In this document: piece by piece, positions 1-64,000 of the stretch
How positions within the stretch are numbered: the first letter of the stretch is position 1
Layout of the letters: every line of letters starts with the position of its first letter
NCBI GenBank assembly: GCA_964291285.2
Contig: OZ219787.1
Location: 1,344,001-1,408,000 of the forward strand
DNA from: Alphaproteobacteria bacterium
GTDB taxonomy: Bacteria > Pseudomonadota > Alphaproteobacteria > Bin95
Direction: 5' to 3'
Length of the DNA stretch: 64,000 bases
Program-made: the position numbers and the translations under genes
The notes under the pieces: generated by a model
The model's input: the letters and a program-made list of their open reading frames with translations, nothing else
Told to the model about the DNA's origin: nothing
Databases searched by the model: none

Positions 1-415
1 CAACTTCGACACTGGCGAGATGCGGCTGCGCGACTCCAAGACCGGCGCGCGGATGACGCCGATGCCGGCAAGGGTGGCCGCAGTGTTCGCCGGCCTTCCC
101 CGCACGCCCGGCAATCCCTGGGTCTTCCCCGGCAGGAAGAAGGGCGCGCACCTGGTCAACCTCAACGACTCCTGGGAGCGCATCCGCAAGGACGCCGGTC
201 TCGACGGCGTCCGCCTGCACGACTTGCGCCACACCTTCGCTTCCAGGGCGCTCGCGCTGGGCGAGGGCCTGGCGATGATCGGCGACCTGCTCGGCCACCG
301 CAAGGTGAGCACCACCGCGCGTTACGCCCACCTCGCGCGGGACTCGGTGCGGGTGTCCTCGGCCCGGGTCGCCGCCGACATCGGCGCCAGGATCATGGCG
401 CCGGACGGCCGCTAG
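1..415 (+). CDS. Tyrosine recombinase/integrase, C-terminal part (5' end outside window)
   Basis: SKTG, HDLRHTFAS, LLGH, ARYAH catalytic motifs. Confidence 0.9.
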   Translation, partial: NFDTGEMRLRDSKTGARMTPMPARVAAVFAGLPRTPGNPWVFPGRKKGAHLVNLNDSWERIRKDAGLDGVRLHDLRHTFASRALALGEGLAMIGDLLGHRKVSTTARYAHLARDSVRVSSARVAADIGARIMAPDGR

Positions 416-452
416 AGCGCCCGCGTCAAGGCGTACTCCGGAAGGACACTCC

Positions 453-1655
453 ATGCACAGCACCAACAAGCTCACCCTGTCCAGACAGTCCGTCGACCGG
501 CTTCCCGTCGCCGACCGGGAGATCGTCTACTGGGATCGCCACCTGCCCGGCTTCGGCGTGCGCGTCTATGCGACCGGGTCGAAGGTCTACATCGCGCACG
601 CGCGTTCCGGCGGGAAGACCCGGCGCGTCACCATCGGCCGTCATGGCGCATGGTCGACCGAGCGCGCCCGGCGCGAGGCCGGAGCGCTGATCGCGGATAT
701 CAAGGCGGGCAGGACGCCGGGCCGTCCCGGCGCGGACTCCGCGTCCGCCACCGGACCGACGATCGCCGGGCTGGCGGACGACTACATGACCCGGCACGTG
801 GCCCTGCGCTGCAAGCCGTCCACGCAGCGATCCTGCCGCCATATCCTCGACAGATTCCTCCTCCCCCGGTTCGGGGCGCTGCGCGTCGGCGAGATCACGC
901 CCGATCACGTTGCCGCGCTGCACTACCGGCTCCGCGAGACGCCCATCATGGCGAACCAGACGGTCTCCCTGCTGTCGCGGCTCTTCCTGAGGGCCGCGGC
1001 CTCGGGCAACGCGCCGCCCGGCGGCAACCCCTGCCGGTTCATCAGGAAGTATCCGGCGCGAAGCCGCGAGCGCTTCCTGTCCGAGCAGGAATACGACCGG
1101 TTGGGCGCCGCGCTCGACGAACTCGAGGGCGCCGGCCGGGTTCTTGCCAGCGCCGCCGCGGCGATCCGCCTGCTGATGCTGACCGGCTGCCGGCGCAACG
1201 AAATCCTCACCCTCAAATGGGAGGATGTCGACCTCGAACATGACGAGCTCCGGTTGCGCGACGCGAAGACCGGAGCGCGCGCGGTTCCGCTGTCGCCGAC
1301 GGCGAGAGGAGTGCTCACCGCCATCCCCCGGCAGCCCGGCAATCCCTGGGTCATCTTCGGGCGCGAACCCGGAACGCACCTCGCCAATCTCAACTCGTCG
1401 TGGCAGGTGGCCCGCCGCGAGGCCGGACTCGAGGACATGCGGCTTCACGACCTTCGCCACAGCTTTGCCAGCAGGGCGCTCGCGCTCGGCGAGAGCCTGC
1501 CGACGATTGCCCGGCTCCTCGGCCACAGCCAGATCCAGACCACCGCCCGCTACGCCCACCTTGCACGGCAACCGGTGAAGACCGCCGCCGCCACCGTCGC
1601 GGACAGCCTCGCGGACGACATGGGGCCGGCGCCCGGCGCTCCCTCCATCACCTGA
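453..1655 (+). CDS. Tyrosine recombinase/integrase with N-terminal arm-DNA-binding domain
   Basis: WDRHLPGFGVRV N-terminus; TGCRRNE, AKTG, HDLRH, LGH, RYAH all intact; AAGGA RBS. Confidence 0.93.
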   Translation: MHSTNKLTLSRQSVDRLPVADREIVYWDRHLPGFGVRVYATGSKVYIAHARSGGKTRRVTIGRHGAWSTERARREAGALIADIKAGRTPGRPGADSASATGPTIAGLADDYMTRHVALRCKPSTQRSCRHILDRFLLPRFGALRVGEITPDHVAALHYRLRETPIMANQTVSLLSRLFLRAAASGNAPPGGNPCRFIRKYPARSRERFLSEQEYDRLGAALDELEGAGRVLASAAAAIRLLMLTGCRRNEILTLKWEDVDLEHDELRLRDAKTGARAVPLSPTARGVLTAIPRQPGNPWVIFGREPGTHLANLNSSWQVARREAGLEDMRLHDLRHSFASRALALGESLPTIARLLGHSQIQTTARYAHLARQPVKTAAATVADSLADDMGPAPGAPSIT

Positions 1656-2325
1656 CCGGCAGCCCCGTGCGCACTGCCGCTGAGAGTCTGTTCCTGGAGT
1701 AGCGGTTGGCCTCAAGACATGGTCGCTCAACGGGTCTTGAGGCCGATATGACAAGATTCCCGTTGATGAGGACGTCCGGGCTGTCGGGAAGGAGCGCAGG
1801 ACAGGGAAAGGGGACATTCCCGAACGCGTCCCGGTCCGGGAATCCCGAAAGAGGCTGACGGGACTCGACTTCCCGTTCCGTTCCGTGACAAATTCTCCTC
1901 GTCAACATTGCACGCACCCGCTCTGTCGGGTCGCCCGCTCAATAGAACAGCCGAACCCGGCGAGGGAGTAGCTACTCGCTGGCCAACAGGCCCGCCAATG
2001 ACGACCCGCGCTGCGTCGAACCGGTTTCGCTCCGCTGATCGCCGACAACTGTTCCCGACCTTGCCGACCGGTCCGGATGAAGCGGGGCCTGACGGCAGTG
2101 GGACGGGCCGCGAAACAGCAAACAGGCATATCCCGCTAAGGCGACAACCGGAAGATCATGCAAGAGGGGGGCTGGCAGACTGCTCAATGTCTGGGATACA
2201 CTTGAACACAATCGCTCCGCTGTCCAAAAGGTGAGCCACTCGGAGAGACGCCAAGTCCAAAGTCCATGGTGCTCGTACCCCCGACATCGCTCCCCTTGGC
2301 CGTGACACGAAGAAAACCAGCATCA

Positions 2326-4006
2326 GGGTGCAGGTCCCGTATGGCGATTGCAACCATTTGATTTATTGAGATTTTATGTTCTTTTCGGATGGCCTTTGGG
2401 GTCGATCGGTGACAATCGGGGTTTCGGGGTCGGGATTTTGTCACGGCCGCTCGGTGGCAGGGCCGGAAGCGGGACCGCTCCGCCCGCCGGAGGCGGGTAG
2501 GATGTCGTTCTGAAGCAACCGCAACCACAGGAGCGGCCCCATGGCAGTTTCGCAGTCTGCATCCTGCTCGTCCATCGATCTTGCCGGCTTGCCGGCTCGG
2601 ATACTGGAGGCGCTGTCGGGGCTGGTTGCGGTTTGTCGTGAGCCGCCTGCTTCCGCGCCATGCGCGGTTGCATTCGAGGAAGCGGAGCTTCGTGTTCGGG
2701 AGAGCGTGAACGCGCTGGGTTGCGAGGTTCCGGGAGCTTGGGTGGAAGGTCTGGACGACGGGGCGTTGCGGGTCGAGCAGGCCGGGCAACGCCGGTTCCG
2801 TGTGGCGGCGACGCCGAAGACGATCATGAGCACGCTCGGCCCGGTGACCTACAGGCGGGCGCGCTATCGCCACGGCGTGGGCGGCCCCTCGCTCGTGCCG
2901 GTGGACGAGAGCCTGGGGCTGGTGAACGACTGGCTGACGCGCCCGGCCGCCCGGATCGGGCTGATGATGATGGGTCACGGCACGGCGCGGGAAGCGGAGG
3001 GGTTCTTCTCGGAGATGGGCGCCATGAGGCCGTCGGCGAGCACCTTGCAGCGGCTCGCCTGCAGCCTGCATGAGCGCTGGGAGAGCCTGGGGCCGCAGGC
3101 GCTGGACAGTATCCGCAGCACGGAAGACATCCCATCCGGGGCGGTCAGCGCCTCGGTCTCGCTCGACGGCGTCATGGTGGCGCTGCGCGCCGGCGAGGAC
3201 GGGCGCGACGAGGCCTGCTGGCGCGAGGCCGCCTGCGGCACGGTCTCCTTCCACGACGCCCAAGGCGAACGGCTCAAGACCCTCTACTTCGCCCGCATGC
3301 CGGAGAGCGGCAAGCCCACGCTGAAGGCCCAACTCGCAAGCGAGGTCGCGCATATCCGCCGCGCGCGCCCCGATATCGCGGTCGTTGCGCTCGCCAGAGC
3401 CTGCCCCTGCGAAGGCGGGGGGCGCCCCCGACAACTGGACCTTCCTGGAGAGCCTCTCGCCCGAGGCCGAGGCCGTCGACTTCTGGCACGCCTGCGAGCA
3501 TCTCCGCACAGCCTCCGACCATGCCGTCGATCCCCGCTGGTTCGAGACTTACCGCCATACCCTGCGTCATGACCCGTGCGGCGTCGCCAAGGTGACCCGG
3601 GCGCTGCGCTATCTGCGCGACAAGGCAGGCAGCAACCGCACCGCGCGCAACGCCATCGAGCGCGAACTCGCCTTCTTCTGCAAGCACCGCAAGCGCATGC
3701 GATACCGCAACCTCAGCGACCGGGGCATCACCATCGGCTCCGGCGTTGTCGAGGCCGCAAACAAAACCCTCGTCACACAGAGGATGAAGCGCTCCGGCAT
3801 GCGATGGCGCATCGCCGGCGGCCAGGCCGTCCTCACCGTCCGCGCCCTCATCAAATCCGGACGCTTCGACCGCGCATGGAATGCCCTCATGAGCGATGAC
3901 GATATCCCCGCAAACGAAAACAACCGCACCGGAAACCAACAAAGCCGCGCCGCATGAACCCTGACCCTCAGCCCAGCGCCATCATCGCCATACGAGATTC
4001 ACGCCC
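2326..4006 (+). mobile_element. ISKra4-like insertion sequence (IS256 superfamily)
   Basis: 23-bp imperfect IRs GGGTGCAGGTCCCGTATGGCGAT / GGGCGTGAATCTCGTATGGCGAT (revcomp of right end); no TSD seen. Confidence 0.75.
2541..3957 (+). pseudogene. ISKra4-type transposase, frameshifted by a short palindromic insert at ~3396-3420
   Basis: SLDGV, (D)GAPDNW, DFWHACEHL, IGSGVVEAANK, QRMKRSGMRW split over two frames (2541..3572 and 3385..3957). Confidence 0.85.
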
Positions 4007-4495
4007 CGCACGGACCGTCGAGACAATCGCAACCACGACCTTCCGGGGCCTCAGTTCCCTGATCTCATTGAAAGCAAGCGGGAACTCAACTCAGGACCCG
4101 TCGGGCGAGGAGAACAAGATGAAGAATCTCAGGCGAATAGCGCGTCTGAAGGTCATTGACGAAGGAGACGCATATAAAATCACCGCAAGGATGTTGAGGC
4201 TGGCGACAAGCCTCCGCCGCGCGGCGGAGATACTTGACCAAGCGCACAACGAAGCAAGGGAAGGCAGAAACCGGGAGGATTTCTCCGCCGCGTTCTACGG
4301 GACACCGATTCTGCGGGCACAGTCAGCAGAAATTGCACTGAAGGCGCTATGGCGCATCGGACACAACGAGGAACGTGGCGCGCCCCCGCATCACCACAAT
4401 CTGACAAAGCTGCATGATGCTCTGACCGAACCGATTGTTAGCGACGGTTACAGAGCGCGCCTATTCGCTGACATTTTTCGGCCGGTTGCGGTTTT

Positions 4496-5368
4496 TCAGT
4501 TGATCTGTTGGTCATCGGTTTCGATTGGTTCGCCGGCTCGGTCGCGGATGAGCATGTCGTTCCAGTCCCGGTTGTCGAGTGCGGGTCGCAGCCGGACGAT
4601 TCTGGTGTCGTTGCGGGCGAGGCGCCTTGCGGCGTGATCGCCGTTTGTGGTGGCGTCGTATGCACAGAAGATGAGGCGCGGGTTCCATGCCTCGATCCAT
4701 TTGGGGACTTTGGTGGCGACGGCGCCGGTGGAGACGGTGGCGCATTCGGTGCGTTTTACCGGGCCGAGGTGGAGGGAGAGGATGGAGAGTGCGTCGAGGG
4801 CGTTGCCGGCCAGGATGACGGCGTGTGGCCATTCGGTCTCCCAGGACATCCAGAAGCCGCCGCCCGCGGTCGTTTTGCGGTCAGCGGTGACGGTTTCGAT
4901 GCCGGTAGCCTCGCCGGCGGCGTTTCGGCGGACGAACACGGGGTTGCCGTGAGGGTCGGCATGGACCAGGCCGAGGTCGCGGCACAGGGTGACGAGCGCG
5001 TCCGCGAGGCCGCGCCGCTCGACGAGGTATCGCCGGAGGTTGGGCCAGCGGGGGTCCTTGGCCGGCGCCTGCCGGCGGCCGCCTGGGGGCATTGAGAGGT
5101 CGGACAGTTCGGCGAGGAAGTCGATGGCGTCCGGCGGGGTGCATCCGAGCGCATGGACCGCCAGTTCGATAGCCCCGGCTCCCTCCTCTGCGCGCAGATG
5201 GTCGTAGAACATGAAGCGGTTGATGGAGAGGACCGATCCTGGCCGTCTCCAGCGCACGGCATTGTCGGGATCGCTGCGGTAGCCGAGGGCTCGGGCGACG
5301 GGTTCGAGGGGATAGCCCCGCAGGCTCTCGGCCCGCACCCGCCGCTCGCGGGGGCGGGAGGGATGCAT
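4496..5368 (-). CDS. TOPRIM/primase-like (DUF3991-type) passenger protein
   Basis: GAGAIELAVH, YLVERRGL, ALDALS, CAYDA..GDHAA, RDWNDML motifs; immediately follows istB. Confidence 0.65.
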   Translation of the reverse strand: MHPSRPRERRVRAESLRGYPLEPVARALGYRSDPDNAVRWRRPGSVLSINRFMFYDHLRAEEGAGAIELAVHALGCTPPDAIDFLAELSDLSMPPGGRRQAPAKDPRWPNLRRYLVERRGLADALVTLCRDLGLVHADPHGNPVFVRRNAAGEATGIETVTADRKTTAGGGFWMSWETEWPHAVILAGNALDALSILSLHLGPVKRTECATVSTGAVATKVPKWIEAWNPRLIFCAYDATTNGDHAARRLARNDTRIVRLRPALDNRDWNDMLIRDRAGEPIETDDQQIN

Positions 5369-5370
5369 GG

Positions 5371-6165
5371 CTATGGCGACGGGACCGGGTTCGCCTTTCC
5401 AGTGCTTTGCCCGGCTTTCGGTCCGCGCCGGCGGCGGCGTTCGGCGCTGCGCTGCTTCTGACGTTCCTCGGCTTCCTTGCGGCGCCAGGAGTCGCCGTCG
5501 ATGGCGACGATCTCGGCGTTGTGGACGAGCCGGTCGACGAGGGCGACCAGGCAGGCGGCGTTTGGGAAGGCCTCGCTCCACTCGGCGAAGGGGCGGTTCG
5601 TGGTGATTATGGTTGAGTTCTGCTGGCTGCGGCTTGAGACGATGTTGAACAGCAGGTCGGCGTGGCGGTTGGAGTAGGAGAGATATCCGACTTCGTCGAT
5701 GACCAGCAGGTGCTGTCGGGCGTAGAAGCGCAGCCTGCGCTGGAGCAGGGTGTCGGAGTCGATGGCGGCGAGTTCGCCGAGCAGGCTGGCGGCGGTTGCG
5801 AAGCGCACGATGTGGCCTTCGAGGACGGCGCGGTGGGCGATATTGGCGGCGATGGTGGACTTTCCGACGCCGTTGGGTCCGACCAGTACGAGGTTTGCGG
5901 CCTCCTTGAGGAAGTCGAGGGTCATGAGGTCCTCGACGGCCATGCGGTCGCAGCGCCTTGGCCAGTCCCAGTCGAAGTCTGCGAGCGGCTTGAACTGTCC
6001 GAGGCGGGCGTCGGCGAGGCGGCGTTTGAGGCTTCGGGCGCGCTTCTCATCTTCTTCCCACGCGATCAGGGAGGCGAGCCAGTCGCGCTCCGCGACTTCG
6101 CCCCAATGGGCGAGGAGGCCGTGCAGGCCCAGCGCGCGGGCGCGGTTCATGAGGGTGTCGGTCAT
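5371..6165 (-). CDS. istB: IS21 helper ATPase
   Basis: Walker A GPNGVGKS, Walker B LLVIDEVGY, TTNRPF, DRLVH. Confidence 0.93.
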   Translation of the reverse strand: MTDTLMNRARALGLHGLLAHWGEVAERDWLASLIAWEEDEKRARSLKRRLADARLGQFKPLADFDWDWPRRCDRMAVEDLMTLDFLKEAANLVLVGPNGVGKSTIAANIAHRAVLEGHIVRFATAASLLGELAAIDSDTLLQRRLRFYARQHLLVIDEVGYLSYSNRHADLLFNIVSSRSQQNSTIITTNRPFAEWSEAFPNAACLVALVDRLVHNAEIVAIDGDSWRRKEAEERQKQRSAERRRRRGPKAGQSTGKANPVPSP

Positions 6166-7667
6166 TCTTCGCTGTCCTTTTCATGGTAGCCGGCCAGCCC
6201 GTCGTATCCGCCGAGATCGTGATCGCGCACGGCGATGTCGCGCACGCGCGGGTCCCTGGGCAGGTCGATGGGGATCGGCGGCGGCCTGTCCTGCAGTTCG
6301 CGCCGCCGTGTGAGGCTGAGGCGCACGGCATTGGGATGGGGGACGCCGCGTTCGAGGGCCTCGTCGATGGCGGCTTCGAGCTCGGCGGCGCCGTATTGGT
6401 CGAGCAGGCGCAGCAGGGCGGCGACGGTGGCGCCGATATAAGCGCCGCGGGGGGCGGCCTCGGCGATCAGGCGCTCGCTGTTGGGCGCGGCCTGGAGCAG
6501 CCGGCTCTGCCCGCGCAGGCTGCGGGCGTGACGCTTGCGCCTGACCAGCTCCTCAATGTGTTCGGGGTTCTCGATGCGGGCCGCCTTGTCGAAGCTGCGC
6601 GGATGGCGGGCGATGACCTCCATGCCGTCGAGGATGCGCACCTCTTCCAGCGTCGCGGCCACGGTGAGGGTGCGCCGGACATGGGTATGCGGGACGCTGT
6701 AGTCATTGAGGTCGAACCTGGCATAGGGGGTCTTGGCGATCCTGACCTCGACCCTCTCGTCGACGGGGGGACGGTCGTCGGGCAGCGCCATCAGGGAGCC
6801 GCGCTCGCGCTCGAAGGCCTCGCTCACGGTGAGGGAGCGGTCGTCCGGCCAGGGGCGGTCGGCGGCGACGCCCTCGCACCACTCCCGGGCCTGGGCGTTG
6901 AGATCGTCGAGGTCACGCCAGGCGCGGGCGGCGAAGAAGCTGTCGCGCACATAGCGTATGGCCCGCTCGACGCGGCCCTTCTCGTTGCCTCGGGCGACCG
7001 CGACCGGCTTCGGCAGGAAGCGGTAGGCGCCTGCGAAGTCGAGAAGCCGGGGATTGAAGCGGATGGCGTCGCCGCGCCGCTCCAGCACGACGCTCTTCAG
7101 ATTGTCGTACCAGAGCTCGCGGGGCACGCCCTGCCAAGCCTCGAAGGCCTCGACATGGCCGCGCAGGAAGTTGTCCATCCCGGCGTTGAGGTAGAAGCGC
7201 AGGAAGAGGCGGCGCGAGTGGCCGAGCACCATCACGAAGGCCATCAGCGGGCGCTCCGCACGCCCGATCCTCACCTTGCCGAAGTGGGCCCAGTCGACCT
7301 GGGCCTGCTCGCCGGGCAGGGCCTTGAGGCGCAGATAGGCCTCGGCCACCGGCCGCGGACGCCCGGGCGCGATCATGCGCCGGAAGTGGCTCTCGCACCC
7401 CCGGTAACCGCGCTCGACCGCCATCCGGTAGAGCCGGCTGGAGGGCAACTTCGGCCAGACCGCCAGGGTCTGGCGGACGAAGGGCAGGAACGGATCGATC
7501 ATCGAAGATCTGCGCCGCTTCTCAGGCGTGGGCGCCCCGGCGGCCGCCACCGCGCGCTCGACCGTGCCGTGGTGGACGCCGAGCTGGCGCGCGATCGTGC
7601 CGATCCGCCACTTCTCGGCAAAATACAGCCGCAGGATCTCGGCCCGGGTCTGCTGGTCGATCGCCAT
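6162..7667 (-). CDS. istA: IS21 transposase
   Basis: N-terminal HTH, PGEQAQVDW, YDNLKS, KGRVER. Confidence 0.93.
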   Translation of the reverse strand: MAIDQQTRAEILRLYFAEKWRIGTIARQLGVHHGTVERAVAAAGAPTPEKRRRSSMIDPFLPFVRQTLAVWPKLPSSRLYRMAVERGYRGCESHFRRMIAPGRPRPVAEAYLRLKALPGEQAQVDWAHFGKVRIGRAERPLMAFVMVLGHSRRLFLRFYLNAGMDNFLRGHVEAFEAWQGVPRELWYDNLKSVVLERRGDAIRFNPRLLDFAGAYRFLPKPVAVARGNEKGRVERAIRYVRDSFFAARAWRDLDDLNAQAREWCEGVAADRPWPDDRSLTVSEAFERERGSLMALPDDRPPVDERVEVRIAKTPYARFDLNDYSVPHTHVRRTLTVAATLEEVRILDGMEVIARHPRSFDKAARIENPEHIEELVRRKRHARSLRGQSRLLQAAPNSERLIAEAAPRGAYIGATVAALLRLLDQYGAAELEAAIDEALERGVPHPNAVRLSLTRRRELQDRPPPIPIDLPRDPRVRDIAVRDHDLGGYDGLAGYHEKDSEE

Positions 7668-7668
7668 C

Positions 7669-8103
7669 TCACTCCCTTCGCGCCGGGCGCAGGCCCGGAT
7701 AGACCGCCCGGGCGCAGAACCGCCCGCAGTGATCGCAGCGGAACACTCCGGCGGGACGGTCGGGTCCGAAGGGCCTCCTTCCCGAGCGCCCCGCCGGCAT
7801 GCCCGCCACAACAGGACGGCGCGGTGAACGGGTCAAAGGGTGATGCGTCACTTTCTGCGCACGGCGCCCCTCCTCAGGCGCACGGACGCGACGGCGCTCG
7901 CGGTAGCGCCGCTGGCGTTCGGCATGCTTGTGACGGCCCCGCCGGCTGTTCTGGTAGCGACGCCCGGCAAGGCGCAGCGAGCGCCGCCGCGCCCGGCCGC
8001 TGCACGGACGCGAGCAGTAGATGTTGCCGTGGTCGCACCGCCGGCACAGCACAACCTGGCGATGGCACGAAGCGCAGGTGAACAGGCGGGCGGCGTTCCT
8101 CAT
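7669..8103 (-). CDS. Cys-rich, Arg-rich putative zinc-binding protein upstream of istA
   Basis: CASC-x6-CRRC-x6-CSRPC pattern; stop abuts istA start. Confidence 0.6.
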   Translation of the reverse strand: MRNAARLFTCASCHRQVVLCRRCDHGNIYCSRPCSGRARRRSLRLAGRRYQNSRRGRHKHAERQRRYRERRRVRAPEEGRRAQKVTHHPLTRSPRRPVVAGMPAGRSGRRPFGPDRPAGVFRCDHCGRFCARAVYPGLRPARRE

Positions 8104-8773
8104 CGCAAAGACCGATGAGAACGGGGTGGACCCACGCCCGAACGCCTACGATACTGCGCATACGGGCCGTGCCTTGCATGGCTCGGGGGGTGCGGCGCCG
8201 GTCGTTGCCACCTAGCAAACGGGGCCGGCGCCGCATCGTTCTCAGCAGCCCCAGTCTACCCCCTCGCGCAGCCCGGCGACCCCCGCCGACAGCGCCAGGA
8301 CACCCTCCCCTCGGCAGGCGAAAATATCAACGCGACGGGGGCCGGCGACTCCAGTCGGGCTACGCCCTCCTTCCGTCCCAGGCCCCCGTCACAAACACCG
8401 CCGCACCACAATCACTGCGATCATCACGCCCCGCAAAAACGCGCAACGCCAGCAAATAAGCGCCTTTTACGACCGTCACCTACACCGATCCAGAAGCTGC
8501 TGGCAGAGGAATTTCCCGAGATACGAGACCCGTCGTGTCCACACTTCCCAATACCGGTCCGCCAAGGACTGCGGACAATCCTCAACGAACACGAAACCGC
8601 CCTCGAAGATTGGCGCTACGCCTACGAACTCGGCAGTCTCAGGTTCGAGCACGTGTTCGACGAGGTGCTGGACACGCTTATCAGCGTAGGCTGGCAGCTG
8701 CACAACCTGTGGCTCAGAAGGCTGCTGGAAGAAGACGCACAGGCTCCGAGCCAGCCGTGAATCGCTCGAGGAG

Positions 8774-9899
8774 TAATACCAGCGGGCATAGTTCAGAACC
8801 CATTGGCCCATTTTCGGGTTCCGATGGAGGCGATGCGTTCTGGTTGTGAGACGAGATTGTTCCAGGCCTGGCAGCAGTGATCGAGTATGTCGTCGTAGTT
8901 CTGGAAGACGCGGTTCGAGAGCCAATTTTCGCGCATGAACTGCCAGACATTCTCGACGGGATTGAGCTCGGGGGACCGGGGCGGGAGCGGCATCAGGGTT
9001 ATGTTGTCGGGGACTTTGAGGGCCGGGGATGTGTGCCATCCGGCCCGGTCGAGCATGACGAGGGCATGGGCTCCGGGTTCAACGGTGAGGGCGACCTCGG
9101 CGAGGTGGGCGTTGAGTGCCTCCGTGTTGGCGTGGGGCATGACGAGGCCGGCGGCCTTGCCCTTCTGCGGGCATATGGCGCCGAAGATGTAGGCCGAGAT
9201 GGTTCTCTGGTCCTTGGGCGCTGACGGTCGGGTGCCGCGTTTAGCCCATCGCCGGGTGATCTTGTTCTTCTGCCCGACGCGCGCCTCGTCCTGCCACCAG
9301 ACTTCGACCTCGACGCCGTCGCCGAGTGCAGCGCGGATCTCCTTCAGGCGGTCGGGGAAGTTTTTTTGAACCCTGCCAGCGCGGCTTCGTCCCGGGCATG
9401 GTGGCGCGGGCGCGCAGACAGCCTGGCGTAGCCCATCCGGCGCAACTCCCGCCCGACCGTCGTCTCCGCCAACGAGATGCCGAACTGCTCGCTGAGCCAT
9501 GCCGCCAGGTCGCAGCGCCGCCACCGCACCACGCCGTGGATCGCCGGGTCCGGACCGCTCTCCACAACCGCCGCCAGCGCCGCGCGCTGCTCCCCGTTCA
9601 ACTTGCGCGGCGGACCTGAGGCCTTGCGATCCTTCAATCCCTCCGGGCCTTCCGCGTTGAAGCGAAGAACCCAGTCCCGGATGATCTGCAAGCCCACCCC
9701 CGCAAAACGCGCCGCATCCGAACGACGGTAACCGTCGTAAATCACCGCAAGCGCAAGAAGGCGACGGTTCTGCGAACCATCCCGGCTCCGCTGCGCAAGC
9801 CGCGCAACTGCGCCGCATCAAAATCCTCCCTCAAGGGGATTGCTGCCCTCATAACGACCCTCCAATCGCAGAATCGCTATTGAGTCAGAACTCGATAAC
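8774..9899 (-). mobile_element. IS630-family element (boundaries approximate; upstream end cut by the next IS)
   Basis: Transposase ORFs inside; upstream side abuts IR at 9900. Confidence 0.75.
8793..9852 (-). pseudogene. IS630 transposase orfA/orfB with A7 slippery site at 9361-9367 and an extra frameshift near 9800
   Basis: WWQDEARVG, LDRAGWH, SPELNPVENVW; HTH orfA; TTCAAAAAAACTTC junction. Confidence 0.85.
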
Positions 9900-12409
9900 C
9901 TCAGACTTCCTGACCTCGTGACGATGTTTGTTGCGGGCGGCGTTCTGGGAACTTTTTGAGTTCGGTTCATTTTTCGTCTGTTTCGGCTGATTTTCGCTGG
10001 CTGCCGTGTCCAGGTTCGGGTATTTTAATTTGACACTGGATACGAGATTTCAACCATGTCGATTACCCTTCCCCTGAGCCCTCCGGAGGCGGTTCCGATC
10101 GGCAGCAGTTGTTTCGCCATTCTGATTTCGGACGACAGCTTCACCTACTTCTCCAACCTCGTTCCCTTTGACAGCCACGCCGCCGATGACCGCGCGGCCA
10201 TGCTGTTGCGGATCGGCCGCCTGGCTGCGATCAGCGCGGTCTCGCGGCAGGATCTGGCCGACGCTTTCGGTGTCTCGCGTGCAACGGTCCAGCGCGCACG
10301 ACGGCGCTACCTGGCCGAGGGCGAAGCGGAGTTTCTGAAGCCCCGGCGCGGTCGGGGACCTTCGGTGTTCACGCCGGAGCTGGCGGAGAAAGCGACGGCG
10401 TTGCTGGAAGGGGGCCTGAGCGGCTCTGCGGTGGCCCGAGTTCTCGGCGTGTCAGCGCCGTCGGTCAACAAGTGGCGGCGGCAGGGGGTGATCGGCAACG
10501 CGGAGGCGTGTCGGGAGCGCGGCAGCGCGGCAGTGGCGGTGCCGCCTGACGCGGGTGGGGCGCCCGAGGGCAGTGTCGATGACGAGAGTGCCGGTGCCGC
10601 CGGGCCGGCGACGGCAGCGGGGCTGGAGGCGCAGACGGATCGCAGCGCGCGCGACCGGCGGGACCGGCAGGCGCCGATGGGGCGCGCGACTTGCGATGTC
10701 CGGGCTCGGGTGTTGGCCAGCTGCGGGCAGGCGGGACCGGTCGAACCGCAGTTCACCGCCGCCGCCCGCGGCGTGCGCTTTGGCGGCGTTCTCGCCGCCC
10801 TGCCGGCCCTGCTGAAGGAAGGCCTGCTCTGCGAGACCGGCCTCCTGCCGTTGCTGTCGAAGGGCTACTACGGCCTGCCCACGATCCTGCTCTTCCTGGC
10901 CTTCATGACCCTGGCGCGGGTGCGCAACCCCGAGAGCCTGCGCTACCAGGCACCGGGCGAATGGGGTGCGGTTCTCGGTCTCGACCGCTGCCCCGAGGTC
11001 AAGACGCTACGGCGCAAGATCGGGCTCATGGCCAACGACGAAGCCAGCGTGCAGGCGTGGCAGCTCGCTCTTGCGAGACGCTGGCAGGAGGAGGAGCCCG
11101 AGCTCTGGGCGACGCTGGCCGTTGACGGGCACGTCAAGGTCTACGCCGGCCGCAAGGGGCGCCTGCCCAAACACTTCGTCTCGCGCGAGAAGCTGTGCCT
11201 GCCGGCGAGCACCAGCTACTGGATCAACGCCTTGGGCGGCAAGCCCCTGCTGTGCCTGCACAAGCCGCTGGACCCGAAGATGGTCGCCGCGATCGAATCC
11301 GACGTGGTGCCGGCGTTGCAGGCGCTCGGGATCGTCGACGCCGGGACAGCGGACCTGACCGCCGGGCAGCCCGGCCAGCCCGTGCTCACACTGGTCTTCG
11401 ACCGCGAGGGCTGGAGCCCGGAGCTGTTTCGCCGGCTGGCCAGGCGCGGCATTGCCTGCCTGACCTGGCACAAGAACTTCAGGGGCGGGGACTGGCCGGC
11501 CGAGGACTTCAGTGCGATGATCGTTCCCATTCACGGACCCGCGGCGAACGCCAGCGCCACCATGCTGCTGGCCGAGAAGCCGGTGACGTTGAAGAACGGC
11601 TTCAGGGTGCGCCAGATCCGCCGCCTGCTCGACAACGGCCGTCAGGTTCCGCTGGTCACCACCGATCCGCACAAGCCGGTGGCGGAGGCCGCAGGCGCCT
11701 TGTTCTCGCGCTGGTCGCAGGAAAACTTCTTCAAATACATGCGCGACGAGTTCAATCTCGACGCCCTGCCGACCCACGAGATCGAGCCTCTCGCTGCCGA
11801 TACCATGGTCGTCAGCCCGCTGCGGCGGGCCTACGACAAGGCAATCCGCCGCCTCGACCACCAGCTTGGCCGCCTGCGCAACCGCATCGCCGACGCCGCC
11901 CACAGGAAGCAGCCGACGGGCGAACTCAAGAGGGAACTCAGGGACCTCGAGGGCGGCCGTGAGATTGTCAGATCCAGCCGCAGGGAGGTGCCCACGCACT
12001 GCCGGGCCGGCGACCTCGACGAAGCCGGACAGCTCAATGCCTTGCCCTCACGCGAGCGCCTCCTACTCGACATCATCCGCATGATCGCCTACCGCGCTGA
12101 AACCCGCTTGATGCTTCCCGTCATGCAGGCGCAGGGCCACAAGCCCCACCCCCGGAAACTGCTTCAGGCACTCTTCACCGCCGATGCCGACATCCTGCCG
12201 GACCCTGCCAACGGCGTCCTGCGGGTCCGCATTCTCGGCCTCGCAAATGACGCCTGCGACCGCCAGATCAAGCCTCTTCTGGCCGAACTCAACGCCACCG
12301 AAACGCACTTCCCCGGCAACCGTATGCGCATGGTCTACGAGGTCGGCATAACCCCAAAATCCGCGCGCACCGGTGCCAAACAAAATTAGCAGAGGTCAGG
12401 AAGTCTGAG
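9900..12409 (+). mobile_element. IS with large DDE transposase (family not assignable by eye)
   Basis: Perfect 18-bp IRs CTCAGACTTCCTGACCTC (9900-9917) / GAGGTCAGGAAGTCTGAG (12392-12409); no TSD. Confidence 0.85.
10056..12389 (+). CDS. Putative transposase, 777 aa
   Basis: Two HTH-like segments; LAVDGH, LVFDREG, RWSQENFFKY (IS4-like R-W-x-x-E-N-x-F-K); fills the IR-bounded element. Confidence 0.8.
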   Translation: MSITLPLSPPEAVPIGSSCFAILISDDSFTYFSNLVPFDSHAADDRAAMLLRIGRLAAISAVSRQDLADAFGVSRATVQRARRRYLAEGEAEFLKPRRGRGPSVFTPELAEKATALLEGGLSGSAVARVLGVSAPSVNKWRRQGVIGNAEACRERGSAAVAVPPDAGGAPEGSVDDESAGAAGPATAAGLEAQTDRSARDRRDRQAPMGRATCDVRARVLASCGQAGPVEPQFTAAARGVRFGGVLAALPALLKEGLLCETGLLPLLSKGYYGLPTILLFLAFMTLARVRNPESLRYQAPGEWGAVLGLDRCPEVKTLRRKIGLMANDEASVQAWQLALARRWQEEEPELWATLAVDGHVKVYAGRKGRLPKHFVSREKLCLPASTSYWINALGGKPLLCLHKPLDPKMVAAIESDVVPALQALGIVDAGTADLTAGQPGQPVLTLVFDREGWSPELFRRLARRGIACLTWHKNFRGGDWPAEDFSAMIVPIHGPAANASATMLLAEKPVTLKNGFRVRQIRRLLDNGRQVPLVTTDPHKPVAEAAGALFSRWSQENFFKYMRDEFNLDALPTHEIEPLAADTMVVSPLRRAYDKAIRRLDHQLGRLRNRIADAAHRKQPTGELKRELRDLEGGREIVRSSRREVPTHCRAGDLDEAGQLNALPSRERLLLDIIRMIAYRAETRLMLPVMQAQGHKPHPRKLLQALFTADADILPDPANGVLRVRILGLANDACDRQIKPLLAELNATETHFPGNRMRMVYEVGITPKSARTGAKQN

Positions 12410-13164
12410 CCTATATCTTCATTCAGGATTGCAAGTGCCCGCAAGTAGTTTCCGCGTGGCCACTTTAGAGTAGAAGCCGAACCGTCAGATAAACGCGCCC
12501 CACTGTCCTTGAAAATTCGCTTAATTGGCCGGTCGATGTAGATAGAATCATAAACGCTGGAGATATCATTGTGAGTCACTCCCTCCAGACAATGTTCTGA
12601 TTTTGTCAATTCAACGAATTCATAGGCCTGCCTTACTTTTGTTTTTGCTATACTTGCGAAATCGAAGGTGATTTTCATACAGTAGCGGGTTTCCCTTCCT
12701 GATAACCGTAATACATTTCTTGGAAGATTTTCTGTCCTGTTCTTTCCCAATTTTCCGACAATATTTCCATTATCATCGACACAACGGAACATTAAAGCAT
12801 AGGCGCTTTCGGTGGCATCCAGCCCCGTTTTCTCTCTCCAGTAACTTATGGTTTCAACAGCATTGTCGAGAAGTGCATCGTCGCTATCCAATATCAGGGT
12901 GTAATCTCCCGACACCAGGCTCTTCCCGGTATTGACCGCTGCGTTCCTCCCCCTGTTGTTGCTGTAGCGATACCAGCTTATCGGAAAGTCCGCCTCCGCC
13001 TGCCACCGGGAGAGCAGCGTCGCCGTGTCGTCGGTGGAGCCATCGTCCACGACAACCCACTCGAAATCGCGCACCGTCTGCCGCGACAAACTCTCGTAAG
13101 CCCGGTGCAGGGTGTGGACGCGGTTGTAGGCCGGCGTCAGCACCGATATGGCAGGCTTGGTCAT
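12410..13164 (-). pseudogene. Glycosyltransferase family 2, 3'-truncated by the IS
   Basis: ISVLTPAYNR, VVDDGSTD, LDSDD; frame runs into the IS IR at 12409; 3' half is AT-rich. Confidence 0.85.
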
Positions 13165-13298
13165 GCTTTGTCGTTCCTGCCGAACAGTCGCCACAGTGGC
13201 TGCGTCGCAGGTTAGCAAGAATATTGGAAATATCCATTATAAAATCTTTAATAATCATAGAAACTGATTTTAGACGGGCCGGGAGAGCGATGGAGAGA

Positions 13299-13410
13299 GA
13301 TGCCAGGAATAAGTCCGGGCATGACGGGAAAAGGGTTGGGACGGCGGCCGGCAGTTCGGGGCGGTCCTTCGATATGCGCCCGCTGGCGCGGTCGCTACTC
13401 AGGATGAGGG
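13299..13410. repeat. Two REP-like palindromic elements of alphaproteobacterial type
   Basis: GATGCCAGGAATAAGTCCGGGCATGAC hairpin (13299-13325) and GTCCTTCGATA...CTACTCAGGATGAGG (13364-13410). Confidence 0.55.
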
Positions 13411-13653
13411 ATGGGCAAGGCTCCTCTTCGTCGCCCCGGCCCTCGAGATAGGGCGTCAACCAGACAGCAATGGACTCGTTCCGGGCATCCCTCCCCCGGT
13501 CCGGCAACGTTCTCCCGGCGGCCTTCGTTGACTCTCCCGGTCGATTCGGACGACCATCCTCTTTGCGACCGTTGGCGCGTCCCGCTCTGTCGGGGCGCCT
13601 GCTGAACAGAACAGCCCGATATCCGGCGCCCGGTCGGGCTTGCGAGGTCCGTC

Positions 13654-14394
13654 ATGCTGCCGGTGTTCGTCATCAATCTCGACCGTCGCCCGGATCGCTG
13701 GGCGGCGATCTCCGGCAATTTGAGCACGCTGGGCATTGTCTCCGAGCGGATCGGCGCCACGGACGCCGACCGGGTCATGGGCGCCATCCCCGACGACCTC
13801 TCGTTCTCCCAGGCGGCCTGCCGGGAGAGCCATTTCGCCGCCCTGGATGCATTCCTGCAAACCGGCGCGCCGGCGGCGCTCATCCTCGAAGACGATGCCG
13901 AGCTGGCGCCGGACGTCCGCGACCTGCTGGCCTCGGCGGACTGGTGGCCGGCCGCTTCGCGTGTGGTGAAACTGGGAGGATGCGACGAGCCTGCCCTGCT
14001 CGGGCGGCCGGTGGGCAGGACGCCGTGCGGCGGCGAAATCCGCCCTATCGCATGGGCGTCCGCAGTGGCCTGCGCCTACATGATCGACCGCGAAGGCGCG
14101 GAGATCGCGATCGACGAAGCGCCGCGCGTCGGCATGACGGTGGACTCGTTCCTGTTCCACATGACCGGCTCGCCGGCGGCGCGGCGCCTGAAACCGGCCC
14201 ATGTCGTTCCTGCCATGGTGCGGGTAAGACCGGGGCAGGGATCGGACATACACCGCGATTTCTCGCCGCGCACGACCGGCCCCATGATGCGGACCGCCTT
14301 CAGGATCGGCGTCTGGCTGCGGCGCATGACGGGGCAGGTCCGGTGGGTGCCGGTATCGGCCGCTCATCCTCCGCCCCGGGATCCGCCGGGCTGA
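13654..14394 (+). CDS. Glycosyltransferase family 25
   Basis: VFVINLDRRPDRW, CRESH, LILEDDA, AYMI. Confidence 0.88.
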   Translation: MLPVFVINLDRRPDRWAAISGNLSTLGIVSERIGATDADRVMGAIPDDLSFSQAACRESHFAALDAFLQTGAPAALILEDDAELAPDVRDLLASADWWPAASRVVKLGGCDEPALLGRPVGRTPCGGEIRPIAWASAVACAYMIDREGAEIAIDEAPRVGMTVDSFLFHMTGSPAARRLKPAHVVPAMVRVRPGQGSDIHRDFSPRTTGPMMRTAFRIGVWLRRMTGQVRWVPVSAAHPPPRDPPG

Positions 14395-14676
14395 CGGCCG
14401 CCGCCGGCCCGCCGGCCGGAGGAGGCGGCCAGCGCCCGCGCGCCCGCCTCGCGCCGCGCCGACCTCCAGCGCCCCCGCTCAACGCCCCCCGCCTCCGGCG
14501 CAGGCAGCACCTGGAGGATCGTCCTGCCCTGGAAGATATTCAGCGCAGCAGCCATGAGGGCGCCAGCATTCCCGCTCCTGCTATCCCGGTAAAGTCCGCC
14601 AGCGCCGTCTTGACGGACAGCAGCGCAACGATAGACTGCGGAGAGCGAACGGCATACCGCTTCGGAGAAGAAGAGC

Positions 14677-14883
14677 ATGAATTCGACCGGGAAGTCGTTC
14701 CTGACCAAAAGCAGGCCGAGCGAAGAATTATTGAAGCTTTTTCGCGATACAAAAAGCCATGAGAGGTCCGACGATGAATATCACGAACAAAGAATCAGTT
14801 TTGCCTGGGGTAATGCGATGGACGAATCTGTCACAAAAGAAAGCGTCAGGCGGGCTGCTCGTCTGGATTTGAAAAGCGACTGA
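14677..14883 (+). CDS. Small protein upstream of fic (candidate antitoxin)
   Basis: 68 aa with EQRISFAWGNA; purine-rich RBS; directly precedes the fic gene. Confidence 0.55.
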   Translation: MNSTGKSFLTKSRPSEELLKLFRDTKSHERSDDEYHEQRISFAWGNAMDESVTKESVRRAARLDLKSD

Positions 14884-14901
14884 ATACAGGCTTTTCCTTT
14901 C

Positions 14902-15498
14902 GTGGCATTCAGAGAGACCGATGATCCGACCCTGTACCGTAATGTACGGGAAAACAACCTCATGCGTCAATACGACATGCTGGAGGACATGGTCGAGATA
15001 GGATTGTGCAAGGGAATCGAGGCATTCGACAAGTATATGTAATGGACCCTGAATCATGCCGCAGTCGCCAACATGGTGCAGCACGGCGGCCGTTACAGGG
15101 AGGAGCCGGTCTATGTCGGTAAACACATACCGCCACGCTACAACCTGGTTCCCGGTTTGATGGATCGTTTCTTCTCGTTTGTCCACGAAAACTGGGAACG
15201 AGAGACACACCCGACTGCAATCGCTGCTTATGCTTTGTGGAAGATCAACTGGATTCATCCGTTTAACGACGGTAACGGGCGAACTGCGCGCGCATCCTGT
15301 TATTACCTCATTTGCATGAAATACGGAGGCATGCTGCCCGGGCGCAAGACCGTCCCGGACAGAATTCGCGAAGATCCTGACCCGTATTACCGGGCGCTTG
15401 CGGCGGCGGACAGGGCCTGGGAAAACGGCCATTACGATCTGGACGACCTTGCGGATTACCTGCAGGCCCTGCTGGCAGACCAGTTGCGGGAATTGTAG
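14902..15498 (+). pseudogene. Fic/Doc-family protein with in-frame TAA at 15040-15042
   Basis: HPFNDGNGRTAR motif; open frame from GTG 14902 broken by a single stop. Confidence 0.8.
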
Positions 15499-15502
15499 TC
15501 CC

Positions 15503-16276
15503 GTGACGAACAGGGATGACGAAGCGCAACTCCTGACCCGCCCGGTCGGGCCGCCGCTGGCTTACCGGCGCGTTGCCGGGCGGGGGCCGGGGGTGGTGTT
15601 CCTCGGCGGCTTCATGTCCGACATGACGGGTGAGAAGGCCACGGCCCTGGACGCCCTCTGCAGGCGGCAGGGCAGGGCCTTCCTGCGCTTCGACTATCGC
15701 GGCCACGGCGCTTCAGGCGGGCGGTTCGAAGAGGCGGTGATTTCGGACTGGCTCGCCGACACGCTCGCGGTGCTCGACCGGCTGACCGAAGGCCCGCAGG
15801 TGCTGGTCGGCTCCAGCATGGGCGGCTGGCTGATGCTGCTGGCGGCGCTGGCCCGGCCGGAGCGGGTCCATGCGCTCATCGGCATCGCGCCCGCGCCGGA
15901 TTTCGTGCGGCGCATGGAGGCGGCGTTGACCGAGGACCAGCGGCGCGACCTCGACGGGCAGGGCTTCTTCCTGCGCCCGAGCGAATACGGGGACGGGCCC
16001 TATGCGATCACCAAGGCGCTGATCGAGGACGGCAAGCGCCACTGCCTTCTGGAGGGAGGGGTGTCCATAAGCCGCCCCGTGCGCCTCCTTCACGGAATGC
16101 GCGATGACGCCGTCCCCTGGCGGGACTCGCTGCGCCTGGCCGACTGCCTCGAAAGCGAGGACGTGCGCACGGTCTTCGTGAAGGACGGGGACCACCGGCT
16201 GAGCCGCCCCGCCGACCTCGCGCTCCTCGCGACCGTCCTGGAGGGCCTGCTGCGCGCGCCCGGCAGCACTCAGTAG
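15503..16276 (+). CDS. Alpha/beta hydrolase
   Basis: [32 protein letters not shown]. Confidence 0.9.
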
Positions 16277-17556
16277 CGGTAATAGTCGGGCTTGAACGGC
16301 CCGGCCTGCGGGACGCCGATATAGTCCGCCTGGTCCGGGCGCAATTCGGTCAGCCGGGCGCCCAGCCTCGCCAGGTGCAGCATGGCAACCTTCTCGTCGA
16401 GATGCTTCGGCAGCACGTGCACTTGCCGGTCGTATCGCTCCCCGTTGGTCCAGAGCTCGATCTGGGCCAGCACCTGGTTGGAGAAGCTCGCCGACATCAC
16501 GAAGCTCGGATGCCCCGTGGCGCATCCAAGGTTCACCAGCCGGCCCTCCGCCAGAAGGATCAGCCGCTTGCCGTCCGGGAACTCCACCTCGTCCACCTGC
16601 GGCTTGACATTGTGCCAGGCGAGATTGCGAAGCGCGTCCACCTGAATCTCATTGTCGAAATGGCCGATATTGCAGACGATCGTGCGGTCCTTCATGGCGC
16701 GCATGTGGTCGATGGTCACGACATCGGTGTTGCCGGTCGCCGTCACCACGATGTCCACCCGGTCCGCGACGTCGTCGAGGCGTACGACTTCGTAGCCGGC
16801 CATGCAGGCCTGGAGGGCGCAGATCGGGTCGACCTCGCTCACCATGACGCGCGCGCCCTGGCTGCGCAGGCTCTCCGCCGACCCCTTGCCGACATCGCCG
16901 TAGCCGCAGACGAGCGCGGACTTGCCGGCGATCATCACGTCGGTGGCGCGCTTGATCCCGTCCACGAGGCTCTCGCGGCAACCGTAGAGATTGTCGAATT
17001 TGGACTTGGTCACCGAGTCGTTGACATTGAAGGCGGGGCAGGCGAGCGAGCCGGTCTTCGCCATCTCGTAGAGGCGCAGCACGCCGGTCGTCGTCTCCTC
17101 CGACACGCCCCGCACGCCGCCCATGAGTTCCGGGTAGTCGTCGTGCATGAGCCTGGTCAGGTCGCCGCCATCGTCGAGCAGCAGGTTGGGGTGCCAGCCG
17201 TCCGGCCCCTCGACCGTGCGATGCACGCACTGCCAGTATTCTTCCTCCGTCTCGCCCTTCCAGGCGAAGACGGGCACGCCGGACGCTGCCATGGCCGCGG
17301 CCGCCTGGTCCTGCGTCGAGAAAATGTTGCAGGACGACCAGCGCACCTCCGCGCCCAGCGTCTGCAGCGTCTCGATCAGCACCGAGGTCTGGATGGTCAT
17401 GTGCAGGCAGCCCGCAATCCGCGCGCCCTCCAGCGGCCGGGCCGGGCCGTATTCCTCGCGGATCGCCATCAACCCCGGCATTTCGGTTTCGGCAATGGCG
17501 ATCTCCTTGCGGCCCCAGTCGGCAAGCGAGATGTCGGCAACCTGATAATCGGGCAT
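16270..17556 (-). CDS. ahcY: Adenosylhomocysteinase
   Basis: [52 protein letters not shown]. Confidence 0.98.
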
Positions 17557-17733
17557 CGGGAGGTATGTCCTCGTTCCGGAAGGGATGCGCCAGAAGGCGG
17601 GAGGCGTATAGCAACCGGCGGGCCTCCCTTTCAACCGGACGCCGGAGACCCGATCGGCATTCGCACGTCTTGATTGCAATGCAATCACACCATAGGGTGG
17701 TGTCCCGGACGGCCGGTGAGCGCGCCGGCGCCG

Positions 17734-18000
17734 TCATGTCTCGCTGAAGCCGTCCGCAACGAGCGCCTGTAGTGCGGCCAGCGCGGCTGCAGCCTGCACG
17801 CCCTCGCAGACCACCTCGATTTCGCAGCCCTTGCCGGCGCCGAGCAGCAGCAGGCCCATGATCGAGACGCCCGGCACGGTCATGTCGTGATGGGTGACCT
17901 GCACTTCCGCATCGAAGCGCCCGGCGAGCGCCACGAATTTCGCCGCGGCGCGCGCATGCAGGCCGCGCTCATTCACGATCCGCAACAATGCCGACGGCAT
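17734..18000 (-). CDS. ptsH: HPr/NPr phosphocarrier protein
   Basis: NERGLHARAAAKFV, SIMGLLLL. Confidence 0.9.
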   Translation of the reverse strand: MPSALLRIVNERGLHARAAAKFVALAGRFDAEVQVTHHDMTVPGVSIMGLLLLGAGKGCEIEVVCEGVQAAAALAALQALVADGFSET

Positions 18001-18001
18001 G

Positions 18002-18418
18002 TCAGCCGGGCGCCTCGGCGAGCAGTTTCGAGGCGATCTGGATGTATTTCCGCCCGGCCTCTTCCGCATCCGCGACGGCCTCGGCGAGCGTCTTGTGCTG
18101 GCGGCAGGTCGCGAGCTTGACCAGCATCGGCAGGTTGACGCCTGCGATCACCTCGACCTCGCCCCTGTTGGACGCGCCCAGCACGGAGATGGCGAGATTG
18201 GAGGGTGTGCCGCCGAACATGTCCGTCAGCAGGACGACGCCATCCCCCGAATTGAGCGTCTTTGCGACCTGCGCGATCTCCACGCGGCGGTCCTCCATGT
18301 CGTCGTCGGGGCCGATGCACACGGCCGAGACCTGCTCCTGAGGCCCGACGACATGCTCAAGCGCCGCGAGCAGTTCGGCGGCGAGGCGGCCATGCGTTAC
18401 GAGCGCCAGGCCGATCAT
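18002..18418 (-). CDS. manX: PTS EIIA-Man-type component
   Basis: LVTHGRLA, LTDMFGGTPSN, GVNLPML. Confidence 0.9.
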   Translation of the reverse strand: MIGLALVTHGRLAAELLAALEHVVGPQEQVSAVCIGPDDDMEDRRVEIAQVAKTLNSGDGVVLLTDMFGGTPSNLAISVLGASNRGEVEVIAGVNLPMLVKLATCRQHKTLAEAVADAEEAGRKYIQIASKLLAEAPG

Positions 18419-19353
18419 GGGCTGTTCTCCGTTTCCAATGCGACGGCCTGGTCCGCCGCCGTCTCCAGACAGTCCTGCCCGGATGCCGGTTCCGCTTCGA
18501 GGTCGCGGTGGGTCAGCGTGGCCCGCCAGCCCCGTTCGCGCAACAGCCGCGCAAGCTCCTCGGCCGTGAAGACCGAGCGGTGGCGGCCGCCGGTGCAGCC
18601 GATCGCTATCGTCAGATAGGCGCGGCCTTCCTTCGCATAGCGGGGCAGCAGCGTCCGGAGCAGCGTGCCGACGCTTTCGAGGAATGAGGCAAAGTCCGGG
18701 TCCTTCGCGATATGGGCGCCGACTTTCTCGTCGCGCCCGGTCAAGGGCCGCAGGTCTTCCATGTAGTGGGGGTTGGACAGGAAGCGCATGTCGAACACGA
18801 GGTCGGCCTCGCGCGGCAGGCCAAGGCGGAAGGAGAAGGAGGTGACGAAGATCGACATGCCTTCCTGCGGGTCGGATGTGAAATGCGCCCGCAGCAGGCG
18901 GCGAAGGTCGTGGACGTTCAGCAGCGAGGTGTCGATGACGATATCGGCCGCGCGGCGCAGCGGCTCCAGCAGCCGGCGCTCCCGCTCGATGCCGGTGACG
19001 GGACTGCCGTCCGGCGCCATCGGGTGGCGCCGGCGCGTCTCGCGGTAGCGGCGCGTCAGCGTTTCCTCGTCGGCATGCAGGAATACCGGCACGACATCGA
19101 AGCGGGCCGCCGCGTCCGTCATGCGTTCCAGCACGCCCTCGACGGCGAAGTCGCGGGCGCGTGTGTCGATCCCGACGGCCAGCGGACGGCCCGACGGGTC
19201 GGCATCGATGCCGTTCAGCATCGCCAGCGGAATGTTGTCGATCGCCTCGAACCCGAGATCCTCGAGTTCCTTCAATGCGACGGACCGCCCGGCTCCGGAC
19301 ATGCCGGTCACCAGGACGAGGCGCCTCAGCATGGATTCACTACGGGTCGTCAT
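18415..19353 (-). CDS. rapZ: RNase adapter RapZ
   Basis: VTGMSGAGRS, ETRRRHP, RFLSNPHY, IGCTGGRHRSV. Confidence 0.93.
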   Translation of the reverse strand: MTTRSESMLRRLVLVTGMSGAGRSVALKELEDLGFEAIDNIPLAMLNGIDADPSGRPLAVGIDTRARDFAVEGVLERMTDAAARFDVVPVFLHADEETLTRRYRETRRRHPMAPDGSPVTGIERERRLLEPLRRAADIVIDTSLLNVHDLRRLLRAHFTSDPQEGMSIFVTSFSFRLGLPREADLVFDMRFLSNPHYMEDLRPLTGRDEKVGAHIAKDPDFASFLESVGTLLRTLLPRYAKEGRAYLTIAIGCTGGRHRSVFTAEELARLLRERGWRATLTHRDLEAEPASGQDCLETAADQAVALETENSP

Positions 19354-19366
19354 GTTTGTCCGAAAG

Positions 19367-19786
19367 TCATGCCGCGCCTTTATCCCCCGATGCCATATGC
19401 GCGGCAAGCCGCAGTTTGACCGCCGCGGAAATCTCGAACGGCGCCAACCGGATACGCCTCACCGGCAAGCCCAGAACCGGCTCGAAACAGGGCTCGGGCA
19501 TCCGTTCGGGCGCAGCCAGGTCCGCGATCAGGAGGAGCGGCGCGCCGTCCAGCGCCGGCAGGCGGACGATCCCGACGCCGCGCACTTCCAGCCTGCCGCC
19601 GGCCTGCGGCAACGGGCTGGCCCAGACCCGGCCGCCTCGCAGCCCGAGCACGACGAGATCGTCGGCGACAAGCTCCGCCCCGGCCTCCACCGCCCGGAGC
19701 GCGAGGTCGGATTTCCCGGACCCGGAAGGTCCGCGCAGCAGCACGCCCCGGCCCTCGAAGGCGATGCAGCTCGCATGGACCTGCAT
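19367..19786 (-). CDS. hprK: HPr kinase/phosphorylase (short alphaproteobacterial form)
   Basis: VHASC, GPSGSGKSDLALR, LVADD, LEVRGVGI. Confidence 0.9.
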   Translation of the reverse strand: MQVHASCIAFEGRGVLLRGPSGSGKSDLALRAVEAGAELVADDLVVLGLRGGRVWASPLPQAGGRLEVRGVGIVRLPALDGAPLLLIADLAAPERMPEPCFEPVLGLPVRRIRLAPFEISAAVKLRLAAHMASGDKGAA

Positions 19787-21414
19787 CAGGCCTCCGCCGC
19801 CGGTACGCGAAGCTCGAAGCATGCGCCCAGAACGCCGCCGTCCGCGCCCGGCCGGTTGGACGCTGCAATGCTTCCGCCATGAAGCCTGGCGATATCGCGG
19901 GAAATGGCGAGGCCGAGGCCCGAATGTCTTTCCCCGCGTCCTCCGGCGTCGGGCCGGTCGGTGTAGAAGCGGTCGAAGATCGTCTCCTCCTTGCCTGCCT
20001 GGATGCCCGGGCCGTCGTCGTCCACCCGAAGGACCACCTCGTCCCCCCGCCGTGCGAGGAACAGCCTCACACTCCCCGCCGCCGGGGAGAACGACCGGGC
20101 GTTGTCGATCAGGTTGCGGACGACCCGCACAAGCTGGTCTTCGAGGCCGCGGACGATGAACGGCTCCTCCGTTTCAACCGTCAATACCGGACGCGGCGGG
20201 CTCTCCGCATCGATACAGGCCTCCACGGCCCGGCGCATGTCGACCGGGTCCGATTCCGCGCGGGAAAACTGCGCGCCGAGGCTGGAGAAGTCCGCCACGC
20301 TGTCGATCAACCGGTTCAGCCGCCTGACATCGTCCAGGACGATCCGCATCAGCTTGCGCCTCTTGCCCGGATCGTCCTCGCGTATCGCCGTCTCGGCCGC
20401 GCTGTAGGTGGACGCGAGCGGCGTCCTGAGTTCATGGCTGACATCGGCCGCGAACTTCTCGGTCTCCTCCATGCCTTCCCAAAGCGCGCCCGTCATCCGG
20501 CGCAGCGCAGCGGAGAGGTCGCCGATTTCATCATTGCGCCCGCTCAGGTCCTGTATATCGACCCGTCCGTAGCCGGGACGCACACGCTCGGCCGTCGCCG
20601 CCAGGTCCCTGAGCGGCTTCGCAATGGCGCGCGCCATGTAGAGGGTGAGCAGGACGGTCACGACCAGCGCCACCCCGGCGGCCGACAGGATTTGCAGCCG
20701 GATCTCGCTTACGGCCTCGTCGATGGCGCGGCCGTCCGCGGAGACCATGGCGGCGCCCACCACGCGCTTGAAGTCCCGGATCGGCAGGGCGACGCTCAGC
20801 ACCAGGCCCCTCGCGCCGAGCGAGCGGACGACCTGTTCCGTGTCTCCGCGCAGCGCCCCTTCGACCTCGCGATAGTCGGAAGCCTTCTGTTCCGCGCTTT
20901 CCCGATAGGGCTCGATGGTCTCGATTTCGCGGAAAGCCAGGTCGAAAAGCCCGAGCAGCCAGCGCAGGGCTGCCTGGAACATGTCCGCCCCGCCCGCCGG
21001 GGGCAGGGGCTCGCTCTCCACCGCGGGCCCGAAGCCGGCAAACCGCCGGCTGTCCAGCCGGATGGTTCCGTCCGGTCCGAACACCCGCACCCGCATCCGC
21101 ACCCGGAGGCTGGATTCTTCGATGAGCCGTCTCAGCAGGGGTTCGGCGCTCTTCGCGTCGAGGGCCGGTTCGCCGTCGGCCAGAAGTTCGATGGAGGCGT
21201 GGCCGAGGGCGACCGCGATGGTCCGGCCCTTGGCCTCCACCAGCCGCAACTCGGTTTCGATCAGTTCGCGCTTGTAGCCGCCGAGGTAGAGCAGGCTCGC
21301 AGCCAGGATGACGAGCGCCAGCAGGTTCACCGCCAGAAGGCGGCGCATCAGCGGCGAGCGGTACCACCGCCGCGCGCCGCGCCGCACCGCCGGACGGCTG
21401 CCTCGCCGGGCCAT
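19786..21414 (-). CDS. chvG: Sensor histidine kinase ChvG/ExoS
   Basis: TM segments, HAMP, DVSHELRTPL, NLIDNARSF, DDGPGI, HSGLGLAI; context between chvI and hprK. Confidence 0.9.
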   Translation of the reverse strand: MARRGSRPAVRRGARRWYRSPLMRRLLAVNLLALVILAASLLYLGGYKRELIETELRLVEAKGRTIAVALGHASIELLADGEPALDAKSAEPLLRRLIEESSLRVRMRVRVFGPDGTIRLDSRRFAGFGPAVESEPLPPAGGADMFQAALRWLLGLFDLAFREIETIEPYRESAEQKASDYREVEGALRGDTEQVVRSLGARGLVLSVALPIRDFKRVVGAAMVSADGRAIDEAVSEIRLQILSAAGVALVVTVLLTLYMARAIAKPLRDLAATAERVRPGYGRVDIQDLSGRNDEIGDLSAALRRMTGALWEGMEETEKFAADVSHELRTPLASTYSAAETAIREDDPGKRRKLMRIVLDDVRRLNRLIDSVADFSSLGAQFSRAESDPVDMRRAVEACIDAESPPRPVLTVETEEPFIVRGLEDQLVRVVRNLIDNARSFSPAAGSVRLFLARRGDEVVLRVDDDGPGIQAGKEETIFDRFYTDRPDAGGRGERHSGLGLAISRDIARLHGGSIAASNRPGADGGVLGACFELRVPAAEA

Positions 21415-21421
21415 CGCCCGG

Positions 21422-22111
21422 CTATGACGGGCGGTAGCGGTATCCGCCGCCGTAGAGGGTCTCGATGGACGAGAAATCCGGGTCTACAGCACGGAATTTG
21501 CGCCGCATCCGCTTGATATGGCTGTCGATGACCCGGTCGTTGGCCATGGCGTCGGCGCCATAGGCGGCGGTCATCAACTGGTCCCGCGTCTTCACATAGC
21601 CTGCCCTGTAGGCCAGCGCCTGCAGGATCAGCAGTTCGGTGACCGTGAGCTTTACCGGTTCGCCCTTCCAGGTGCAGAGATAGCGGTCCTGGTCGACGGC
21701 GAGGTCGCCGCGCACCAGCACATCCCGGACTCCGCGGTCCCGCTCCAGTTCCTTGCGGCGCAGCAGGGCGCGGATGCGGGCGATCAGCAGGCGTTGCGAG
21801 AACGGCTTCTTGATGTAGTCGTCGGCCCCCATGTTCAGCCCGAGTTCCTCGTCCCGCTCCTCCACCTTGGTGGTGAGGAAGATCACGGGGAGCACGGACT
21901 TGGCGCGCAGGCGCTGGAGCAGTTCCATGCCGTCCATGCGAGGCATCTTGATGTCGAGAACCGCGAGATCGACGCCGTTGTTCCGCAGGGCCTGCCAGGC
22001 CTGTTCGCCGTCCACATAGCTCCGGACATCGAACCCTTCGGCTTCGAGGGCCATCGTGACGGAGGTGAGGATATTCCGGTCATCGTCAACGAGGGCGATC
22101 GTGTGTTTCAT
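21422..22111 (-). CDS. chvI: Response regulator ChvI
   Basis: [45 protein letters not shown]. Confidence 0.93.
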
Positions 22112-22315
22112 GGACCTTGGATCCTCCCGCGAACATGCGCCTTCCGAAGCATAGAGCCTCCGCTCTCAATATGGCGGAATTCCGGCGAATGGCGCATGAA
22201 ATCCGCGTAATGTTGCCATCGGCGCGTCATGACGGCGCATTGCACGGGCCATGCCGCTTGCATAGAAGTCAAGCGAACCGTTCCGGCGCCCCGAACCCGC
22301 GACTCGAGGCCTTTA

Positions 22316-23887
22316 TTGTCCTCTGACAAACGCCTGGCCGCAATCGGCATCACCGACCCCGGCACGCTGCACTGGAACGCCGGCCGCGAATCCCTGGTCG
22401 AGTCGGCGGTGCGCGCCCGCGAGGGCCTGCTGGCGGCAGGTGGCGCCCTGGTCTGCGAGACGGGCGCGTTCACCGGCCGGTCGCCGGACGACAAGTTCTT
22501 CGTCCGCGATGCGGCCACGGACAAGGGCATCGACTGGGGCGACGTCAACCGGGAGATGGCGCCGGAGAATTTCGCGACGCTCCGCCGCCGGATGCTGGAC
22601 CATCTGCAGGGCCGCGAGCTTTTCGTGCAGGACTGCGATGCGGGCGCGGACCCCGCCCACCGGCTTGCGGTGCGCGTGGTGACGGAGCAGGCATGGCACA
22701 GCCTGTTCGCCCGCAACATCTTCCTGCGGCCTTCCGGGCCGTCCGGCGGCGATCCGGAATGGACCATCCTCCATGCGCCGAGCTTCCAGGCAGACCCCGA
22801 AACCGATGGCTGCCGGTCCTCGACGGTCATCGCCATCGGCTTCTCGGAGAAACTGATCCTGATCGGGGGGACCTACTATGCCGGCGAAATCAAGAAATCC
22901 GTCTTCACGCTGCTGAACTATCTGCTGCCGCCCGAGGGCGTGATGCCGATGCACTGTTCGGCGAATATCGGGCCCGAAGGATCAGCTGTGTTTTTCGGCC
23001 TGTCCGGCACCGGCAAGACAACGCTGTCCGCCGACCCCGGGCGCGATCTGATCGGCGATGACGAACATGGCTGGTCGGACGGCGGCATCTTCAATTTCGA
23101 GGGCGGCTGCTATGCGAAGGTCATCGATCTCAACCGGGATGCCGAACCGGAGATCCATGCCGCGAGCCACCGTTTCGGGACGGTGCTGGAGAATGTCGCC
23201 ATCGATCCCGACACAAGGCTGCTGGACCTTGTCGACCGCCGGGTGACGGAAAACACCCGGTCCTGCTATCCGCTGGAATTCATCCCCAATGCCTGCCCGG
23301 ACGGGCTCGGGCCGCCGCCGAAGAACATCGTCATGCTGACGGCGGATGCCTTCGGCGTCCTGCCGCCGATCTCCCGGCTGACGACCGAGCAGGCGATGTA
23401 CCATTTCCTCTCCGGCTATACCGCCAAGGTCGCCGGCACGGAGCGCGGCCTCGGCAGCGAGCCGGTCGCCACCTTCTCCACCTGTTTCGGCGCCCCGTTC
23501 ATGGCCAGGAAACCGTCCGTCTATGCCGGGTTGCTCGGGAAGCGGGTCGCCGAGCGCAGGGTCAATTGCTGGCTGGTGAACACCGGCTGGAACGGCAGGG
23601 GCGAGCGGATGTCCATTGCGCACACCCGCGCCATGGTCAACGCCGCCCTGGGCGGCGCGCTGGACGGGGTGGAGACCGCCCGGCATCCGGTGTTCGGCCT
23701 GCACTGGCCGACCGCCTGCCCCGATGTGCCGCCCGAAGCCCTCGACCCGCGCACGAGCTGGCAGGACAGGGACGCATACGATGCGCGCGCCTCCGCCCTC
23801 GCGCGGGACTTCGAAAGCAACTTCAGGCGCTTCGAGCCGGATGTTTCCGAAAAGGTCAGGGACGCCGCCATCCGCGCTCCCGGCTGA
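22316..23887 (+). CDS. pckA: Phosphoenolpyruvate carboxykinase (ATP); start uncertain
   Basis: TGRSPDDK, YAGEIKKSVF, MHCSAN, GLSGTGKTTLS, IGDDEHGW, ENTR. Confidence 0.96.
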   Translation: MSSDKRLAAIGITDPGTLHWNAGRESLVESAVRAREGLLAAGGALVCETGAFTGRSPDDKFFVRDAATDKGIDWGDVNREMAPENFATLRRRMLDHLQGRELFVQDCDAGADPAHRLAVRVVTEQAWHSLFARNIFLRPSGPSGGDPEWTILHAPSFQADPETDGCRSSTVIAIGFSEKLILIGGTYYAGEIKKSVFTLLNYLLPPEGVMPMHCSANIGPEGSAVFFGLSGTGKTTLSADPGRDLIGDDEHGWSDGGIFNFEGGCYAKVIDLNRDAEPEIHAASHRFGTVLENVAIDPDTRLLDLVDRRVTENTRSCYPLEFIPNACPDGLGPPPKNIVMLTADAFGVLPPISRLTTEQAMYHFLSGYTAKVAGTERGLGSEPVATFSTCFGAPFMARKPSVYAGLLGKRVAERRVNCWLVNTGWNGRGERMSIAHTRAMVNAALGGALDGVETARHPVFGLHWPTACPDVPPEALDPRTSWQDRDAYDARASALARDFESNFRRFEPDVSEKVRDAAIRAPG

Positions 23888-23932
23888 TTCCGGCGAGACA
23901 GGCGCGGAACGATGCGCTAGCGTGACCGCGCC

Positions 23933-25297
23933 ATGACGAAACAGCTTACCCTGGTCGTGAAGCGGGACTGCCCGACCTGCACCCTGCTGGAGCCGGTCTA
24001 TGCCGAGCTTGCGGCGTCCGGGATCGCGCTCGATGTCTGGACGCAGGACGATCCCGCTTTCCCGGAAAGCGTGTCCGGCGTGCTCGACGAAGGGCTGGAG
24101 CGTTCCTTCCGGCTCGGCGTGGAGATCGTGCCGACCCTGATCCGGCGCGAGGACGGCGAGGAGACGGAGCGCACCTGGGGCTGGGACCGCGCCGAGTGGG
24201 AGCGCCTGACCGGCCTCGCAGGGCTGGGCGCAGGCCTGCCGCCCTTCAGGCCGGGCTGCGGGGCGAAGAATGTCGAGCCTGGAATGCCGGAGGCGCTGGC
24301 GGCGCGCTTCGGCTCGGCGCGGCTCAAGTCCCGCCGGGTTCCTCTCGCGCCGCTGGAGGACGAGGTCGAGGCGGCTTACGACCGCGGCTGGTCGGACGGC
24401 CTGCCCGTCGTGCCGCCGACCGAGGCGCGCGTGCTCGCCATGCTCGACGGCACGACCCGCGATCCGGGCGAGGTACTGGGCCTCGCGCCGCCCAACCTCC
24501 AGCCCTGCACGGTCGAGAAGGTGGCGGTCAACGCGGTCATGGCGGGCTGCAAGCCGGAATATCTGCCCGTCGTGCTGGCGGCCGTCGAGGCGGCGCTGGA
24601 CGATGCCTTCTGCATGCACGGCGTGCTCGCGACGACCTACTATATCGGCCCCATCGTCATCGTGAACGGCCCGGTGCGCCGCGCCGTCGGCATGAACGCG
24701 AAGGGGAACGTCCTCGGACAGGGCAACCGCGCCAACGCCACCATCGGGCGCGCGCTCCAGCTCGTCGTGCGCAATGTCGGCGGCGGCAAGCCGCAGGGCG
24801 TGGACCGGGCCGCACTCGGCAATCCCGGCAAATACACCTTCTGCTTCCCCGAGGACGAGGAGGGCTCCGCCTGGCCGCCGCTCTCCGAGAGCCGGGGCGC
24901 GGGCAAGGGGGCCTCGGCGGTCACGCTCTTTGCCGGCTACGGCGTGATGGGCGTGGTGGACCAGGATTCGCGCACGCCCGAGGCCCTGGTGGAAACCTTC
25001 GCCGACGTGTTCCGGGGCCTCGAGAACCGCAACCGGCGCAATATCGACGCGGTGGTCGTCGTGTCGCCGGAGCATGACCGCGTGTTCCGGGACGGCGGCT
25101 GGTCGCGCGAGGACCTGGAGGCCGCGCTCCGCGCCGCGCTCGACGAGCCGGGGCACGCCACGCCCAAGCTGCGCGACGGCGGCCTCTTGATCGTCCGCGC
25201 CGGCGGCGGCGCGGGCATGTTCTCCGCCATTCTACCCGGCTGGGCCGCCACCGGCCCGGTCGGCAGCATTCCGGTAACGAAGGAGGTAGGAACGTGA
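23933..25297 (+). CDS. Thioredoxin-fold (CxxC) fusion protein, partner of the UGSC protein
   Basis: N-terminal KRDCPTC and EIVPTL; C-terminal GWSDGLPVVPPT, NAVMAGC, GNRANATIGRA. Confidence 0.75.
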   Translation: MTKQLTLVVKRDCPTCTLLEPVYAELAASGIALDVWTQDDPAFPESVSGVLDEGLERSFRLGVEIVPTLIRREDGEETERTWGWDRAEWERLTGLAGLGAGLPPFRPGCGAKNVEPGMPEALAARFGSARLKSRRVPLAPLEDEVEAAYDRGWSDGLPVVPPTEARVLAMLDGTTRDPGEVLGLAPPNLQPCTVEKVAVNAVMAGCKPEYLPVVLAAVEAALDDAFCMHGVLATTYYIGPIVIVNGPVRRAVGMNAKGNVLGQGNRANATIGRALQLVVRNVGGGKPQGVDRAALGNPGKYTFCFPEDEEGSAWPPLSESRGAGKGASAVTLFAGYGVMGVVDQDSRTPEALVETFADVFRGLENRNRRNIDAVVVVSPEHDRVFRDGGWSREDLEAALRAALDEPGHATPKLRDGGLLIVRAGGGAGMFSAILPGWAATGPVGSIPVTKEVGT

Positions 25298-25815
25298 GAA
25301 ACGCACCAGTGCTGGTCGATCCGACCGGCGAGGTCGAGCCGGCGCGGCGCGAGCCGCTCGCCCGGCCGGCCTCGCTGGACGGCAGGACCGTGGCCCTGCT
25401 CGACATTTCCAAGGCGCGCGGCGACGTCTTTCTGGACCGCCTGCATATGCGCCTGGACGAGCGGGGCATCGAAGTGAAGCGCTACATGAAGCCGACCTTC
25501 GCGCGCATCGCCCCGATCGGCGTGAAGCAGCAGATCGCTTCCGAGGCCGCCCTCGTTGTCGAAGGGCTGGCCGACTGAGGCTCCTGCACATCGTGCTGTA
25601 CGCATGATATCGCAGACCTGGAAGCGAGGGGCGTCCCCGGCGTGGGCGTGGCGACCACGGAGTTCGTGGAGGCCTGGCAGGCGCAGTCCGCCGCGCTCGG
25701 CTACGAGCCGCCCATGATTTTCGTCCCGCACCCGATCCAGGACCGCACCGACGCCGAAATCCAGGCGCTGGCAGACGCCGCCGTCGACGAAATCGTAAGC
25801 CGCCTTACCGCCTGA
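25294..25815 (+). CDS. UGSC-family selenoprotein (TGA at 25576-25578 = Sec)
   Basis: ...EGLAD-TGA-GSCTSCCTHD...VPHPIQDRTDAEI...; frame stays open to TGA 25813-25815. Confidence 0.8.
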
Positions 25816-26417
25816 GGCCGGGCTGCCCGGCGGGGCGCCCGCTGGCCCGGTCATGCCGCGAGAGTCCAGGCTGGGCCCCGGATCGCTGCTGGCGCGCCGT
25901 CCGGGGCGACGGTTGGGGGATGCAAGGCAATGCCGCCGGACGGAAACATGCGTATCCGGTGGACAGGTGATGGTGCAGTGATTTGTTCTGGAGAAATCTG
26001 GTAATAATCCCTTTACAGGGGTTGCATTTTTAGAAATTATGATATGATAGGTCCGAGGGAAGAGGCATCCGGAGCCGCTTCCTGCCCGTGCCGGCCCGGT
26101 GCGGAACGACCCCGATTCAGCCGACAGGCGAAGTGCGTCCTGTGCCTGCCTCGCGTGCGCGCAATCAGGCGCGCGAACCGCGCCGGCGCCGACACGCGCC
26201 CGCGCCGGCACAGGCGCGCGCAGGATACGCGCGAATTGGGGTCCCGCCGCTCGGGCAACCGGGCGGCGGGAAGAACGGAACGACGACGGATCGAGAGGAG
26301 AGACCGATGCCGAAGATGCAGAACCCGGGAAACGGGATGGAATACCCGGAGCCATCGCCCGAAACGACCACTTCATGCACCAACCGGCTATGGGGTATGC
26401 GTCTTTCGCATGCAGAA

Positions 26418-26486
26418 CATGACATCCCATGACATATCGCGCGGTATCCCGCAGCTCCGCATGACAAAACATGACATATCATGACA
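26418..26486. repeat. Five CATGACA direct repeats, mostly at 10-bp spacing
   Basis: Copies start at 26418, 26428, 26460, 26470, 26480. Confidence 0.8.
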
Positions 26487-26598
26487 CATCGCTGGAGTGG
26501 GCCCCTTGGGCCGGGCGGCTGTCGGCGCGCTGCAAGTGGGCATGCGGGGCCGTCCGGGGTAAAGTCGGCCGGTGCGGCACGGATGCGGGGGGTCCTGC

Positions 26599-27825
26599 GT
26601 GACGGAACGATTGCCTTTCGACGGCCTCAGGGTCATCGACTTCACGCATGTGATCGCGGGGCCGCTGGCGACCTTCCAGCTTGCGATGCTGGGCGCGGAT
26701 GTCGTGAAGGTCGAGCCGCCGGGCCGCGGCGACCAGCTGCGGCGCATGGGCGGCGAGCCGGACCGCGCCGGGGACGGCCTCGGCACGGCCTTCCTCGCCA
26801 TCAATTCCGGCAAGCGCTCGCTGGCGCTCGACCTGAAGCGGCCCGAGGGACGCGATACGGCGCTGCGCCTGATCGCCGGGGCCGATGTCGTGGCGGAGAA
26901 CTTCCGCCCCGGTGTGATGGAGCGGCTCGGCCTCGGGGCGGACGCGGTGCGGGCGCTGAACCCCCGCGCGGTCTATTGCTCGCTCTCCGGATACGGCCGC
27001 CACCCCGACTGGGCCTGGCGGCCGGCCTACGACCATATCGTGCAGGGCGTGGCGGGCGCGATGTGGACCCAGGGCGGCGAGGGCGACCCGCCGATCAAGA
27101 TCGGCTTCCCGATGGCCGATACGGCGGCGGGCTATGCCGCCTTCACGGCGGTCTGCGTCGCGCTGATCGAGCGGAATGCGACGGGCCGGGGCCGGCATGT
27201 CGATGTGTCGATGACCGCGGCAACGCTCGCCATGATGGCGACGCCCGTCCACGGCTTCCTCGGCGCCGGCCAACCGCCGGCGCGGATCGGCAACACGGCC
27301 TTCTCCGGCTCGCCCGCGTCCGGCACCTACGAGACGGCCGATGCGGCGGTGGTGCTGACCGCAAACACGGAGGCGCAGTTCCGGGGCCTTTGCGGAGCGC
27401 TCGGGCTGGAGGGGCTCGAGACGGCGTCGGACCCGATCGCCTGGCGGGACCCGGCGGTGGACCTCTCCCATGTGCGGAGCGCCATCGCGGACTGCCTCAG
27501 GCGGCGGGACGCCGCGCATTGGGAGCGGGTGCTGAACGAGGCGGGCGTGCCCACGGGCAAGGTGCGCACCGTGCCTGAGGCGCTGGCGGAAGCGTGCATC
27601 GCCGAGCGGGGCTTCGTTTCGGCGGTACCGGATCCGGGGCGGCCGGGCGAGGACATCCGGGTCCACGGCACGCCCTATGCCTTCGACGGCAAGACGCCGT
27701 CGCCCTCGGCTCCGGCGCCGCATCTGGGCGAGCATTCGCGCGCCCTGCTCGCGGAGGCGGGACTCGCGGGGAACGAGATCGACGCCCTGCTGGAGGCGGG
27801 TGTCGTGGAAGAGAGGCGGGCATGA
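26599..27825 (+). CDS. Class III CoA-transferase (CaiB/BaiF)
   Basis: LRVIDFTHVIAGP, GADVVKVEPP, NSGKRSLALDLK, ENFRPGV. Confidence 0.93.
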   Translation: MTERLPFDGLRVIDFTHVIAGPLATFQLAMLGADVVKVEPPGRGDQLRRMGGEPDRAGDGLGTAFLAINSGKRSLALDLKRPEGRDTALRLIAGADVVAENFRPGVMERLGLGADAVRALNPRAVYCSLSGYGRHPDWAWRPAYDHIVQGVAGAMWTQGGEGDPPIKIGFPMADTAAGYAAFTAVCVALIERNATGRGRHVDVSMTAATLAMMATPVHGFLGAGQPPARIGNTAFSGSPASGTYETADAAVVLTANTEAQFRGLCGALGLEGLETASDPIAWRDPAVDLSHVRSAIADCLRRRDAAHWERVLNEAGVPTGKVRTVPEALAEACIAERGFVSAVPDPGRPGEDIRVHGTPYAFDGKTPSPSAPAPHLGEHSRALLAEAGLAGNEIDALLEAGVVEERRA

Positions 27826-28832
27826 CGCTGAGAATACCGCTCGACCATCCGGGCGTCTGGCGGCGCGAGGACATGGAGGGGCGCGACGACTGGATAAGGA
27901 CCTTCTCCGACGCCGAGCTGGAGGAGATACGCGCCGCGCTGCCCCGGCGGTTCGGCGCGCCCGGTTTCGGCAGGGCGGACTTCCCCTTGCCGGTGCTCGG
28001 CCCGCGCCTGAAGGACATGGTGGACGAGCTGGAGAACGGGCGCGGCTTCACGGTGATGCGCGGCCTCGACCGGCTGGAGCTCGACCCTGCGGGGTTGCGG
28101 GATGTCTATTGGGGCCTCGCCCAGCATATGGGGCGGACGATCTCCCAGAACTCGACCGGGGCGCTGATCGGCGAGGTCTATGACAGGGGCCTCGACTACG
28201 CCGACAACAATGTGCGCGGCCACACGACCAATGCCGAAATCGGCCCGCACTGCGACACGGCGGACGTGGTGGGGCTGCTTTGCGTGCATCCGGCGGAGGA
28301 GGGCGGCGAAAGCCTGATCGCCTCCTCCGGCGCGATCTACAACGAAATCCTCGCGACGGCGCCGCACCTGGTCGATACGCTGGCCGCCGGCTTCCGCATC
28401 GACCTCGCGGGCAAGGGGCCGACAGGGGCGGCGGACGAGGTGACGCGGGCGCGCATCCCGGTGTTCTCCTGGTATGCGGGCCGGCTCTCCTGCCGCTTCA
28501 ACCGCAAGCAGATCGAGGACGGCCAGCGCAAGCTGGGGCGCGAGCTCTCGGCGGAGGAGCAGGAGGCGGTGGAAACGGTGGAGCGCCTCGCGCTCGACCC
28601 GCGCTTCCGCCTCGACATGGACTTCCGCCGGGGCGACATCCAGTGGCTCAACAACCACGCCATCCTGCACGGCCGGGCCGGATACCGGGACGCCAACGAC
28701 CCGGAACGCCGCCGCCTGCTGCTCAGGCTCTGGATGAACATTCCGGACGGCCGGCCGCTGGCGCCGGCTTTCGCCGACCGGCTGAACACGGGGCCGCGCG
28801 GCGGCGTCTATGCAAGGGAAGCGAGGGCGTAA
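27822..28832 (+). CDS. TauD/TfdA-family Fe(II)/2OG dioxygenase
   Basis: HCD...LHGR facial triad; RRLLLRLW. Confidence 0.88.
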   Translation: MTLRIPLDHPGVWRREDMEGRDDWIRTFSDAELEEIRAALPRRFGAPGFGRADFPLPVLGPRLKDMVDELENGRGFTVMRGLDRLELDPAGLRDVYWGLAQHMGRTISQNSTGALIGEVYDRGLDYADNNVRGHTTNAEIGPHCDTADVVGLLCVHPAEEGGESLIASSGAIYNEILATAPHLVDTLAAGFRIDLAGKGPTGAADEVTRARIPVFSWYAGRLSCRFNRKQIEDGQRKLGRELSAEEQEAVETVERLALDPRFRLDMDFRRGDIQWLNNHAILHGRAGYRDANDPERRRLLLRLWMNIPDGRPLAPAFADRLNTGPRGGVYAREARA

Positions 28833-28836
28833 CGCG

Positions 28837-29829
28837 ATGGCTCGAATACGGACCCCGATCTGCGAGCGGCTGGGGATCGAGCATCCGGTGTTCCAGGCCG
28901 GCATGGGCTGGGTTGCGCGCGCGGACCTGGCGGCGGCCGTCTCGGAGGCGGGCGGGCTCGGCGTCGTGGGCGCCGGCTCCACGATGGATGGCGATCAGCT
29001 GCGCGCCGAAATCTGCCGGGTGCGGGAGCTGACCGACAAGCCCTTCGGCGTCGATATCCTGTTCGCAACCGTGCGCGCCGAGGGCGAGCGGGTAGCGCGC
29101 TACACCGACGCGGTGCAGGGCATGGTCGAGGCCGTGCTGGAGGAGCGGGTGCCGGTGCTGGTCTCCGGCCTCGGCAGCCCGGCGGCGGTCGTGCCGGCGG
29201 CGCATGAACGCGGCATCTATGTCATGTCGGTCGTGGGCGCGGTGCGCCATGCCGAGAAGGCGGTCGCGGACGGCGTGGATGCGGTGATCGCGTCGGGCAT
29301 GGACGGCGGCGGCCATGTCGGGCGCATCGGCACGGCGGCGCTCGTGCCCGCCGTGGTGGACGCGGTGGACGTGCCGGTGCTCGCCGGCGGCGGATTGGCG
29401 GACGGCCGCGGGCTTGCGGCGGCGCTCGCCTTCGGCGCCCAGGGCGTGTGGATGGGCACTCGCTTCATCGCCACGGCCGAGAGCCGCAGCCACGACAACT
29501 ACAAGCACCGGATCGCCGATACCGACGTGGCCGGAACGGTGGTGACGCGCGCCCACAGCGGCAAGCCCTGCCGGCTGATCGACAACGGCTTCACGCGCGG
29601 CTGGGCCGGGCGCGAGGCGGAGATCAAGCCCTTTCCGCTCCAGGCGATGGAGGTCGGCCACCCGGCGTCCGAACGCGGGCGGATCGAGGGCGATGTCGAG
29701 GCGGGCGTGCTGCCGGCCGGCCAGAGCTGCGGCATGATCGGCGATGTCGTGCCGGCGGGCGAAGTAGTGCGGCGGGTCGTCGAGGAAGCGGCGCTTGCCA
29801 TGACGAGAATGCAATCTTTCGGAGGATGA
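28837..29829 (+). CDS. Nitronate monooxygenase/FabK-like flavoenzyme
   Basis: FQAGMG, GGLG, TDKPFGV, GGGH, AGGGLADGRG, MGTRF. Confidence 0.88.
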   Translation: MARIRTPICERLGIEHPVFQAGMGWVARADLAAAVSEAGGLGVVGAGSTMDGDQLRAEICRVRELTDKPFGVDILFATVRAEGERVARYTDAVQGMVEAVLEERVPVLVSGLGSPAAVVPAAHERGIYVMSVVGAVRHAEKAVADGVDAVIASGMDGGGHVGRIGTAALVPAVVDAVDVPVLAGGGLADGRGLAAALAFGAQGVWMGTRFIATAESRSHDNYKHRIADTDVAGTVVTRAHSGKPCRLIDNGFTRGWAGREAEIKPFPLQAMEVGHPASERGRIEGDVEAGVLPAGQSCGMIGDVVPAGEVVRRVVEEAALAMTRMQSFGG

Positions 29830-29837
29830 CCGGGCAC

Positions 29838-30617
29838 ATGCGTATGAAGGACAGATGCGGGATCGTGACCGCGGCGGGCTCCGGCATGGGGCGTGCGGGC
29901 GCCATCCGGTTCGCAGAAGAGGGAGCGGCGGTCGCCGTCGTCGATATCGACGCCGAAGCCGTGGCGGCGGTCGTGGCCGAGATCGAGGCGGCGGGCGGGC
30001 GCGCTGTCGGGATACCCGCCGACCTCACTCAGGACGATGACAGCCGGCGCATCGTGCGCGAGGCGGCGGGTGCGCTCGGCGGCATCGACTTCGTGTGGAA
30101 TCATGTCGGCCATCCGGGCCCGGCCTCGGTCGAGGGCATCGAGATGAAGGATTTCGACACGGCCGTGACGCTCAACATGCGCACGGTGCTGATTACGACC
30201 GATGCGGCGATCCCGGAAATCCGGGCGCGGGGCGGCGGCTCGCTGCTCTACACCGCCTCGACTTCGGGCCTGCAGGGCTCGCAGTTCAGCCCGGTCTATT
30301 CGGCGGTGAAGCATGGTGTGGTCGGCTTCGTGAAGGCGCTCGGCAAGCGGCTCGCGAAGGAGAACATCCGCGTGAACGCCATCTGCCCCGGCCCCATCGA
30401 CACGCCGATGCTCAGGGTCTTCGTGTCGCGGCCCGACCAGCAGTCGACCCACGGCCTCGACAAGGAGGAGCTGATCGCGAGGCATGGCGGCGCGCTGCCC
30501 ATCGGCCGGCCGGGCCGGCCGGAGGAGATCGCCAACGCGGCGCTCTTCCTGCTCTCCGACGAAGCCTCCTTCGTCACGGCAACCACGCTCGCGGTGGACG
30601 GCGGCTCGACCGCGTGA
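29838..30617 (+). CDS. Short-chain dehydrogenase/reductase
   Basis: TAAGSGMG, YSAVK, NAICPGPIDT. Confidence 0.9.
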   Translation: MRMKDRCGIVTAAGSGMGRAGAIRFAEEGAAVAVVDIDAEAVAAVVAEIEAAGGRAVGIPADLTQDDDSRRIVREAAGALGGIDFVWNHVGHPGPASVEGIEMKDFDTAVTLNMRTVLITTDAAIPEIRARGGGSLLYTASTSGLQGSQFSPVYSAVKHGVVGFVKALGKRLAKENIRVNAICPGPIDTPMLRVFVSRPDQQSTHGLDKEELIARHGGALPIGRPGRPEEIANAALFLLSDEASFVTATTLAVDGGSTA

Positions 30618-31786
30618 CGGCCTCGGGCGGAGGCCTGTCGGCCGGCCCGCTCCAGCATCCCGCGGCGCTGGCGCTTGCCGGGTGCCTGGCGCTGGCGGTC
30701 GCCATCGGGATCGGGCGGTTCGTCTATACGCCCATCCTGCCGTTCATGACGACGGGGCTCGGGCTCGGCAAACCGGAAGCAGGGCTGATCGCGTCCGCCA
30801 ACTTCCTGGGCTACCTGCTGGGGGCGCTGGCGGCGGCGTGGCGGCCGGTGCCGGGCGATGCGCGGCTCTGGCTGGTCGGCGCGCTGGCGGCGAGCGCAGC
30901 GACGACCGGCGCCATGGGGCTGACGGAAGACCTGGGCGCGTTCCTTGCCCTGCGCTTCGCAAACGGGGCCCTTGCGGCGCTGGTGATGGTGCTGGCCTCC
31001 TCGCTGACGATGGACCGGCTGGCCGCCGCCGGGCGGGCGGTCTGGGCGGCGGGCATCTATGCGGGCGTCGGCGTCGGCATCGCGGTCTCGTCGCTGGCGG
31101 TTCCGCTCGCCGCGCTTGGCGACGGCGATTCGCAAGGCCCCTGGCTCGTCTGCGGGGCGCTCGCGCTCGCGCTGTCGGTTCCCGTCTGGGTTCTCCTGGG
31201 AAGACGGGGGCAGGCGAAACCGGCCGAAGCCGCCGGCCCCGCCGCGGCGGGCGCAAGGGCGGAGAGCTTCGCGCGGTTCGCCGCCGCCTACGGGCTGTTC
31301 GGCTTCGGCTATGTCATTACCGCCACCTTCATCTCCGACATGGTGCGCGCCGACCCGGTGCTGCAGCCGGCGGAAAACCTGGTCTGGTTCTTCGTCGGGC
31401 TGGCGGCGGCGCCGTCGGTGGCGTTCTGGGGCTGGGCGGGACAGCGCTGGGGCAATGAGCGCGCCTTCGCGGCCGCCTGCCTGGTCGAGGCGTTCGGCGT
31501 GCTGCTGAGCGTGCTGGGCGGCGGCATCTGGATGGTGCTGACGGCCGCGGCCCTCCTCGGCGGCACCTTCATGGGCCTGACGGCGCTCGGCTTGGTCAAT
31601 GCGCGGCGCCTCTCGATCGGCGACCCGCGCCGCAACCTCGCGCTGATAACGGCGGCCTTCGGCCTCGGCCAGATGGTCGGGCCGGCGCTCGCGGGCGTCC
31701 TGCACGACTGGACGGGCAGCTACCTCGAACCGTCGCTCATGGCCGCCGCCGTGCTGGCCGCCGCCGCCATGCTGGCCGCACGGTGA
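30614..31786 (+). CDS. MFS transporter (YbfB/YjiJ-like)
   Basis: IGIGRFVYTPILP, ASANFLGYL, FGYVITATF; multiple hydrophobic segments. Confidence 0.85.
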   Translation: MTASGGGLSAGPLQHPAALALAGCLALAVAIGIGRFVYTPILPFMTTGLGLGKPEAGLIASANFLGYLLGALAAAWRPVPGDARLWLVGALAASAATTGAMGLTEDLGAFLALRFANGALAALVMVLASSLTMDRLAAAGRAVWAAGIYAGVGVGIAVSSLAVPLAALGDGDSQGPWLVCGALALALSVPVWVLLGRRGQAKPAEAAGPAAAGARAESFARFAAAYGLFGFGYVITATFISDMVRADPVLQPAENLVWFFVGLAAAPSVAFWGWAGQRWGNERAFAAACLVEAFGVLLSVLGGGIWMVLTAAALLGGTFMGLTALGLVNARRLSIGDPRRNLALITAAFGLGQMVGPALAGVLHDWTGSYLEPSLMAAAVLAAAAMLAAR

Positions 31787-31796
31787 GTGCGGAAGC

Positions 31797-32549
31797 TCAG
31801 GCGAGATATTGTCCGCCGTTGATATGGACGGTCTGCCCGGTGATGCGCCGCGCGGCGGCGGAGGCGAGGAAGACCGCCAGTTCAGCCACGTCTTCGGGCA
31901 AGGTCAGCCCTTTCAGCGGAATGAGGCCGGCCGCCTCGGCAATCTCGTCCTCGGTCATCCCGTAGCGCGGCTGCGCGGTGTCCGCCAGGCCCGGCGCGAT
32001 GGCGTTGACGCGGATGCCGTGGGGTGCGAGCCCCAGCGCGGTGGCGCGCGTCAGGCCGACGAGGCCGGCCTTCGAGGCGGCGTAATGCGCCCCGCGCGGA
32101 GACGAGGTGAACGCCGACCGCGACGAGATGTTCACGATGGCGCCCTCCCGGCCGGCAGCGGCCATGCGCCGCGCCGCGGCCGACGAACAGAGGAACGGCC
32201 CCTTCAGGTTCACCCCGAGGAGGCTGTCCCAGTCGGCTTCCGTCATGTCGAGAAAGGCCGTGCGCGGGAAGATCGCGGCATTGTTCACGAGAATATCGAC
32301 GCCGCCGAGGCCGTCGCCCGCCGCCATGAGGCGCTCGACCTCCTCCGGCTGCGAAATGTCGGCCTGCACGGCCACCGCATCCGCGCCGGCCGCCTGCGCC
32401 GATGCAGCGACCTCGGCGGCGGCCTCTTCATCGTCGAGATAGTTGACGATGACGGACGCGCCCGCTTCGGCCGCAGCCCGTGCAATGGCGGCTCCGATGC
32501 CCTGTTGCGCGCCCGTGACGACGGCAACCCTGCCTGCAAGAGCGCCCAT
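31797..32549 (-). CDS. Short-chain dehydrogenase/reductase (FabG-like)
   Basis: TGAQQGIG, NNAA, YAASK, NAIAPG. Confidence 0.9.
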   Translation of the reverse strand: MGALAGRVAVVTGAQQGIGAAIARAAAEAGASVIVNYLDDEEAAAEVAASAQAAGADAVAVQADISQPEEVERLMAAGDGLGGVDILVNNAAIFPRTAFLDMTEADWDSLLGVNLKGPFLCSSAAARRMAAAGREGAIVNISSRSAFTSSPRGAHYAASKAGLVGLTRATALGLAPHGIRVNAIAPGLADTAQPRYGMTEDEIAEAAGLIPLKGLTLPEDVAELAVFLASAAARRITGQTVHINGGQYLA

Positions 32550-32823
32550 CTGTCGAACCCTCCTGATTGCCCCCAATGTTGCGGGATATTTTGAACCTTC
32601 TATACGGACTTGATTTTACTGGTTTTTTCTGGCCTCAGGCAAATCAAGCCTGTTTCCAGATAGCGGCCCGAGACCGGATCGATCCGAAAAGAGGCGTTGC
32701 CGGCTCGCGCATGCCGACAAACGGTCCATCGCCCGAAGGTATCCGTTCGGGTTCCGGGGGATGGTATGCCTCCACGGATTTTCTGACTGGTAACTACTTC
32801 GCGCATGCGCTACGGTCTCGCGC

Positions 32824-34980
32824 ATGGCGGTTTTCGACGCGGATTTCTGCACCGACCTGACGCTGGCCGAGGGGGACGACACCTTGTGGTCGCCTCCCAT
32901 GGTGATGCCGGCGTGCGAGCCGCTCGACTGGGCGTCTGTGCTTGAAGAGGCAGAGGCGCGGATCGAGGAGGAACGGGGGCGCGCACGCGTGGCGGAGTTG
33001 CGCCGCGAGGAACTGCGCTGGTCGGAGAGGGACGCCTGTACGCGCGTGCGTTCTCTGGAGAGGCAGCTTGAGACTTGCCGGTTCAAGCTCAAGTTGGCCG
33101 TAACCAAGACCGCGTCGCGGGCCATGAAGGCGTTGGAGCGCAGGGTCGAGTATCAGGACGACGAGATCGTCGGTCTTTACCTCTCGTTGCGCCGGTCTCA
33201 CGAGCACCGGGAGCGGGTCGAGGCGCGCCACCGGGACGAGATCAACTGGTTGAAGCAGGACATCGACCGGGAGCGCTCGCGGCTCGCGAAGGTGCACCGC
33301 GAGGGCGAGCGTGTGGCCGAATCTCTGCGCGGGCGGTTCGACCGGCATCTCGCGGCGGCCAGGCGGCTGGTGGAGGCCCGGGAGGGCACGATCGCGTGGC
33401 TGCGCGCGCAACGACCGGCTGCGGGCGGCGGTCGTGCGGGCCACGGAGCTGATCGGGTCGCTGCGGGAGAAGAATGCCGGGCTGCGCGCCGAGGTGCGGG
33501 ATCTGAAGGGCGAGAACGCCGCGCTGGCCGTGCGGGTCGAGAAGCTGGAAGGCGACCTCGACAAGCTGCGCTCGACCCGCAGCGTCCTGTCGAAGGCGCT
33601 CTACGGCAGCAGGAGCGAGCGGCAGAAGAAGCCGGGCGCGAGCGCGGCCAGCAGCGCGGCGCCGCCGGGCACGGCCGCACCCGGCGCCCCGGGCTCAGGA
33701 AGAAGAAGGAGACGCGCGACCCGCCGGAAGATGCGCGGATCTGCCCGCGTTGCGGCAAGCCCTATGTCGCCAACGGCGAGCGGCGCACCACCCTCTTCGA
33801 GATCGATGTCGAGGCCTGCGAGCGCACCATCGTCCGGTCGCGCTGGCGCCGGGCTTGCGACTGCGCCTCCGCGCCGCGGGAGGTGGCCGCGCCGCCGGCG
33901 GTGCGACTGTTCGAGACCACGCCTTACGGGATCAGCGTCTGGACGTGCATGCTCTACGAACGGTTCGTCTGCTGCCGGCCGCTGCATCGGGTCGCGGCCT
34001 GGCTGGCCGACATGGGGCTGACGATCTCGCCGGGCACCCTGGCCGACAGCATCAAGCGCTTCGTGCCGCTGTTCGAGCCGCTGGCCGAGGCGATCCTTGC
34101 GCACCAGAACACCGCGGCCCTGCGCCATGCCGACGAAACATCCTGGCGCGTTCAGGCCTGGCGCGAGAAAGGCCGGTCGAGCCGCGCCTGGCTGTGGACC
34201 TCGGTGAGCCCGGACGCGGTCTATTACCACATCGATCCCTCGCGCAGCGCCGAGGTCGCGATGAAGCTGTTCGGTTCGACACAGGGCATCGTGGTTCTGG
34301 TCTGCGACCGGTTCAGCGCCTACAGAAAGCTGGCCCGCGAACTCGCCGGCAAGGTGATCCTGCAATGGTGCTGGGCGCACCAAAGGCGCTCGTTCATCGA
34401 CGGCGCGGCCGGGCGGGTGCGGCTCAGGCGCTGGTGCCAGAGATGGATCGAGCGGATCGCGGAGATCTACCGGCTCAACGAGGCGCGGCTGGAGCATTAC
34501 GACCCCGCTCACCCTCTCGAACGCCAGACGCCGGCGTTCGACGTCGCGCACGCCAGGCTGAAGAAGGCGGTCGACGAGCTGTTCGCGACCGCCGAAGCGG
34601 AACTGGCCGGGCTGACGGACAGGGCGCGCAGGGCCAGGCCGCTGCGCTCGCTCCTCAAGCACCGCGAGGGGCTGTGCGTCTTCGTCGACAAGCCGTTCGT
34701 GCCCATGGACAACAACCGCGGCGAACTCTCCCTGCGCTTCGCGGTCATCGGGCGACGGCTCTCGTTCGGCTCCGACAGCGAGAAAGGCGCCGGGTTCACG
34801 GCAACGATGTACTCGGTGGCCGGCACGCTGGCGATCAACGGCATCGACGTCCGGCGCTGGCTCGGTGAATGGCTGACCGCGTGCGCGGAGAACGGCGGCG
34901 AGCCGCCGGAAGACCTCTCGCCCTGGCTGCCGTGGTCGATGAGCGAGGCGCGCCGGCGCGAACTCGCGGCGGCGGGATGA
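32824..34980 (+). CDS. IS66 TnpC-like transposase with long coiled-coil N-terminus (two compensating frameshifts ~33410 and ~33640)
   Basis: CPRCG, HADETSW, CDRFSAY, CWAHQRR, DNNRGE; LYGSRSER segment lies in an alternate frame. Confidence 0.82.
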   Translation: MAVFDADFCTDLTLAEGDDTLWSPPMVMPACEPLDWASVLEEAEARIEEERGRARVAELRREELRWSERDACTRVRSLERQLETCRFKLKLAVTKTASRAMKALERRVEYQDDEIVGLYLSLRRSHEHRERVEARHRDEINWLKQDIDRERSRLAKVHREGERVAESLRGRFDRHLAAARRLVEAREGTIAWLRAQRPAAGGGRAGHGADRVAAGEECRAARRGAGSEGRERRAGRAGREAGRRPRQAALDPQRPVEGALRQQERAAEEAGRERGQQRGAAGHGRTRRPGLRKKKETRDPPEDARICPRCGKPYVANGERRTTLFEIDVEACERTIVRSRWRRACDCASAPREVAAPPAVRLFETTPYGISVWTCMLYERFVCCRPLHRVAAWLADMGLTISPGTLADSIKRFVPLFEPLAEAILAHQNTAALRHADETSWRVQAWREKGRSSRAWLWTSVSPDAVYYHIDPSRSAEVAMKLFGSTQGIVVLVCDRFSAYRKLARELAGKVILQWCWAHQRRSFIDGAAGRVRLRRWCQRWIERIAEIYRLNEARLEHYDPAHPLERQTPAFDVAHARLKKAVDELFATAEAELAGLTDRARRARPLRSLLKHREGLCVFVDKPFVPMDNNRGELSLRFAVIGRRLSFGSDSEKGAGFTATMYSVAGTLAINGIDVRRWLGEWLTACAENGGEPPEDLSPWLPWSMSEARRRELAAAG

Positions 34981-35858
34981 CCGGCGCGGTCGAGTGTCGC
35001 TATTACGGGCGCGACTTCACCGAAGATGAAATGGCGCTGCTGCGTGCCCTGATCGCCGATCCCGCCCCGCTCTCCCGCCGCGCCCTGTCGATCGAGTTCT
35101 GCCGGCGCATCGGCTGGCTCAAGCCCGACGGCGGACTGAAGGACATGATGGCCCGTGTCGCCATGCTCGCCATGCACAAGGACGGGCTCATCGAGCTGCC
35201 GCCGCCGAGGGGGCGGCAGCACCGGCCCAGGCCGGTCCAGTTCGGACCCGACACCGAACCGCCGCTGTTCCCGGCGCCCACGACCCTCGACGAGGTCCGC
35301 CCGCTCGACTTCCGCACCGTCGTGCACAGCACCCGCGAAGGCAGGCTCTGGAACGAGTTCATCGCCCGCTACCACTATCTCGGACACAAGACACTGGTCG
35401 GCGCCCAGATGCGCTATGCCGTCCACGACCGCAACGGCTGGCCCGTCGCCATGCTCGGCTTCTCCACCGCCGCATGGAAGCTCGCCCCGCGCGACCGCTT
35501 CATCGGATGGACGCCCGAACTGCGCGAAAAGAACCTTCCTCTCGTCGTCGACAACCCGCGCTTCCTGATCCTGCCCTGGATCGAGATCCCCAACCTCGGC
35601 TCGCACATCCTCGCCATCGTGCGCCGCCGCCTGCCCATCGACTGGACCGGGCGCTACAACATCACGCCGGTGCTCATCGAGACCTTCGTCGAAACGCCCC
35701 GCTACACCGGTGCCGTATACCGCGCATCGGGCTGGACCCGCGTCGGGACCACCCAGGGCCGGGGACGCTACGACAGGCACAACAAACGAGACCAGCCGAA
35801 AAAGGACATCTGGCTCCGCACACTGCGAAAAGACTGGCAACGCACCCTCAATCGGTAG
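34977..35858 (+). CDS. DUF4338 (DruA-like) domain protein
   Basis: RYYGRDFT, YHYLGH, RDRFIGW, NPRFLILPW, NLGSHIL, ETFVE, YRASGW, GTTQGRG. Confidence 0.8.
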   Translation: MTGAVECRYYGRDFTEDEMALLRALIADPAPLSRRALSIEFCRRIGWLKPDGGLKDMMARVAMLAMHKDGLIELPPPRGRQHRPRPVQFGPDTEPPLFPAPTTLDEVRPLDFRTVVHSTREGRLWNEFIARYHYLGHKTLVGAQMRYAVHDRNGWPVAMLGFSTAAWKLAPRDRFIGWTPELREKNLPLVVDNPRFLILPWIEIPNLGSHILAIVRRRLPIDWTGRYNITPVLIETFVETPRYTGAVYRASGWTRVGTTQGRGRYDRHNKRDQPKKDIWLRTLRKDWQRTLNR

Positions 35859-35937
35859 AAGCACAACCGTCGCCCCGGTGTGAAAATGCCGACAAGCGGA
35901 TAACCCAATCCTCATCCCCAGGAACCCGAACGGATAC

Positions 35938-36504
35938 GTCGAAGGTGATGTGCCCGGACGACTCGCCTTGCGGCGCATGGACCAGACGGATGCGCTCGTC
36001 GGTGCAGAGCAGGCCCGTCGGAACGCCGGTTTCCCGCAGCAACCGTTCGAACCGGGCATGACGGCTCGCATTCCAGCCGGCATCGTCGGGCGGTTGGTCG
36101 AAATCGGCGCCCTCGTCCTCCCTCCGGACGAGCATCGTCCATTCTGCGTCCGCGTCCCGATCGCCCGGTACCGCCCAGGTGGGGGCGAGCATGACCTGCA
36201 ACTCCGGCAAGGCAATCTCGAGCGTCTCGCGATGATCGGACGCACTCACGAGATCGCCGTCCTCCCAGCCCAACCAATCCGTGAACACCCGGCGCAGATC
36301 GGGCGCTCGCCAGCGGACCGTGGCGCCCTCCCCATCCTCCTCGAGCAGTGCGCGAAAGTCGCGCTGGCGCCCCGAGACATTGCGGTCGGGGACCACCTGG
36401 GCGTCGACCATGACGGTCGGCGCGACGACGAGGCCCACCGGCTGAACGAAACCGAGCCATTCCTGATGGGCGAAGATCAGTTTGCCGCGTTCGCGATCCG
36501 CCAT
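35938..36504 (-). pseudogene. 5' fragment of a DISARM DrmMI-like / type IIG restriction-methylase, truncated by IS66
   Basis: HQEWLGFVQPVGLVV, FERLLRETGVPTGLL, RLVHAPQGESSG; directly follows drmD. Confidence 0.65.
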
Positions 36505-36507
36505 GGT

Positions 36508-38887
36508 CTACCCCGTTCGCGGCCAGAGGTAGACGAGACCGAGCGGATCGACACGGACGGCGCGCACCTTGTACGCATCCGCGATCCGGGCCGGCTCGGT
36601 CTCAAGCTCGGTCTCGATGGCTTCCAGGCGCCGCGTCCAGGCCCGGCGGTCGGCTTCGCGCTGGCGCCGTTCGGCCTCGTCGAAATCGAACATCATCTGC
36701 CGGTCTTCCCTGCCGGCCGCCTCGGCGATCCTCCTGCGCTGGCGCTTGAGCAAATCGATCATGCTGTACTGTTCGGTTTTCGACCGTTGGGCAAGCCGTT
36801 CCTTCGCAAGCTCCGCGAAGTCGTCTGGCGGCGCTCCAGATGCGGAAGCAGATCGGCGATATCGGTTGGCGCCGAAGCCGCGAGACGCGTCCGGACCGGA
36901 TCGGGCACGCTGTTCCGCCCGGCTTCGTCGAGCGCCGTCTGCAAGGAAGCCAGGGTCGTCTGCTCGCCGGCCCGGCCGTAAGGCGCAAGTGCGTTCTGTC
37001 GCTGCACGGGATCGATCCAGCGCGCCGTCACCGGCACGATCTCCTCGTGCAGGCGTGCGGCGCATGGTCCGTAGACGGCGAGCCGGCCGAGCAGCACAAC
37101 GCGCGGGATTGCATTCGGGGCGACCGTAAGACAGGCCTTGGACAAGTCGTGGTGGATCAGGCCCTGCGCGGCGAACCGGCCAAGCAGGCGCCGGACCACA
37201 CGGTGTTCGAGATGCAGGTGCACGGCGTTTTCGCCAAGACGTCCGGTGTCTTCGAAAGCCACGGGCCGGATGGCCGCCCGACGGCGCCACGCGCCCAGGG
37301 ACTCGCCGCTCTGCCGTCGCGCGCGCAGAGAATCAAGTGCTGCGGTCCAGCCGGGATCGCTCGCAAGCGCACGGTCGGCGGCGGGAAAGACGAAGCGGCG
37401 CGGAGCGTCAGACACCGGCTTCTCCTGCCCGTCGGTCTCGGCGATTGCGGGAGCCCCGGCGAGCTCCAGGCTCATCGACAGGGCCTGACGGAACTGCGGC
37501 GCGGTAAGACCGATATGGGTGCGCGACCGCTCCAGGCGGGTGCGCAGGCTATCCACGTCCTCGCGCAGCCTGTCCTGGCGCAGACGCGCGTCCTCGAGCT
37601 CGTCCTCGACGGTGCGCCGCCGTTCTCCGGCCGACAGGTCCCGGATGGAGGCTGCGAGACCATCGATCCCGTCGCGGCGCATGCCTTCCTTGCCGATGGT
37701 CCGTGCAATGCGCGCTTCGAGCACCTTCGCGGCGCTGCCAAGCTCCTCGCGAATGCGTTCCACCTTGTTCACCAGCACCTGCAGGACACGGTCTTCCGGC
37801 CGTTGGACAAAGACGAAGTACCGGCAGAACACTTCGTCGGCGGGCTGCAGCTTGCGATCGATGCGGCCGTTGCGCTGGTCGAGACGGCTCGGGTTCCAGG
37901 GCAGGTCGAAGTGAAACAGATCATGACAGTGGCGCTGCAGATTGAGGCCCTCCCGTGCCGCGTCGGTGGCGATGAGAATGCGCAACGGGTGGTCGCCCGG
38001 CTCGGCATTGAAGGCGTGCTTGACGTTTTCCCGCCTGTGCCGGGAGGTCGTCCCCGTGAAGGTCGCGATCCGTTCGCCCGCCTTGTCAGAATGCGCGATG
38101 GCCTCGTTCAGGCAGCGCTCGAGCCAACGGCGCGTGTCCTCGTATTCGGTGAAGATGAGGAGGCGGCGCTCGTTCCACTGCGGAGGCCCGGCCCCGAGCG
38201 CGGATCGAACCGGGCACATGTTGGCGTCGACCCACTCGATGATCCTGTGTACGCGCGGGTCGGCGTCATGGCGTCTTGCCTCGGCGACCTCGCGCATCTC
38301 GTCGACGAGCGCGAGTTCGCGCATCAATGCGGTCCGTGCTTCCGCGCGTCGGCTGTCGGTCGATAGCGCTGTCGCCGCCGCCATCAGCTCGGCGAAGTCG
38401 AGTTCCGAAGGATCGGATCGTTCCGGATCGTCGGGCGCTTCGGCTTCGATATCGCCGTCACCACCGGTTGTGCCGTCGCCCGTTTCCTCGCCGACGATCA
38501 GCCGTTCGAAGTCGGCCTGCAAGTCGTTGGAAACCGCGATGGCTTCGGTGGATCGCTCCAGCGCGCGTTCCACGCTCCTGCGATGTACCGCGAGCGTCTT
38601 CGCGAAGGCCTCGATGGACGACAGCAGACGCTTTTGCAGCCCGCCGATCACCAGCGCGCCCGCAGCCTGCTTGGATCGTGTCTCGTCCTTCAGACGCTTT
38701 TCCCGCTCGGCCCGGTAGGCGTCGAGCATTCCTGGCAGGACGAGTTCGGGCGCGACCGGCGGCAGACCGTCGATCTTGACCGGAACCACGGTACGCCTGG
38801 GAAAGCCGCCTTCGAGATCCCGGATATCGGACTTGAGGCGGCGGACCAGCACTTCGTCGAGTTGTCCCTTCAGCACACGGACCCCCC
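36508..38887 (-). pseudogene. drmD: DISARM SNF2-like helicase DrmD, 5'-truncated and frameshifted near 36830
   Basis: VRRLKSDI, IFTEYEDT, ATDAAREGLNLQ, DLPWNPSRLDQRNGRIDR, C-terminal DPLGLVYLWP in second frame. Confidence 0.72.
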
Positions 38888-39002
38888 ACCTTTGGTGCTA
38901 ACCATCTGACATGATTGTGGATTTTCTCCGTTTCCGGTGCAACCGGGCGCGGCATCGAACCCGGTCTTGCACGGGAGTGCAACAGATCGGGGAGCCGCAA
39001 TC

Positions 39003-40130
39003 TTGGCAGCCATCCGCCTCACCCAGCGCCGGGTCGATACCCTCCGGCCCCGCAAGTCCGTCCGCAATGTCCGGGACGCCGGACTGAAGGGCTACGGCGT
39101 GCGCGTCATGCCTTCGGGCGCGAAGCGCTACTTCATCCACAGCCAGCACCGGGGCCACCGGGTCTGGAAGATCGTCGGCGACGCGGCGGTCATGACCGAG
39201 GCCGACGCGCGCGCCCGCGCCCGGTCCATGCTGGCCGCTCTCCGCGACGACAGGGACATCGAAGCGGAAGCGTCCGGGGCCGCGCTGTTCGAGACCGTCG
39301 CCGAGGAGGTCTTCACGCGCTACGGCAGGCGCTGGAAGCCGCGCACGCTCGCCGTCAACCGCTGCTATCTCCACAACCAGATCCTGCCCTTCTTCGCGGG
39401 CCGACCGATCGCGGAGATCGACCGCGAGGAGGTGCAGCATTGGTTCCGCTCGCTGCATGCCACCCCGGCGGCGGCGAACCGGTCGGCGCCGATCCTGTCC
39501 GTCATCATGCAGCAGGCCGAAGCCTGGGGGTATCGCCCCGATGGCGGCAATCCCTGCAAGGGCATCCGGCGCTACCGGCAGAAGCGGTCGGAGCGCTTCC
39601 TGTCCCCGGAGGAATACCGCCGCCTCGGCAGGGCGCTGGACCGCCATGAGGCCCGGCAGCCCTTCCGGGTCGCGGCGCTCCGCCTGCTTCTGCTGACCGG
39701 CTGCCGCAAGTCGGAGATCGTCACCCTGGAATGGCGCTTCTACCGCGATGGCAGGCTCTACCTGGTTGATTCCAAAACCGGTCCCCGCACGGTCTGGCTT
39801 TGCGAGGCGGCGCGGGAGGTCCTCGACGGGCTGCCGCGTTCGTCGCGTTTCGTGTTCCCCATCGGAGACCGTCGCACGCCCTGGAGCTGGCTGGACGCCT
39901 TCTGGATGCAGTTGCGCGCCGAGGCGGGCCTCGAGGACATGCGCCTGCATGACATGCGCCACAGCTACGCCAGCATGGCGCTGTCGGGCGGCGAGACGAT
40001 CCGCACGGTGGGCCGGCTGCTGGGCCATGAGAAAGCGGCGACCACGCTGAAATACGCGCATCTCTCCGACGCGACGGTCAGGGAGACGGTCGAGGCGCTG
40101 GCGCCACTGCTCTCGGGAGCACAGTCGTGA
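39003..40130 (+). CDS. Tyrosine recombinase/integrase (arm-binding type)
   Basis: GYGVRV, TGCRKSE, SKTG, HDMRH, LLGH, KYAH. Confidence 0.92.
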   Translation: MAAIRLTQRRVDTLRPRKSVRNVRDAGLKGYGVRVMPSGAKRYFIHSQHRGHRVWKIVGDAAVMTEADARARARSMLAALRDDRDIEAEASGAALFETVAEEVFTRYGRRWKPRTLAVNRCYLHNQILPFFAGRPIAEIDREEVQHWFRSLHATPAAANRSAPILSVIMQQAEAWGYRPDGGNPCKGIRRYRQKRSERFLSPEEYRRLGRALDRHEARQPFRVAALRLLLLTGCRKSEIVTLEWRFYRDGRLYLVDSKTGPRTVWLCEAAREVLDGLPRSSRFVFPIGDRRTPWSWLDAFWMQLRAEAGLEDMRLHDMRHSYASMALSGGETIRTVGRLLGHEKAATTLKYAHLSDATVRETVEALAPLLSGAQS

Positions 40131-41241
40131 CGGGCAGGGCAAGGAAGGTCCGCCTGACGGATGCAGGCGTCGCAAGATTGAAGCCCGGCAGCACCGAATA
40201 CATCGTCAGGGACATTCGGGTTGCCGGTCTGGGCGTGCGGGTCCGTCCGTCCGGACATCGCGGTTTCGTGTGGCACGGGACCGTGAACGGCAGGATGGTG
40301 CGGACGACCGTAGGCGCGGTCGCGCTGATGACGGTGGAGGAAGCCCGGGTCGCATGCCGGGCCCTGCTGGACGGCTCGCATCCGCTCTGCGCCGCAGACC
40401 CTGCCGCCCGGACTGCCGTTCCCCTCTTCCGGGATTTCGTCATGGAGGACTGGTTGCCGGCACGCCGGGGTCATTGCAGCCCGGCCTGGGGCGAGCGCGT
40501 GGAGCATGTGATCCGGCACCGGCTTCTGCCCGCCTTCGGGGCGCTTCGCCTCGACCGCATCGCCAGGCCCCATGTCGAGCGCTGGTTCGACGCCATGAGC
40601 CGCAAGACGCCGGGCGCCGCCAACATGACGCTCGCCGTGTTGCGCCAGATCGTGACCGCCGCCAGGGCCGCTGGCCATGTCGGCGCCGATCCTGCCGCAG
40701 GCGTCAGGCCGAACCCGGGCCGGAAGATGACCCGCTTCCTGTCCGCAGAAGAGATCGCCAAGCTTCACCGTACCCTGGACCGGCTGGTGCGGGAACGGCC
40801 CTCGCGCCGCCCGCAGGCCGACATCATCCGCCTGCTGCTGCTGACCGGCTGCCGAAAAAGCGAAATCCTGACACTTCGATGGTCGGAGGTCGATGGCGAC
40901 GTGCTCAGGCTGGCGGAGACCAAGACGGGGCCGCGCACGGTATGGCTGAGCGGGGCGGCGCAGGCCGTGATCGTCCGCCAACCGCGAAACGGAAGCGCCT
41001 TCGTGTTTCCCTCGCCCGGAGACCCGGCAAGGCCGCAATCCGGCAATCTCGGCCTCTGGCTCCTGGCAAGGCGGGAAGCGGGCATCAAGGATGTCCGCCT
41101 GCACGATTTGCGCCATACCGTCGCAAGCCAGGCCGTGGCCCGCGGCGTGCCGCTGTGCGGCGCGACAATCAACTTGAGACTTCCGCGTCAATCAGGATGA
41201 GACGAGGGAAGGCGGCGGCCCGGAACGGAGGGAGGGCGTAG

Positions 41242-43691
<2,450 letters not shown>

Positions 43692-44517
43692 CCCGAGGCC
43701 ACCAGCTCGGCCGAACTGCCCTCACACTCACGGCCCGCGGGGATCGCCTCCGCGGGCCGCTTCATCTCCGGCCCACCGGACCGCCGCGACAATCAAAAAT
43801 CCTCGGAACCTGTCGCGCCGCGACAATCAAAACCAAAAACCGCTTGCAATCCCCGCCGCGCGACACAATCCTCTCCCTCGTCGCTGCCGCCGGGAATCTC
43901 ATCCTGATTGACGCGCGGCTCTCATCCAGATTGTCGCGCTATACCGCTGCCCACCGTCGCCCGGATGCTCGGTCATGCGCAGCCGACCATGACGCTCAGA
44001 TACGCCCATGTCGGGGATCATGAGGTCGAGGACGCCGCAGAGCGCATCGGGACGAGAATCGCGGCGGCCATGACAGCGCGCTGAAGACCCCCTTGCCGAA
44101 CATGCGTGGTCTCCCGGGCTGCGGCTGGCTTGACCATGAGGAGGTGGACCGGGCGGCATCGGAGGTAGAAGGCCGGCTGGATTCGCTCGGGTCTCCGGGT
44201 CCGGAGCGGCCGGGTTTCCGCTCCCTCACGCGGTCGAAGGACCCGTATCTGGCGATCCGTCCGGTTACGGATGAGCGTTCGCGCCTCCCGGCCGATCTGA
44301 GGTCGGAGACCGGGGTCGTGGTGAGGCGCGGGAATGAGTAGAAGATGTCGCCATCGGCCTGCGGCCCTTGTTCCCTCCACCGGCGCTGGCGGTGTTGTGT
44401 CTGCCTTGGCGGTTGGGGCGGTTCATCCCCCCCCCCCCCGCGCCAGCGGGGAACGCGCAATGAAGAGCATGAGTTCGGCCAAGGTGGACGGTTCATCCCC
44501 GCGCCAGCGGGGAACGC

Positions 44518-44902
44518 ACTGCCACGGCTGGACCGTCTGCGCCGGCGGACGATACCCGCGAATCCGGGCCTTGGCGTGCCCGTGCATGACCGGATTTTCG
44601 ACGCAGACCCGCGGGATCGGGGCATTCAGGAATTCGGCGAACAGAGCGCAGGCATCCTGAAGCTCGCTCCAGAGATTGCACTCATGCAGCCAGCGCACGC
44701 CGCTGTTGGCCAGCCGCGTGCATGGCGGATGGGCGATCAGCATATCCCACTCGCCGGAGAGCAGGTCGCGCGCATCGCCGACAATGTGACGCTCGGGGCG
44801 GCCCTCTGTCTCCTCCAGGTCGCAGGACCAAGCGTCATGGCCGCGCCGGAGGAAGGCATCGCGGACGGTGCCGGAGTACTCGCAGGCGACCAAGACCCTC
44901 AT
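44518..44902 (-). pseudogene. 5' part of a phage-type DNA cytosine methyltransferase inside the mega-spacer
   Basis: MRVLVACEYSG, WSCDL, WDMLIAHPPC, VENP; cut by the repeat at 44517. Confidence 0.75.
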
Positions 44903-45261
44903 TCCTGGCCGCCGAAGGGCTCATCGTGCTGCATATCCCGCGCATGCATCCAAGTGTCGTGCAGGCACTCCATATAGGGCTCGTCATACGGCTTTTTGGC
45001 CGCCGCAGCGTGTTTGAAATTGTCGTAGACGATGTCGGCCACCGCATTGGCGAGCAACTCTGCGAACTCCTTCCGGTGCAGCGTGGTGCGCCAAGCATAG
45101 TCGGCCTTTGGCGTGTGCTCAATCTCGTAGGGGTTTGTCGGCAAGTAGGCGGCGAGGACGGCGGTCAAGTGGGCTTCCGTGCGCGCCCGCACCAGCAGCA
45201 TGTCCTCATGCTCCCGGTGTTGCACTACAGAGATAAAGCCGAAGGGTGTGTAGAGCCACAT
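44899..45261 (-). CDS. Hypothetical phage-like protein (120 aa) inside the mega-spacer
   Basis: MWLYTPFGFISVV...LLVRAR...ADYAWR...YDNFK; GGGAGA RBS; ATGA overlap with the methylase ORF. Confidence 0.75.
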   Translation of the reverse strand: MWLYTPFGFISVVQHREHEDMLLVRARTEAHLTAVLAAYLPTNPYEIEHTPKADYAWRTTLHRKEFAELLANAVADIVYDNFKHAAAAKKPYDEPYMECLHDTWMHARDMQHDEPFGGQE

Positions 45262-45718
45262 GGTGTCATTTCTCCCAGATGTCGTCGGTTCATCCCCGCG
45301 CCAGCGGGGAACGCGGAACCCGGACAAGGACGCCGCCTATCAACGTCGGTTCATCCCCGCACGAGCGGGGAACACTCCTAATGATCTGCTCGTCCTCCGA
45401 TGGCAACCGGTTCATCCCCGCACGAGCGGGGAACACATTGAAAGGTCGAGTGCTAGCCAGCAAATGGCCGGTTCATCCCCGCACGAGCGGGGAACACGGG
45501 GGGAGGAACGCGGCGCTGGGGTTCCCCACCGGTTCATCCCCGCACGAGCGGGGAACACCTTCCATCCTGCCAATTGGTCGACGCCAGTACCGGTTCATCC
45601 CCGCACGAGCGGGGAACACCGTAAGCCTTCGGCGTAGACCGCCTGTCGCCTTTCTCCGGGATCTGGGAGGGTATGCGCTCGGATGTGGGCGCGCGTCGCA
45701 GGTGCCCACCAAGGATAA

Positions 45719-46138
45719 GTGGACACTATGCGGATGTGGGACGCAGCCGAGCATGCAGGCTCCGGGGTCGACGGTCGGGGGCGCCGCCTTCGCCGTCGGT
45801 GGAGCGAGGCGCGCAAGCGCCTGATCGTTGCGGAGAGCTACCAGCCCGGGGTTTCGGTTTCGGTGGTGGCGCGCCGACATGACGTGAACGCGAACCTGGT
45901 CTTCAAGTGGCGGGGCCAGTATCGGGAGCTGGCGCGCGTGGTGGGCGGCTTCGTCCCGGTGGTTGTCTCTTCGACGGAAGGGGCGGAGCCGGCGAAGCTG
46001 CTGCCGGCGCCGGAGGCCGAACCGTCTTCCTCCGGACGGATCGAGATTGCGCTGGCGGACGGCTCGCGCGTGACGGTCGACCGGGATGTGGACGCGGCGG
46101 CGCTGTCGCGGGTTCTCGGGGTTCTGGGGCGGCGATGA
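45719..46138 (+). CDS. tnpA: IS66 accessory protein TnpA (HTH)
   Basis: RRRWSEARKRLIV, VARRHDVNANLVFKWR. Confidence 0.88.
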   Translation: MDTMRMWDAAEHAGSGVDGRGRRLRRRWSEARKRLIVAESYQPGVSVSVVARRHDVNANLVFKWRGQYRELARVVGGFVPVVVSSTEGAEPAKLLPAPEAEPSSSGRIEIALADGSRVTVDRDVDAAALSRVLGVLGRR

Positions 46139-46482
46139 TCCCGGTTCCGAGCGGGGCGCGGGTCTGGCTTGCGACGGGCGTGACGGACATGCGTCGCGGG
46201 ATGAACACGCTGGCGCTGCAGGTCCAGCAAGGTCTCGGCCGCGATCCGCATGCGGGCGATCTCTTCATATTCCGCGGACGCAAAGGCGATCTCGTGAAGA
46301 TCCTCTGGACTGACGGGATCGGGACCTCGCTCTACGCCAAGCGTCTGGAGCGTGGCCGGTTCCCCTGGCCGGCTGCTTCGGGCGAGGCGGTGTCGATCAG
46401 CGCGGCGCAGCTTGGCTATTTGCTGGAAGGGATCGACTGGCGGAACCCGGTCCGGACCTGGCGGCCGTCGCGGGCCGGCTGA
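46135..46482 (+). CDS. tnpB: IS66 accessory protein TnpB
   Basis: TDMRRGMNTL, FIFRGRKGDLVKILW, KRLERGRFPWP. Confidence 0.92.
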   Translation: MIPVPSGARVWLATGVTDMRRGMNTLALQVQQGLGRDPHAGDLFIFRGRKGDLVKILWTDGIGTSLYAKRLERGRFPWPAASGEAVSISAAQLGYLLEGIDWRNPVRTWRPSRAG

Positions 46483-46553
46483 CGGGCGGCAAATGGACTC
46501 ATCCGACAGGATTGTCATGGCGGCGGGGCGGTTGTTGTGATTCGCTTCCGGGC

Positions 46554-48200
46554 ATGCCGGACGGATCGGACATCGATGCTCTGAAGGCGGCGCTGGCTGC
46601 GGCGGAAGTCAAGGCGACCGAGGCCGAGGAGCGGGCCGCAGTTGCGGAGGCCGAGGCTTCCAACGCCGTGGCGAAGGTGTCGGACGCGGAGGCGCAGATC
46701 GCCTCCCTGAAGCTGATGATCGAGAAGCTCCGTCACGCGCTCTTCGGCCAACGATCGGAGCGCAAGCAGCGCCTTCTCGACCAGATGGAGCTCCAGCTCG
46801 ACGAGCTCGAGGCGAGCGCTACCGAGGACGAGTTGGCGGCCGAACAGGCGGCTACCGGCACGACGCAGGTCAAGGCGTTCACCCGCCGCCGCCGGTCCGG
46901 GCGCAAGCCGTTCCCCGAACATCTGCCGCGCGAGCGCGTGGTGGTGCCGGCGCCGAGTGCCTGTGAGTGCTGCGGCTCGCAGAAGCTCTCGAAGATCGGC
47001 GAGGACATCACCGAGACGCTGGAGGTCATTCCGCGCCAGTGGAAGGTGATCCAGACGGTGCGCGAGAAGTTCACATGCCGGGACTGCGAGAAGATCAGCC
47101 AGCCGCCGGCGCCGTTCCACCCGACGCCGCGCGGCTGGGCGGGCCCCAACCTGTTGGCGATGATCCTGTTCGAGAAGTATGGGACGCACCAGCCTCTGAA
47201 CCGCCAGCGCGACCGCTATGCGCGCGAGGGCGTCGATCTCAGCCTGTCGACCCTGGCCGACCAGGTGGGCGCCTGCACGGTGGCGCTGAGGCCGCTGCAC
47301 GACCTGATCGCAGACCATGTGCTGGCGGCCGAGCGTCTGCATGGCGACGACACGCCGGTGCCGGTTCTGGCCAGGGGCAAGACCGACACCGGGCGGGCCT
47401 GGGTCTATGTCCGCGACGACAGACCGTTCGGCGGTCCGGACCCGCCGGCGGCCCTGTTCCACTACTCGCGGAACCGCTCGGGCGATCATCCGGTCGAGCA
47501 TTTGCGGAGCTACGCCGGCATCCTGCAGGCCGACGCCTTTGCCGGATATAACCGGCTCTACGAGCCCGCCCGATCGCCGGGGCCCGTGACCGAAGCTGCC
47601 TGCTTCGCCCATGCGAGGCGCAAGTTCCACGAGCTCGCCGACATCGCGGCCGGCAAGAGGCGCGGCAGGAACGCGCCGCCGATCTCGCCGCTGGCGATGG
47701 AAGCCGTGAAGCGGATCGATGCGCTGTTTGACATCGAGCGCGGGATCAACGGCGAGATCGCCGAGCGCCGCCTCGCGGTGCGCCAGGAACTGAGCGCGCC
47801 GGTCCTGGCCGAACTCGAGACCTGGATGAAGGCCGAGCGCGCAAAGCTCTCCCGCCATTCCCCCGTGGCCAAGGCCATGGACTACATGCTCAGGCGATGG
47901 GACCGCTTCGCCCGCTTCCTCGACGATGGGCGCATCTGCCTGTCAAATAATGCCGCTGAGAGGGCGCTCAGAGGTATTGCCCTGGGTCGGAAGTCATGGC
48001 TGTTCGCCGGCTCCGACCGCGGCGGCAGGCGCGCCGCAGCCATGTACACCCTGATCGGCACCGCCAAGCTCAACGATGTCGATCCCCACGCCTGGCTCGC
48101 CGACGTTCTCGGCCGGATCGCGGGAACCCCGCAGAACCGGCTCGACGAACTTCTTCCCTGGAATTGGGTTCCGGAGAAGATGCTCGATCAAGCCGCATAA
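46554..48200 (+). CDS. tnpC: IS66 transposase TnpC
   Basis: FGQRSER, CECCG, HGDDTPV, QADAFAGY, CFAHARRKF, SNNAAER, LLPWNW. Confidence 0.95.
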   Translation: MPDGSDIDALKAALAAAEVKATEAEERAAVAEAEASNAVAKVSDAEAQIASLKLMIEKLRHALFGQRSERKQRLLDQMELQLDELEASATEDELAAEQAATGTTQVKAFTRRRRSGRKPFPEHLPRERVVVPAPSACECCGSQKLSKIGEDITETLEVIPRQWKVIQTVREKFTCRDCEKISQPPAPFHPTPRGWAGPNLLAMILFEKYGTHQPLNRQRDRYAREGVDLSLSTLADQVGACTVALRPLHDLIADHVLAAERLHGDDTPVPVLARGKTDTGRAWVYVRDDRPFGGPDPPAALFHYSRNRSGDHPVEHLRSYAGILQADAFAGYNRLYEPARSPGPVTEAACFAHARRKFHELADIAAGKRRGRNAPPISPLAMEAVKRIDALFDIERGINGEIAERRLAVRQELSAPVLAELETWMKAERAKLSRHSPVAKAMDYMLRRWDRFARFLDDGRICLSNNAAERALRGIALGRKSWLFAGSDRGGRRAAAMYTLIGTAKLNDVDPHAWLADVLGRIAGTPQNRLDELLPWNWVPEKMLDQAA

Positions 48201-49638
48201 GCCGGCTCACGCTCAAAACCACCCCGCTCCGCACGCACTCGCCGCAAAGAAGGGCCTACCTACCCCTGCGGTCTTCGGCGGACGCATACGGAACACCTCA
48301 CGAATGAGCCTGGCGGCATGGAGATGAGCGGTTCATCCCCGCACGAGCGGGGAACACGTCTCCTCATCGAGCGCCAGGTCGTCGCCGAACGGTTCATCCC
48401 CGCACGAGCGGGGAACACCCTGGCCGTGATGCTGCTGGGCTTGCTCGCGGCGGTTCATCCCCGCACGAGCGGGGAACACTTCTTCCACATGCCTTCAGCA
48501 TGGATTTCCGCCGGTTCATCCCCGCACGAGCGGGGAACACTAGGCTACCTGCGTCTGGGCGATGAGCGCGTTCGGTTCATCCCCGCACGAGCGGGGAACA
48601 CTCGGTCGGATCGGGAATCGACGGCCCGCTGCCCGGTTCATCCCCGCACGAGCGGGGAACACCCCCTGCCCTCGCCCAGCGCAACCATGGCCGCCGGTTC
48701 ATCCCCGCACGAGCGGGGAACACGCGCACGCGACTAGAGGCGGTGTGTGCTCCCCCGGTTCATCCCCGCACGAGCGGGGAACACTATCAGCGCCGCGTGG
48801 AGGTCCAAATTGCGGGCGGTTCATCCCCGCACGAGCGGGGAACACCAGCGCGCCGGCGGGGTAGTATTTCGCCGTGTCGGTTCATCCCCGCACGAGCGGG
48901 GAACACGGGCGCGGCGCGGCTGCGATCCTCAAGGGCGGCGGTTCATCCCCGCACGAGCGGGGAACACCCGTTGCTGAGCGTGACGATCCCGCTCAAGCGC
49001 GGTTCATCCCCGCACGAGCGGGGAACACGCGAGGTCGGCGGCGGTGGTGGTGGTGTCGGTCGGTTCATCCCCGCACGAGCGGGGAACACTCGGCGAGGTA
49101 GGCCGCGTCGCGCTCGGCGCGCGGTTCATCCCCGCACGAGCGGGGAACACCATGGTCTCGCGTTGTCCGCCGACGCCACGATCGGTTCATCCCCGCACGA
49201 GCGGGGAACACGAAAGCGGAGGATGTGGTTTGGGGGCTGGAAGCGGTTCATCCCCGCACGAGCGGGGAACACGTGGTGGCGGTGGTGGCGGTGGCGGTGC
49301 TGCTCGGTTCATCCCCGCACGAGCGGGGAACACGCCGTCAGAACTTTGTAGCCGGCGGCCTCGGCCGGTTCATCCCCGCACGAGCGGGGAACACCTCCAG
49401 CCGATGTTGCGGAAATTGATTTGGGCCGGTTCATCCCCGCACGAGCGGGGAACACCGGCGATAGCGATGCTGCTCATATCTGGTCTCCGGTTCATCCCCG
49501 CACGAGCGGGGAACACGTGTGCTGTCTGGCGTGCTGTGCGTCTGTCTGTGGTTCATCCCCGCACGAGCGGGGAACACTGCGAAAAAAAAGTTTTCAACGA
49601 TTTCAACGACGGTTCATCCCCGCACGAGCGGGGAACAC

Positions 49639-49699
49639 TCTTTCTGGAAGAGCTTGATATGGCAGGCATTTTACGATGTCAAACAGCGCACCGGCCAAA
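49639..49699 (-). promoter_or_regulatory. CRISPR leader (short, may overlap the cas2 3' end)
   Basis: Relatively AT-rich segment between cas2 stop and first repeat; repeat orientation matches E. coli-type GTGTTCCCCGC...AACCG on the minus strand. Confidence 0.6.
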
Positions 49700-50957
<1,258 letters not shown>

Positions 50958-50961
50958 GCGT

Positions 50962-51666
50962 TCAGAGCCTCCGGATCAACATGAGCCCGCAACCGAAGGC
51001 TTTGGCCGGACCGAATCCGCGCGCGATGGCGGACGGCAACAGATCCGGATCCTGCACCTCCAGAACGCCTTCGAAATCAAGGGAAGAGAACGACAAGGCG
51101 CTTTTGCCGGCACCGCGGTCGATGCGGTGCTGGCGGTAACCCTCGCACAGCAACTCTTCCCCCCGTATCTCGAAACCGGCCTTGCAGCCCTGCCTGGCGA
51201 GCCAGTCGAAGCCCTTTCCCCGGATGGCGGCCATGCGGTGTTCGGCGCGCGAACCGTCCCGCAGCGGGTGAAGCGTATCCATCACGACATCGTGCCGGGG
51301 CGCATGGCGCTTGCCCGGCTCCTTTGCCTTGCGGACCGTCGGGTTGGCCCGCAGCGAGAACCGCAGCCGGTCGCCTGCCGCCAGGACGGGGGCGAAGGTT
51401 TTGGGTTCGTCGATCTCGAACAAGCCATGACGGTCTTCAGGAGGCCGCGCCGAAAGCACAAGAAAGGCGCCGTCATCCATCCGTCGCCAGAGAAAATCGC
51501 GGCGGCGGTCCGGCCCGTCTGCAAACAAGGACCAGACCAGGCGCCGGTCCACATCGACGGAACGGTGGCTGCCGGGTCCGGCGTCCTGTTGCAGCAGGGG
51601 CATCAGGGCCTTGACGGACGCAGCGCTTCCGAGCCGGACACGGGACAGCCAGCAGGCGTCAGTCAT
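50962..51666 (-). CDS. cas6e: Cas6e (CasE)
   Basis: FSLRANPT, FEGVLEV, G-rich loop GFGPAKAFGCGLM. Confidence 0.93.
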   Translation of the reverse strand: MTDACWLSRVRLGSAASVKALMPLLQQDAGPGSHRSVDVDRRLVWSLFADGPDRRRDFLWRRMDDGAFLVLSARPPEDRHGLFEIDEPKTFAPVLAAGDRLRFSLRANPTVRKAKEPGKRHAPRHDVVMDTLHPLRDGSRAEHRMAAIRGKGFDWLARQGCKAGFEIRGEELLCEGYRQHRIDRGAGKSALSFSSLDFEGVLEVQDPDLLPSAIARGFGPAKAFGCGLMLIRRL

Positions 51667-52427
51667 TCCCCATCCCCCAGGTCGATCACCACCCGCTCTT
51701 CCCGGTCTCTAAACTGCCATCGTGTGCGGCTTCCGATGCCGTCGCGCCGACGTTCGAGGAAACCGCCCGCCGGCGCTCCCGGGGCATCGGCATCAAAAGC
51801 GATCTCCCGCCCGGCGGGCAAGCCGCGGCGAAGCCGTTCCAACGCCCATGCTTCCAACGCGCCGGGCCCTTCGCCGCCGTTTTCGGCGGCAACTGCCGGG
51901 CGCCGAAGCGCAAGGGCGTCCATCAAATTGGCCGTTTCGACGATTTCCGGGTCGAGGGGCAGTCCGAGCGGAGCCGATTTGCGGCCCAGGTAGAGCGTGA
52001 AACGGGGCCGGCGCAGCGCTGCGGCGATCTCATCCAGATCGACCGCGCCGCCGGAGCGCAACCAGAGTGCGGCCGTGAAACAGGCATCCGAACGCCATTC
52101 CCGGCTGGAAAGCACCGTGTTGATCCGTTCGGCCTCCAGTTCCTCACGGCGAGTCTCAAAGCTCTGGCCCCGCCGCGCCGCGGGAGTCTGAGCCGTATGG
52201 TAATCGATGAAAGGGCGGCCGGGCGCGTCTGTCCTGACGGCGTAATGCAACCCCTCTTCCAGCGCACGATGGGCATCATCGTCGCTCCGTTCGATCCCCA
52301 GCGCGGCGGCAACCAGCCCGAGGACGGCGGAGCGTCCCGGCCGCGACCAGCCCATGCGTCGCTCCCCGATGGCAATCTCGCCCAGGGAACACATCGGCGC
52401 GTAGAGCGTGAAGAGCAGGAACCGCAT
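51663..52427 (-). CDS. cas5: Cas5e (CasD)
   Basis: PGRSAVLGLVAAALG, DYHTAQ, YLGRKSAP. Confidence 0.92.
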   Translation of the reverse strand: MRFLLFTLYAPMCSLGEIAIGERRMGWSRPGRSAVLGLVAAALGIERSDDDAHRALEEGLHYAVRTDAPGRPFIDYHTAQTPAARRGQSFETRREELEAERINTVLSSREWRSDACFTAALWLRSGGAVDLDEIAAALRRPRFTLYLGRKSAPLGLPLDPEIVETANLMDALALRRPAVAAENGGEGPGALEAWALERLRRGLPAGREIAFDADAPGAPAGGFLERRRDGIGSRTRWQFRDREERVVIDLGDGE

Positions 52428-52431
52428 GGCG

Positions 52432-53484
52432 TCAGGCCAGGGCGAAATCGATGAATTCCGCGAGGGTCCCTTCGCCTTTCGCAACGTCCACAGACAGGCG
52501 ATCCGCGGCGCAGGGCCCGTAGGCCCGGTCGAGTTTGTCCCTGAACTCCTCCAGCGCATGCACCGAAGCCTCGCCCTGGTCAGCGCCGGAGACGGGCTTC
52601 AGGAATGCGGCGGCGAGACTGCGCGGCTGGGCATTTCCCTTTTCTGCTAGTGCGTAGAAGGCGCGTGCGTGGCTGGCGAAGCTTGCCTGCTTGCCGCGCG
52701 GTGCCACTGTCGCGGCGGCCTCGGCCAGCGCGGCGACGCTTGCGTTGCCCACGACCCGGTCCCCGCCGAGGTTTTCCAGCAGCAATCCCCGGTCCACGCA
52801 GAGATAGAGGTAGAATACGCCCGCGCCGAACTCCTGGACGCCGACGAATCCCGCTCCGGCGTCTTCCGGCTCGTCACGCGACTTGAGGTCGTCCACGGCG
52901 GTATAGTAGTCGTCTTCCGCGATCGCGCGGTGGGTGGTGATGGCGTGCGCCACTTGCACCGCGGCCTCGCGGTTGAATTTGGGGTCATCCGCCAGCATCC
53001 GGCCGAACATGGCGATATCCGCGGCCGTATCGGTTCGGCGCAGTACGTCCTCGGGTTCAGGTGCTGCCGGTTCTTCGCCAGCGAGTGCGCGATCCGCCAG
53101 CGCGAACGCTTCCGCGCGCTCCTCCGGCGAAACGAAGGCCAGTTGTTCGATGAAGGCCGGGTTCCGGTCCGTCTCCGGCTTCAGCTTTCCGAAGACATCG
53201 GCAATTTTCCGGGCGGCCGCGAGGGCTTCCTGTTCGCCTATGCCGCCCTCGATCAGGTGCCGGTGCAGATCCTCACCGAGCCGCTGCGTGCGTCTGGCGA
53301 GATGGCCGTCAAGCTTGCTCTGGAATACATCGGAGGTCCGCCAGGCGCGCTTCAGGCTTTGCGAGGAGATGCGCAGGCGCGGGGCGCCGCCGAACAGGAC
53401 GCTTTTCGGCCGGCCGGTATCGTCGCGGTTCAGGTTGGACGGGCCGAAGGCCGTCAGCAGGTGCAATTGCAGGAAATCGCTCAT
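52432..53484 (-). CDS. cas7: Cas7e (CasC)
   Basis: SNLNRDDTGRPK, RISSQSLKRAWR, DIAMFGRMLA, DYYTAVDD. Confidence 0.95.
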   Translation of the reverse strand: MSDFLQLHLLTAFGPSNLNRDDTGRPKSVLFGGAPRLRISSQSLKRAWRTSDVFQSKLDGHLARRTQRLGEDLHRHLIEGGIGEQEALAAARKIADVFGKLKPETDRNPAFIEQLAFVSPEERAEAFALADRALAGEEPAAPEPEDVLRRTDTAADIAMFGRMLADDPKFNREAAVQVAHAITTHRAIAEDDYYTAVDDLKSRDEPEDAGAGFVGVQEFGAGVFYLYLCVDRGLLLENLGGDRVVGNASVAALAEAAATVAPRGKQASFASHARAFYALAEKGNAQPRSLAAAFLKPVSGADQGEASVHALEEFRDKLDRAYGPCAADRLSVDVAKGEGTLAEFIDFALA

Positions 53485-54023
53485 GCAGCGGAGTCTCCCT
53501 GTGGAGCGGTTGAAGAGTTGGATGGCGCGGCGCGACCCACACCGTAATAGTTGAAGATCCAGTGCTTCCTTACGCCGTCGCCCCAATAGAGGACGGATCG
53601 GGACAAGTCCCGCACGTTGACTGTCCCGCCGGCCAGACGCACGAGGCGGCGCATCGCATCCATGAGCTCATCGTTACGCTCGATCTGCAGCAGGCGACGG
53701 AAGCGACCTTCGGACATGACCGCTTCCGCATCGTCGAGCGACCTGCGACCTACGGCGCGGGCGACGGGCCGGTCCTCATCATCCCGGACCCACGCGAGAA
53801 TGCCGGCAAGCGCGGCCACCCGGTCCTTGTTGTCAAAATGGGGCAAGCGCTGGATCAGGCGCAAAGTAGCCGTCTCCCGCATGGCTTCGAGCGGCGTTCC
53901 AGCCCGGCGCAAATGTGCAAGCGCCGCTTTCTGCGAACCGGTCTGCACGCCGTTCTCCGGGTTCAAATCCCGCCACCATGCAGCGGCGATGGAACCGGCC
54001 CCTTTGGGAATCGAATCGGTCAT
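53481..54023 (-). CDS. cse2: Cse2/Cas11 (CasB)
   Basis: AHLRRA, SEGRFRRLL, WIFNYY; position between cse1 and cas7. Confidence 0.85.
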   Translation of the reverse strand: MTDSIPKGAGSIAAAWWRDLNPENGVQTGSQKAALAHLRRAGTPLEAMRETATLRLIQRLPHFDNKDRVAALAGILAWVRDDEDRPVARAVGRRSLDDAEAVMSEGRFRRLLQIERNDELMDAMRRLVRLAGGTVNVRDLSRSVLYWGDGVRKHWIFNYYGVGRAAPSNSSTAPQGDSAA

Positions 54024-54670
54024 GCGGCCTCCTGCCTGTTGACGGCGCCGACAGGTTCGGGCGCCGGGATGCCGAGTTCGCCGAACAGCGCCCTGCCGTC
54101 CTTGCCCCGCCCGCCGAGTGCAAGATGCAGATAGAAGCGCGCCCGGACATGGCGTTCCATGCTCCGGTTCTCCAGTGCCTCGCCGGGTGCGACTTCGTCG
54201 AAAAGGCGGAGCGCGGGCGCTTCCATCCGCTTCGCCCAAGCAAGGCGCGCTTCCAAACTCGGATCGTCGGGATCTGCGCCGCTGCGCGTGCGAGTTGCCG
54301 TTTGGACGTCGAAGAATGCCTTGCGGAAAGGTGCCTCGGTCTCCCGGAAGAAGCATTCCGCAATAAAGCCGTAGTCGCCGGCTGCATCGGCAGGCCGGTC
54401 GTAGAGAGCTGACTTCACCGCGCGAACGAGCAGCCGCGAAACCGTTTCCGCGCCCCTGACTGCCTGATGAATGAAGCTCTCCAGACACTCGCGCGTTTCC
54501 TCTTCCGCGAGCAGCGGTAGAGGCCATTCCCCCTCGATCCATGCGCGCGCCTTCATATTGTCCATGTCGTAACCGAAGGCGGTGAACCGGGGCTTTTCGT
54601 CCATCGCGAACTGTCCGCGTTCGGCTATAACATGGCGGATAACCCGTGCGGGCTGCCGCAACCCGTCGGC
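54020..54670 (-). pseudogene. cse1: 3' fragment of Cse1/Cas8e (CasA), truncated by ISAs1
   Basis: FGYDMDNMKARAW, FFRETEAPF, LFD; frame runs into the IS end at 54671. Confidence 0.8.
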
Positions 54671-54732
54671 CAGGGAAAATTTTTAGTCGAACCGCGGGCT
54701 TTGTCTGAGTGATGTCGGTCTGGCTGCCGGTG

Positions 54733-55148
54733 TTTGCCGTGAAAATTGTTGGGGATCGGGCGCAAAAAAAACCTCCCCGCCAAAGCACTGCTCCCGAGGC
54801 GTCCGATACTCGCCATCTGCGGCGCCCGTCTTGCGGACCCTGACCGGTAGGCAACCCCGTAAAAGCCCGAAGTCCCGCCCGCGCGGCCGGCACCTGTTTT
54901 CATGATACGGGGTGGCCGACCCGCCCGACAATGAAGGTTTTGCCGTGAAAATTGTTGGGGATCGGGCGCAAAAAAAACCTCCCCGCCAAAGCACTGCTCC
55001 CGAGGCGTCCGATACTCGCCATCTGCGGCGCCCGTCTTGCGGACCCTGACCGGTAGGCAACCCCGTAAAAGCCCGAAGTCCCGCCCGCGCGGCCGGCACC
55101 TGTTTTCATGATACGGGGTGGCCGACCCGCCCGACAATGAAGGTTTTG
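54733..55148. repeat. Tandem duplication of a 206-bp unit
   Basis: GCCGTGAAAATTGTTGGGGATCGGG... starts at 54736 and 54942; copies appear identical. Confidence 0.92.
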
Positions 55149-55285
55149 GGGAACCCCAGACGTTTCTGGCCGCCGTCATGGTGGTTTCTTGATGCCGCGG
55201 TCCAGTGTTTTCGTCCTCGACGGGCGCAGTTGTTTTGCTGCGCCGTTCTTCGGCCCGAGCCTGTATTGCGGTGGGGGGTGGGGTA

Positions 55286-57073
55286 TCAGCCTCTGGGCGC
55301 GATCATAATCGCGTCGAGGGCCTCTTGGGCGCGGGCGGCGTAGTGCCGGTTGGCCTCGGGTACATATCGGAAGCGTCCGTCGCAGCGCACGATAGCGATG
55401 GCCGCGTTGCTCAAGCAGGCCAGATTTCCGGGCAGGTGGCGCACATATGCCCGGCAACGGTCTTCGTCATAGGTGAAGTCACGCACATAGTGCACACGGT
55501 TCTCAATGTGCCAGTGGTTGCGCACCAGATCGAGAAGCTCCTTGGGGCCGGCTCGCTCTGCGCCAAGCGACGTCAGGCTCCAGGTGACCTCGATGCTGCG
55601 CTTGCCGGTTTTGAGCATCTTGCGCTCGCGTTCCATGCGCATTGCCTGGCGGCGCCCGTGAAGGTGGGCGTAGCCGTCCCACTCGGCAGCGCAGAGGTCG
55701 ACGACGGCGCAGCGTCGGCGCTCAATGCGACCATGGCCCTTGTCGACGGTTTCGTGCCAGGGCGCATCGCTGAAGTCGATCGCCTTGAGGTCTTCGAGGA
55801 TGGTCTGCTGGTTGCCCTTCACCGCGCTGACCACGTAGTCGGCACGGCGTTCGAGCAGGCAACGCGCGGTCTCGTGCTGGGCGTGCATCGCATCGATGGT
55901 GACGATCCGGCCTGTGAGGTCGAGACCGCTGGAGAGTTCGCGCACGGCCGGGATTTCGTTGCTTTTGGAGCTGACTTCGACCTGCCCGAGGACCACGCCG
56001 GTGTCATGCGCCACCGCAGCGACCATCCTCCTGCGCCGGTCTTCGCTCTGCTTCGAGGCACCGCGCAAATCCTTTCCGTCCATGGCCACAGGCGCGTGCG
56101 CACTGCTGTGCTGTCCGGCCCACTGGCCGATGGCATTGTCCAGGGTCTGTGGCGGCAGGGCGGCGAGGATGTTGTGGAAGGTGGTGACCGCCGGCGGCGT
56201 GTAGCACTGCCTGGATGGGCTCCAGAAGGCGCCCACCGCCTTGAGTTGCTTCTGGGAGAGCAGGGCGGCGAACTGGGCGAAGGCGTTCACACCCCGGTAT
56301 CCGGCAAGCCGGGCGGCAACGGCCAGCGTCAGAATGGTGGTGAGCGCATAGCGCTTGCCCCGGGCATGGCGGTATTCGGGCACCTCGCCCAAACACTCGA
56401 ACAGGCTGCGCAGCCGGGGCGCCGCCATCGGCTCGGTGTGCTGCTCAGCGTTCCAGTCTGCCGGTATCTCGGGATGGCTCAGCGCCTCGGGGGCGCCGTG
56501 TGTCAGTTCGAACACGAAGACCTCCTTGGGCTGGCCGTGGTGACGCCAGCGCGCCACCCCTCCGGGCTCGCGGGCAAAGCCGCGCGTCAGACCCAAAGAG
56601 CGCCAGTTGGCCGCGCGGTAGCAGGTGCCGGCGAAGCGCGAGACGTCCACAAACGTCTCCGCCACAACAGCCGGATAGCCATGCGCCGCCCGCAGGTCCT
56701 GCGACAGCCGCCGCACGCTCAGCCCCAGCACCCGCGAGGCAAGGTTGGGAACCCGCTCAGGCGTCAGGATGACAAAGCGCGAGTTGTTGGCAACCAGATG
56801 CAGGCGACGGAACTGCTGCTCCGCCGACCACCCGATCCAGCGGTCCCGCGCTCCCACCTTGAACGCTCCAGGCTGCCAGCCAACCAGGGCAAGCCAGGCC
56901 TCGCCATGAACCGCGACATGGCGCAGACCCTTGCCGATGATGCCGTGGAACCGCAGATAGTGGTGCGCCGCTACCAAATCGTCCCAGCGCCGGTGCTCCC
57001 GTGCCCCCCAGGTCGGGCGCACCGTGACCGCGCGAAGATCAACCCAAACACCCGCAAACAGAAACCTCGCCAT
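55286..57073 (-). CDS. DUF4338(DruA-like)-ISAs1 transposase fusion
   Basis: N-term HHYL, RDRWIGW, NNSRF, NLASRVL, ETFVD, GTCYRAANW; C-term AMDGKDLRG, KSNEIP, DAMHAQ, VKGNQ, GHGRIE, RNHWHIENRVHYVRD. Confidence 0.85.
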   Translation of the reverse strand: MARFLFAGVWVDLRAVTVRPTWGAREHRRWDDLVAAHHYLRFHGIIGKGLRHVAVHGEAWLALVGWQPGAFKVGARDRWIGWSAEQQFRRLHLVANNSRFVILTPERVPNLASRVLGLSVRRLSQDLRAAHGYPAVVAETFVDVSRFAGTCYRAANWRSLGLTRGFAREPGGVARWRHHGQPKEVFVFELTHGAPEALSHPEIPADWNAEQHTEPMAAPRLRSLFECLGEVPEYRHARGKRYALTTILTLAVAARLAGYRGVNAFAQFAALLSQKQLKAVGAFWSPSRQCYTPPAVTTFHNILAALPPQTLDNAIGQWAGQHSSAHAPVAMDGKDLRGASKQSEDRRRRMVAAVAHDTGVVLGQVEVSSKSNEIPAVRELSSGLDLTGRIVTIDAMHAQHETARCLLERRADYVVSAVKGNQQTILEDLKAIDFSDAPWHETVDKGHGRIERRRCAVVDLCAAEWDGYAHLHGRRQAMRMERERKMLKTGKRSIEVTWSLTSLGAERAGPKELLDLVRNHWHIENRVHYVRDFTYDEDRCRAYVRHLPGNLACLSNAAIAIVRCDGRFRYVPEANRHYAARAQEALDAIMIAPRG

Positions 57074-57178
57074 GACCGGCACACTGCCATATCAAGAAAA
57101 AAATAGCCACCCCGGACCCCACCTCAACATGGCCCAAAGGCAGACAATTAATTCGCCCTGCCCGGCGCGCCCCGTTTG

Positions 57179-57207
57179 TTGACAGCCCGGAGCGGTCTGC
57201 CTATCGT
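57179..57207 (+). promoter_or_regulatory. Putative sigma70 promoter
   Basis: TTGACA-17bp-TATCGT upstream of the deacetylase operon, followed by a 12-bp GC inverted repeat (57221-57257). Confidence 0.55.
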
Positions 57208-57279
57208 CGATCCGGGACCCCGCCGCCGGCGCCCGCCAACGGCCCGCGCCGGCGGCGCCCCTTGTGGAGGCCTGTCCCC

Positions 57280-58182
57280 ATGTCGATGAAGCCGCGCGAC
57301 CGCATCGACTACTCGGCCATAGTCGACCGCGCGCCGCTTGCGCTACCCGACGGCAAGCGGGTGGCGGTCTGGGTCATCGTGAACATCGAGAACTGGGACA
57401 TCGGGAAGCCCATGCCGCGCACGGTGCTTCCTCCCCCCGGGCACCAGGTCCACATCCCCGACATCCCCAACTGGTCCTGGCAGGAATACGGCATGCGGGT
57501 CGGGTTCTGGCGGTTCCATGAGGCGCTGGTCTCGCGCAACATCCCGGTCACCATGTCAGTGAACGGGTCGGTTTGCGTCCAGTATCCCCGCATTGCCGCC
57601 GCTGCGTGCGACGCGGGCTGGGAGTTTCTCGGCCACGCGTACCGGCAGCGTCCGACCCACCTGATAGAGGACCAGCGCGAGGACATCCGGAAAACCATAG
57701 AGACGATCCGGGATTTCACCGGCCGTCCGCCCAGAGGCTGGATGAGCCCCGGCCTCACCGAGACCTTCGAGACCCCTGACTACCTCGCCGAGGCGGGCAT
57801 AGAATATGTCGCGGACTTCCCGATGGACGACCAGCCGTTTGACATCCGGACCGAGCACGGCGTGCTCACATCCATCCCCTATACGGTGGAATTGAACGAT
57901 ATCCCGATGATGTTGATCCAGCACCACAAGGCGGCGGAGTTCTACGACCGTTGCATGGATGCCTTCGAGCGCCTCGAGGGGGAAGGAGAACGGAACGCCC
58001 GCGTGATGGCGATTGCAGTGCATCCCTACATCTCGGGCACGCCGTTCCGCATCAAGTATTTCGAGAAGGTGCTGGACGCAGTCTCCGGCGCCGGCAGCGC
58101 CGTCCTCTGGACGGTAAGCGACATTCTGGACTGGTACCGAGCCGCGGCCGGCAGCGCGTCTGCGGCCGCGGCAGACGATTGA
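57280..58182 (+). CDS. Polysaccharide deacetylase family protein (PuuE-like)
   Basis: YGMRVGFWR, WEFLGH, PRGWMSPG, DDQPF, IAVHPYISG. Confidence 0.88.
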   Translation: MSMKPRDRIDYSAIVDRAPLALPDGKRVAVWVIVNIENWDIGKPMPRTVLPPPGHQVHIPDIPNWSWQEYGMRVGFWRFHEALVSRNIPVTMSVNGSVCVQYPRIAAAACDAGWEFLGHAYRQRPTHLIEDQREDIRKTIETIRDFTGRPPRGWMSPGLTETFETPDYLAEAGIEYVADFPMDDQPFDIRTEHGVLTSIPYTVELNDIPMMLIQHHKAAEFYDRCMDAFERLEGEGERNARVMAIAVHPYISGTPFRIKYFEKVLDAVSGAGSAVLWTVSDILDWYRAAAGSASAAAADD

Positions 58183-58267
58183 GCGGGACGAATGGCGGCG
58201 CCGCGCAGCTGGAAGCGAGCCGAACGACCCGCATGACAGTCCGGCGCAATAGCAGGGGAACGCGCTC

Positions 58268-59122
58268 ATGAAACCTGCCCCATTCGCCTATGTCCGGGCA
58301 GAGAGCCTCGGGGACGCCATCGGCTTGCTGGAGGAGCACGGCGACGGCGCCAAGGTCCTCGCGGGCGGCCAGAGCCTGATGGCCACGCTCAACATGCGGC
58401 TGTCCGCGCCCGAACTGCTGGTTGATATCGGCCGCGTGCCGGGCCTTGCCGGGATCGAGGCGTCCGGCAACGGTCTTCGAATCGGCGCCATGACCCGCCA
58501 TGCTGAGGTGGAGGCTTCGGCGCTCATCGCGGCCCGTGCGCCACTCATCGCCAGCGCCATGCCGCATATCGCCCATCCGGCGGTTCGCAATCGCGGCACC
58601 TTCGGCGGCTCCGTCGCGTTCGCCGACCCGGCGGCCGAACTGCCGGCCTGCGCGGTCGCCTTGGGCGCGCGGATGGAGATCGCGGGCAAGAACGGCACCC
58701 GGACCGTGGATGCGGACGAGTTCTTCCAGGGACTCTACGAGACGGCTCTCGATCGGGACGAGATCCTCACCGCGCTCGAGGTTCCCGGGATTGAAGCCGG
58801 CTGGAAGTCGGGCTTCCTGGAGTTCGCGCGGCGCCAGGGCGACTATGCGATGATCGGACTGGCTGCCCATGTCGAGGTCGAGGACGGGATATTCGGCGGC
58901 GGACGCCTCGTGTTTTTCGGCGCCGGCGAGCGGCCCGTCTCCGCGGTTCGGAGCGCGGCGCTGCTGGAAGGCGAGCGGTGGTCGGATGCGCTCGACGCCG
59001 GGATAGCCGAAACGCTGAAGGAAGAACTCGACCCGTTCGAGGACCTGAATGCAGACGCGGCGATGCGCCGCCATCTGGCCGGCGTGCTCGTCAAGCGGAC
59101 TCTGGGCGCGCTCGCGGCCTGA
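58268..59122 (+). CDS. Xanthine dehydrogenase/CoxM-family FAD subunit
   Basis: LAGGQSL, VRNRGTFGGS, ADPAAE. Confidence 0.92.
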   Translation: MKPAPFAYVRAESLGDAIGLLEEHGDGAKVLAGGQSLMATLNMRLSAPELLVDIGRVPGLAGIEASGNGLRIGAMTRHAEVEASALIAARAPLIASAMPHIAHPAVRNRGTFGGSVAFADPAAELPACAVALGARMEIAGKNGTRTVDADEFFQGLYETALDRDEILTALEVPGIEAGWKSGFLEFARRQGDYAMIGLAAHVEVEDGIFGGGRLVFFGAGERPVSAVRSAALLEGERWSDALDAGIAETLKEELDPFEDLNADAAMRRHLAGVLVKRTLGALAA

Positions 59123-59134
59123 GGGAGGGACTCG

Positions 59135-59617
59135 ATGGACACCAACGTCGAAGTCAGCGTACGGGTGAACGGGGAACCTGCGATCCGCCGCGTCGAGGCG
59201 CGGATGAACCTGGTGGATTTCCTGCGCGAGGAGCTTGGCCTCACCGGGAGCCATGTCGGCTGCGAGCACGGCGTGTGCGGAGCCTGCACCGTGCGGGTGG
59301 ACGGGCGTATCGTGCGCGGATGCCTCATGCTGGCCGCGCAGGCGGACGGCGCGGATGTGTGGACCATCGAGGGGTTGAGCGACACGGGTGAGATTCGGGG
59401 CCTCCAGGACGCGTTCGTCGAGCGCAACGCGCTCCAGTGCGGATATTGCACGCCGGGCATGCTGCTCACCCTCGCCGAGCTCATGGAACGCAATCCCTCC
59501 GCGAGCCGGCGCGAGATTCGCGAATTCATCTCCGGGAACTACTGCCGGTGTACGGGCTACCAGGCGATCGTGGATGCGTTCGAGATGGCCCGCGCGCGCG
59601 GAGGAGGCTCGTCATGA
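59135..59617 (+). CDS. CoxS-family 2Fe-2S subunit
   Basis: GCEHGVCGAC, QCGYCTPG, CRCTGY. Confidence 0.94.
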   Translation: MDTNVEVSVRVNGEPAIRRVEARMNLVDFLREELGLTGSHVGCEHGVCGACTVRVDGRIVRGCLMLAAQADGADVWTIEGLSDTGEIRGLQDAFVERNALQCGYCTPGMLLTLAELMERNPSASRREIREFISGNYCRCTGYQAIVDAFEMARARGGGSS

Positions 59618-62001
59618 CCGATCTCGCCGCGGATCGCTGGCTCCTCGACCGCCCGAACTCCTATATCGGCCGGTCCGTCCCGCGCCCCAACGCGCCTCGC
59701 TTGGCGAAAGGGCGCGGCACCTTCGTCGATGACATCGAGCTCGGCAAGCGGGCGGGGCATGCGGCGTTCGTCCGCTCTCCCCATGCACATGCCCGGATCC
59801 GGTCGATCGATGCGGAAGCGGCGAAGGCGGTCCCGGGGGTGATTGCGGTCGTGACCGGACCCGAGCTGGCCGAGATTCACGATCCTTGGGTCGGGGTGCT
59901 GACCCACCTCGAGGGCCTCAAGTCCGCGCCGCAATATGCGCTGCCCCTGGAGACGGCGACCTGGCAGGGCGAGGCGGTGGTGGCGGTAGTCGCCGAGAGC
60001 CGCGCCAGGGCGGAGGATGCGGCGGAGCTTGTGGAGATCGAATGGGAAGTGCTGCCCGCCGTCACCGACGCCGAGACCGCGCTCGAACCCGCCACAACCG
60101 TCATCCATGAGAGCCTCGGCGACAACCTCGCCTGGCGACGCAACGCAAACTTCGGTGACGTCGAGGCGGCATATGCGGAAGCCGACCATGTCGTCGAGGA
60201 GACGTACATCTTTGCCCGGCACACCGGGGTGTGCCTTGAGCCGCGGGCCATCCTCGCCGACTGGAATCCCGGCGACGAGCAGCTCACCGTGTGGCACAAC
60301 ACCCAGTGCCCGCACATGATCCAGAACATCCTGGCGACCCACTTCCGCCTGGACGAGCACCGGGTTCGTGTGATCGCACGCGATGTCGGGGGCTCGTTCG
60401 GGATCAAGGTCCACACCTATGCCGACGAAATCGCGACCGTCGGGCTCTCGCTTCTGCTCAAGCGGCCGGTCAAGTTCGTGGCGGACCGGCTGGAGAGCTT
60501 CCTGTCCGACATCCATGCACGCGACCAACGGGTCCGGGGAAAGATCGCGGTCAGGGACGACGGCTCCATTCTCGGCTTCGAGATCGACGCGCTCAGCGGG
60601 ATCGGCCCTTATTCCATGTATCCGCGCACGAGCGGCATCGAGGTGAACCAGGTCGTGAACCTGATGGGCGGCCCTTATGAATTCGAACACTACCGGGCGC
60701 AGGCGACCGTCGTTTTTCAGAACAAGAACATGATGTGCCAGTACCGTGCGGTCGGACACCCAATCAAATGCGCGGTGGCCGAGGGGCTCGTGGATGCGGC
60801 GGCGCGCGCAACCGGCCTCGATCCGGCAGAGCTTCGCCGGAGGAACCTTCGTGCGGACGATTCATATCCGTGCCGGTCGGTGCAAGGGCTGCCGTTCGAG
60901 AACCTCTCCCACCAGGAGAGCCTCGCGAAGCTTCTGGAGGCGATGGACTACGAAGCACTGAAAGCGGAGCGCGACGCCCTGCGCATGCAAGGTATTTATC
61001 GCGGCATCGGCCTCGCGAGCTTCATCGAGGTGACGAACCCCTCCGCCATGTTCTACGGCGTGGGCGGCGCACGCATATCCGCTCAGGACGGGGCGACCTT
61101 GCGCCTCGACGCCAAGGGCAACGTCTTCGTCGCGACGGGAGCGACGGAGCAGGGCCAGGGCATGGAAGCGGTGATCTCGCAGGTCGCGGCGACGGCCGTC
61201 GGCGTTCCTCCCGAACGTCTCAAGATCGTCACCGGCGACACCGAGCACACTCCCTATGGAGGCGGCACATGGGGGTCGCGGGCTGCCGGCATCGGCGGGG
61301 AGGCGGTAGCCCAGGCAGGCCGCGCCCTCCGGAACCGGATTCTCCACGCGGCGGCGGTCATGCTTCAGGATGAGGTGGAAAACCTCGACATCCGGGGCGG
61401 GGTGGTGGTGGACGCGGAGACCGGCACGGAACGCATCGGCCTCGATGAAATCGGGCGCATCTGTTACTACCGGCCCGATACGCTGCCGGACGGTTTCCAG
61501 TCTGAGTTGGTCGTGACCCGGCATTACGTCCCGCGCAAGTACCCCTTTGCGTTCACCAACGGTGCGCAGGCGTCCTATCTTGAGGTGGACGTCGAGACCG
61601 GCTTCATTACCCTGCTTGACCACTGGTGCATCGAAGACTGCGGCACGGTCATCAACCCGTTGCTGGTCGACGAGCAGATCCGGGGCGGCGTCGTGCAGGG
61701 GCTGGGCGCAGCGCTCTGGGAGCAGTGCGTATACGATCGCGACGGTCAGATGCTGAACGCCAACATGGCCGACTATCTGGTGCCGATGGCAGCGGAACTG
61801 CCCGACATGCGATGCGGCCACGCGGTTTCGCCGACCTTCGAAGCCGATCTCGGGGCCAAGGGCGCGGGAGAGGCAGGCACTTGCGGCGCGCCGGCCGCGG
61901 TGATGAACGCTCTCAATGACGCGCTGGCGCCGTTGGGGGCGCGGCTCACCGACATGCCCTTCACCCCGCAGAAGGTGCTGCGCGCGCTCGGTACAATTTG
62001 A
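59614..62001 (+). CDS. CoxL-like molybdopterin-binding large subunit
   Basis: VRSPHAHA, VGGSFG, QYRAVG, EQGQG, GGTWGSR, KGAGEAG. Confidence 0.92.
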   Translation: MTDLAADRWLLDRPNSYIGRSVPRPNAPRLAKGRGTFVDDIELGKRAGHAAFVRSPHAHARIRSIDAEAAKAVPGVIAVVTGPELAEIHDPWVGVLTHLEGLKSAPQYALPLETATWQGEAVVAVVAESRARAEDAAELVEIEWEVLPAVTDAETALEPATTVIHESLGDNLAWRRNANFGDVEAAYAEADHVVEETYIFARHTGVCLEPRAILADWNPGDEQLTVWHNTQCPHMIQNILATHFRLDEHRVRVIARDVGGSFGIKVHTYADEIATVGLSLLLKRPVKFVADRLESFLSDIHARDQRVRGKIAVRDDGSILGFEIDALSGIGPYSMYPRTSGIEVNQVVNLMGGPYEFEHYRAQATVVFQNKNMMCQYRAVGHPIKCAVAEGLVDAAARATGLDPAELRRRNLRADDSYPCRSVQGLPFENLSHQESLAKLLEAMDYEALKAERDALRMQGIYRGIGLASFIEVTNPSAMFYGVGGARISAQDGATLRLDAKGNVFVATGATEQGQGMEAVISQVAATAVGVPPERLKIVTGDTEHTPYGGGTWGSRAAGIGGEAVAQAGRALRNRILHAAAVMLQDEVENLDIRGGVVVDAETGTERIGLDEIGRICYYRPDTLPDGFQSELVVTRHYVPRKYPFAFTNGAQASYLEVDVETGFITLLDHWCIEDCGTVINPLLVDEQIRGGVVQGLGAALWEQCVYDRDGQMLNANMADYLVPMAAELPDMRCGHAVSPTFEADLGAKGAGEAGTCGAPAAVMNALNDALAPLGARLTDMPFTPQKVLRALGTI

Positions 62002-62896
62002 GCCAGGTACGCCGGAGCCAGGCCGCCCACTCGACGAGGTTGCCCGCGTCTCCGAGAATGGCCATCAGGCAGGCGTGCCTCTCGCCGACATTGCGGAAGC
62101 CCCGCTTGCCCGGCTCCTCCTGGAGATTGAGCGCCGGCTGCATGCTGGTCGCACCGCCGTCGACCACCATTTCGCCGCCGGTCATGTAAGAGGCGGCATC
62201 CGATGCAAGAAACAGCACTGCCGCGACGACCTCGTCGATCGTCCCGATACGTCCCATGGGGACCCGGGACACGCGCTCGGCCAACACTGCCGGCTCGGAC
62301 AATGCGCTGCGCAGCATTTCGGTGTCTATCGGGCCGGGAAGCACCGCGTTGCAGCGGATGCCGTCCCCGGCATGCTGCGCTGCCGTCACCTTGGTGAATA
62401 TCCGCACCGCCCCCTTGCTTGCGGCATAGGCGGGTTCCTGATGAGTCGACTGGCCGATGCCGGCCACCGATACGATATTGACGATCGAACCGCCGCCGGA
62501 CGCCCGCATCGCCGGTATCGCATGCTTGGTTCCGAGAAAGACGCCGCGCGCATTCACGGCCTGCACCCGGTCCCATTCCTCCACCGTCCGATGCTCGATG
62601 GCGGCGCGGGCAATAACGATCGCGGCATTGTTCACCAGGATGTCGAGCCGGCCATGCGCATCCATCGCGCAGCCGACTGCGCGGCGCCAGTCGTCCTCCT
62701 GCGTCACATCCAGATGCAGGTATGCCGCAGTCCCGCCCGACGCCTCGATCCCGGCCTGAACGGCCGCGCCTTCCTCCTCGAGGATATCGCCGAAAACGAC
62801 TGCCGCGCCCTCTGCCGCAAAGGCTCGCGCCTCCGCCGCGCCCTGTCCGCGGGCCCCGCCGCTGATCAGAACGACCTTGCCATCGAATCCGCCCAT
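61961..62896 (-). CDS. Short-chain dehydrogenase/reductase
   Basis: SGGARGQG, NNAA, YAASK, VLPGPIDT. Confidence 0.88.
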   Translation of the reverse strand: MGGFDGKVVLISGGARGQGAAEARAFAAEGAAVVFGDILEEEGAAVQAGIEASGGTAAYLHLDVTQEDDWRRAVGCAMDAHGRLDILVNNAAIVIARAAIEHRTVEEWDRVQAVNARGVFLGTKHAIPAMRASGGGSIVNIVSVAGIGQSTHQEPAYAASKGAVRIFTKVTAAQHAGDGIRCNAVLPGPIDTEMLRSALSEPAVLAERVSRVPMGRIGTIDEVVAAVLFLASDAASYMTGGEMVVDGGATSMQPALNLQEEPGKRGFRNVGERHACLMAILGDAGNLVEWAAWLRRTWLKLYRARAAPSAG

Positions 62897-63303
62897 GCCG
62901 GCTCCTGTTTGCAGCAAATTTGCAGGAGGCGTGAGCCTAGCGCGTCCCTGGCCTCGACGGAATGGCGTATGCCCGCGGCTGGCTCGATCACTGCCAGGCC
63001 TTCCCGGTTGACGGGGGTCCAGATCCGGGTCTGTCCCGCTCTCAAAGCTGTCAGTGGCTCATGCAGCCGGATGCCGGCGGATGAAGGACGATTTGGAGGC
63101 CGTACAGCGCCAGGTCATTTGGGATGTCGCGATCCGGATGTGCCCGGAACCCGCCTCCTCGTTGCCATCCGAAGCTACCTGTTGTCCGGCGCAAGATTTC
63201 CACGCCAACCAGCATCACGGATCATTGAATTTCCGGGATTCCAAGAGCTCGGGCGCATGGCCTGACAACAGGTCCGTGTCGAGACCCTAGCACGCGGCAA
63301 CAG

Positions 63304-64000
63304 GTGTTCCCCTGGGCGCGGTTCCGGTCGACCAAGGCGGCGGTGAAGCTGCATACGCTGCTCGACCTGCAGGGGGCGATCCCGAGTTTTGTCCACATCT
63401 CCGACGGCAAGTTCCATGACGTCAACCTGCTCGACCTTCTGGTCCCCGAACCCGGCGCCATCTACGTCATGGACCGCGCCTATGGAGACTTTCTGCGGTT
63501 CCATCGCCTGCACCGGGCCGGCGCGTTCTTCGTCACCCGGGCGAAGAACAATCTGGATGCCCGCCGGGTGTATTCCTGGCAGCGCGACCCGGCCAACGGC
63601 ATCCTCTCCGACCACATCATCCGGCTCGGCGGCGCCCATAGCAGAAAGCGCTATCCCGAGTTCCTGCGCAGGGTCCGCTTCCGAGACCCGCAGACGGACC
63701 GGGTGCTGGTGTTCCTGACCAATCACATGGACTTCGACGCCCTCACCATCTGCAATCTCTACAAGTCGCGATGGCACATCGAACTGTTCTTCAAATGGAT
63801 CAAGCAACACTTGCGCATCAAACGCTTCTTCGGCACCTCCGAAAACGCCGTCAAAACCCAACTCTGGATCGCCGTGTCCGTCTATGTCCTGATCGCGATC
63901 ATCCGAAAGAAGCTCGAACTCGATACCCAACTCTACAGAATGCTACAGCTCCTCTCCGTCATGCCCTTCGAAAAAATCCCCATAAAACAAGCACTTGGTA
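63304..64000 (+). pseudogene. IS4-family transposase, 5'-truncated, runs off window
   Basis: FPWARFRSTKAAVKLHTLLDL, SDGKFHDV, MDRAY, FLTNH, YKSRWHIELFFKWIKQHL read manually; no start codon so absent from ORF track. Confidence 0.85.

Follow-up and report, generated by a model that had tools for sequence, protein, structure and literature searches.

The locus described here raises the question of how phage DNA large enough to carry a whole gene came to lie exactly between two intact repeats of a type I-E CRISPR array, i.e., of an array type in which the Cas1-Cas2 ruler is regarded as keeping spacer length within tight limits. The window, which is the whole stretch of 64,000 nucleotides that was analysed and to which all coordinates refer, belongs to an alphaproteobacterial genome of 6.1 Mb in 5 contigs. 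A regex scan identified a type I-E array transcribed from the minus strand with 30 repeats and hence 29 intervals, whereby 27 of the 29 are exactly 32 bp long, one measures 2709 bp and one 768 bp. The 2709-bp interval consists of an IS66-family element, its 8-bp duplication and one 32-bp spacer, and the ordinary spacers thus measure exactly 32 bp in 28 of 28 cases, as compared to 768 bp for the insert. The first-pass annotation of this DNA had described 768 bp flanked by two intact 29-bp repeats with neighbouring spacers of 32 bp, and the scan found both coordinates and description to be correct. Ordered from trailer to leader, the array comprises the following parts:

44419-44456, minus strand: last surviving repeat, a variant repeat R' in which 13 consecutive C replace the 4 found elsewhere
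44457-44488, minus strand: oldest surviving ordinary spacer, 32 bp
44489-44517, minus strand: variant repeat R' of 29 nt at the trailer side of the insert
44518-45285, minus strand: 768-bp foreign insert in spacer position ("mega-spacer")
45286-45314, minus strand: leader-side variant repeat R' next to the insert, with the same sequence as 44489-44517
45315-45346, minus strand: ordinary 32-bp spacer leading from the last R' to the first repeat of the main type R
45347-45619, minus strand: five R repeats and four 32-bp spacers, severed from the leader by the IS66 element
48329-49638, minus strand: leader-proximal array of 22 repeats and 21 spacers of 32 bp

The two R' 29-mers which bracket 44518-45285 both read CGGTTCATCCCCGCGCCAGCGGGGAACGC on the plus strand. 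R' comprises the three trailer-side repeats and R the 27 leader-side ones; they differ at 3 positions, two of which are in the loop, and their hairpins are alike, each having a 7-bp stem and a 4-nt loop. Such 29-nt stem-loop repeats in regular 61-bp units are those of a type I-E array, the first repeat of which (49638-49610) directly follows the leader. It is the sole array of its repeat type in the genome, as all 29 pattern matches fall at this one locus.

The structure is real. An assembly chimera through two protospacer matches had been brought forward as an alternative, meaning that a phage present in the same sample was built into the array during assembly by way of two spacer matches, and given the contigs described in the following this is considered extremely unlikely. 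Read support comes from two public runs (X1 and X2) of one study, the library kind of which is unrecorded, and the X1 contigs derive from an independent k=31 assembly (Logan). One X1 contig of 1182 nt spans 44194-45374 and thereby both junctions, with 0 mismatches and one gap (an extra C in the C run of the last repeat), at a depth of 107, the neighbouring contigs having depths of 108.2, 104.1, 100.9 and 100.4; the comparison of coverage between insert and flanks, which had been proposed as a check, hence yielded 107 versus 100-108. The two R' copies have different flanking bases, and it is reasoned that the k=31 graph should have branched, and the contig ended, had a spacer-repeat-spacer path of similar depth existed, and that a 31-mer graph would run unbranched through both R' copies only if reads carry both junctions. 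From X2, a contig of 973 nt was obtained which covers 44401-45374 with the same structure and a single difference (45268 A>G), and this variant is a second, slightly different carrier of the insert. What remains in favour of an artefact is that the two runs stem from one study, may include the sample of origin and are therefore not fully independent; in particular, X1 counts as an independent assembly and not as an independent organism because it may be that very sample. The deposition of the genome in 5 contigs likewise speaks against the assembler having misjoined this site.

As a separate observation, a further X2 contig covers 44191-44430 at a depth of 422 and then diverges into a different repeat variant, the insert depth in X2 being 8.9. 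A commoner sister strain that is devoid of the insert may be present in this sample; the flank at the 44191-44430 side includes multi-copy elements, and contig depths and stretches without coverage cannot carry this claim.

The insert itself is filled by two co-oriented ORFs:

44899-45261, minus strand: ORF120, a complete gene for a 120-aa protein from a large family of uncharacterised phage proteins
44518-44902, minus strand: DNA methyltransferase fragment of phage type (phrog_757), comprising the N-terminal 128 codons

Both ORFs, the cas genes and the leader are all on the minus strand, and the earlier statement that the ORFs lie on the transcribed strand of the array is thereby confirmed. 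ORF120 starts 24 nt from the leader-side repeat, with GGGAG located approximately 10 nt upstream of its ATG. The reading frame at 45261-44899 had been annotated as complete, which holds, as homologues of 104-125 aa align with it end to end and 13 of 13 invariant residues are kept (50-sequence alignment with ORF120 as first row); judged by its sequence, ORF120 is a complete phage gene. In a full HMMER scan, 3281 cluster representatives passed E<=1e-3 and 289 passed E<=1e-10, most of them being 104-140 aa long with the alignment beginning at residue 1, as compared to 3 homologues only from a word-based search. Among viral contigs, 104 relatives were confirmed in a search for which a 6-sequence alignment was used, the 50-sequence alignment being too diverse. 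ORF120 has no match in Pfam, NCBIfam or PHROG, its matches in the protein atlas are "hypothetical protein" clusters only, and tblastn against cultured phages returned 6 records, all below 60% identity and all named "hypothetical protein". Its AlphaFold2 model (mean pLDDT 94.9) has no fold match in the PDB at E<=1e-3 and two viral structure matches, both of which are unnamed.

The second ORF matches phrog_757 with an E value of 2.5e-37 at profile positions 15-147 of 247 and is thus a truncated member of this family. It had previously been named a cytosine methyltransferase, whereby the assignment as DNA methyltransferase, the 128 codons and the coupling through ATGA (44902-44899, where the stop of ORF120 overlaps the methyltransferase start) were borne out; the cytosine label was not, as the fragment has no match in Pfam or NCBIfam. 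The fragment does contain HPPC and ENP, which may be motifs of the C5-type (cytosine). At related methyltransferase loci the ORF is 190-250 aa long in 159 of 160 cases (median 208), hence the fragment, with the N-terminal 128 of ~208 residues, amounts to approximately 62% of the gene, and the C-terminal ~38% is missing. In the 12 relatives listed, ...QPWQ or QPWW at the position of the break is followed by further residues, mostly FGH..., and the frame of the fragment enters the repeat directly after QPWQ, so that the gene is cut inside a conserved motif.

The insert is foreign, inherited phage DNA, both of its genes belonging to phage-borne families. It is unique in the 6.1-Mb genome, which holds no paralogue of ORF120 or of the methyltransferase, and its DNA is absent from the 60 relatives searched, apart from three weak matches of 30 nt. 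Two of these three 30-nt matches were followed up and neither lies in an array. Confirmed methyltransferase relatives numbered 587 in viral contigs (best 80 kept, top identity 69%) and 434 in genome contigs (best 80 kept, top identity 74%), and the genome-borne ones are, among the matches listed, mostly from Alphaproteobacteria. Across phages, plasmids, genomes, viral contigs and metagenome contigs, no source of the insert closer than 74% amino-acid identity was found; its DNA found no donor close enough for reading flanks among phages, plasmids, the own genome and the 60 relatives, and ORF120 found no close donor among viral contigs, metagenome contigs and cultured phages. The pairing of the two genes had been called typical of a phage operon. 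An ORF120-family relative stands beside the methyltransferase in 0 of 160 methyltransferase loci, and a methyltransferase lies within 2.5 kb of the ORF120 relative in 0 of 80 ORF120-family loci; because the pairing is absent from these 160 + 80 related loci, that description was overstated.

Insertion of an IS or transposon was rejected as the origin of the structure, as there is no transposase, no inverted repeat, no target duplication and no remnant of an interrupted spacer. Neither ORF matches a transposase family in Pfam, NCBIfam or PHROG, inverted repeats of at least 12 nt are absent from 44400-45400, and Rfam gave 0 matches in 43700-45700; the earlier report of no inverted repeats, target site duplication or transposase was thereby upheld. 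Coding homology leaves 0 nt uncovered at one repeat and 24 nt at the other, which has two consequences: insertion into a spacer is ruled out because no 32-bp spacer is left at the insert ends, and degenerate repeats hidden in the insert are rejected because the homology covers its whole length. The insert is hence either the "spacer" itself or an exact replacement of one or more spacers. "Long spacers" of at least 100 nt are on record for arrays of E. coli, P. aeruginosa and S. thermophilus, and the majority of those described in that source resemble transposons (Kupczok et al. 2015, PMC4524480). The insert shares with the long spacers of this source the extended non-repeat stretch between repeats, but it differs from the transposon-like ones in that transposase, inverted repeats and target duplication are absent, all of which the IS66 element of the same array has.

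For assessing how the insert could have been taken in, the genes at the leader end of the array and the state of the locus have to be considered:

45621-48289, plus strand: IS66-family element with TnpB_IS66 and DDE_Tnp_IS66 matches, at a repeat/spacer junction and with the 8-bp duplication GGAACACC
49639-49699, minus strand: leader of 61 nt with TTGACA, a 17-nt gap and TATCAA
49700-53586, minus strand: cas2e, cas1e, cas6e, cas5e and cas7e, exceeding the NCBIfam cut-offs and matched by Pfam as well
49700-50023, minus strand: cas2e
50004-50957, minus strand: cas1e, profile positions 3-268 of 269
50962-51666, minus strand: cas6e
54125-54622, minus strand: remnant of cse1 comprising its C-terminal part (profile positions 333-495 of 504)
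55286-57082: ISAs1-family transposase gene adjoining the cse1 remnant

Together with cse2, which follows cas7e and scores over the NCBIfam curated cut-off, the type I-E adaptation/Cascade set (Cas1e, Cas2e, Cas6e, Cas5e, Cas7e and Cse2) lies beside the array, and TTGACA-17-TATCAA in the leader probably represents its promoter. Cas1e and Cas2e are full-length and look intact. An intact interference module is not present at the locus: positions 1-319 of Cse1 are located on another contig (C2), so that the gene is split between replicons, and the only cas3_core match over the cut-off is at C2:453701-454954. At the far end, the last repeat is followed by 29 nt and then by 76 bp from the interior of an insertion sequence that is 1.6 kb long and has ~30 copies; further out, 221 bp belong to another repeated element and 141 bp to the C-terminal end of a P4-type integrase gene that IS21 has split. 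The original trailer was lost, because only 29 nt remain before the pieces of mobile elements. With the array split by IS66, cse1 split and the trailer lost, the locus is decaying.

Like any CRISPR spacer, the insert has complete repeats on both sides; unlike one, it does not have the 32-33 bp set by the ruler. The presence of two identical, complete repeats devoid of any 32-bp spacer remnant is the footprint of repeat duplication. We infer, tentatively and as one candidate among several, that the natural type I-E Cas1-Cas2 carried out the full-site integration of an untrimmed 768-bp phage fragment and duplicated the repeat while doing so. According to this proposal, Cas1e-Cas2e would have made a staggered attack on both ends of one repeat, gap filling would have turned this repeat into two, and the joined 3' ends would have been those of one long phage fragment that was never trimmed to 33 bp. 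The ends of the insert ignore gene boundaries, as it starts 24 nt before ORF120 and stops mid-motif in the methyltransferase. That Cas1e and Cas2e are predicted to be full-length and score over curated cut-offs would fit the adaptation route and favour it. In the E. coli type I-E system, the spacer-adjacent base of the repeat comes in with the prespacer; the repeat at 49549 has T at this base and the others have C, which fits an E. coli-like integrase with the base being supplied by the incoming DNA. Counting against untrimmed integration are the strict measuring evident from the other spacers (28 of 28 with 32 bp) and the fact that this is a single case; in a literature search that was not exhaustive, no report of gene-sized DNA being integrated by Cas1-Cas2 in vivo was found.

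Integration of a long fragment would be akin to the action of casposases, which are related to Cas1 and handle kilobase-sized DNA. Casposons are kilobase-sized and leave a target duplication. The casposase, a member of the Cas1 family, integrates casposon DNA, and a mechanistic link between this transposition and spacer acquisition is described in PMC6977970. Casposons are thus the nearest working analogy for the favoured mechanism, as in both cases a Cas1-type integrase joins DNA to a target; they differ in that the insert has neither terminal inverted repeats nor a casposase gene, and in that the duplicated target is a CRISPR repeat. Compared to ordinary type I-E acquisition, the position in the array, the duplicated intact repeats, the phage origin and the adjacent adaptation genes agree, and the length of 768 bp instead of 32 bp and the whole gene inside the insert do not.

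Two models of origin had been offered initially, namely integration of untrimmed foreign DNA and recombination of two spacers from one phage with that phage. Both remain the best candidates, whereby the internal PAM site weakened the second, and integration of an untrimmed fragment by Cas1-Cas2 is favoured over it with less than even confidence. The second model starts from two adjacent, co-oriented spacers derived from one phage, the outer ends of which were 768 bp apart in the phage; recombinases of host or phage would have used the 32-bp matches as arms and copied the phage DNA in between into the array, thereby replacing the middle repeat. This course of events is rated as rather unlikely, even though it predicts exactly the structure seen. 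Homology arms of 35-50 nt suffice for phage recombinases. Work by Varble and colleagues reportedly concerned phage-array joint molecules that promote transduction, and is said not to describe phage genes fixed in an array. As cited in PMC8616872, spacers have been documented to recombine with the phage sequences that they target (Varble et al. 2019), and short spacer-target homology is what drives the exchange between phage and array there, so that a double event of this kind could give the present structure. Further, primed adaptation yields several same-strand spacers per phage region according to PMC9699676.

The model allows for a prediction, because both spacers must have been co-oriented: the PAM of the older spacer is expected inside the insert, before its last 32 nt. 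At this site (44552-44550, minus strand) the sequence is TCG and a shift by one base gives ATC, neither of them being AAG. For the E. coli type I-E system, AAG sites supply >95% of the spacers gained by priming and roughly half of those gained by naive adaptation, according to PMC9699676. With the E. coli AAG assumed, TCG weakens the recombination model, and this is also where the locus departs from the recombination of Varble et al. 2019; the case rests on the E. coli PAM because no spacer of this array has a match. Of the 28 ordinary spacers, none matches the own genome over at least 29 nt and none has a usable match in 257 related loci; the 22 leader-side spacers gave low-complexity or repeat matches only in the phage collection, and the oldest spacer (44457-44488) has no exact match in metagenome contigs. 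Also against recombination of two spacers is that the insert has no match among the other spacers of the array and that no sister array with the two ancestral spacers was found. Arrays with the same spacers were absent among the matches listed for 16 genus, 36 order and 400 class genomes and for metagenome contigs. The repeat pattern itself matched 3 of 37 genomes of the order and 8 of 401 of the class, the own genome being included in both counts, and the trailer flank found only pieces of repeated elements and the two-repeat array of one relative (G012) within the genus. A simpler variant of recombination, namely a single crossover through one spacer followed by internal deletion, was rejected, as it predicts an identical 32 nt at both insert ends and these ends differ.

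The three repeats around the insert being a distinct variant, 3 nt off the other 27, directs attention to a different donor, i.e., a phage or plasmid which carried solitary repeat units or a mini-array and exchanged DNA with the host array through the repeats. Virus-borne mini-arrays and solitary repeat units are on record and recombination with host arrays was proposed for them (Faure 2019; Medvedeva 2019, both as cited in PMC8616872), whereby the proposal for a viral solitary repeat unit recombining with a host repeat is that of Faure et al. 2019 as cited there. These viral elements, as that source presents them, have in common with the present case the association of repeats with phage DNA. 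They differ from it in that the repeats here are part of a host array with cas genes, none being found near these genes at 240 loci: in 0 of the 240 related phage or prophage loci (1.59 Mb) was there a sequence within 6 substitutions of R'. Moreover, R' has the appearance of trailer-end repeats in an ageing array, and the two-repeat array of the genus relative mentioned above has an intermediate repeat variant. The donor would also already have had to carry the same anomaly, because the methyltransferase is cut mid-motif exactly at the repeat. Exchange through repeats is thus deemed improbable.

Another origin that would yield the repeat-flanked structure with arbitrary fragment ends is capture by end joining, whereby fill-in of a staggered double nick across one repeat would have produced the two copies and NHEJ would have joined a stray piece of phage DNA to both of them. 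A search for the Ku homologue (PF02735) gave 0 matches in this genome, which scores as 100% complete, and capture of this kind is therefore seen as very unlikely.

With regard to what is known of CRISPR arrays, the locus provides a clean, read-supported case of non-transposon phage DNA with a whole gene placed exactly between two intact repeats. A keyword search of the open-access literature, which was not exhaustive, revealed no report of a gene-bearing insert other than a transposon between intact repeats, whereby table S4 of PMC4524480, in which the long spacers of that study are listed, may hold exceptions. The case suggests that the machinery of spacer capture or of recombination occasionally takes in gene-sized DNA, and either of the two surviving mechanisms would be a notable exception to the accepted mode of array growth. 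If untrimmed integration is true, complete failure of the 33-bp ruler is possible in vivo, the integrase of CRISPR systems has retained an ability to insert long DNA as casposases do, and whole genes can, if rarely, be captured by arrays; a failure of prespacer trimming with completed integration would then have implications for the origin of adaptation from casposons and for the writing of long DNA by Cas1-Cas2. If recombination of two spacers is true, the locus would represent natural "recombineering", i.e., gene flow from phage to host by way of the immune memory itself.

Today, the insert is probably inert cargo, being neither a guide nor a working gene cassette. The idea of integron-like gene capture by the array and that of an ~800-nt crRNA doubling as mRNA had both been raised and neither is supported: no promoter-like site was found in 44000-45700 (0 found with 0.2 expected), and IS66 lies between the insert and the leader, so that a leader transcript would need to cross 22 units and the 2.7-kb IS to reach it. 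At 768 bp the insert would be far too long for a guide of Cascade, which moreover is left devoid of an intact Cse1, as is the methyltransferase of its C-terminal ~38%. In principle, cutting by Cas6e at both R' hairpins would yield an RNA of ~800 nt. The insert, a solitary fossil within a degraded locus, gives no indication of functioning at present, and IS66 cuts it off from the leader along with seven other units. An observation overlooked in the first-pass annotation concerns its position within this degraded locus: the three repeats around it are the oldest to have survived, and the 768 bp separates the second oldest from the third.

IS-linked rearrangement between replicons seems to have disrupted the cas operon. 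The cse1 gene is found in two pieces, one in the window and the other on a further contig of the same genome (G000), here termed C2:
window 54125-54622, C-terminal third of cse1, adjoining an ISAs1-family transposase gene
window 55286-57082, the ISAs1-family transposase gene, beside the C-terminal third of cse1
G000 C2:533987-534988, N-terminal two thirds of cse1
The single cas3_core match above cut-off locates to C2:453701-454954, about 80 kb away from the cse1 piece on this contig.

Mobile elements were likewise identified within the array and at its trailer end:
window 45621-48289, IS66-family element with TnpB_IS66 and DDE_Tnp_IS66 transposase
window 40127-41200 and 43944-44084, split P4-type tyrosine integrase gene with Arm-DNA-binding, Phage_int_M and Phage_integrase domains
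The IS66-family element was found to be inserted exactly at a repeat/spacer junction, flanked by an 8-bp duplication (GGAACACC), and it separates eight trailer-side repeats from the leader. The integrase gene, situated 335 bp from the array's end, is interrupted by an IS21 element (istB, 42852-43691; IS end, 43943), and no tRNA gene was found within the window. The trailer flank (window 44111-44389) was revealed to be a mosaic of two parts, namely (i) a 221-bp piece, of which three further copies with 87-88% identity are present in the genome and copies of about 75% identity in relatives, and (ii) 76 bp from the interior of a 1.6-kb insertion sequence with about 30 copies. On C2, one copy of the 221-bp piece is situated upstream of the cse1 fragment, at a distance of about 600 bp.

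Sequence variation was also identified among the repeats themselves. The last array repeat possesses a run of 13 C (window 44427-44439) as compared to 4 C in the other repeats; of the two public sequencing runs carrying this stretch, X1 yielded a contig with 14 C at this position, and a commoner contig of X2 carries a normal repeat there, with yet another loop variant. In the repeat at window 49549, T replaces C as the first plus-strand base, adjacent to the following spacer, which is the expected outcome if the incoming prespacer supplies the spacer-adjacent base. The leader-proximal spacer (window 49578-49609) is strikingly AT-rich, within a region of about 60-70% GC, and its transcribed strand contains eight consecutive T. 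Furthermore, a two-repeat array of a relative from the same genus (L175, G012:C4:398427-398531) has a repeat that is intermediate in sequence between the trailer-side variant R' and the main type R, with one change relative to R' and two relative to R.

ORF120 (P0001, window 44899-45261), the complete gene of the phage insert, encodes a small phage protein with no family assignment, whose relatives form a very large group (3281 representatives). Its fold was predicted with confidence, the model having no PDB neighbour. Among the conserved residues are MW at the N-terminus, the DY and NFK motifs, and a V-R-A-R segment in which neither arginine varies. ORF120 may deserve characterization for its own sake.
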